A stretch of 64,000 nucleotides of DNA from Hypanus sabinus (taxonomy: Eukaryota): contig NC_082716.1 of NCBI RefSeq assembly GCF_030144855.1, forward strand, positions 53,816,001 through 53,880,000, given 5' to 3'. Below, piece after piece: positions 1-64,000 of this stretch. Both the position numbers and the translations under genes were made by a program. Within the stretch, counting starts at the first letter, position 1. Each line of letters opens with the position of its first letter. A model generated the notes under the pieces. The model saw nothing but the letters and a program-made list of their open reading frames with translations, did no database searches and was not told the origin of the DNA.

Positions 1-12904: not shown

Positions 12905-13145
12905 AGAAATTGGAGTAATACACACAAAATGCTGGAGGAACTCAGCAGGCCAGGCAGCATCCATGGAAAAGAGTAAACAGGCAACACTTCAGGCTGAGAC
13001 CCTTCATGGTGATGAAGGGTCATGATGAAATGTCAATGTAATCTGTTTACTCTTTTACATGGATGCTGCCTAGCCTGCTGGGTTCCTCCAGTATTTTCTA
13101 TGTGTTACTTGGACTTCTAAAATCTGCAGATTTCCTCATGTTTAT
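12905..13145. repeat. Palindromic repeat, probably derived from Penelope-like element termini
   Basis: CACACAAAATGCTGGAGGAACTCAGCAGGCCAGGCAGCATC arm followed by its reverse complement. Confidence 0.7.
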
Positions 13146-13309
13146 GCAAAAAATTGGAGTGCTTTCATACAATGCTTTAGACAATTGCATCTTTATTTTC
13201 ATTATAACATTCAAGATGATTATCGATACCTTCAAGTTCTTCATGGTTCTTAACATATTGAAGTAGTGGACTCACTTCAATTTGACTCATGGTCATTTCT
13301 GGCATCTCC

Positions 13310-13635
13310 AAACCCAATTATTGGGGACCCAAGTCAACCCAACCACGAACTGTCCCAGCTGCTACCATCTGGGAAATGGTACCATAGCATAAAAGCCAGG
13401 ATCAGCAGGCTCCAGGGCAGCTTCTTCCACCAGGCCATCAGACTGATTAATCCATGCTAATACAATTGTATTTCTATGCTATATTGACTGTCCTGTTGTA
13501 CATACTATTTACTACTACTATTTATTAAAAATTACTATAAATTGCACCTTGCATACTTAGATGGAGACATAACGTAAAGATTTTTACTCCTCGTATATGA
13601 AGGATGTAAGAAATAGTCAATTCAATTCAATTCAA
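13310..13635 (+). mobile_element. Rex/Babar-like LINE 3' fragment
   Basis: Translates as DPSQPNHELSQLLPSGK..SFFHQAIRLIN; (CAATT)n tail. Confidence 0.7.
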
Positions 13636-13754
13636 AACAGTTCTGAATTGTCTAACTGCTTATTTCTCAACAACTATCAATGTCAAAAATCACTGCTTTT
13701 TGAAGTAAACACACACAACTGTCACTATTTAAAAAAAAATCACTCTGTGTATGG

Positions 13755-13851
13755 TAACACACACAAAATGCTGGTGGAACACAGCAGGCCAGGCAGCATC
13801 AATAAGGAGAAGCACTGTCGACGTTTCGGGCCAAGACCCTTCATCAGGACT
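13755..13851 (-). repeat. Half copy of the palindromic repeat with a hammerhead ribozyme core
   Basis: Minus strand reads GTC-CTGATGA-AGGGTCTTGGCCC-GAAAC-GTC-GAC (13850-13817). Confidence 0.7.
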
Positions 13852-13873
13852 ATGTATGGTGTAGTGTCTAAAG

Positions 13874-14923
13874 CAGGAGTGGGCAAACTTTTTGACTTGT
13901 GGGCCACAAAGGGTTCTAAAATTTGACAGGGGGGGCCAGACCAGGAGCAGATGGATGGAGTGTTTTGGTAATACACCTCATAAGAGAAAATAAAATATCA
14001 TGGGATATGTAGAAAACATGTGCTTTAATTTCAATTGAAAATGAACAAATGCATTACAACAAAATATCTGTCTTTGAAGTCCCATGGTATTTAGCTATTT
14101 ATTGAAATGACTTTTAAAACACTGAAAATTAAATGAATAAAATACAGCTTTTTTAATAGTAACAGTTATTATTTTAAAGCACTGAAAATTCTGTTATCCT
14201 TCAAGATATTATCATCATCACTCTCCTCCTGACTGTCTTTATTTCAAAAACGGTAGGAGATGCAGGTCTACTTGTCCTGCTCCTTCTTATTCAATTGTCC
14301 CCTGTGCCAAAACTCAACAACGACCAGCACAAAGACAGAACAGTGACAGCGCGCCTGTATGCAGAGCGAGTTATTTGATCTGGAGCGCATTTTTTATTTT
14401 GAGAACGTACGTGCACCTGCGCACTACTCATGTCCATCACTTAACAGAAATGACATGTAATATGTAAGGCTTATTGAAAAAAATATTTTCAAATGCATTT
14501 TTTACATAACACAACGAAAAAACTTATTTTTAATTTCAGTGGGAACAGTGTTGTTGGTCTCCCTTTTTAGCCAGCGCATCAAAGTCTGGATTTAGTTTTG
14601 TTGTGGCGATTCTCAGGATGGATCTGAGGTGTTGGTCAATTAACTTGGATCTGTGTCTGGCTTTGTTGATGTTCATGACACTGAACGCCTGTTCACACAA
14701 ATAGGTCGAGCCGAACAAAGAGTAAAGCGCAAATGTGGAGTAATACGCTGCACCTCAACAAAGGTCAATGTATATAGAGTGTGTCATCTATTGGGAAAGC
14801 GCCAGAATTGCAGGGAAAAAACGTTAACAAGGTTTATTAATATAATTTCATCAAGTTCTGCGGGCCGGATAAAAAGCTTAACGGGCCGCATATGGCCCGC
14901 GGGCCGTAGTTTGCCCATGCCTG
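13874..14923 (-). mobile_element. Internally deleted hAT (Charlie-like) DNA transposon
   Basis: TIRs CAGGAGTGGGCAAACT / AGTTTGCCCATGCCTG; perfect 8-bp TSD GTCTAAAG (13866-13873, 14924-14931); transposase C-terminal remnant FGSTYLCEQAFS..SH at 14536-14718. Confidence 0.95.
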
Positions 14924-15346
14924 GTCTAAAGCAATGTCAGTGCACATGACTGATGGCAGTTAGAAACTGCATGGTAACAGTCACCTGCCCCAATTAAGCG
15001 AATAGTGTACCAAATAAATGAAAGGAATCCTGCCTATTCTCTCGATTAGATTTTGTTCTTTAAGAGTTGTTCCAAATAAATGGTTGCCCCAATTAACTGA
15101 TGGCCTGATTAACTGGAATCCACTGTATTGCATAAAGGTTAAATGTGCTGTTCTGTTGAAAGAGATGAAATATCATTCTATATCTTACCAGACATTTTCT
15201 GGGATGAAGGGCTGAAGAAGTATTATTGCACAACTGAAATGTGACACTTCATGTTAATAATCATGAGATCTGTTAAAAAGGAAAACAAAATTCTCTATTT
15301 GAATTTATGGAAAATTAAATTCATTGATTTCTTTTGTTATTTATAG

Positions 15347-15579
15347 ATGCTATCTTGAAGACGGTGCTTCAAAGGGCGCATGGTTGAACCGGTCCAGTAT
15401 CATCTTTGCGGGGAACGACAAATGGTCTGTGGACCCACGTGTGTCAATCGTATCAGGCATTAAACAAGAATATAGTCTTCAGATTCAGAAGGTTGAAGTC
15501 ACTGATGATGGCCCATATACCTGTTCAGTCCAGACACAATACAATCCCAAGACATTACAAATGCATTTGATAGTGCAAG
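15347..15579 (+). CDS. NEGR1: Neuronal growth regulator 1 (IgLON), internal exon encoding Ig domain 1 (exon 2 equivalent, 233 bp)
   Basis: Encodes [44 protein letters not shown], with the NEGR1-type [21 protein letters not shown]. Acceptor TTATAG, donor G|GTAAG; ends in phase 1. Confidence 0.96.
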
Positions 15580-18032
15580 GTAAGCCTTGTGAAAACATAG
15601 TGAGGGATGCAATAAAGCATTAATCCATCAGATATCAAAGAAAGAGCATGGACTTTACTAAGCCCTGTTATAGTTCAGTAACTTATTATACTGATTGTGT
15701 GTTAATGTCCTTTTTTAACTCAATTTTCTTCTCTTCTAATGCTGATGTCACATGATTTAAAAAAACACTTCCCTCTGGTACTGGAGCAAGAGCCCAATGT
15801 CTTCCTTCTTTGATATAAACACTTTAAAATACTAAGCGTTATTTGATCCTCACTCAGATCATCAGCAGTGTTCAGAGGATCACAAGCTCAAGGACATTGT
15901 TCCCTCCGGTGAAGGGCTGAGAAAGTAATGCTGCACAACTGAAATGGGAGATTCTTCATGTTAGAGCTGGTCCCTCACTGTGGCCAGCTCGAAAACTCAG
16001 ATTGCTACTCCTAAGATTAACCAAATAAGTATGGTCTAATCTGAAATGAATACTGGGATAGATAAAATTCATTCTGAACAGTTCATTCGTAGCTGAGATT
16101 CACTTTAAAATAGCAAATAAAATTCTGTCAGATTATCTCTGAAGTTACAAATTTTAAAGGTGGTATAAAATATCTTTAATTTATGTAATATATTAATATA
16201 TTCTTGAGTCATCCCAAATGGTTGTAAAACTAATAATTACTCTGTGACATATTAGAGTAATATGTTTGGTCACTGCCCAGGAAAGTATGGTAGAATTATG
16301 GTACTGTTGGAGTTTAAGCTCACAAAAGTGTAGATGTTCAAGTGTCTGAATCTGATACTTGATATCATTGTTACTTTGAATCCGCCAGGCAGTAGTTTTA
16401 ATTTTAGCTATAATTTCTTTTGCATAGCAGTGACTATTCATACACAGTGTGAACCAAACATTGGTTTGCTTTAATGCAAGGAAACATTTCATTAGAATAG
16501 GTTTTAGTTATTGATTCTGTTATTTTTGTATTTCAATGCAATTAATACAATCATGCATATTATCCACTATACTTAATTTCCAGAAAGCAAAGGTAAATAT
16601 CTTCCATGATAATATGGAAAATGCAGGGCCATGAGATCTAATTTTTTGCAATAGATATATGTCCATGGTTTTATCACTTAAAAGCTACACAGGCTTTAAA
16701 AAGAGACATTGCCTAGAAAAAGAGCCATTTGTACATTTTTTCATATATTTTAGATCAAAAGTGTTTTGCATCTGATTTGAACTAAGTCCGCCCATTCCAT
16801 GTTGAGATTGCTTCCTTTCAAAAATTAGCACTTTGTTTCATTTTCCAGACACAGAATAATTTCCCTATTATACTTTGTAAATGTGATAAGACATTCAAAT
16901 TCTAGGGGCTGTTTTAATTATTCCATGACAAAAATTCCATCCTATTATTGCAACGTGTGACCTTTAAAAATAACTCAAATGGAATTCAAGTCACTCCCAT
17001 GTTGCATTCATAGAAAAATGTCCATGTCACAGTTTTCCATTAGACAAAATTGCATATTCTAAGCATGTGCTGGGAAATATAAATTCTGGAAAAGTGAATT
17101 TTATTCCATAGTAAACTGTGAATCCTGAAAAGGTGAATTTCTGCATCTAAAGTGGCTGTAAGGTGAGGCTCGACTGCACATTACAGAAAAGGAAATGCAT
17201 GTGAATTAATTAAATAGCAAAAAAAAACACAGATGTTGAAAATCTGAAATATATACAGAAATTCTGGGAACTCACATTAAATGAAGTAAATGCCTTTGTT
17301 TCCCACTCCACAGTTGCGGCCTGGCCTGCCAAGTATTTCCATCGTTATCTATTTAGATGTGTGAATAAAACTGAGAACTGAGAGCATTGTTTTCCTCTTT
17401 TAAAAATACATCCCTTGTAATTTTTAATAAATCCCTGCTGTAAATTGCAGACCCACCAGTGAATGCCATGGCAGCTGCCTATCTACAGAATGGCTGCCAT
17501 CTGTGAAATACATCCACTGGGAGCAAACCACACAAATAGTTCTTTAAAGCAAGGACGTCCAACTTTCAATATTTTTGTGTGATTTCAGATTTGGCATTAA
17601 AGTTGTAAGAAGTGCCTAATTATCAAATAAAAACTGCCTGAATTTGAATTTCTAGGTAAAAAAAAATAAGGAATTTATTTGAATATCTTGAAGCACAGGT
17701 TTGGTCACATCTGAAGTATTGAGTTACAATGTGTTAAGAATGATGTAAAGTCTGTTAAAAGAGGGTGCAGAAAGATTTCCCAGAATAGTTCTCTTTAAAG
17801 CAAATGAATTTGAGTGGTGACTTCATGTAGTTGATCAGTCAATGTACTGATTAAAATAATCCATTTTCAATCTCTGAAAGGCCAATTACAGATGCCACTG
17901 ATTTAATGTGGCTGGAATAAGAACCAGAGAAACCAGGAATAAAAATTATTTTATTTATACTGCCTACACAACAGTGAAGTAGATGCAATTGAAATTTGCC
18001 AAGTATTTGAAGGAAACAGGATTGCAGTGTAT

Positions 18033-18546
18033 GGGGTATCTAGGGAGGGGTAGCACCTCTGATCGGGGGGGGGTCCTGCCAAGCCCTTTTTCAGGGCAGC
18101 TGGTCTACCTTTGGTCCCCACCTGTGGCTCCAAGTAGTGTAACATGCACAGCGGCCACACCCTGGTAAACCGTCTCAGCAGACGGGCCAAACCAGGTGAG
18201 GGTAGCTGACGGGTCTTCAACCCCCAGTGAGGTAGAGAATCTGTCTATCCCAGTGTGTGAATTCTAGCTTTGGCAGATTGAGCGGAGGAGACCGATTAAT
18301 GGTCCAGCGGTCAAAAAGGCAGGCCAGAAGGTGCTGGTGGAGCCCTAAGAGCACAACGAGGCATTTAGATGTCCTGGTCATCCACTGCAAGAGGCGGTGA
18401 TCTCTTTAACCTCACCTGGCAGCAGGCAAAGGCAAACCACTGCTGTAACCTGCCACGTACAGGATTTCCCAATATGTCAGAGCGGCGTGGAGGGAAATCG
18501 TCCGCCAATTGGAAATTCCAGGTGCGACGCAACGATGATGAAGATT
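18033..18546 (+). mobile_element. Short non-autonomous RTE-like retroelement with HDV-like ribozyme fold at the 5' end
   Basis: GC-richer block with pseudoknot pairings at 18033-18198, a GGDLFNL..AK snippet resembling RTE RT, and a (GAT)n-like tail. Boundaries approximate. Confidence 0.6.
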
Positions 18547-18820
18547 GCAGTAATACTAGGATGGAACCAGGGAATAGGACTAATTGTTACACTTATAAGA
18601 AATTTGTAGATGCTCGAGAGTCCAACTGCCCTCCTGAAGTAAAATGATTCTGAGAAGCTTTAAGGCAATTACAGGTCATAAAAAATAGGAAAGAAAATAA
18701 TCAATATCAAAGATAGACTTCATGACTCCAAGTTTGATTTTAAAAGCATAGAGATTTTAGGAGAACACGAACTCTGATTGAAAAAAAGTTGTTCAACTTT
18801 TCAAAGGTTATCCGTTGGAC

Positions 18821-19034
18821 TGTGGCGACCCACTTTCTGTGCAGGCGAACCGGCTCACAAGTAGCCAGCGCATGGGAGCAGACTTTGGTAATGCACCTCT
18901 GACGTCATTTCCGCCCGGAAAGGGCGGGCGCTAGGAATTAAATGCCAGTGCTGCGAAGTTTGAATAAAGTAGTCTCCAAATGACTTACCGCCTGCGTGTC
19001 ATTATTTCAGCGCTGTGTGTAGCACATCACTACT
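18821..19034 (+). repeat. 5' LTR of the Gypsy element
   Basis: TGTGGCGACC...CACTACT; AATAAA present; direct repeat of 23020-23232. Confidence 0.93.
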
Positions 19035-19035
19035 T

Positions 19036-19048
19036 TGGTGACTCCGAC
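19036..19048 (+). promoter_or_regulatory. Primer-binding site (tRNA-Trp type)
   Basis: TGGTGACTCCGAC, one mismatch to TGGTGACCCCGAC, the complement of the tRNA-Trp 3' end; lies just after the 5' LTR. Confidence 0.8.
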
Positions 19049-19073
19049 AGTCCAAACAGGATTTGGACCAAAG

Positions 19074-22000
19074 ATGACCGACTCTTCATCTGTCCACGCA
19101 GTTTCGCTAAAACTGCCAACTTTCTGGAAGCTGCAACCATGTGTGTGGTTTAACCAGGCAGAAGCCTGTGGTGAACTACATATACCTGTCTGGACACGCC
19201 CCCCCCCCCCCCCCCCCCCGCTGACTGCTCCTGTGGCTCTTCCTACAGACCCCTGTATAAAGGCAATTGGAGGCATTGCTCCTCCCAGTCTCCAGGATGT
19301 CGTATGGTGATCTTTTGCTGCTGACTGCTCTCTTCCAGTGAATAAAAGCCTCACGTCTCCGAGAGTTATTGATGGTGCATCAAAAGCCCAGTTCCAGATT
19401 CAGCAGATATCCTCTGATTCCACGTGTTACTACCACGTGGTGAGCACCCTTGACCAGGAGACGGCCGCCCAGGTTGCGGATTTCATACAGTCGCCCCCAG
19501 AAGAAGGCAAATATGAAGCATTCAAAGCGCTGCTCATTGGGATCTTTGGCCTCTCACGGCGTGAGCGAGGTGCCTGCCTGCTTCACCTGGACGGTTTGGG
19601 AGACAGACGGCCGTCAGCATTGATGAACGAGATGCTGTCCCTGGCTGACAGACACAAGCCCTGCCTCATGTTCGAGCAAGCGTTCCTAGAGCAACTGCTC
19701 AAGGACATACATCTGTTGCTGGCTGACGCAGATTTCAGCGACCCCCGGAAGGTGGCGGCCCGGGCAGATATGCTATGGAAAGCCAAGAGGGAGAGCGTGG
19801 CATCCGTCAGTCAGATTACCAGGCCACGCACCCAACAGCGGACCAGATCAGGCCCGGCAGGGGGGCTCACACCACACAGAGGCAGGAGTGAGGAGGCCAG
19901 TGAACAGTGGTGTTTCTACCACCAGCGGTGGGGCACAAAAGCCCGCCCTTGTCGCCTGCCCTACAAGGGCCAGGGCCAGCTGCCACTAATGACTATGGCG
20001 GCTGGCCACCAGGACAGCCTCTTGTACGTCTGGGACAAACAGTTGCGACACAGCTTCTTGGTCGGCACCGGAGCGGAGATCAGCGTCTTGCCCCTGACGG
20101 GTTACGACACCCGCAACAGGAAGCCAGGACCCACCCTGAGGGCCACAAATGGCAGCATGCACAGTGCAGCTGCGGTTCGGCGTCAGCTGGTTCACGTGGG
20201 ACTTCACACTGGCCGCGGTGGCCCAACCACTCCTGGGGGCGGACTTCTTGCGAGCTCACAGCCTGCTGGTCGACTTGCAAGGGAAAAGACTGGTATATGC
20301 CAAGACTTTCCAGACGTTCTCCCTGGGTGAAGCCAAGTTGCTGGCCCCACACCTGGACTCCATCATGCTGTCGGACAACAAATTCACCAGAATCCTGGCA
20401 GACTTTCCATCGATTCTGGCACCGCAGTTCACGTCAGCCATGCCCAGACACGGGGTACAGCACCACATCCTGATCCAGGGACCACCCCTCCACGCCCACG
20501 CACGAAGGCTCCCCCCGGAAAAGCTCCACCTGGCAAAGGAGGAGTTCAAGAGGATGGAGGAATTTGGGATTGTACGGAGGTCCAACAGCCCATGGGCCTC
20601 CCCCCTGCACATGGTGCCCAAAATAGCCGGGGGTTGGAGACCATGCGGCGACTACTGCAGACTGAATGAGGCTACCACTCCAGACCACTACCCCGTGCTG
20701 CACATACAGGACTTTGCAGCAAACCTGCATGGGGCACGAATCTTTTCCAAAGTAGACCTCGTCCGGGGATACTATCAAATCCCGGTGCACCCTGAAGACA
20801 TCCCCAAAAGAGCACTCATCACCCCGTTCGGCTTATTCAAGTTCCTCCGAATGCCGATCGGCCTGAAGAATGCCGCACAGACGTTCCAGCAGCTAACGGA
20901 CGTGGTGGGACGCGACCTGGACTTTGCGTTCATTTATTTGGACGACATCCTTATAGCCAGCAGTTGTTGTCAGGAGCATCTGTCCCACCTCCGCCAGCTC
21001 TACTCCCGCCTGAGTGATTTCGGCCTCACAATCAACCCAGCCAAATGCCAGTTCGGTCTCGATACCATCGACTTCCTGGGCCGCAGGATTACCAAAGACG
21101 GCGCAACACCTCTGCCTGCCAAGGTAGATACAATCCGCCACTTTGCCCGGCCCAACACGGTCAAAGGCCTACAGGAGTTCGTTGGTATGGTGAACTTCTA
21201 ACACCGTTTCCTCCCCTCAGCAGCCCTTTATAAACCCTGATGTCGGGTAAAGGCAAGGACATTACTTGGGACAAGGAGGCCGCGGCCGCGGCCGCTTTCG
21301 TTAAAGCCAAGGAAGCTTTGGCAGATGCCGCGATGCTGGTGCACCCCAGAACGGACGTTCCGACCGCCCTCACGGTGGACGCATCCGACACAGCGGTCGG
21401 TGGGGTGCTGGAGCAGCTCATTGAGGGGCGCTGGCAACCTCTGACGTTCTTCAGCAAGCACCTACGACCACCCGAACTCAAGTACAGTGCTTTCGACCAG
21501 GAGCTGTTGGCACTTTATCTGTCAATCCGGCATTTCAGGTACTTCTTAGAAGGCAGGCCATTCACTGCGTTCACGGACCACAAACCGTTGACCTTCGCAT
21601 TCATGAAGGTGTCCATTCCCTGGTCATCCCGTCAGCAGCGACATCTGTCCTACATCTCCAAGTACACGACAGACATCCAGCACGTCTCGGGAAAGGACAA
21701 CGTCATGGTGGACGCACTCTCCAGACCAGCTGTCCAGGCCCTGTTCCTGGGGGTGGACTATGCAGCACTGGCGGAGGCGCAGCAGGCAGACGACGAGATG
21801 CCCAGCTACAGGACCACAGTCTCGGGTTTGCAGCTGCAGGACTTTCTTGTAGGCCCAGGTGATAGGACCCTCCTGTGCGACGTGGCTACTGGCCAACCTC
21901 GCCCCATCGTCCCGGCAGCATGGAGGCGGCGAGTTTTCAACTCCCTACATGGTTTGTCGCACCCATCTATCAGGACAACCATCTGGCTGGTCTCCAGCAA

Positions 22001-22975
22001 GTTTGCGTGGCACGGACTTCGCAAGCAGGTCAGTGAATGGGCCAGAACGTGCACGCAGTGCCAAACAGCCAAGGTGCAGCGGCACACTAAAGCCCCGCCG
22101 CAGCAGTTGAAACCCACGCACCAGAGGTTCGACCACATTCATGTGGATATCATGGGCCCCCTACCAGTGTCCTGAGGAGTGCGGTACCTCCTAACTATGG
22201 TTCACGAGGTGGCCAGAGGCGGTCCCGCTCACCGACACATCTACCGATTCCGGCGCCCGAGCACTGATCGCAATCTGGGTAGCACGGTTCGGGGTACCGG
22301 CCCACATTACCTCCGACAGAGGTGCCCAGTTCACCTCCACCCTGTGGTCGGCTGTGGCCAGCCTGTTGGGAACGCAGCTACACCACACAACTGCCTACCA
22401 CCCACAGTCAGACAGACTGGTGGAACATTTCCACCGTCACTTGAAGTCAGCTCTCATGGCCTGCCTGAGAGGGCCTAACTGGGTGGACGAGCTTCCCTGG
22501 GTCCTGCTTGGAATTCATACAGTGCCCAAAGAGGATTTGCACGCCTCGTTGGCCAAGTTGGTGTACGGCGCGCCCCTGGCCGTCCCGGGAGAGTTCATAC
22601 CAGCCCCAAGGGGGCAAGAGGAAGAACCTGCAGCAGTCCTGGACAGGCTATGTGAAAGGCTCGGCAACCTGGCCCCCGTACCAACTTCACAGCACGGATG
22701 GACCCCGACCCATTTACCCAAAGATCTGCAGAACTGTAAGTTTGTGCTTTTACGAAAGGGCGGACAACGGGCACCGCTACAGCGGCCGTACGAGGGGCCA
22801 TTCAAGGTGATCAACAACAACGGGTCCACATACGTTCTGGACATTGGGGGGAAAGAGGAGGTTTTCACAGTGGACCGACTCAAACCAGCCCATGTCGACT
22901 TGGCGCAGACGGTCGAGGTTCAGGCACCGCGGCACAGAGGCAGACCTCCCAAACAGAGGCTGATCCAGACTGTGG
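19074..22975 (+). pseudogene. Disrupted gag-pol polyprotein
   Basis: Gag begins MTDSSSVHAVSLKLPTFW and is split by a solo LTR. Protease reads LVGTGA (catalytic D absent). Frame breaks near 20150, 21200 and 22200; stops at 21199 and 22173. Confidence 0.9.
19167..19382 (+). mobile_element. Solo LTR of an unrelated family inserted in gag
   Basis: TG...CA ends, TATAAAGG and AATAAA; flanked by GAAGCC/AAAGCC. Removing it restores gag WFNQAEA|QFQI. Confidence 0.85.
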
Positions 22976-23019
22976 ACATTGGGGGGTGTATCGCCGGTTC
23001 TGGGGGGGGGGGGGGGTTA

Positions 23020-23232
23020 TGTGGCGACCCACTTTCTGCGCAGGCGAACTGGCTCACAAATAGCCAGCGCACGGGGGCAGACTTTGGTAATGCACCTCTG
23101 ACTTCATTTCCGCCCGGAGAGAGAGGGCGCTAGGGATTAAGTGCCAGCGCCGCGAAGTTTGAATAAACTAGTCTCGAAACGATTTACCAACTGCGTGTCG
23201 TTATTTCAGCGAGTGTGCAGCACATCGCTACA
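23020..23232 (+). repeat. 3' LTR of the Gypsy element
   Basis: TGTGGCGACC...CGCTACA directly after the poly-G PPT. Confidence 0.93.
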
Positions 23233-24049
23233 GGAGCAGAGATTTTGCAATGAATCTGAGTTATAATGCACTGAGGAGGAATGATAGTTAGCCAGCTATC
23301 ATTAGCACTGAATTTAAGACAAGAAATCAACCACCTGTTGCTTATATAATCACAGAAGAGCCAAAATTGTTCTTGGAGAAGATGCTCACATGGGTACATT
23401 AGAAGACTTGATTTTCCTTTTGTGTCTTCCTGTGGTGTTGGTTTGATGTTGATTTCATCCTGGAGTTTCTTTTAAAGAATGCAATCAAATGCATCTGTTG
23501 TTCTCCCTTCCTTTTCCCTGTCAGAAATGCACTCTGATTTGAATTCAGTCAGAACCACTTAAGCATGGATTATTCATTGTTATTACAGTTTTTTTTGCAC
23601 CTCTGTGCTCTTCTGTTTCAAGGTTTTGCTGTGTTAGATGGCAAGCTGCAGTATTCATTTGCATAGAACACAATTACCTTTCTTCTTTATTGGTTATATC
23701 AAATATAAATACTAAATTATGTATTAATTACCTGACTATCTTTAGTTGGAGGTTTGGAAATGTGGGAAGCCCACATATATGAAAATGTTAATCACATATT
23801 GGATGGCAGTAACTTCCACTGGGATACTGTAGCTATTTCTGAACAAAACAAGAAACAAATCACAATATGCTTACGTAGAATGTAGTTTGTAATTTTGGAA
23901 TAGATTTGAAATGTGTAGACCACCATTGATGCAGAGAAAATATATTCAGCCACTTGAAATTTAGTAGCCAATTTAGCTGCTGTAGTATCTTAATTGTTGG
24001 TTTACTTTTTATTTTTGTAAACCTTATGTTGGGATGGAGCATTTGGAGC

Positions 24050-24430
24050 ACAGGGAGAGACTGGATTGGGTTACTTGCTTTTCCCTGGAGCAGAAGAAGC
24101 CGAGATGGATGATAATTGAAGCACACAAATAATGAGGGCCGTGTGCAGGGTGAAAAGTAGCAAAGCATTTTGTTCCCTCCTTCTGAAGAGATGTCCGTTA
24201 TATAGGTTTAAAGCGAGGGGCAGGGGGAATCGGAAGAAGAATTTTTAACATCCTGATGGTATATGAAACCTGATATACACTAGCTGAGGACTGGTGAAGG
24301 GAGATACCTTCATGATGTTTAAGAAGTGTTTAGATGAAGATGAAATGCAATGATGTGGAAGGCTATCAACTGAATGCTGGGAAATGAGATTAGTGTAGAT
24401 AGATGCCTGGTGGCTGGCATGTATGTTCTA
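24050..24430 (+). mobile_element. Old CR1 3' fragment
   Basis: Decayed match to the CR1 ORF2 C-terminus (TTTTCCCTGGAGCAGAAGAAG...). Confidence 0.55.
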
Positions 24431-24449
24431 AATAAGGAGCCCAATTTAA

Positions 24450-25470
24450 CTCCATGGTTTGATGAGCTTAGAAGTACCTTTATCCATCGCCTTTATGTGT
24501 GCATTTTCTGTACTGTAGCTCCTGCACAGTAACAAACTCCCAACCATCCTTCTCACTCCTAGTGACCACATTCTGCATTTTCTGAACCACAATTAGAGAA
24601 GACCTCAGCAACGCTAAAGACCTACACAGACCCAGCAAAGTCGATATGTACTCTTTGCCATGGTGATGAGGGTCACTCCCACGGGTGTAATGCTGCCTCT
24701 GGGGGTGTATTTTGAACTTTTTGGCATCCCTGAAGAGTTTTTGGCCAAGTTTTAAAACATTTTATCTATTCCCTTCTCAAACACCTTCTCATTAGCATTA
24801 AGCAGCTGTGATAGTCGCTGGCTGGTTAGTGCTACCGTTTGGGCAGCAGTTGCCTGCTGATGCCATATTGAGAGCTTTGGTTGAGTCTAGTTGGATTTTT
24901 CTCAACCATTCATGTCCAACAAGTGCTGGTCCTCCACTTTTCAATACATAAAGCTGCAACGGTTGGTTTTGCCCTCCATAAGTCACATACACCTTCATTT
25001 TGCCATTTGGGGATATTTTTCAACTGCGTGGGTCTTTAGCATCACTGAGGTCTTCTCTAATAGTAGCTTGGAAAACAGCCTGTTATCGTCAGCCTCTGAA
25101 ATTATAGTCAAAACTGACCCTGTATCCAGCTCCATTTTCAGTTTTACACCAGACACATCTATTGTGATCCATGTGATTTTGTGATTTGCTTCAGTAATAC
25201 TATACAGTTCTATACTATACAAAGCACACCTTTGTCAGATGCTGTGTTGTCTGATGGTGTTTCTCATTCGGTTACTGTACTTTTGCATAGTTTTCTGTTT
25301 GAAACTTTTCACCTGGTGTAGTTTTTCTCTTTGGTTGTGCTTTTGTTGGCCTTGCACACCCTCCCTATGTGACCTTGTCTGAAACACTTCTTGCAAACAC
25401 TTTCTTTAAAACAACAGTCATTTGCATCATAGGAGGATTTGCCATATCAATAACATTTTTTGGCTTTTGG
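24450..25470 (-). mobile_element. Degenerate Gypsy (Mag/K02A2.6-like) internal remnant
   Basis: Zinc-knuckle remnant near 25350-25460, protease KMELDTGS (24995-25222), integrase WQRVHIDFAG near 24630-24660. RT and RNaseH mostly missing; no LTR seen. Confidence 0.75.
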
Positions 25471-27417
25471 CACTATACAGGGGCACATTGTGCATTTCAC
25501 ATTCTAACCTCCTTTTCTGTAATTCTTCTGAATCCTTTGCTGTATTCTCTAATGATATTGCAATGGTCTGAGTTTTTGCTCGAGTTTCTGCATTGCAACT
25601 TAAACCAAGCATCTGCTGACTCGAGTGAAGAGTGTTCACAACTGAGAGACATCTGATTTAAAATTGTGAGTGTTTTGTTGTATGTTACTCTCAAAGTATT
25701 TTCCTTAGACCAAAAGCACAATAATTCTTCAAAGCACATTTCCTCCAAGCACAAACATAATTTATCAGGGAAGAATGTGTACATTCGGATCTATTTCAAA
25801 TCAGTGTATGCTCACTGCTGACAGTAGAAATCTTAAATTCAAATATTGCAATGTCGGAGAATAAGTTATTTTGAAAATTAATGTGGTAATAGGAGTACCC
25901 TATTGCATTTCACAAACTCAGTGGATCAAATGGCCTTCTTTATGTCGTAAGAACGTGTGATATGTCAGATTGTTCTGTGCCATCCACAGTGTTACTTTAA
26001 GTACAGAAAAATATCATAAAAGTTGTTATTTTATTGCCAGAAAGATGCCTTGTAGTTTTATATAGATAAGATTTTAGAAACGTGTATAGAATTATATTTG
26101 ACAGATAATACGTCTTTATAAATGAGCAATAGGTTTCAATTCATTGATTAGTTTGATGAAAATAATTGGTTGCAATCTAAAGGAGTGACCAGAAATGCAT
26201 CAATTTAACAGTTGATAGCCTCTCATTACACTCTGACTTGAATAAATATGAATACAGAGAGCTGCACTTTAGCAAAATTAATGAAGAATACTGATGAGAA
26301 CTTGTGCATCTGTTGATTATTTGTGGCATTAATTATTATAGAGTTTTACTACTGCAATCTTGGAACTTAAAGGAGTCACTAATTATTTTGACCTTTTATT
26401 GTTTCAGCCTTAAATGCAGTATATAAAATCATTGGTAGAATTTGCCTCAGGCAATCAAAATGAATTGAGTTTAGATTGAGGTAATGCACTCTAATTTCTC
26501 TATTTCTACAATCATACCCTATCATTAGACATCCAGCATCACAGAATAGTTGGAGGGTTTGTCTTTTCGCAAAATTTAATATGAAACACTGAATTTAAAT
26601 CAACATGTTTATAGAGGCCATATCATGACAGAGTTCAGAATTGTACAGTGAGTAATGAGCTTGGAGTCTGCCTCATCTGAACATCCATCCCTTCATTTAA
26701 ATATTTCTGAACATTTTAAAAAATGATGAATACAGAGTTTTCTTAGAAAATTTACTGAAAAGTGTATTATCCTCTTATCATTTCTGGATGGTGCTAAGAA
26801 ACCATTCCTTTCCCCCCAAAAAATATAATTAATGATATGATCATTGTATAACCCTATTTTCAATCAATTCATTCCTTTTATATACTGGGTGCGGAATACA
26901 TCACTTTTTCTTTCATATGTATTCCAAGGCCAAACTGCCTGAGGGGTTTTTGCATCGATTCCAACACCACAGGGCCTTAACTTGTTGCTTTTTCCCCACA
27001 GACCTTTGCTGCAGCTGCACTGAGTTTTCAGTGTCTCCCTTAATATGTAATCTTAGACCTTGAAAGGTTGTAATCCACAACATTTTAGTTGTGCAGAGTT
27101 TCTTGCTGTTTTAGACACATCAGGCAATGTATTTGCCTTCATGATAACCTTCCAGCAGCGGTTGATGTTTGTCTCTCTGTGGTTAGACAGATTAGGAGAA
27201 TGGTCAAAGAAGTGGCAGTGGGATCCAGTGTTGGGAAGTGTACAGTCATGCACTGTGGTAGAAGAAATGAAAAGGTAGACTATTTTCTAAATGGAAAGAA
27301 AATACAAAAATCTGAGGTTCAAAGGGATTTGGGAGTCCTTGTGCAGGATTCCCAAAAGGTTAATGTGGAGAGGAAGACAAATGCAAAGTTAGCATTCATT
27401 TCAAGAGGACTAGAATA

Positions 27418-28397
27418 AATTTTTTAATTTTTAATTTTTGAATTAAAGTTTCTATCTCATTAGGTTTCGGCAATTTATCTCTTAAAAAATTTATTTCTTG
27501 TATGTGTAGTTTGATTCAAAAACAGGTAATTAAACAAGGAATTCATAAGTCAAGACAAAAATGGGAAACTGATTTGAATATTAAAATTGAAGAAACAAGT
27601 TGGTCAAGACTATATCTTGACAGTATGACAAATACAACAAATGTCCGGTTAAGATCAGCGCAATATAATTTTTTACGTCAATTATATATTACACCACAAA
27701 AAATAAATAAATTAAACCCAAATTTATCTGATCAATATTTCTGATGTAATCAAGAAATTGGTATTTTTTTACACTCTACTTGGTCTTGTTTTAAAATTCA
27801 ACCTTTTTGGACAAATTTAAGAATTTTATTGGAACACAACTTCCACATAATCCAACATTATTTTTACTAGGCAGTATTGAAGGGATAAAACCTAAATCCA
27901 AACTGAATAAATATCAGAAAGAATTCATAAAAATTGCATTGACAGTAGCCAAAAAGGCTATTGCAGTTACTTGGAAATCGGATTCATACTTAAGTACAGA
28001 TCGTTGGAAGAAAGAAATTTTTAGCTGCATTCCACTTGAAAAAATTAATTATAATTTAAGAGATAAATATGAAATATTTCTGAAAATTTGGAGCCCTTAT
28101 TTACAAAAGATAGGATTAAATATATAGGTGCTCTGAAGATAAAATTATTGGTTATCTGGGGAAATAAATAAATATATATACTAAAGCTATTATGAACTCC
28201 ATGGAGCATGTGGGGATCTTCCAATATCCAGGCATTCTTTCTTTCCTTTTTCTTCTCTTTTTTTTCTCTTTCTTTAGGGATATGTTAGGGGGGAGGGGTT
28301 AAGGGGAGGGAGGAAGGGTTGATAATTTTTTTTATAATTTTTTTTCCTTCTGTAACCTATTTGAAAATTCAATTTAAAAAATTTTAAAAAAAGAAAA
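27418..28397 (+). mobile_element. 5'-truncated, 5'-inverted L1-clade LINE
   Basis: ORF2 C-terminal remnant with decayed CCHC region, T-rich then G-rich 3' UTR, A-rich tail; 15-bp TSD AAGAGGACTAGAATA (27403-27417, 28398-28412). Confidence 0.88.
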
Positions 28398-28872
28398 AAG
28401 AGGACTAGAATATACAGTAAAAGCAAGGATGTAATGTTGAGACTTTATTAAACACTGGTGAGGCTTCACTTGGAGTATTTTGAGCAGTTTTGGGCCCCTT
28501 ATCTTTGAAAGGACGTTCTGAAATGGGAGAGGGTTAACAGGAGGTTCACAAAAATGATTTCAGGATTTCAAATGATTTCAAAAATGATTTCAAAAATGGC
28601 TTGTCATATGAAGAGCATTTGATGACTCTGGGCCTGTATTCACTAGAATTCAGAAGAATAACCTAATTGAAACATATTGAATGGTGAAAAGCCTTAACAG
28701 AGTGGATGTAGAGAGGATGATTCCAATGGTGGGAGAGTCTAAGACCAGAGGACACACCTTCTGAATAGTGAAATGTCCTTTTAGAACAGAGATGAGAAGA
28801 AATTTCTATCACCAGAGAGAGGTGAATCTGTGGAATCTGTTGCCACAGGCAGCTGTGGACACCAAGTCTATA

Positions 28873-29551
28873 TGTATAAGAAATCCCTTTTTATCAGCTG
28901 TTTCTAGAAACACAGCTCATTAGACCCTCGCTGACAGCCGCTGAACTCAGTGGTGAGAAAACCACCTTTCCCAGACTCCATAAGTCTAGTGTCAGCATGA
29001 CATGGATTCCACCAAGACCAGGGAGATGGGATGTCTCCCCCACCCAAACCCTGATCTGTGCAACTACTGTATAAATACTGCCTTCTGCAATTAGCTGTCG
29101 GCAAGATATAGCAGATCGTATACCGCATACAATTGTAAAGAAAGTATATTTACAAATATCAGCTTTATTGAACAGTTAGTAGGAAAAAAGAGAAAAAAAT
29201 AAGGGCCCATTACTGTTAACCCAGCCCAAATGTGCACATAAGTTGGAGCTCACCTTGAAGTTGTTTTTATCTCATGCAACCTCGGTCTGCGTGAAAGCTC
29301 ACACCACCTTCCAAATGTCGCTCGAAATCCATCTTGAACAAATGGGCTCTTCCAGGGAAGTATTGGTCTCTGCCCAGCATTCTCTAGAAACCTTTTCCAA
29401 TTCCACCACCCCGACTGGATGACACTACATTCCTAAGCATGAAAATCACAACCCCTTATCTTTAGCTCAAACCAGGATAGACTTCTCTCACAGAACAGCT
29501 AAACTAAAATACCTACACAATAGCAGTAAAAACATTAACCAGGGCATTGCA
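28873..29551 (-). mobile_element. Solo LTR
   Basis: TG...CA ends, 4-bp TSD TATA, AATAAA on the minus strand near 29165; cleanly interrupts the CR1. Confidence 0.75.
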
Positions 29552-30404
29552 TATATTTAAGGTAGAGGTTGATAGATTCTTAATTGGTAAAAACATGAAG
29601 GGATACGAGGGGGAAGGCAGGAGACTGGAGCGGAAAGAAAAAATGGATCAGCTGAATGAAATGCTGCAGTAGACGATGGGCCAAATGGCCTAATTCTGCT
29701 TCTATACCTGATGGTCTTATGATCTTACATCACACTGATATCTTCTGAAAACCTACTCTCCAAGCACTTGGCATTCTACATGTGGCACTTGGCATGATAT
29801 CTCCTTAATTACTTCCCTCAATTCCCTTCCTTCACTAAAAAAGCCTTGGACACCAGCCTGACAAAGTATGTCATTATACAATACATTATTAAAGGCACTG
29901 CATGCTTTATTTATAATAGTGTCTAGTGTCAGTGCCCACCCAGGACTGATTCTCTGAAATGATAACACCATGAAATTTAAAGCATGCTGACCATCTCCGC
30001 CTCTGATCAGGACAGGCACGTGGATCTCTGGTTCAACGTATTGAACCTAGCTTACCATATGTTTGTATTATGGAATCAAAATTAATATTTCCTTTTTTTC
30101 TCTATTGTACATGAAAAATTGGTGATTAAATTACCAAGGTACTTTCCAACGTATGAACTCTTGATCAAGAGACAAGTTTGAAACCTATCACAACAGCTAG
30201 GAAATGCAAATTCAAGATAATAAATAAATCTGGCATAAAAAGCTGATGTCTGTAATGTGTCCATGACCAAATAGATTGTTGTAAGCACCCATATAGATCA
30301 CAGTTATAATTCTTGAGGAAAGGAAATCTGTTCTCTAAGTCAGAAATCTATTAAGCACAGGACCAATATGTTCAGGCATAGAATACTGGTTCCCGCATTC
30401 TATA

Positions 30405-30618
30405 AACACAAGAGGTTTTGCAGATGCTGAATTTCCAGAGCAACACACACAAAATGCTGGAGGAACTCAGTAAGTCAGACAGCATCACTGGACAGGAATA
30501 GAGTGAAGGTGATCCCAATCACGATGAAGGGTCTCAAGCTGAAACATCAACTCTTTATTCCTGTCCATAGATGCTGTTTGATCTGCTGAGTCTTTCCAGC
30601 ATTTGGTGTGTGTTGCCA
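30405..30618. repeat. Palindromic Penelope-derived repeat
   Basis: CACACAAAATGCTGGAGGAACTCAG arm and inverse arm; decayed GATGAAGGGTCTC..GAAAC core. Confidence 0.7.
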
Positions 30619-32597
30619 CATTCTATGACTGAATAGTGGAAGTTCCTCTTTGTCCAGTTATGAATTTCTCTCTGTCACCCAGCATTTGTTTTTTATCTGT
30701 GCTCTTACCTACTGCATCAGTGTAGAAAAGGTAACCCCATCTCCTTAAATTTCTGTCAGCATTGGAATTTGTCCTTTTAAGAGGAAAATACAGCATTTTT
30801 AAGAGTACAAGCTTATTTGAATAATCTGTTATAAAGATAGTTGGATATTCTCTGAATCCTTGGTGGATGAGCCGAGTAATCTGTGAACAGAGAGAGGAAG
30901 ACAGCAGATAGAAAGAGACAGATAGCAATATAGTTATGGCAGTGAGCAGACTTGTGTCAGGAGATGGCATGACAATAAATGAGCATAAATAAGTCTGATG
31001 AAGCAATTATCAGGCATTAGAGGAGGAAAGAATGATCTCAATGTCCTGCTGTTTGGTTCCTGTATTGTGTACAGTTTAATATTTGTTATGCAATATGATT
31101 TGTATTGTGCTAGTTGCACTGGCCACCATATTCACCGTGTTTCAAAAAGCAGGAGCGTGTTTGGTGATGCTGCATGTGCATGTAGAACTGGCATATTCAG
31201 TTATCAACCAATTGTGATTTAACAATTTCTGCCAAGCTGGACCTCAACATGGAGACTCATACAAGGTAGATGCCTCTCACCTCCATGACTTCCCTCCTCC
31301 ACCACCAACACTACTAGGTGTTATCAGGTAGCATCTATTGGGAACATGATGGTGGAAAATCGGTGACTCTGCTGTGACATTGCAGTATTATCTCATTGAA
31401 TACTGAATGGGCTGTTAGTTTATCCATTATTATTAGTTCCCTTACACTAAATGTGATGACTCCTTAACTCTGATTCAGCATAACTTCATTTAGACTTTGG
31501 ACTTACAATTCCTTTCCTCCACTGATTTACAATGTTATTACAATGATTTTTTTTCCTAACTGGCTATAATTTACGATTCTGGACTTAATAATCTCATCAT
31601 AAAATCTTAGAAATAAAGTTGTAATATATTTGGATTATTCTTTCATATACTAACATTTGGCAAGCACTAAATTAATGGCAAAAAGTATTTAAGTGATATG
31701 TTTCTTGAAGGTAGGGATCCATCAGATAATGAACTCCTCCTTTATCAGGCAGCTTCAGTTATTGAGATAGGATGTTGTCAATGAAATACGATTTGCCTCA
31801 CTTATGTCTCCATCAAGATAATGAAAGACATAGGAAAGGGATCCAAGTATTAACTTTGTGCTCCCCTTAACTAGAGTACTGAATTCAGGTTTATGTATTT
31901 TGCAACAACAGGGGCAAGGCTATAACCACTGGTGTGATTAAGATTATAAAACTCATAACGGTGTGTTTAACACAAACAAAATATCAGGCAAGATGAGGTT
32001 CATTTTACTGTAAGAAAGTTTCCCAACATGAAGTGCTTTAATAGAGTTCATAACTAACCATTTGAGGGAATTAAATTTGGGAAAGCTTCAATATTTCAAA
32101 ATCAAAAGTGTGATTTTTAAAATCTAAAATAATACCTATTGTCCCTGGGAATAAGTGAAGATATAGGCAAAAATCAAAACTAAAAACAACATGACCAAAG
32201 AGGAGAAGTCTTTAACTTTTGGATCTCTACTGACCTTTTTTGTGCTGAATACCTAAAAAGTATCAGATATTGTTTGCCAACAGGACATCATCACATGAGC
32301 TGTTCTTTAAAGTGGAACCCCATTCAAATAAGGCAAGGAATTCATTGTACCATTTTGTGACATGGAAGTACTTCAGCCTAGAAATTTCTGAAAAACTAAT
32401 GACACATATCTGTATTTATATTACCTCATCCAGCAGAATTGATTAATGTGAATTTAATCTCTATTGTTTTTAACTCTAAGTGAAAATCCATGGAGGCACT
32501 TAAGTGTTAGCTGTACGAAAGGCTTAGTTTATTTTCCATCTTCTGTCCAAGATGTGAACCATCCTTCTCCACTCTTTCTTTTGCTATCACTTACTAC

Positions 32598-33434
32598 TGT
32601 TACGTATCCCGTAACTGGATAACTTACCAGCAAAGACAGAGAGGTCCGTTGAAGTCTGATGTCACTATTTTCAAATGTTTTTATTTATAAAGGGACACAA
32701 AAGTAAGGTTTTGTGTAAGGTTAATACATACATTCAGATAGTGCACATCGTCAACACTCAATCTAAAGCGCGGGTATAGTAATAATCATAATTAAGAAGT
32801 GAGCTCTACTGTTGTCTAGGGGTTAATAGATTGTCCGTTGGAAATATAAAAGTCACTCAGAAGTCTGCAGTCCTCAGCCTTTTGAAAATCGCGGGGTTTC
32901 ATGTGGGGCGACCGAGAGAGAGAGAGAGATTGGGGAGAAGAGAAAGAACTTGCCGAGTCTTGATGAGGCTTCCGTGAAATCGGGGGGGGGGGGGGGTTCC
33001 TCTCCCCGATGTTAGTTAAAAGCGGTTTTCTGTGATTCCAGCCACAAATTCCAATCCCGGAATCTAACACACGTGGTTTCCTTCAGAATGGCTTCCCGCT
33101 GCTGCGGGAACACTCTCTCGTGTCTTCTTGGTGCGTCTGAGGGAGCTGTCCCCCTGAGACTCTCCTTTATACTTCCTCACGGGGTGGCAGGTGTCAATCA
33201 GGTTGGGATGATGCAATCTCTCTCTCAACCAGCCCACCTTGCCCGAGGGCTTTTCACGTGGTCTCCATGAGACAATAGTCGCTGTCGTCTTATTCTGCAT
33301 CCCGGGTGGGATGTGCAATTTGGCACGTTTCTCTCTCTCTCTCTCACTTCCTGGGTCTACTGACCCCCCCCCCCCCCCCACCCTTGATGGGTGCTCTTGC
33401 GATTCTCACAAAGGAGGGGGCTGGGATCATAACA
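32598..33434 (-). mobile_element. Solo LTR (probably Gypsy)
   Basis: TGTTA...TAACA ends, perfect 4-bp TSD CTAC, AATAAA on the minus strand near 32680; CpG-richer than flanks. Confidence 0.88.
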
Positions 33435-35689
33435 CTACATCTCCAGTACTCAGAAAACCAAATCAAAATTTGCTGCCACAGGAACAACTGAAGAACTCAC
33501 CTGCTCAAAATTTCTTTCTAATTTTTGATTATCCATTGTATGAAGAACTACTTCCTGATAACTATACTAAATTTGTCTCCGTTAACAATGTTTACTGACA
33601 TATTTACTGCCATGACATGTTCCACATGCAAACAAAATAAGACTCTGACCTACATTAGGTGAGAAATGTGAAATTGAAAAAGGGATTTCCAGAGCTTGGT
33701 TCTAGGCAATAGGAAGTTTGGTTACCAAAATTTGATTCAGAAGTTGTATCCTACTACTAATGCAGTCCAAAGTGTGTGTTTGATCTTATATTCCCGGCAA
33801 CCTTAAGTGACACAAATGAGTGGAATGTTCTATGGAGCAAAGAACTTGTATTTCCTGTCCACAGTTTCCACACCCCTAATAGTTCGAGCTGCAGCTGGAA
33901 GTATTCCTCCAGCATTTTGTATGTGTTACCCTAGAACTGCAGCTCCCGAAGCAGACTTAGCTTGATCCCCAAAGCCAGCCGTAATTTGATAGATGAGGCT
34001 TCACTGCTCAAACAAATACCTCACCAGTTCAATCATACTCCAGGTCTTAGGTGTTGTCAAGCAAAAATTGAATATCCGTGAATGTCTCTCACATTTACAT
34101 AAAAAATATAACAATAAATTAGGCCATTTTTTAAAGATCATGCTTTAAAATTAAAATGCTTTAAAAATTAAATAATCAAACATCTTAATTGGGTTCGTTA
34201 ACTCATTTCAAAAATATTTATTATCTATAATTGGACACCCCACCAGCTGTTCTTCTTCATTGAATTGAGTCACTAAATGAATCAGCAGATATATTTCACA
34301 ATGAAGAGTTTAACATTAGAGCACAATTGTCAATTCACATATGTGTACAATGGTAAATCTGCTGGCACACTGTAAATGAGGGAAAATGTAATTAATTTGG
34401 AAGTGACAGTGTTTATCAGGAAGTTATGATTACTAGTTATCCCTGTGTATGCTATTTAGCACAGTGTTTCTTTCTGATACCAGAGGTTTTAGTTTTTTCT
34501 AGTCTTTAGCAGTGCCTCTAGTACCAGAATGAATTTCTTCTATTATAATGAGGAGATGAATATAAATAACCCAGATGCAACTTATTAGCGTGCTGTAGGT
34601 CTTTGAATAATCCTAGGCAAATCAACTTTGGTAAAATAACACTGATTAACTGCAGCATGCTTCTAGTTTCAATTTGAAAGAAATTCTGTCTCTGTAGATG
34701 GCCTTGACTGGATGTGTCATCTGGACAACCTTGGCCTCCGCTGTATCACTTGTATCCCTTTGTTCTTCCCTGCCCTGCCTCTCCCAGGAATAAAAAAAAC
34801 ACCTGTTTTCACAGTTTCCCAGTTCTGGTGAAGGATCACTGACCTGAAACTTAAATTCTGATTCTCACTCAGGTGTTGTCTGACCTCTAGCATCTATAGT
34901 TTTATAGTGGTTTGTTTCTTAGAAGTTCACAAAGGTATTGTTACATTTTAAAGAGAAAGTTATAATAATTGCCAATAGATTTTGCAATCACTTATTATTT
35001 GTAACTAATTGTTTAACCATTTGGAAATATGACTAATGCCTTGTCTCAAGTTATGTACTTGTTGTGTATCATTGGAAGGGAAACTGACAGCTACTTTTCT
35101 CAAGTAGAACTTCAGTTATTTGTGAGCTAAATTGGTCAATACTTTATTCTTTCTGAGGTATGTGCAGCCTCTATGAACTTTTTAATTAAACTATAAAAAA
35201 GAGGAGCTTGGAAATGGTAGATAGAGAACTAATTCAGATACAGATGCATTCTAGTCTTTGCTGCCAGTCACAAATCACATCAGGAGTACCAAATCTGAAA
35301 ATAATTCCTTAAAATTAATTTGTAATGGTTCTTTTTGCAGTCCAACTTTGACCACTAAACTTATGTGAGACTGCCTTCAAATGGCAACATTCAAAGCACT
35401 ATTTGAATTTACTGCTTCAAATTAGAATGCAGGGCTACCTATGAGAATGTTTTTTAATTGGGTGTGAAAATTTTAGAAAAGAGACATATCAAGTAGCCAA
35501 AGCTGCACCAAGAATATCATGCCTGGCTGTCATCCCCTCTGCACCTTATCTGCAGACACATATAGATTTATTTGTTTTCCTCAAGAAAAATAATTGGTGA
35601 AGGCTGCTTTTACCCTTTGATACTATGAGAATGTTTATTTATGCAATGCAACTTGCATCTAATTTCCACAAAGTTAGCACTGTAAAGAC

Positions 35690-36620
35690 TAGGATCTCCA
35701 TGTCAATTTTGAGGTGACTGATGAAGTCAATGTAGATGACGCTGACTTTACCCAGAGATGGAACAGGAAATGCCTGAAGAGTTGAGTGGGCAGTCAGGTG
35801 TGCTCTTTCCACTGATTATGTTGGGTTTCTATGTGCTCCTGGGGCATGAACTTGGAAGTTCTCAGTTCCTTTGCCACTAAGAATAGACATGGTGCAGGGA
35901 TAATGGAGGTGTTGCATTTTTCAATGAAGTTTTGAGGAGATCTTTGAATCTTTTCCCATGTCTACCTCATAATTGTTACTCACAACAGAGCACAGAACAG
36001 AGTGTCTGTTGCCGACACGCAAGCATGCAAATATCATGACCTGTCCAGAGAAGCTGGATGAGGTCATTTAGACTCAATGCTAAATATATTTGTAGAGCAG
36101 ACTGACTGTAGATGGGACACATTTTCAAAGATAGCACTGGTGTTATCTCTGTCGTGCTTTGAGCTACCTTCTGCAGATAGTCCAAATTTCAGAATCATTC
36201 TGGAGGATGAAGATTACAGCTGCTATTTGTCCATGAGTTTTGCATGAAGCTTGTAGATTTGACTTTCAAACACTATATTCCTCTGATGACTTAAAGCAGT
36301 GATGAATTTTATCAATAACATCTGCCTTACCTTTGCTAAAGTGTACCTCCTAAGATAGTTCATATTGGTCTGCATATTAAAGGATCTTACTGTGAGTCTC
36401 TGTTGTCAGATGGTGGTGTTGTCCAGTGAGAGTAGGTTGGTCAACCATCTTTGTTATGCAAATATTGAATGCAAGGCACATCCTCTTGTTTGTTTCGGTG
36501 ACTGAGTTGACTACACTGCTATGTGCTTTATCAGCATCTTACAGATTTCGTGCACTAAATACAAGGGTGGAATTTCATCATATGAGCTGAGGGTTTCCTA
36601 ACCGGATCCTTGAGCATGAA
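35690..36620 (-). mobile_element. Ancient RTE-like LINE fragment
   Basis: Highly decayed RT-like sequence; no intact ORF. Boundaries approximate. Confidence 0.4.
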
Positions 36621-36689
36621 TGGAGCTGTACGGATGCTTTTAAATGTTTGTTGGTTGTTTAGACACATAGTGCTGAGAGGAATGAGCTG

Positions 36690-39600
36690 CTGTTCAACAG
36701 TAACAGTACAGGCCTTTCAGCAACAACTTTGTACTGTACCTTTGACCTACTCTAAGATCATTCTAACATTTTCCACCCACAAAGCGCTACATTTTTTTGT
36801 CCACGTGCTTACCTAAGAATCTTTTAATGTATCTGCCAGTCTGCCTCCACCACCAGGCCTGACAGTACTTTCCATGTACCCACCACTCTGTGTAGAAAAG
36901 CACACTTCTGACATCCCTTTATACTTCCCTCCAAACACCTCAAAATTACACCAGCTTGTATTACCCATTTCCACCCTGGGGGAAAGTCTCTGGCTATCCA
37001 CTCCATCTATGCCTCTTATGGTCTAGTACACCTCTATCAAGTCACCTCCCATCCTCCTTCTCTCCAAAGAGAAGGGCCATAGCTCGCTCAACCATTCCTC
37101 AGTGGGCGTGCTTTATAATCCAGGCAGCATCCTGGTAAATCTGCTCTGTATGCTCTATAAAGCTTTCTCATCCTTCCTATAATGAGGCAACAGCACTTAA
37201 CACCAAACTCCAACTGTCATCTAACCTAAGTTTTGTAGAGCTGCAAAATTACCTCATGACTCTTGAACTCATTCCCCTGATTAATGAAGACCAGCACACC
37301 ATCTGCCTTCTTAACCACCCTATCAACATGCACTACAACTTCGAAGGATCTATATATGTGGGTCTCCAAGATCTCTCTGTCCCTCCACACTGTAAGTAAT
37401 CCTGCCATTAACGTTGTATTCCGCCTTTAGATTTGATCTTCCAATGTGATTCACTTCACAGTTTTCCTGATTGAACTCCATCTGCCACTTCTCAGCCCAG
37501 CTCTGCATCCTATCAACACCCCATATAACCTACAACAAACTTCTACACCACTAACCTTTGTGCCATATGCAAATTTACTAACCCAGCCTTGCAAGTCATT
37601 TATAAAATTCACAAAGAGCTGGGGCCACAGGTCAGATCCTCACAGAACAGCTCTGGTCACCAACCTTTAGGCAACATTTCTACCCTCTGCCTTCTGTGGG
37701 CAAGCCACTTCTGAATCCATGAAGCCATGTTTTTCTGGATCCCATGTCTCAGACTTTCTGAATAAGCCTAGCATGGGAAACCTCATCAAGTGCCTTACTA
37801 AAATCTGTACACACCACGTCCTCTGCTTTGCCTCATCAGTTTGTTTTGTCACATCCTCAAAGAATTCAATCAGGCTGTGGAGCCACAACCTGCCCTTACA
37901 GAGCCATGTTGACTAGCCCTAATCAGAGAATGAGCCTCTAAATGCTTGTAAATCCTATCTCTAAGAATCCTCTCCAATAGTTTGCCCATCATGAAACAAA
38001 ACACACTGATCTATAATTTTGTGTGTCATCATAATTCCTTTTCTTGAACAAAGGAATAACATATTCCACCCTCCAGTCTTCTGGTACGACTCCTGTGGCC
38101 TGTGAAGATGTAAAAATCTTTGCCAAATGTATAGCAGTTTCTTCCTTCAATTCCCATAGTAACCTGAAGTATATCCTGTCTAGCCCCAGGGGACTTAACT
38201 ATCTTAAGGTTTTACAAAAGTTCCAGCACATCCTTTTTGTTAACACTGACATGTTCCAGCATATCAGCCTGTTTTACACTGACCTCACATTCATTAAGGT
38301 TCTTCTCACTGGTGAACACTGAAGCAAAGTATTCACTAAGGACCTTCCTTACATCGTCTGCCTTCAGACACATGTTTCTTCTTTTATCCCTGATTGATCC
38401 TACCATCACTCTACTCATCTTCCTGTTCTTCACGTACATATAGGATACCTTAGGGGTTTCCTTTATCCTACTCACCAAGGCATTCTCATGACCCCTTCTA
38501 GATCTCCTAAATCCATTATTAAGCTCCTTCCTGGCTGCGTAGTAACTCTTTAGAGCCCTGTCTGATCCTTGCTTCCAAAACCTGAAGCCAGCTTTTTCCT
38601 TCCTCTTGACTAGATGGTTCACTTCTTTTGTCAATTATGGTTCCGTCACCTTACCAACATTTCCCTGCTTCAATGCCACAAACCTATCTAGAATCCCATG
38701 TAAGTATTCCCTAAACAGCCTCTACATTTTTGTTGTGCATATTCCTGCGTAAATTTGTTCCCAGTTTATGTTCTCAAGTTCCTGCCTTATAACATCATAA
38801 TTCACCTTCCCCCTCAATTGAACACTTTCCTATACCATCTGCTCCTATCCATGTCCAAAGCTATGCTAAAGATCGGGAAGTTGTGGTCATTGTTTTTCAA
38901 GTACTCACCCACCAAGAGATCTGACATCTAACCAAGTTCACTGCCTATTACCTGATCCAGTATGGGCTCTCCTCTAATCGACCTGTCTACATATTGTGTC
39001 AGGAATCCTTCCTGGACTCCTTAGAGAAATTGAAGTTATCCATGATAACAACCCTGCCATTTTTTTTTTGCATCTTTCCAAAGCCTGTCCTGATCTTTCC
39101 CTTAGTATCCTGTTGCTATAGGAAAGCAGGAGTGGGGAGGGGGTGAGTTGGGGGTGGGTGACATGATTGCCCCTTTCTGTTTCTGACAACCACCCACCCT
39201 GAGTCAGTAGATGATCCCTCCACAAATCTTCCCTTTTTGCAGCTGCGATACCAACCCTGATTAGATTAGATTAGATCCAACTTTATCGTCATGGTGCCGA
39301 GTACAGATACAAAGCCAAATGAAATGCAGTTAGCATCTAATGAGAAATGCAAAGAATCGTGTTATTTACAAAATAACTGAATAAAAAGTAAGTGCTACAG
39401 CACACAAATATAAAAGTACTGAGAGTACAATATGGGTGCAGTACTGGTTAGCGCTGTGATGTGAGGTTCAGCAGTGTCACAGCCTCAGGGAAGAAGCGCT
39501 TCCTGTGCCTGCTGGTGTGGGAGTGGAGGCTCCTGTAGCGCCTAACGGATGGGAGGAGAGTTAAAAATCCATGGTTAGAGTGAGATGCATCCTTGATAAT

Positions 39601-40890
39601 GCTTTTCGCCCTGCCCAGGCTGTGTTTATAGATGTTCTCAATGGTGGGCAGTTTTCACCACACAGTAGTGTGCTTTGCGGTCCGATACAGGACAATTGCC
39701 ACACCACACTGAGATGCATTTGGTGAGTATGCTCTTAATGGTACAGCGGTCCGTCACTACCCTGGGACAGAGGTGAGCTTTCTTGATGATCCGCAGGAAA
39801 TAAAGGCGCTGTTGTGCCTTTTTGATCAGGGTGGAGGAGTTCAGGGACCAGGTGAGATCCTCAGAAATGTGGGCAGCAAGGAATTTGAAGCTTGATACAC
39901 ACTCCACTACAGCTCCATTAATGTAGATGGGGACGTGCATGTGGTTCCTAGCATGCCTGAAGTCCACAATGATCTCCTTGGTCTTCTGGGTGTTACGGGC
40001 CAGGTTGTTGTCAGCACATCACGCGGCCAGGTGCTGGACCTCGTCCCTGTAGGCCGTCTCATCATCCCCTCTGATCATGCCAATCACCATGGTGTCATCT
40101 GCGAACTTGATTATGGAGTTAGAACCATGTACAGGAATGTAGTCATAAGTGAAAAGGGAGTACAGAAGAGGGCTCAGCACACAGCCTTGAGGCACGCCGG
40201 TGTTCAGGGTGAGAGTGGAGGTGGAGAAGTTGTCTAACTTAACAGATTGGGGTCTGTTAGTCAGAAAGTCCAAGATCCAATTGCAGAGGGATGAGCTGAT
40301 ACCAAGCTGGCGAAGTTTGGCGATAAGCTTGGAGGGGGTCACAGTATTGAATGCCGAACTAAGGTCAATGAACAACATTCTGACATAAGAGTTGGGGCTG
40401 TCCAGATGGGTCAGGGAAGAGTGAAATGCCGTGGAGATGGCATCCTCTGTTGACCTGTTGGTGTAATAGGCAAATTGATGGGGGTCCAGGGTAGTGGGCA
40501 GACGGGATTTCAGATGTGATAGAACCAGTCACTCAAAGCAATTTGCAATAATGGGAGTGAATGCAACTGGGCAGAAGTCATTCAGTCATTCAGTCATTAC
40601 AATGCCACTCTCCCACCTCATTTACCTCCCTCTCCATCCCTTTTGCAGCATCTATACCCCAGAACATTCAACAGCCATTCTTACCTTTGTGATAGCTCAG
40701 TCTCGGTAATAGCCTCAACATCATAGTTTCACATACTGATCCATTCACTAAGCTTATCATTGCCATTCTTGATACGTCTTGCATTAAAATAAGCACATTT
40801 CAACCCATCCAGCTGACTGCAATTATGCCTGTCTGTGCTCACAGTCTTTCTACACGGAGCATCTCCTTTACACCAACTGTTCCATCCTCT
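36690..40890 (-). mobile_element. Decayed CR1 ORF2 interrupted by a Rex/Babar LINE
   Basis: ORF fragments collinear with the 804-3788 protein (LIEFFEDVTKQTDE, VLSEYFASVFT); endonuclease N-terminal part resumes after about 40595. Confidence 0.85.
39262..40595 (-). mobile_element. 5'-truncated Rex/Babar LINE
   Basis: [46 protein letters not shown]; (TCTAA)n tail at about 39260-39278. Confidence 0.88.
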
Positions 40891-41749
40891 CTGTGTTTTA
40901 AACACAAAGATTCCTGTCTGGAATCTTTCTATTCCAGATATACAGTGAGAGAAAAGTGAATAATTTTATTTCATTCAAAGAAAATGATAATTTCCAAGAA
41001 TATTACAAGTGTAGGAACAAATTGTTCCCAACTCTTCTGTCACTAGAAACCCTGATTTTGCAAAAGGCTGAGGATTAGTATAACTGAATCAAAGAACAAT
41101 ACTGAGGCTGCATGTGATACATTCTTCAAGTAATATCAATATTCTTTCCCTTGTCACCATTTATGTTCAAATTACATTAGCTACTACACCTTAAGGCCTC
41201 AACTTTGCTGATAGCATCTGACCCTGCACATCTTCAAGTGGTTAGTCCAGATAACACATAATTTTAAATGACTATTTCTCCAATTTCATTTCTGCCTGCA
41301 GCAGTGCAAATGTCCATACCTCCTTACCTTTAACATTGTTATCACTGCTATGGCCACATGATCAACCACTGGATTGGTTCCTGGTTGGCCATTCAGCTCT
41401 GGGACGTTTATACCCTGCTTCTCTGATGTTGTCATGTGTTCCTCCGCAATTGGCTGCTAAATGAAAGACTTTGCTTTTGATAAATTCATAAGCCCACATT
41501 CTCAGTAAATTGTTCTCATGTGAATTTTCAAACTGTTCTTCAATCAAGTTCTAGTTTGCTCAAACTGTAATTTTTGCTTATTTGTTTTTTTTTCTTTCAA
41601 TTAACCACTTGTATTTAGATGGTCTTTCTGTCTTACAATAAACAAGTGTCTTTGCACTCCTTCATAGACAGTCCTGTGGGATTCAGGATGAATTGGCTCC
41701 ACTCTGGTACTGAGGTGATTGATAAGATTATGTGTCTTCAGGCTCTTGT

Positions 41750-42200
41750 GCCTCCTCCTGCTGGCAGCAATAAAGAGTGTTTGTCCCGGGTGATTAATGA
41801 TGGATGCTGCCTTCTTGAGACATCTTTTTTTTTTTGATGACGTTATCAATGCTGGAGAGACTAGTATCCACGATGGAGCTGGCTGAGTTTCCAATGTTCT
41901 GTAGCTTTTCCCAATCCTGTGCAATAGCGCCTCCATGCCAGAAGCTGCGCCCAGTTAGAATGTTTTCCAAGGTATATCTATAGAAATTTGCTAGAGTCAT
42001 TAGTGACATACTAAATCTTCTCAAACTCCTAATGCAATACAGCTGTTGTCATGCCTCCTTTGGAACTGTGTTAATGTGTTGGGCCCAGGATAGATCTTCA
42101 GTGATATTGTCACATAGAAACTTGAAATTGCTCACCCTTACCACTGCTGATCCCTTGAAGAGGATCGGTATGTGTTCTCATGACTTTCCCTTCCTGAATT
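41750..42200 (-). mobile_element. Rex/Babar-like LINE 3' fragment
   Basis: LANFYRYTLENILTG.. and RCLKKAASII.. remnants. Confidence 0.7.
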
Positions 42201-43269
42201 AAACATCCCATTTGCTATGCCTAAATCTGAAAGAACATTTTTCAACCCACCCTTCCCTTATAGCGGGTCAGACATCAAAGATCCTTTTACTACAAGGTTT
42301 CATCCAGATTTTGTGTGATAATTCTACACATACATCAATCCTCTTAACACCATTACAACTCAGTTGAATGACTTTCAGATCATGGATCTCCAGTGATAAT
42401 TGAAAGAACTGAATTGTGGCATCAATCAGGCCCACCAATTTAATATGACCATGATTTGAACTATTAGAGGTTAGCAGAAAATTAATAAAAAAAAACATGG
42501 CCAATTAGAAATCCACATCCTTACATATTCATAGTTTATGGGTTCTTTAACATGTATTTGTATCCAGTATTTCCAGCCAATGCATACAGCATTAAATTTG
42601 TTGATAATTCTGCAACCTTCCCCTAAATGATATTTCTTGTATTTTGCAATAAGTAATCAAGCAGTGGAGGGAATTGTATCTGAGAGCATTGCCAGGATAA
42701 ATGCAGCTAAATGATGCCTATCGAGAATGACAATGTGATTAGTTGTAGCAAGCAGATGTTTCAAAAAGAAAATACATTTTCTGATGACTGATGAACAATT
42801 GTACAGTCAATGTTATGCCACATAGACAGAAAAAGGGTGTTGCAGCCTGCCTTCATAAACCCTGGGCTATTAGAATTAGAGAGCAGTCCAGCCCAAAGCA
42901 TTGGTGTCCTAACACAAAGTCTGATATAAGCAAGTAGCTTGCCTAATAAAGGGAAAATCTGTAAGGTCTGAGCAATTGTCCTCTCAGCAGACATTTGAAA
43001 TGCTTGCCATCCATTTATGTTGTGCTGTGTGAATAATTAGATTAATTAGTGGATTTCTAATAAAAGGATAAACCACCAATAATTTGAAAAGTAAAAAAGC
43101 AACAGATATTTAAAATCTGAAATAAAAGCTGAAAATGCTAGTACTCACTGGGCTATTTGACTACTATATAAAAAATAAAAGAGTTTATATTTTTATCAGT
43201 TTCTCTCCACAGATCTTTCTGGCCTGCTGAATGTTTCTACCATTTTCTGTTTTTTAGTACTGAAAGCTC

Positions 43270-44480
43270 ATGTTGGCTTTGGAGAAGGTTCAGAGAAAGT
43301 TCACAAGAATTATCCTGGAAATAAAAGGGTTAATGTCTGAGGAGCATTTGATGGCTCTAGGCCTGTACACTGTGGTATTTAAAAGAATGAGGGGGAACCT
43401 CATTCAAACCTATTGAATATTGAAAGGCCAACATAGAGTGAAATAGTGGGAGATTCTAGGACTAGAGGGCATAGACTCAGAATATAAGTCAAGTCAAGTC
43501 ATTTTTATTGTCATTTTGACCATAACTGCTGGTATAGTACATAGTAAAAAGGAGACAACGTTTTTTCAGGACCATGGTGTTACATGACACAGTACAAAAA
43601 CTATACTGAACTACGTAAAAAAAATCAAACACAGAGAAAGAAAAACAACAATAACTACACTAGACTGCAGATCTACCCAGGATTGCATAAAGTGCACAAC
43701 ATAGTGCAGGTATTACAATAAATAACAAACAAGACAATAGGGCAGTAAGGTGTCAGTCCAGACTCTGGGTATTGAGGAGTCTGATAGCTTGGGGGAAGAT
43801 ACTGTTGCATAGTCTGGTTGTGAGAGCCCAAGTGCTTCGGTGCCTTTTCCCAGAAGATAGAAAAGAAAAAAGTTTGTATGAGGGGTGTGTGAGGTCCTTC
43901 ATAATGCTGTTTGCTTTGCAGATGCAGCATGTAGTGTAAATGTCCGTAATGGCAGGAAGAGAGACCCCGATGATCTCCTCAGCTGACCTCACTATCCGCT
44001 GCAGGGTCTTGCAATCTGAGATGGTGCAATTTCCAAACCAGACAGTGATGCAGCTGCTCAGGATGCTCTCAGTGCAACCCCTGTAGAATGTGATGAGGAT
44101 GGGGGGTGAGAGATGGACTTTTCTCAGCCTTCGCAGAAAGTAGAGATGCTGCTGGGCTTTCTTTGCAAAGGAGCTGGTGTTGAGGGACCAGGTAAGATTC
44201 TCCGCCAGGTGAACACCAAGAAATTTGGTGCTCTTAACGATCTCTACCCTTTAGAATAGATATTAGGAGGAATATCTTTAGCTAGAAGGTGATGAATCTG
44301 TGGAATTCATTGCCACAGATGGCTGTGAAGGCCAAGTCATTGGTTATATTTAAAGCAGAGATTGATGAGTTCTTGATTCAAAAGGCCAGAAAGGGATGAT
44401 AAAGTAGCTATGATGGAATGGCAGAGCAGAGTAGATGGGCTGAATGGCCTGATTGTGCCCTTGTGTCTTAAGGTTTTGCC
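43270..44480 (+). mobile_element. CR1 3' fragment hosting a Rex/Babar insertion
   Basis: CR1 sequence at 43270-43483 resumes at about 44250; 3' stem-loop GGGCTGAATGGCCT. Confidence 0.8.
43485..44248 (-). mobile_element. 5'-truncated Rex/Babar LINE
   Basis: RSAEEIIGVSLP..FPQAIRLLN; (CTTGA)n tail. Confidence 0.82.
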
Positions 44481-45809
44481 TTCTTATAGCTTGACATTAT
44501 TTAAATCTCAGAGCTCATCATAGATTGTGGCTTTGAAACACCTCTCCAGAATGTGAGAGAGAAAATGGAAAAATGATAGAACCTGGCTATAAAAATGACT
44601 TTAAGAAACCTGATTGAGTCCTGGGTTATGTAGGTTTCATGGCCAAATATTTATTTCAATGGAAGGAGTTTAATTTCAATTATTATTTAGTTCATGTAAG
44701 GACTATGTTGCTTGATTTGTGTATCTGGAACTGACCTTTCTGAACTAGTACTCACTGTTAATTCCATGAACAACAGCTTCATTTCACTCACACTGCATGA
44801 TTTATTTGGTGATCTCCACTCAAACTTTTCACATATCTTGAAGTGAATATTTCTAGCCTATTGCTTATGCCATCTGTGGTGAATGAAACCAAAATGTGCT
44901 TTCAGTCTGAATGCCTAGTTTAATTCCATTCTCCAGCTCACTCTATTACTTTAATATCCCACATTCTCACCCAACTATCATTTTCTCTTTATAGATAATT
45001 GAAAGGCTTTTCTTCAACAATAGCATCCAAAGAGAATTAAACAGCTTAAGCTTCACAAAGATTTTTTTTTCCATCTTCCTCGTCATTTCCTTTTGTATTG
45101 AGCATAAATGTGCCTTTTGTTATTATCATAATATACAGCAGAAACAATCTATTACTTTTTACCTTTTACAAAAATCCATCTGTGCTCCTGGAGACTTCCA
45201 TCCAGTGACTCTTAACTTTCTAATCTTTGGTACAATAAATTCTCAAATCTAGGTGAGTAATTGCAATCCTTTAGTACTGGTACTTAATCCACCTCTTTTA
45301 TACCCTGGATATGCAAAGTGATACATAATAGTCTCAAGTACAACCTATATAAGTTAACATTATCTTCTGTCTTTTATATTCTTTACATATATATATTTAA
45401 TAATACCAAGCATTCCATTTTCTGTCTACATTCTATTCCACTTGTGTTGCGACTTTGCTTAAACAGGCTTCCTCTATTTTTGGGAATGATTTTAAGTTAT
45501 CACATTTTAAAGACTCTTTCTTTCCTCATTATTACTTCTAAAATGAGTTGAGTCACATCATTGGAATAGCTCCCTAGTACTGCCCATGGAAAATAGAGAT
45601 GAGCATTTTGACAGGTGAGGAACACTGACTAGCTTGCAAATGAATTCAGGGCAGGAGACCTACTGGTAACACAATATTAAGATTACTAAGGCAGGGTCTC
45701 AATGCGAAGCACCAAATATCTTTTTGCCCTCACAAATACGATTTCACCCATTGACTTCCTCTAGCAGTTTACTTATAACTCCAGGTTATAAGTAGAAATT
45801 ACTATAGTC

Positions 45810-46046
45810 GAAGGGTGGTAGGTCTGTGGAATTTGTTGCCATGAGCGGCTGTGAAGGCCAAGTCATTGGGTGGATTTAAGGCAGATATAGATAGGTTCTT
45901 GATTATCCGGGGCATCAAAGGGTATGGGGAGAAGGCAGGGGTGTGGGGATAACTGGAAGAATTGGATCAGCCATGATTGAATGGCGGAGCAGACTCAATG
46001 GGTTGAATGGTCTACTTCTGGTCCTATACCTTATGGTCTTATGGTT
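45810..46046 (+). mobile_element. CR1 3' end
   Basis: Closely similar to 11805-12035; (CTTATGGT)n tail. Confidence 0.85.
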
Positions 46047-46249
46047 CTGCATGTGGTGTAAAAAAATCCAGTCTCTTGTGTCTTGCATGAGTAAAGCTTA
46101 CTCTCAAGATGGAGTGGAAGTAATTTTACATTGTATCCTTTATAATGCCAATCTATACATAGTATGCGACAAAAAGTTATATAACTATGCTTGTCATTGC
46201 TCCACTTAGCAAAGCTCAAACGTAAGCATACCAGGACTCATTGGCACTT

Positions 46250-46680
46250 TAAGAAATAGCAGTATTAGACCATTAGCCCCATGTGGCTGATCTGTCACTT
46301 TTAATCCTGCTTTCTGGCAGGAACACCAGAAAGCAGGAATATTTTGATATTCTTTTAATATCAAAAATCCTGTTATATAGACCTTCCATATAATCAGCAT
46401 CTGAGCCTTCATTTCTCTTGAGCAATAAATTCAAAAGCCTACCACCCTCTCAGAGAATAAATTATTTTTTTAGTTCTGTTATAAATGCCCTCCCTCTTAT
46501 TTTGAAATAAACCAGTTCTAGGCACCATAGCCACCGGAGGTATCAACTTCATATCTATCCTGTCCAATTTCAGTGAGATTACCTCCCTTCCTTCGAAACT
46601 TAAGAAAATACAAACCCAGTTTATTTAAGCTTTCCTCATTGACAAAACTTGTCATTCTCGGAATCAATCTAATGAACTTA
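46250..46680 (-). mobile_element. Old CR1 3' fragment
   Basis: FIRLIPRM..LNKLGLYFLKFRRKGGNL remnant. Confidence 0.6.
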
Positions 46681-47344
46681 ACATAATTATGACAATTCAA
46701 GATCAGAGTTGATGAAGAAGCACAACATCCTTTCAGTTCTGATTTTGACGTTGTGCTCCTGAATGTATTTCACAAATGTTAAACATATGGCTTTGTCATC
46801 CATATACAAGCTTTCATTTAATTATTGTGGCAGATCTTAGTCATGTGCTATATTAGATGTTTTTTTTCTTGACAATAAAATGTGAAATCAAAAAAAACAT
46901 AGTTGCACAGTTAAATAAATCATTGTTGGAATGTGCAAAATATATTTGAGCAGCAGTCTCAAATGAAAGAATGGATTTGCCTTAATTGAACACTGTGAAT
47001 AAATAAATTATATACCTAAAAATATCAGGCCTTACTGATACTTTTAAAAGCATTAGCATTCACATTTAACCTGCATATAAAGCAGTCCACAGTTTTTTTT
47101 ATTTGCATACTATATGTCTTTTTACAATGAGATGTATTCTGCACTCTTCTAGTCTGTCAGTTCTATATATTTGCAACATCTGAAAAAGAATTTTATTTAT
47201 TTGAACTGTTTTTGAATTACTCCACTCATTTTGTCAAAGCTTACTTTCCAAGATCAATGATCCAGATGCCATATTTTAAGTCTTTATACTGTATAGTGCA
47301 GTGCTCTAAATTCTGAATCTTCCAGTCTTCCAATCTTCCATTGA

Positions 47345-47722
47345 GTCATAGAAAAGTCTGTCACAGAAACAGGCCCTTCAGCCCATTTACTCCATGCTGA
47401 ACCATTAAATTGCCTACTCCCATCAACCTGCACTGGGACCATAGCCCTCCATATCCCTACCATCTATGTACCTATCCAAACTTATCTTAAGTTCACATGC
47501 ACCACTTGTACTGGCATCTCATTCCTTACTCTCATGCCCCTCTGAGTGAAGAAGTTTCCCTTCATGTTGCCCTAAAACTTTTCACCTTTCTCCCTTAGCT
47601 CATGACCTCTAGTCCCACCAACTTCAGTGGAAAAGCACCTGCTTGTATTTACTCTAGCTATACCACTCATATTTTTGTATACCTCTATCAAATCTTCCCT
47701 CAGTCTTCTACGTTTCAAGGGA
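47345..47722 (-). mobile_element. CR1 3' end
   Basis: Similar to 745-1130 of the full-length CR1. Confidence 0.8.
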
Positions 47723-48234
47723 TATAAAGTGAAATGGAGAAATAACTAATTTGTCCAACATTGTGTCCATCTATAGTTTTTCCCTACTTGCATTGAACAT
47801 TTATTTGCCCTTCTCCCTATGAATATTATAATGATACTGCAAAAACCTTTGATTTGCTTTACCAGTAGAAATGTTGGAGAGTGTGTCAATCTGTTTGTAG
47901 AGAACAAAGACTTGATCGAAAGAACAAAATATTCATAAATCTAATGTTTTCTTCTTCCTAAGCTATTAACTCCTGTAGCAAGTAGTAATGCCAATACCAT
48001 TGGTGAAATGATAATGTTCTAATCCAACCCATTGTAAAATATGTACTGAATTCTTGCTATTTGGGTACATTGGTAAGATCTACCCTTTAAAACTCAATGG
48101 AATCTGAAACATCTGAGTACTAGATTTCATGAAGTCAAGGTTCTACATAGGTCAGAAAGCATTAAGGCCATAGGAACTGAACCAGCTTCCAAGGAAATTA
48201 CTTAATTCCGGTGCAATGTCAGATATTGGGGTTG

Positions 48235-48525
48235 CCACTGGAAACATAGCAGTTAGCCTGACGCTATCTCAGATCAGGACGTCAACATTCAGAGTCCAGT
48301 TGTGGCGCTGTCTGTCAGCGGTTTGTATGCTCTCCCTGTGACTATGTGGGTTTCCTCTGGATGTTCTGGTTTCCTCTCACAGTCTAAAGACGTTAGTAGG
48401 TTAATTAGTGATTGTAAATTGTCTTGTAATTAGGCCAATGTTAAACAGGTGCATTGCTGGGTGGTGGGCCTCAGTGGGCCAGAAGGGCCTGTTCCACACT
48501 GTATCTCTAAATCAATAAAATAAAT
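48235..48525 (+). mobile_element. V-SINE (HE1-like)
   Basis: V-domain GTGGGTTTCCTCTGGATGTTCTGGTTTCCTCTCACAGTCTAAAGAC; tail GGGCCAGAAGGGCCTGTTCC..TGTATCTCTAAA. Confidence 0.85.
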
Positions 48526-49853
48526 ATAAACCACAGCAATACTACTGTCCATTGATTTCATCAGAGTATGAAATATAGTCCAATAAACCATCTGCTGGTG
48601 GAGCTCAGCAGGTTAAGCATCATCTGGGAGGTGATGAGACTTGTTGTCCTTTCAGATCAAAATCCTGCATCAGGACCAAGGTGCTTGACATGTTGAGTTA
48701 CTCCAGCAGATTGTTGACCACAGTCCAACATTGTCATTTTCTCGTGTCTCTGTAAAATTTGGTGAGTTGTTTAAGTGGCATTCTATTAGAAGCAAGCAGA
48801 ATCTGTAAGATTGAAATATATTGTGTACATCTGATGGGGGAGAAATTAGTAAAATTGAATGAGCCACGGCTCTTTGTCACTGTTATCACCAGCCTCAAGC
48901 ATGAACCAGTTAAGCTTTGGAACTCATTTAAGAGCAGGCTACAAGCAAGGAGTCTGGTGCAGTTTCTGTATGGATGTCATCGGAAATCAGTTAGTTCCTT
49001 CACTGATTTGAAGTGTAGACCATGTAGTGTACACTTTCCTTTGAGGGATGCGGAGCTGTCTTGGGTAATTACTGGGCAGATAGTTTAATATCTACAGTCA
49101 GGAAGTTTTTGAAACCTTTAATAAAATATGAAACTACTAAGTATAGACAAGGTAATTAGAAGCTGTCACAGCATTAAGAAAATTGGTATTTGTAAACCAA
49201 AATGTTCTATGATGGATGGAAAATCACAGTTGACATGTTGCATGTGAACTTTAACAAAATCTTAAACAAGACACCACACAGGTGATTATTTAACAAGATA
49301 AAGAATTAAATAAAGTGGATAAAGAATTAAATAAAGTGGATGAAGAATTGGCTTGAAGCAGACCATAGGATTTAAGGATGGATTCTCAGTTTAAGTTATC
49401 AATACAGTCACACCAATTTATCTACTCTGATGTAAGTGATTTCACGCATCAAGTATTGAAAAAATGCCTGGTGGCACATAGCGTTGTTTTGCAATGTATT
49501 GCCTGATGCCAGATATTGGATGCTCTTTGCCTCTATGCATTCAATGTGTAAGGAGTCTACTGCTTTTATACCTGAATAGTTCAGTAACAGTAACATTTTG
49601 AATATCATAATTGCAATGGAAAGGGAATGAAGAACATTTTCTTGCTGATAAGTAGACATATCAGATTAGATGTACATGACTTGAAATTATGACTTAACAT
49701 ATTTTGGAAGTAAGGCTGTAACAATCTGCTTTATTATTTTCATGATAAACTGATAAATATTAGCTTGAGTTCTTCACCTAAATTTTTTTAAGAACTGTAT
49801 ATTTCAACTTATTTGATATGTAAGGATATGTGTGCATGTGGCTATGTGCACAC

Positions 49854-50659
49854 TGTTACAAGAATTACCCCTTGTAATAATGATAATAATAATATTAATA
49901 ATAAAGGCACAGAGGATCTGTGTTTACCAACAAGTAGTGTTTACTCTCTCAACTAAAAAGCACGTGGGCTCACAAACTAACTACCTGTGTGCACCCCAAT
50001 AGAGTCCCTGACCCTCAGTGAATAGTCAATGAATAGAAAAGGTATTACCCGGGAAAGGAGTCTGTGCTGGCCAGGAGCTCCTCGTGGTCCCAATCACTGC
50101 ATGAACATGTGGTCCTCCTCATCTGCGATGGTTGGTCTCTGGGTGCTGGAGAGTTATTGTTCCTGATAATTTGGAGCTCCTGGCTCTTATAGTGTTCTTC
50201 ATCAATTGAACTGGTGAATCCCCATCCCATTGCTCAAGGTCACCTCTCCTCCCTAGGTCACTTTCCTACTGGTTCTTGTACAGTCTACAGCCAGTATTAT
50301 CTTGTGGTTCTGCCCACCCTAGCCTTCTGAATTTATGTCTTTCAATTCTGAATGGTCCAAACCAGTTAAATGAGGCAACCCATACAGAGTCTAATGAGAT
50401 TACAGATCGCTTCTTTGGTAGGTCTGTCATTTTACATAATAAGTTCCTCCTCATCTGAGAGTGGTCTCAGGTTTAGCAGGACATGACCTGAAGTTTCTTG
50501 TGTCCACACTCAATCGCTCTGATTAGATTATCCCAGAGCATGAATCAGTTCAGAGTCCACACAATGGGGAGGAGCAAAGACAATTGGTTTGTCTGCTTCT
50601 CCGTCCTTGATTTGTCAAATACACTAATCGCATACTCTAGTTTCTTCTGGCCAATGACA
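49854..50659 (-). mobile_element. Possible solo LTR
   Basis: TGTTAC...ATGACA ends, flanks CACAC/CACAA, minus-strand TATAAGAG and AGTAAA. Right boundary uncertain. Confidence 0.45.
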
Positions 50660-50689
50660 CACAAACCTTTTCTCCCTGTGTTTCCATTG

Positions 50690-51110
50690 GTGCATTAATC
50701 ATTAGCACATGTCATTGGACAGATGTTCAATAAATGTAAAACTCGAATCCAGGAAGGAGTTAGGACTACAAATCCTCCTGCGTTTACGAACACCTGACTC
50801 ATGGGCACACTGTGCATACGAATAAACATTGGGCAGACCTGTGTGATGAATGGGCATGGATTGACTTGATGCCACGAGGCTACATGAAATTTCTGCTGGG
50901 CGGGAGCAGGGCAGTTTGCATGCCTTCTCTCCCAAAGCCACATCCTCTTTCCGAGCTACAGGAATCAGGCTGGGTGAAGCCCAGCAGAGCTGGCGGCACG
51001 GAGCGGACTCTCACTCGCTCACTAAGCTGGTGAGGCCAGCCGGCGGCTGCTCCCCCTGAGTCTGCTTGTTCTCCATTAAGCTGTTTCTGTGATCCTCTCC
51101 CACACACTGT
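50690..51110 (+). promoter_or_regulatory. Candidate intronic promoter/enhancer
   Basis: GACTACAAATCC (ZNF143/THAP11-like), TGACTCA (AP-1), GGGCGGGA, local GC/CpG enrichment, donor-like CTG|GTGAGG at 51029/51030. Confidence 0.4.
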
Positions 51111-52699
51111 TCTTGTTAATTGCTGACGTACTGAACAGTCTTCATGGAATGAGCCCTTTTGTAACCTGTGAACAGCCTGTATCAGAAAAGAATAAAAAAA
51201 TGTGTTGATCATAAAATGAGTCAAATAAATTGAGCAGTAACATTTTAAATGTAAGTTGGAAGACAGATTTGTATTCTTTCTATTCCAGGTTTGACAGCTT
51301 CACTCTGTTTTGTTTAATTGTGCATTCTAATTAGGCTGATTATTCACTTTTATCATCTTTTTAGTAAAATATGGATAATTTTAACCTTTGCAGGGTTTCA
51401 GTGCTGTCCATTAGCTTCCTGAGCTACTACAGCAATTTTAGTCAACAGATCTCATTCACATATCTCCAGTCTTTTAGTGGGAATTAGAAAGAAAGGCATT
51501 TCTATTCTCCGTAATAAACAATAAAAAAAACAGAAAAAGCTGGAAATATTTAGCAGATCAGACAGCATCAATGGGAGGAGAAACAGAATTAACATTTCAG
51601 ATGGAAGAATCTTCCTCACAACTGGAAAGTTGGGAAAACAAACCAGAATAAAACTGCTGGAAGATCTTAGCAGGAAAGGAACTAATTGAAGGTCCTTTGA
51701 CTGGAATCATTAATTTTTTTTTTTGTCTTCACTCTTGCTGCAGAGTGTTTTCAGAATTTTCTGTTCTTATTTAAACTTCCAATATTTGTAGTTTTTTTAA
51801 AAATCAGTTTCCAGTAAGAAACTTAATTCTGAGTTGCAGAGATACTGTCTATCATAACCAATCAGTTATGACCTGCTCTCTGATTTGAATGCTGTCCCAA
51901 TAGTGGAGAGTCACTTCAACAGAGCCTAAACATTCATGGTTGATTTGCAGACACATCCCTTTTCACAGTTAATCCTAAAAAGGATGTCCTGCCATAGTAA
52001 ACCATACAAATCAATATTAATTTTGCTGACTGGGCTAAATTGTGTCACTGAACCTGAATTAAATTGCAAATTAACATTCAGCAAGTTTCACACGGGTGTC
52101 TTACCCAATTACATCTAGTTTCTGTGCTATTTTATCTGCCAGCTCTCTTAACCACCTCTGGTGGGTTGGGTTAACATTTCACAAAATGCCCATTTTGTTG
52201 TATACAAGTGAAATTATGCCATACAAGAAATCTGAAAGCAAGTAATAAGACTACATGGCATGCCAGGCAGCATCTGTAGATGGAGAAGCAGAGTTTACAT
52301 TTCAGGTCTCAGAGTCATTTCAAGATTCAGAATACTATTGGAACACTGTCCTGAGACCTAATTGCTTGACCTGAAACTTTAATTTTATTTTCCTCCTATA
52401 GATATGTCCACAAGTCTTAAGTATGTCCAACAGTATCTGTTTTGTTTGCTTTGCACAGAGTTGTACTTATTGCAAATTTGGTTCCAGTAGGTTGTAATTG
52501 AATGGGTTCTTGAAAGTTATTCAATATTTACTATATCAAAATATTGATAAATGGCAATAGCAGCATAGTTCTGTACTAACTGCAATTCAGTTGGTGTCAG
52601 CAATGGGAAATAATGTCTGGTATTGTATACCAGTGACTTTATAAAAATGTATTTATATAACAGAGTAATTGACATTTGTCTCCTTCTTTGTCTTTGTAG

Positions 52700-52825
52700 T
52701 TCCTCCAAAGATTCTTGACATCTCTACTAACTGTGTTGTGAATGAATTCAGCAATGTCACTCTTTTCTGTGAGGCAAATGGAAAACCAGAGCCCACCATA
52801 ACTTGGAAGCATATATCACCATCAG
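52700..52825 (+). CDS. NEGR1: NEGR1 internal exon, first half of Ig domain 2 (exon 3 equivalent, 126 bp)
   Basis: Polypyrimidine tract + TGTAG acceptor, CAG|GTAAG donor. Phase 1 joins the previous exon to give [44 protein letters not shown]. Absent from the ORF track. Confidence 0.95.
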
Positions 52826-53129
52826 GTAAGAGAAAGTGAAGCTACATGCATCCTTGACAATATTACTCTGCTTTTGATTTAGCACATTATGCTAAATGTG
52901 ATTTAGGCATAACCAGGTGATTCTGTTTTTGAGAATTCTGAAGAGTCTGGTAGAAGACAGCAAAACAAATAATGGAAGTATGAAAAGTGTCTCCTTTCTG
53001 AGATCATTCTTTCATATTTTGTTAAATATTTAGGTTAAACACAATCCACTTGTCAGAAATTAAAGTACTGACATGTTATGTCAAATTATTCTACAGATGT
53101 CTTTATTTAACCAATCAGGGTACAAGTAG

Positions 53130-53465
53130 CTATTTGATTGGCACCTATTCAACACCATAAACATATGCAACCTCCACCACAGTAGCTACCATTTGCAACA
53201 TCTAAAAAGTGAGTAGCAGTACTCACAGTAAACTCCAACAACATCTCCCAAACCTACAACCACTTCCACTGGTAAGGACAAGAGCAGCAATGGCCACAGG
53301 CACATGCCCACATCATCAGTTGTAACTTCCCCTCCAAATAACACACCGTCTAGCTTGTAAGCATATTGCTGTTCCTTCATCGTCACTGCATCTACATCAT
53401 GGAATGCTTGACCCAATATCGCTTAACAGAGTAGTTTCTCAGAAGAGCTGGACTAGTTCAACATG
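53130..53465 (+). mobile_element. Ancient L2/CR1-like 3' fragment
   Basis: Decayed LINE C-terminal-like sequence (..CTGTTCCTTCATCGTCACTG..TGGAAT). Confidence 0.4.
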
Positions 53466-53619
53466 TCCTAAAAAATAAGTTTAAAATTTTAAATTAGTCT
53501 ATTAACTGCACACTAATGTAATTTTACAAATAGTACTACAAAATCTGTAGAAACTATTTGGTGGAACTCAATCAAAAATAAATTATCTGGAAAGCTGCAA
53601 TGACTTTCCGGAGCACTGA

Positions 53620-54325
53620 TATATACAGGAAACTTGGGGTGCAAGTCCATGGGTCCTTGAAAGTGGCAAGACAAGTAGAGAGGGTGGTCACTAAGGTATG
53701 TGGCATACTTGTCTTCATTTGTCAGGGCATTGATCAGAAAAATTAGGAAGTTATGTTGAAGCTGTATAAAGCTTCAGTTAGGCTGCATTTGGAGCTTTGC
53801 AATTCTGATCTCCTCGTTAGAGGAAGGTTATTGAAATGTTGGAGAAGATGCATGAGTGCCTCACCAGGATATTGCCTAGATTAAAGCACATTAGCTATAA
53901 GGAGAGCTTGGACAAACTTGGATTGTTTTCTCTGAAGCATCAAATGTTGAGGGGTGACCCGAAAGAAGTGTATAAAATCATGAGAGGCAAAGATAGCACA
54001 GGTAGTTTGTCTCTTCTCCAGGGAGGAAACATCAAAAACCAGAGAGCAGGGATTTAAGGTGAGCAAGAGAAAGTTTAAAAGAGATTTGCAAGGCAAGGTT
54101 TTTTTTTACACAAAGAGTGCAAGGTGCCTGGAATTCTTTGCCAGGGGAAGCAGTAGAAGCAGATACAATAGCATCCTTTAAGAGGTTTTTAAATCGGCAC
54201 ATGAACAGGCATAGAAAAGAGGGATACTGACCATGTACATTCAGATGGTATTAGTCTGGACTGGCGTCATGACTGGATTAAACATTGTGTACTGAAGGGC
54301 CTGTTCTTATTCTGTTCTGTTTCAT
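53620..54325 (+). mobile_element. CR1 3' fragment
   Basis: TRILPRL..SYKESLDKLGLFSL..LRGD; GAAGGGCCTGTT 3' motif. Confidence 0.85.
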
Positions 54326-54392
54326 GTGAAAGACCCAGATATTGTCTGTGGCAGATTATTGAAACTAATTTGTGATATGTAATTTCCTGATA

Positions 54393-56646
54393 GCATTTAC
54401 CGCTTCATCTGGCAGCTCATTCCACACACCCACCACTCTCTGTGTGAAGAAGCCCCCCCCCCATGTTCCCTTTAAACTTTGCCCCTTCACCCTTAACCCA
54501 TGTCCTCTGGTTTTTTTCTCCCCTAGCCTCAGTGGAAAAAGCCTGCTTGCATTCACTCTATCTATACCCATCATAATTTTATATACCTCTATCAAGTCTC
54601 TATCAAATCTTTTAGAGCATTTTTAAACAACGGAACAATATGAGCTGTCCTCCAGTCCTCTGGCACCTCACCCATAGATACCAACAATTTAAATATATCT
54701 GCCAGGGCCCCTGTAATTTCAACACTATCTCCTTCAAGGTCCGAGGGAATACCCTATCAGGTCCTGGAGATTTATCTACAGTACTCTGATTTGCCTCAAG
54801 ACAGCAAGCACCTCCTCCTCGTCAATCTGTATAGGTTCCATGAACTCACTACCTGTTTCCCTTACTTCCATAGAGTCCATGCCAGTTTCCTTAGTAAATA
54901 CAGATGCAAAAAACCCATTTAAGATCTCCCCCATTTCTTTTGGTTCCAGACATAGCCAACCACTCTGATCTTAAAGAGGACCAATTTTATCCCTTACTAT
55001 CCTTTTGCTCTTAATGTACCTGTAGAAGTCCTTAGGATTATCCTTGACTGCCAAAGCAACCTCGTGTCTTCTTTTAGCCCTCCTGATCTCTTTCTTAAGT
55101 ATTTTTTGCACTTTTTATACTCCTCAAGCACCTTATTTGCTCCCTGTCGTGTATGATACATGTCATACATCTCTCTCTTCTTTATCAGACTTCCAATATC
55201 CCCCGAGAACCAAGGTTCCTTATTCTTATTCACTTTGCCTTTAATCCTGACAGGAACATACAAACTCTGCACTCTCAAAATTTCTCCTTTGAAGGCCTCC
55301 CACTTACCAATCACATCCTTGCCAGAGAACAGCCTGTTCCAATCCACGCTTTTTGGATCCTTTCTCATTTCTTCAAATTTGGCCTTTTTCCAGTTTAGAA
55401 CCTCAACCCAAGAACCAGATCTATCTCTATCCATGGTCAATTGGAAACTAATGGTGTTATAATCACTGGAACCAAAATGTTCCCCTATATGCACTTCTGT
55501 CACCTGTCCTAACTCCTAATAGGAGATCCAATATTGCATCCTCTCTAGTTGGCACCTCTATATACTGATTTAGAAAACTTTCCTGAACACATTTTACAAA
55601 CTCTAACCCATCTAGACCTTTAACGGTATGGGAGTCCCAATCAATATGTGGAAAATTAAAATCCCCTACTATCACAACTTTAAGTTTCCTGCAGTTGTCT
55701 GCTATCTCTCTGCAGATTTGCTCCTCCAATTCTCGCTGACCATTGGGTGGCCTATAATACAACAGCATTAATGTGGTCATACCTTTTCTGGTTCTCAACT
55801 CCACCCATATGGCCTCGGTAGACAAGCTCTCTAATCTGTCCTGCTGTAAATGTTAATGCTGTAGCATTTTCCCTGTCTAGCAATGCCAACCCCCTCTCCC
55901 CCCCCACCACACCCTTCATCCCTCTGCCTCTATCACGTCTGAAACATCAGGACCCTGGAACATTAAGCTGCCAGTCCTGCCCCTCCTGTAGCCAAGTTTC
56001 ATTAGTGGCTATAATGTCATAATTGCATGTGTCAATCCATGCCCTCAGCTCGTCAGCCTTCTCCACAATACTCCTCGCATTGAAATAGACATACCTCAGA
56101 AGATTATTACCACCACACACAACCCTTCTTTTTGTGACTTTGCATGAACTTCTAACATCATTTATTTTCACTCCCGCTCCACTATCTGCTCTGGCACTCT
56201 GGTTCCCATCCCCCTGCAAATCTAGTTTAAATTTCCCCCCACCCCCACCACCAGCAGCACTAACAAACCTCCCTGCAAGGATATTGGTCCCCCTGTAATT
56301 CAGGTGTAACCCATCTCTCTTGTACAAGTCCCACCTGCCCCAGAAGAGGTCCCAATAATCCTGAAATCTGAAACCCTGCCCCCTATACCAGTTCCTCAGC
56401 CACGTGTTCATCCTCCAGAGCATCCTATTCTTACCCTCACTGGTATGTGACACAGGTAGCAATCCTGAGATAACTACCCTCGAGGTCCTGCTTTTTATCT
56501 TCCTACCAAGCTCACTCTTCAGGACCTCCTCACTCTTTCTTCCTACGTCATTGGTACTGAAGTGTACCATGGCATCTGGGTGCTCACACTCTCACTCCAG
56601 AATGCCATGCACACGATCAAAGACATTCCTGACCCTGGCACCCAGA
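54393..56646 (-). mobile_element. Second CR1 subfamily copy, internally deleted (esterase, endonuclease, C-terminus; RT core missing)
   Basis: VHFSTND and DGLH esterase, YFNARS and GDFN endonuclease remnants; sequence jumps from the start of RT to IEVYKIM near 54610. Confidence 0.9.
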
Positions 56647-58984
56647 ACATAGGACCAGAAGAAATAGAAACAGGGTGAGATAATTCTATTTCTTGTGCTC
56701 ACTCTGCCATTCAATACAATTGTGGCTGATGACATTAAGTTGAAAAACCAATCATTAAACTGGAGATATTAAGCATTAAAGCACTACACTTCTTTTAAAT
56801 ATATCTATTGTTTTATATAGTATAAAAATGTTATGTCCCTAAAACTGGGGTACGTTTGCTATGTAGTTAAAGAACCATATAAACAAGAATAGGTCATTTA
56901 GCTCTGAGCCTTCTCTGTTTTTCATTTAGATCATGGTTAATCTGGATCTTTGCTCCACTTACTCTGTATCACTTGAAACCCAAGCTGAACAAAATACCAC
57001 CAGCCAACTTGGAAATTCTTGGAAATTCCAGTTGATGCTGCTTCAGCCGCCTTTCAGAGGCAAGAGTTTCACATCTCCAATTCCCCTTGTACAATTTCAT
57101 TCCTGAATAGTTGAACTTTAACTTTAAGTTATGTCTTCTTGTTATGGAATCCATACCAGAAGAAATAGCTTTCCCAGGTTGGCCCTGTTAAATTCTTTCA
57201 TAGTTTAGAATCCTGAATTACATCATCATTCGGTCTTCAAAGGACTGCAACCTGGTGCAACTTAACCCTTGAAACTACTGTGGTAATGAGATAATTGAAC
57301 CCTGTATCCCTTCCGAGACCAGCTTCTTGAGACTCAGATTCAGATTTGTTTATTTATTTGATGCAGGTAGATGTGCTGGGCCAGTCTGCAAGTGTCAGCA
57401 CGCATCACAGCACCAACAAGGCATGTCCACAATGTTCAGAAGAACAGCAGATGCACCAACAACAGAATGACAGCAACAACACACATCTGCAAAACAAGCC
57501 ATTGCAGTCTCATCCAGTCTACAATGAATAATAGACTAGCTTGACTTCCATCACTCTTAACATCTTCCACAATTGATTTGTTGCAAAACTAGCAATAAAG
57601 ATTTTAGTTTGACTATGAATTTTGATACCATTCATACTATGGTGCAAGTGCTGGGCTACACTGGAAAATGAGGACTTCTTTAAAAAAAAGGCAAATCAGT
57701 AATATTTGTACATTAAAAACAATAGAAGTACTAAGGAGGAAAAACAGCACTTTTCAAATAATCTAAAATTACATTTTTGTGTTTATTTTAGTAGTATGCA
57801 ATTAACATTATATGAGGAAAATCTTTGAAATTTGGATTTATTTTGTTGTAGTGTTGTTGATCACATAAAGCCTTTTTTATGAAAAAAACCAACATTCTAT
57901 TAGTTCCATTCAGTTTATAATCTCTGCTTTTACAAGTTGATTCACTTTAAGTGGTTTTGTACACATTGATGCCCCAAATCCCTTTGATCCTCCATGGTTC
58001 CTGGTGTTTTAACACTCGGGGAATAATCCATGTGCGAACCTTAGAATGTGGACAACTGTCTTCATTCTTTCTTGTAGCAAACTGCATCTGCCAAGATTCT
58101 GTCCACTGGTCAGTCTCTTCACAGACCCTTTTTAAGTTCTATAGCCTTTCCAGTGCTTACGATAATTTCTAATTTTTGTTGACAAATTGCAATTCCCTGG
58201 GGTCTGTTTAATGCAGAATTTCTACAATATTAAGCATTTTTTAACATAGAGTCACTGAATTATCTTACAGTGTCTTATAGGAAACCAGATCTGAATAGAG
58301 ATTCTATTAATTCCAGGTGAGAGCATCAAAGGAAATGAAACAAGAGTGTGTAAATGGAGCTGAGGAACCTGATTTAACCAAATTCAGGCTCTAAGAACTG
58401 AATGTCCTACTCCTGTATCCATATTCCAATGATTACTGACTTAACTAACATCAGCTGAAATAGAATTGATTCCAGCATGCAAAGGACATTACATTCAGAG
58501 CTACAATCGCTCCTGCAATGATCATTATGCATGCCAGGGATGAGGATGTATACATGATATGCATAATGTGTGTACATACTGTGCCCCTTGAAAAGCGGTC
58601 AGATTTAAATTTCTTGTGCATGCCCTCGGATTTGGAGTCTAATGAGCAATTTGTTCCTTAAGGCAGGGAGAGGAAGAAACAGTCTTGATTGCTAGAAACT
58701 AGACAGCTGTGAATATTGGCAAAAACAACATCAGGTTCAGCTTTGATGCTCTTCATGATTAAAATGTCTAATACACTTACTGCAGGGCTCCTACACAAAG
58801 ATTGGCTTCCGAGGTGAGGAGCCATAGGAATCTAGCCCGGCAAAGGTCAAGGTTCTCATGATAAATTGGAACAGGGTTAATATTTACAAAAAAAAACAAA
58901 TTCTTCAAGTTATTTCATGAGTCTTCAGTTGTTCAGAATTTGTTGTTTTGGAATCGTAATGTTAGAGAATTTAAATTTTAGTTT

Positions 58985-59250
58985 TATTTATTTTATTGAG
59001 ATATAGCTCAGAGTAAGCCCTTCGAGCCAATCCCCAATTTAACCCTAGCCTAATCACAGGACAATTTACAATGACAAATTAATTAAGCTGGTATGTCTTT
59101 GGGCTATGTGAGGAAACCCAGCACCCAGAGGAAACCCGTGCAGTCATGGGCAGAACGTACAAACTCCTTACAGGCAGCAGCAGAAATTGAATGCACGTCA
59201 CTGGAACTGGAAAGTATTATGTTAACCACCAAACTACCATGCCACCCATT
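58985..59250 (-). mobile_element. V-SINE (HE1-like)
   Basis: Reverse complement of the V-domain (GAGGAAACCCAGCACCCAGAGGAAACCC; GGACAATTTACAATGAC). Confidence 0.8.
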
Positions 59251-59384
59251 GCTGCCTATTTAAAACAGACTAACAAATCAACTAAATTAACAAAGAGAAA
59301 AAGAAGTTAGAGGAATGAAATATTCATATGTCAGCAATGTAAGTAGTGATTTCTAAATGTATAAACATAAAAATATTTTCTCAA

Positions 59385-59805
59385 ATGATGCAAACAAAAT
59401 GCTGGAGGAACTCTGTAGACCTGGCCTGCCAAGTTCCTCCAGAATATTGTGTGTGTTGCTTGGATTTCCAACATCTGCAGGTTTTCTCTTGTTTTCTCAA
59501 ATGGCTGTCTGGCCTGATATGTCTATATTAGACCAGCTCCATATACAGTATACTACAATGTACTACAGTCCTTTAAACCTGCTTTTTCTGCTCTGCAATA
59601 TTTTTCTCTTTAAATGCTTAGCTAGTTCCATCTTGTATGTCATGAATAAAGTTATTTTGAGCAATGCACACAAAATGCTGGAGGAACTCAGCAGGCCAGG
59701 CAACATCGATGTATAAAAAGTACAGTCAACAGTTCAGGCCGAAACCCTTCGGCAGGACTATGTGTGTTGCTTGGATGTCCAGCATCGGCAAATTTTCTCT
59801 TGTTT
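59385..59805. repeat. Two palindromic Penelope-derived repeat copies (about 59385-59495 and 59660-59805)
   Basis: CAAAATGCTGGAGGAACTC arms. Confidence 0.7.
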
Positions 59806-60856
59806 GATGGTTTTTTTTTTAATCTTCTCCTTGGCACGTTCTAATCCTAAATTTATTATTCCTTGTTACTGATGCACACATAATGAAAATAGTTTTTTCT
59901 ATGAAGTACTTCTCTCGAAAACTTTCAAATTTTGAATGTTTCTGTAACCTATCCTATCAAGCAAAACATAATTACACAATATCTTGATTGTACAGTGTAT
60001 TTGGAATGAAGTTTAATTGATTTTATAGTTTTATAGATTTACAATGGTATAAAAAATCAGACAACACAAGGCTGTTGTCCCTTTGTTTAAGGTTTGAAAA
60101 TTGGCACTTCCTTGTGTTTCTAGTTTTCTTGTATTGAAGAGTGGTCAGACACCACATATTACATTGTTTTGGATGTTTGTAACATCACAAACATAGTTAA
60201 TAACTATTGCATAGCGATGCATTTACTAACACCTTTTATGGCAATGCAATTAAAAATCACATTGTTTCCAAAGTTAAAGACAATAACAATTAACAATTGC
60301 GGAGCAGACTTGTTGGGCTGAATGGCCTACTTTTGCTCCTATATCTTATGGTCTAATTATTTCTGGCTCATGCTGTGTCACTTGCTAAACATGATTTAGC
60401 CTTTTACCAGTTTATATGCACTGGATAATAGTATTCCATGCACCATTCTCCTTTTGCATTGCCCAAAATCTTGGACTATGGTTTTCTGGGCTGTTAATTC
60501 TGGCATAATATGGTCTACACATTGCATTGTAAAACTGCGAGGCTTGCAATGTGTTAAAGTTCTTCCCCCACATCATTGGAATCTCTCCACCCATGCCCCT
60601 CCCCAAATTGTAACAGCAACAATCTTTCACCCACCTCTTGAATTACAATTTATGGCTCCTGACCTCATGAGAGCCACTATTTACTGCCAATTTCTGTTTC
60701 TGCTTCAATATACTGTCGACCTCACTACTCTCCTGATTGCTCAACATTCTGCCAGCTTTTCTCCTTTCCTGGTCCTACAATAGTTTTCTGGTCTTTCCTA
60801 AGATTTAGTGGTAACTTCAATCACCACTATCTTGAACTGATTCTACAATCTACAAA

Positions 60857-61080
60857 TTCAGCATTCAAGGACTCTTTTGAACTCTTGTTCTTCAGATCTT
60901 TTTATTCGTACAGCTTGTCTTCTTTTGCACATTGGTTGTTTGTCAGTCTTTGTCTTCTTATGTATATATTTCTGAGAAATTTTATTATATTTCTTTTTTC
61001 CCTGTAAATGCCTGCAGAAAATAAGTGTCAAGGTAGCATATGGTAGCATATATCTACTTTGACCTTACATTTACTTTGTA
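60857..61080 (+). repeat. LINE 3'-UTR-like dispersed repeat (inverse copy at about 63290-63450)
   Basis: Shares TGCACATTGGTTGTTTGTCAGTCTTT with the reverse complement of 63413-63437. Confidence 0.55.
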
Positions 61081-61744
61081 CTTAGAATCATTCTCATGAC
61101 TTCCCATCCTTCAGTTGTCTGCTGGCCTCACTCACCTGTGACGTGAGGGTGGTCTGTACACCTGCTAATAATGATGCTGTACTACTGTGGATTTGTGACA
61201 CATATCTGCAATGCAAATATTCAAATAAAGACAAAATGTGTGACTTTAAATTTGGAGAATTTCACCTACGTGATTTAGTACATGATCTAATGTGAAGCTG
61301 CCACTTGTTCTTGGTTCTCACTGATATGGGAAAGTGACTTGTAAAATATTGAAATCTTATGGGTTTTTTGATTGGTTACATCATTGTCAAGAATTCATGC
61401 TCCACTGATAACAATTGCTCTTCTCTCTCCCTGGACTGATGACGCTGTGGTGAGAAGCCTGGCTCCAGCTGGCAATTTTTTTTCTCTCTACCATCTGCTA
61501 GAGTTTGATGAAAGGCAATTACTGTTCCATATTTTGTATATCCCCAGATTTATATGCTTTATACTACTACTGTTAAAGCTTGTTCACACCTCCTATGGGT
61601 GTGTTATTCTCGCAGCTTCTCGACTACAGATGACCACTATGCCTTCACTGTGTTTCCTTGCCATCTTTTCTCTTCAATTAAAATGCTCTCAGCAATTCCT
61701 CAGACACTCCTCTCCAGCTTCCATTTGTATGAAGAGACAGAAGT

Positions 61745-61870
61745 TGAGTCCTGATGAAGAGTCACAGTCCAAATAGTCAACTGTTTATTCCTCGTCATAA
61801 ATGCTGCCTGACCTGCTGAGTTCCTCCAGCATTTTGCGTGTGTTGCTCTAGATTTCCTGCAGAATCTTTT
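61745..61870 (+). repeat. Half copy of the Penelope-derived repeat with decayed hammerhead core
   Basis: GTCCTGATGAAGAG.. followed by GATGCTGCC-like arm ending GAGTTCCTCCAGCATTTTG. Confidence 0.7.
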
Positions 61871-62914
61871 GTGGTCCATCTCTATACTTCCCTTCTCCCT
61901 TATATCTCCCTTTTGCTGATCTCCCACTTCTTTCCACAACTTTCTCCTTCTGCTGAAAGCTATTCACAAAAAAAAATACATTCCTAAACTTTAGAGTAAA
62001 TCCTCAGAACTTCTTATAAAACTAATTAAACTAAGAGAAAGAGAAACTAAAGGGAGATGCAACAACTTTGTAATGGAATGCAAAAAACACAAAACAAAAA
62101 TATATTGTGTCCATAACTAGGAAAACAAAATAGAACTGCACATAAAAAATAAGTAACAAAATTAGATTTAAAAAATTACCAAACATTAAAGTCACAAATT
62201 CATGATTGGAATAATCTCTTAGAAGTTCCATACCTGAGCAATAGAACAAAAGATTCATTTGAATATACAAATAGCTGCTAGTTCCATTGATGCAGAACAG
62301 AATTTAAAGTAGCAAAAGTAACGTTCTGGGTTTTATTGTTATACACTACATATTTATACAACCACAGACTATTTGCCCCATGCAAGTTATTGATGACTTT
62401 CTTGTGATGTTCTGGAGCTGTGAGCATCATTTACTTTGCTGAGCTACTGCAGGGAATAATTACTGAGTGAGAAAAATTGTTTGTGATTTGGGCATGAATT
62501 GTGTGGTCATTAGTAGCTATTGGTGTGAGCTATTTGTATCCATTCCTTAAATAAGATATCATTTTACCAAGCAAATAGTGCTTTGTTTCATGGGATTGAT
62601 AGTTCAGCAGACCTCTGGTTGAGCTGTCAGTGTCAGGGCTGACAAAAAAAGTCCTTCTGTATGAGCACACTCTCCTGGGGAGCCTGAACATCCTCCAGTG
62701 AGCTGCAAAAGAGACAGGCACATTAAATATCACATGGAAAAGACATCCTGGTTTTGTTTTGTGTTTTTGCATTCTGTTCCAAGGTTATTTCATCTCCCTT
62801 GTATGTTTTTAATGTCTATTTCTGTTATTGTAATCAGTTTTATATAAAATTCTGAAGATTTACTTTGAAGTTAATTATTCTCCATCTGGTTCCTTGCTGC
62901 TAGATTGGACAAAA

Positions 62915-63215
62915 GATGGAGATTGCAGTTGAAGGGGCAGGGAGGTGGAGGGATAGCAGACAAATGATCAAACGGGAAAGGGGAAGGGATTGGGAGGGCA
63001 AAGACAGGAGAAGGGAGAGAGGAGAGACATATCAAAGGAAGTGGATAGGGGACTAGAGGGTGAGAATGGAGAAGACGAATTGGGAGGAGGTGGAGATTAG
63101 ACTGAGATAGAGAACGCAGAGTTTCTGACTGAAGAAAGGAATTTTGAATGAGTGAGGACGGATAGACAATCAAGATCAGAGGGAGAGACATTTAGATTGG
63201 AGGAAAGAGAACTGA
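62915..63215 (+). repeat. Purine-rich low-complexity tract
   Basis: About 300 bp strongly biased to G and A. Confidence 0.6.
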
Positions 63216-64000
63216 AAAATGCACAGCTGTCATGTCAAGCAAGTGTGACAGATGTCCGCCCTCACTGTAAGAGCAGTACTACTCCACTGATCAAAGTTCA
63301 AAGTACATTTATTATCAAAGTATGTACAGTACAGTTTACTATATACAACCTTCAGATCCCTCTTTTTACTAGCAGTCACAAAACTAAGAAACCTAATAGA
63401 ACCCATTTTAAAAAGACTGTCAAACAACCAATGTGCAGAAAATAAACAAATCATGAAAAGTATGCTGTGACCCAGAACATTGGCCTGAACCATGTTATTA
63501 TATTATTTATAAAGAAGGTCTTAATATGTTTGAGTAGTGGGATGTCACATCCATTGTAATTAATTGAACATGTGTTTTGCAGTTGCTCTGTGCAATAGCT
63601 AAAATATGAGTCACTAAGTAAAGTTTTTCCATGCCATGTGGCACAAAATAAATTTTCCATCCTGGCTACTTTTGTTGAACTCCTAACTTGTTTGTCCCTA
63701 ATCAACATTAGAAAATATATTCATGTTCAACGTAATGTTTACACTTGCTTCTAACTTGCTATTGGAAGTGCATTTGAAGAAATATTTACTCTCACACAGA
63801 GCTTTTGCTTGCCTGTTTAGCAATTTACATGTAATATAAATTTACTTAAATTTGACTAAAAAGCTATATTGTGTTAGTTGTTTCAATTTTTAAAAATAGC
63901 ATGCTTTAAGACACAGGAGAGATCTGGCGTAGTTCCAGTAATGAGTTTAATGGAAGAAATTGCATAAATAATGAGTTTAAATAAACTGTGAAATACCTGT

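What the first reader, a model, noticed from the sequence alone, without database searches (positions are those of the whole stretch)
18033..18198. HDV-like self-cleaving ribozyme fold, sense to the NEGR1 pre-mRNA
Seen pairings: P1 GGGGTAT (18033-39) with ACACCCT (18157-63), starting with G.U and containing one A.C mismatch; P2 CACCTG (18119-24) with CAGGTG (18193-98); P3 GGC (18126-28) with GCC (18154-56); P1.1 CC (18130-31) with GG (18164-65); P4 CCGTCT with AGACGG; J4/2 GCCAA with putative catalytic C18187. L3 is about 25 nt rather than the usual 7-8. Known: RTE and R2 retrotransposons use HDV-like ribozymes to make their 5' ends, and a mammalian CPEB3 intron contains one. Inference: a variant ribozyme in intron 2 that could cleave the pre-mRNA if still active.
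Basis: partly seen in the sequence, partly recalled or inferred. Interest (0 to 1): 0.72.

Follow-up and report, generated by a model that had tools for sequence, protein, structure and literature searches.

The report
Fossil HDV-like ribozyme heading a LINE
This stretch is a worn, truncated copy of the start of a jumping gene (a LINE) whose better-preserved relatives fold like the hepatitis-delta self-cutting RNA with an unusual extra hairpin, so it is a relic of a known retrotransposon trick, not a host-gene ribozyme.

Summary
Alone they are not beyond chance: an equally relaxed descriptor gives about 0.2 hits per shuffled 64-kb window, and no Rfam HDV-family model matches.

A DNA pattern scan and an antisense-ORF search then recovered about 14 homologous copies from public metagenome and Logan assemblies. 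One of them, L014, places the same 5' block 791 nt upstream of an intact 1092-aa endonuclease plus reverse-transcriptase ORF with no ORF1. Window 18033 to about 18400 is therefore a decayed 5'-UTR fragment of a single-ORF, RTE-like LINE.

In the best-preserved copies (L014, L019) P1 is a perfect 7 bp. The window's A.C mismatch is a private G-to-A change at 18038. P1.1 is invariant and P3 is kept in all but one copy. P2 extends to 11 bp with a variable bulge. P4 and a J1/2 hairpin each show one compensatory change. The long L3 holds a conserved hairpin. Repeat homology starts within 2-5 nt of the predicted cut.

Covariation is too thin to exclude a rival nested fold that sequesters the P1 5' strand, and cleavage is untested. 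The window copy lacks ORF2 and carries several core changes, so it is probably inert. The NEGR1 context was not verifiable. Earlier notes of this scan report the same L3-hairpin architecture on other DNA of this genome.

The parts
18033..18400 (+). Recognisable 5'-UTR fragment of a single-ORF (endonuclease plus reverse transcriptase) LINE family. A GC-rich block continues to about 18650 without detectable homology.
   Evidence: blastn gives 70% identity to the L014 5' UTR over 18028-18293. Sliding identity is 75-89% in 18033-18210, 58-67% up to about 18390, and background beyond. GC content jumps at about 18030. There is no ORF2 remnant downstream.
18033..18039 (+). P1 5' strand. The predicted cut is 5' of G18033. 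A18038 is a private G-to-A change.
   Evidence: Relatives L014, L019 and L003 read GGGGTGT here, and P1 is a perfect 7 bp in L014 and L019.
18040..18118 (+). J1/2 peripheral domain (79 nt here, about 87 nt in relatives) with a covarying hairpin, GCCC at 18086-89 with GGGC at 18097-18100. Relative to the other copies, 17 nt are missing just before 18119.
   Evidence: The hairpin's second pair is C-G here and U-A in 12 relatives. In relatives the domain closes with CAGG/CCUG directly next to P1.
18119..18124 (+). P2 5' strand (core).
   Evidence: In relatives it is part of an 11-bp P2 with one bulged base.
18126..18128 (+). P3 5' strand.
   Evidence: Kept in 13 of 14 sequences.
18129..18153 (+). 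L3, 25 nt. It begins U-CC (CC 18130-31 is the P1.1 5' strand), contains an inner hairpin, and ends in G18153.
   Evidence: The inner hairpin is 5-6 bp in relatives and is shortened here by a 1-nt deletion.
18154..18156 (+). P3 3' strand.
18157..18163 (+). P1 3' strand.
   Evidence: The last base is T or C among copies, giving G.U or G-C with G1.
18164..18165 (+). P1.1 3' strand (GG).
   Evidence: Invariant in 14 sequences.
18170..18185 (+). P4 hairpin (6 bp, loop CAGC).
   Evidence: Pair 4 is U-A here and C-G in 9 relatives. The 3' half of P4 is deleted in four degenerate copies.
18186..18192 (+). J4/2, GCCAAAC, with candidate catalytic C18187 (C-C-A-A). Relatives read GCUGAAC.
   Evidence: The catalytic role is inferred only.
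18193..18202 (+). P2 3' strand (core 18193-98, extension 18200-02).

Best explanation
Window 18033 to about 18400 is a dead, 3'-truncated copy of the 5' UTR of a non-LTR retrotransposon family. The intact members of that family carry one 1092-aa endonuclease plus reverse-transcriptase ORF and no ORF1, which is an RTE-like architecture. The first 170-185 nt of that UTR form, in the better-preserved copies, an HDV-like nested double pseudoknot. It has a 7-bp P1 starting at the element's first G, P1.1 (CC/GG), a 3-bp P3, a P4 hairpin, C-N-R-A in J4/2, an 11-bp P2, a structured J1/2 domain, and an unusual 25-26-nt L3 containing its own hairpin.

The most likely function in active elements is co-transcriptional self-cleavage just 5' of that G, which frees the element RNA from upstream read-through transcript, as in R2, RTE and L1Tc. 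This step is inferred, not shown.

The window copy has a P1 mismatch, a 17-nt deletion at the J1/2-P2 border, altered L3, J1/4 and J4/2 letters, and no ORF2. It is most likely inactive and without effect on the host transcript.

Sub-confidences: LINE 5'-UTR fossil about 0.95; the family head is a true HDV-like ribozyme about 0.65; this copy is inert about 0.8.
For: - **Homologues.** A pattern scan of metagenome contigs found L002. Its antisense ORF then found P0001-P0006 and their cluster members. Their contigs are L003-L023.
- **LINE context.** L014 carries the homologous block 791 nt upstream of a 1092-aa ORF with Exo_endo_phos and RVT_1 domains. No sense ORF longer than 62 aa precedes it.
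- **P1.** It is perfect in L014 and L019. The window mismatch is a private G-to-A change. The closing base varies T/C, which fits G.U or G-C.
- **Other helices.** P1.1 is invariant and P3 is kept in 13 of 14 sequences. P2 is 97.6% paired with a bulge that reads A, C or is absent. P4 pair 4 and J1/2 hairpin pair 2 each show a two-sided change.
- **Conservation gradient.** The head is the best-conserved part between the ray copy and the others, at 75-89% against about 60% downstream.
- **Boundary.** Upstream flanks of independent loci are unrelated. Homology starts 2-5 nt before G1.
- **Chance at family level.** A descriptor with a perfect P1 hits L014 and L019 once each on the sense strand only. 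It is expected 0.23 times per 128 kb scanned, or about 0.0015 for an 800-nt UTR.
- **Literature.** An extended P2 and a structured J1/2 are described for the RTE-borne Agam-2 ribozymes (PMC4908430). Long J1/2 loops and a dispensable P4 are described for R2 (PMC3774820).
Against: - No cleavage data exist.
- No Rfam HDV-family model matches the window or the relatives, even at E<=10 on short stretches.
- An L3 of 25-26 nt is far outside the usual 7-8 nt, and J4/2 is 7 nt.
- Covariation is thin. There are 3 pairs with two-sided changes, and one of them rests on a doubtful alignment of the L011/L012 head. P1 has no sound compensatory change.
- A rival nested fold pairs the P1 5' strand with a 10-nt complement at the 3' end of J1/2. 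It is 6-8 kcal/mol more stable in the nearest-neighbour model and is transcribed before the P1 3' strand.
- The three head-bearing loci share TGTAT (or GAT) just upstream of the predicted cut. A cleaved template should not carry those bases.
- Only about 5 independent insertion loci were available. The descriptor used for the chance estimate was shaped after seeing the candidate.
Confidence: 0.62

Rival explanations
1. The block is a LINE 5'-UTR fossil, but the conserved structure is not a ribozyme. It would be a long 5' hairpin (the head paired with the 3' end of J1/2) plus a P2-closed domain holding two hairpins. Such a structure could serve promoter, RNP-binding or translation functions. 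The HDV-like crossing pairs P1 and P1.1 would be coincidental.
For: The minimum-free-energy folds of L014, L019 and L003 all give the 10-bp head helix and the P2-closed domain. The nested model pairs 87% of cells, and its covariation measures are about as good as those of the HDV model. It is 6-8 kcal/mol more stable than the estimated HDV-like fold. No Rfam HDV model matches. The L3 length is atypical. A short conserved TGTAT lies upstream of the predicted cut.
Against: This model leaves the invariant ACACCC(C/T)-GG block and the U-CC start of L3 without partners. Yet this is the most conserved part of the UTR. The 7-nt perfect complement sits at the first nucleotides of the repeat, and the C-N-R-A motif sits in the right place. 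These would have to be coincidences, estimated at about 0.0015 per UTR with a post-hoc descriptor. The window copy has lost the 3' strand of the rival helix by deletion but keeps the P1 3' strand.
Confidence: 0.25
2. A chance match: a much-relaxed HDV descriptor fitted by eye to GC-rich repeat DNA, with no structural meaning at all.
For: The expected number is 0.2 loci per shuffled window. The z-score of the fold is -1.25. No Rfam match. An alternative P1 strand exists at 18068.
Against: Homologous copies from other assemblies keep or improve every helix. The window's only P1 mismatch is absent from them. The fold sits at the 5' boundary of a LINE UTR. The head is more conserved than the rest of the UTR.
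Confidence: 0.08
3. An active or host-exapted ribozyme that cleaves the host pre-mRNA in this intron, comparable to the CPEB3 ribozyme.
For: The core letters are retained in this copy: a G.U first pair, P1.1, P3, a 6-bp P4 and C-C-A-A in J4/2.
Against: It is one decayed member of a dispersed repeat family. It has a P1 mismatch next to the active site, a 17-nt deletion removing the J1/2 closing strand, a shortened L3 hairpin, and a J1/4 changed from GCAA to TAAA. There is no evidence of locus-specific conservation. Gene context could not be verified.
Confidence: 0.03

Closest known systems
drz-Agam-2 HDV-like ribozymes of Anopheles RTE retrotransposons
   Same: They sit in the 5' UTR of a single-ORF endonuclease/reverse-transcriptase LINE. 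P2 is extended (12 bp there, 11 bp plus a bulge here). A stable base-paired J1/2 peripheral domain abuts P1 and P2 (PMC4908430).
   Different: L3 here is 25-26 nt with its own hairpin, J4/2 is 7 nt, and the host is a vertebrate. Activity is untested. The RTE clade placement of the ORF was not tested phylogenetically.
R2 retrotransposon HDV-like ribozymes
   Same: A double-pseudoknot ribozyme that defines or processes the 5' end of a non-LTR element. J1/2 loops of hundreds of nt are tolerated and P4 is dispensable (PMC3774820).
   Different: R2 is site-specific for the 28S rRNA gene, and its cut is often upstream in 28S sequence. That paper calls the R2 L3 'otherwise conserved'. Here the flanks are unrelated and L3 is expanded.
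CPEB3 intronic ribozyme of mammals
   Different: From my own knowledge, CPEB3 is a compact, single-copy, locus-conserved host element. This is a mutated copy of a dispersed LINE head, with no sign of locus-specific conservation.
L1Tc Pr77 / L1TcRz of Trypanosoma cruzi
   Same: The first nucleotides of a LINE encode an HDV-like ribozyme that acts co-transcriptionally (PMC3185411 and PMC3383444, abstracts).
   Different: L1TcRz is 77 nt and doubles as an internal promoter. A promoter function was not examined here.
Genomic HDV ribozyme
   Same: The same helix order. As I recall the HDV sequence (from memory, not tested), it shares U-CC at the start of L3, GG then GCAAC after P1 (in the relatives), and a C followed by purine-A in J4/2.
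   Different: HDV has a short J1/2 and an L3 of about 7-8 nt. No Rfam HDV model detects this family.

Membership tests
HDV-like self-cleaving ribozymes | Nested double-pseudoknot order: P1 5', P2 5', P3 5', L3, P3 3', P1 3', P1.1, P4, J4/2, P2 3'. | tested here: met
   The order is present in the window and in 14 aligned sequences, with 90% of cells paired.
HDV-like self-cleaving ribozymes | A 6-7-bp P1 beginning with the cleavage-site G paired to U or C. | tested here: met
   7 of 7 pairs in L014 and L019. 6 of 7 in the window (A.C at 18038/18158) and in L003. Heads are degenerate or missing in the other copies.
HDV-like self-cleaving ribozymes | P1.1: two C-G pairs between the start of L3 and the two bases after P1. 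| tested here: met
   C-G at both positions in 14 of 14 sequences. Because it never varies, this is conservation only.
HDV-like self-cleaving ribozymes | A 3-bp P3 closing a short L3 of about 7-8 nt. | tested here: not met
   P3 is met. L3 is 25 nt in the window and 26 nt in relatives, with a 5-6-bp inner hairpin.
HDV-like self-cleaving ribozymes | A catalytic cytosine in J4/2 within a C-N-R-A context. | tested here: inconclusive
   The motif is present: C-C-A-A in the window and C-U-G-A in relatives. Two extra bases precede P2. Catalysis is not testable here.
HDV-like self-cleaving ribozymes | A match to a curated covariance model (Rfam HDV, CPEB3, drz families). | tested here: not met
   No such match at the gathering score or at E<=10, in the window or in the relatives. 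The large J1/2 and L3 insertions may explain the miss.
HDV-like self-cleaving ribozymes | Covariation supporting the pseudoknot helices P1 and P2. | tested here: inconclusive
   P2 never varies in its paired bases. P1 has only a G.U/G-C change and one doubtful two-sided change. The sound two-sided changes lie in P4 and in a J1/2 hairpin. A nested rival scores about the same.
HDV-like self-cleaving ribozymes | Mg2+-dependent site-specific self-scission giving 5'-OH and 2',3'-cyclic phosphate ends. | not testable with these tools
   Requires an in-vitro transcription and cleavage assay.
Retrotransposon-borne HDV-like ribozymes (R2, RTE, L1Tc type) | [quoted passage not shown] | tested here: inconclusive
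   Flanks of independent loci are unrelated, and homology begins 2-5 nt upstream of G1 with a shared TGTAT or GAT. Only three head-bearing loci were available, and no target-site duplication was found.
RTE-clade LINE | A single ORF with an N-terminal AP-type endonuclease and a reverse transcriptase, with no substantial ORF1. | tested here: met
   L014 has a 1092-aa ORF with Exo_endo_phos and RVT_1, and a 791-nt UTR with no sense ORF longer than 62 aa.
RTE-clade LINE | Phylogenetic placement of the reverse transcriptase within the RTE clade. | not tested
   No reference set was at hand. The only measures are 22.7% identity to the window's CR1 ORF2 and nearest Atlas clusters that are unnamed endonuclease/RT proteins, mostly of Chordata.

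The most novel reading that the evidence does not exclude
Marine chordates, including rays, carry a class of HDV-like ribozymes at the heads of RTE-like LINEs. In this class the catalytic loop L3 carries an inserted hairpin. A built-in 10-bp alternative helix can sequester the P1 5' strand, making a possible on/off switch. The class is invisible to Rfam models and to standard descriptors, so the true number of HDV-like ribozymes in vertebrate genomes would be much underestimated.
Probability: 0.4. Interest if true: 0.6.

Novelty: new variant of a known kind. Interest (0 to 1): 0.45.

Why it matters
HDV-like ribozymes at LINE 5' ends are known from insects, trypanosomes and R2 elements. A vertebrate LINE family whose ribozyme tolerates a hairpin inside L3, a loop that forms part of the catalytic core, would widen the structural definition of the family. 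It would also explain why covariance models and descriptor searches miss such elements.

For this particular locus the result is deflating. It is a dead fragment of a repeat, not a regulatory ribozyme of the host gene. The practical gain is a set of public homologues (L003, L014, L018, L019 and others) that make an in-vitro test straightforward.

Tried and rejected
- **Protein word searches** with the window's own ORFs (18369-18644 on the + strand, 18035-18244 on the - strand) found nothing. The second was probably defeated by the length filter, because the related ORFs are 84-154 aa.
- **Pfam** on five frames of the block found nothing.
- **An endonuclease N-terminus** that I read by eye in 18682-18774 was rejected. 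There is no Pfam signal, and tblastn with the L014 ORF2 finds nothing in 18000-19000 or 23234-27500.
- **Target-site duplication** searches around 18033 and in L003 and L019 gave only 9-mers at chance level.
- **Self-BLAST and a covariance model** of the core (R1) found no second copy in the window.
- **No RTE-like reverse transcriptase in the window.** Only CR1 and L2-like fragments are present.
- **Chance hits.** L001 (a soil contig), L015-L017 (bacterial MAGs) and L024 (a phage contig) are chance matches to my patterns. One further viral scan was empty.
- **A longer shared leader upstream of G1**, which I thought I saw by eye, did not survive a Smith-Waterman shuffle test.
- **The alternative P1 strand at 18068** is not conserved.
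- **L022 and L023** gave no head and only 47 nt of 3' UTR, so the 3' junction and the target-site question stay open.
- **Not used:** the large representative protein search, structure prediction and complex prediction.
- **Housekeeping:** the window has no N runs, and I took none of the fetched contigs to be human.

Full report
**1. The observation**

The region was read directly and every pairing was checked by script.
- P1 is GGGGTAT (18033-39) with ACACCCT (18157-63). It has a G.U first pair and one A.C mismatch at 18038/18158.
- P2 is 18119-24 with 18193-98. P3 is 18126-28 with 18154-56. P1.1 is 18130-31 with 18164-65. P4 is 18170-75 with 18180-85.
- J1/2 is 79 nt and L3 is 25 nt. J4/2 is GCCAAAC, which is 7 nt, not 5.
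- P2 can be lengthened across a C.A mismatch, and L3 can form a small inner hairpin.

The window has no N runs.

**2. Is it more than chance on its own? No.**

- It finds only this locus in the window on either strand. It allows two alternative P1 5' strands, at 18033 and at 18068.
- The same descriptor finds 0.2 loci per window in 40 dinucleotide shuffles, and 0.2 in 40 shuffles that keep local composition.
- Rfam gives no match at the gathering score on the whole window. It gives no HDV-family match at E<=10 on 17500-18800.
- The minimum-free-energy fold of 18033-18202 is a nested competitor at -73.7 kcal/mol with z = -1.25.

**3. Surroundings**

- GC content jumps from about 0.32 to 0.55 at about 18030.
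- Directly 3' of the block lies an unrelated LTR retrotransposon. Its LTRs are 18821-19033 and 23020-23233, about 90% identical. It carries a gag-like DUF7041, RVT_1, RNase H and an integrase zinc finger, in frames broken by shifts.
- The block 18033-18820 has no second copy in the window by BLAST or by a covariance model of the core.
- Its reading frames hit nothing in Pfam.

**4. Finding relatives**

- Earlier notes of this scan say that other places in this genome, a stingray, carry HDV-like folds 'with an extra hairpin in L3' or 'expanded J1/2 and L3' at the 5' ends of RTE-type elements. I treated these as leads only. A look-up by sequence gave nothing.
- Word searches with the window's own ORFs failed.
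- A pattern made of the P2-P3-L3 start and the P3-P1-P1.1 block was scanned against metagenome contigs. It gave one chance match (L001) and one true homologue, L002.
- The 139-aa antisense ORF of L002 found six related predicted proteins, and their clusters added more. Their contigs are L003-L023.
- These contigs come from ENA marine and other metagenome assemblies, including Tara Oceans, and from Logan assemblies of sequencing runs. I took none of them to be human.

**5. What the element is**

- In L014 the homologous block lies at the 5' end of a 791-nt UTR. It is followed by an intact 1092-aa ORF with Exo_endo_phos and RVT_1 domains. No sense ORF longer than 62 aa precedes that ORF.
- This is the single-ORF architecture typical of RTE-type LINEs. 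Clade placement was not tested. The ORF is 22.7% identical to the window's CR1 ORF2. The nearest Atlas clusters are endonuclease/RT proteins, mostly of Chordata.
- L012 and L013 also continue into the start of ORF2. The L002 and L003 groups share only the first ~530 nt of the UTR, and in both it is followed by the same downstream sequence, which carries an integrase-like ORF on the opposite strand.
- The window copy is 70% identical to L014 over 18028-18293. Identity is highest in the fold itself at 75-89%. It is about 60% up to about 18390 and at background beyond.
- No ORF2 remnant exists between 18000 and 27500. The window therefore holds only a 5' fragment.

**6. The fold in the family (alignments A3 and A4)**

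- **P1.** The 5' strand is GGGGTGT in L014, L019 and L003. The 3' strand is ACACCCC in L014 and L019 (and in seven copies whose heads are missing or degenerate), so P1 is a perfect 7 bp in those two.
  - The window's mismatch is a private G-to-A change at 18038. L003 has a different private change in the 3' strand.
  - The base paired with G1 is T or C, giving G.U or G-C. This fits P1. It does not fit the CCUGG/CCAGG helix of the window's nested fold.
- **P1.1 and P3.** P1.1 is invariant, and P3 is kept in 13 of 14 sequences.
- **P2.** It is 11 bp in the relatives, with a single bulged base that is A, C or absent.
- **P4.** All six pairs are kept in most copies, with U-A in the window against C-G in nine others at pair 4. 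Four degenerate copies have lost its 3' half.
- **J1/2.** A hairpin within it has C-G in the window against U-A in twelve others.
- **L3.** It begins U-CC, ends in G, and contains a 5-6-bp hairpin in all copies.
- **J4/2.** It reads GCUGAAC in the relatives and GCCAAAC in the window. Both contain C-N-R-A.
- **J1/4.** After P1.1 the relatives read GCAAC. As far as I recall this matches genomic HDV, but that rests on memory only.
- **Descriptor.** With a perfect P1 required, the descriptor hits L014 and L019 once each, on the sense strand only. It is expected 0.23 times per window, or about 0.0015 for an 800-nt UTR. The descriptor was shaped after the fact.
- **Literature.** An extended P2 and a base-paired J1/2 domain abutting P1 are described for the RTE-borne Agam-2 ribozymes (PMC4908430). 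Very long J1/2 loops and a dispensable P4 are described for R2 (PMC3774820).

**7. The 5' boundary**

- Three independent loci keep the head: the window, L014, and the L003/L019 locus. L018 is 5'-truncated at +17. The L002 group has a degenerate head, and the L011-13 group lacks it.
- Upstream flanks of independent loci are not significantly similar in a Smith-Waterman test with shuffles.
- Directly before G1, the window and L014 share TGTAT. L003 and L019 carry a tandem duplication of a 9-nt unit that contains the head.
- The repeat therefore begins within 2-5 nt of the predicted cut. That is close to expectation for a 5'-end ribozyme but not exact. A cleaved template should not carry those bases. 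No target-site duplication or 3' junction could be obtained.

**8. What speaks against a ribozyme**

- No Rfam HDV model matches any relative.
- Covariation is thin. It cannot separate the HDV-like model (90% of cells paired, three pairs with two-sided changes, one of them doubtful) from a nested model (87%).
- In the nested model the head pairs with a 10-nt complement at the 3' end of J1/2.
  - That nested fold is the minimum-free-energy structure of L014, L019 and L003.
  - It is 6-8 kcal/mol more stable than my rough sum for the pseudoknotted fold.
  - Its 3' strand is transcribed before the P1 3' strand. It could be a trap, a switch, or the real structure.
- L3 is three times the usual length.

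**9. The window copy**

Compared with L014 and L019, the window copy carries:
- the P1 mismatch;
- a 17-nt deletion between two CACCTG repeats, which removes the 3' strand of the J1/2 closing helix and the outer part of P2;
- two C-to-A changes and a 1-nt deletion in L3;
- TAAA for GCAA in J1/4, and CA for UG in J4/2.

P4, P3, P1.1 and the G.U first pair are intact. I judge the copy probably inactive, but this is inference. That the intron belongs to NEGR1, and on which strand, could not be checked.

**10. Verdict**

- The locus is an ordinary dead LINE fragment. The family it belongs to is a credible, untested variant of the HDV-like ribozyme with a hairpin in L3.
- The scan has already noted the same architecture on other DNA of this genome (s1-181407, s1-207047, s1-216705, s1-213472). 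My evidence rests on different sequences, which I found independently.

Noticed in passing
window 18821-23233: An LTR retrotransposon directly 3' of the finding. Its LTRs are about 213 bp and about 90% identical, it has a G-run polypurine tract before the 3' LTR, and it carries a gag-like DUF7041, RVT_1, RNase H and an integrase zinc finger in frames broken by shifts. A possible 4-nt target duplication (GGAC/GGAG) flanks it.
   Followed up: partly
L014:3990-4095, L019, L003 (- strand): The first 11 nt of the LINE head (GGGGTGTCAGG) have a conserved 10-bp complement (CCTG-R-CAC-Y-C) at the 3' end of J1/2. It competes with P1 and is the minimum-free-energy pairing. It could be a folding trap or a switch for the putative ribozyme. 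The window copy has lost it through a 17-nt deletion.
   Followed up: partly
window 18028-18032; L014 and L003 upstream of the head: TGTAT (or GAT) directly precedes the predicted cleavage-site G in three independent loci. L003 and L019 carry a tandem duplication of the 9-nt unit ATGGGGTGT. The cause is unexplained: a short transcribed leader, a target preference, or a 5'-junction artefact.
   Followed up: partly
L002, L003, L005-L010, L019-L021: Several contigs from different samples share the first ~530 nt of the LINE UTR. In L002 and L003 this is followed by the same downstream sequence, which carries an integrase-like ORF on the opposite strand. This looks like a composite repeat unit or a duplicated locus, and some members have a heavily mutated head.
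   Followed up: no
L018, L022 (Tara Oceans and 'marine metagenome' assemblies): Chordate LINE sequences, including ORF2 fragments 94-96% identical to L014, sit in ocean metagenome assemblies. They are presumably animal DNA in the samples. This is useful as a source of relatives, but the organism is unknown.
   Followed up: no
window 804-4717 (- strand) and 54368-56591 (- strand): A CR1-type LINE with an intact 994-aa ORF2 and a 201-aa ORF1, and a second, broken CR1. Many further CR1 3' fragments are scattered through the window.
   Followed up: no
window 40022-40528 (- strand): A 169-aa open stretch of reverse transcriptase from a different LINE, which looked L2-like by eye. It is distinct from both CR1 and the family studied here.
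   Followed up: no
window 17952-17979: A small hairpin upstream of the element gives a weak Rfam CRISPR-DR4 match (E = 0.11, far below the gathering score). It is almost certainly chance.
   Followed up: no
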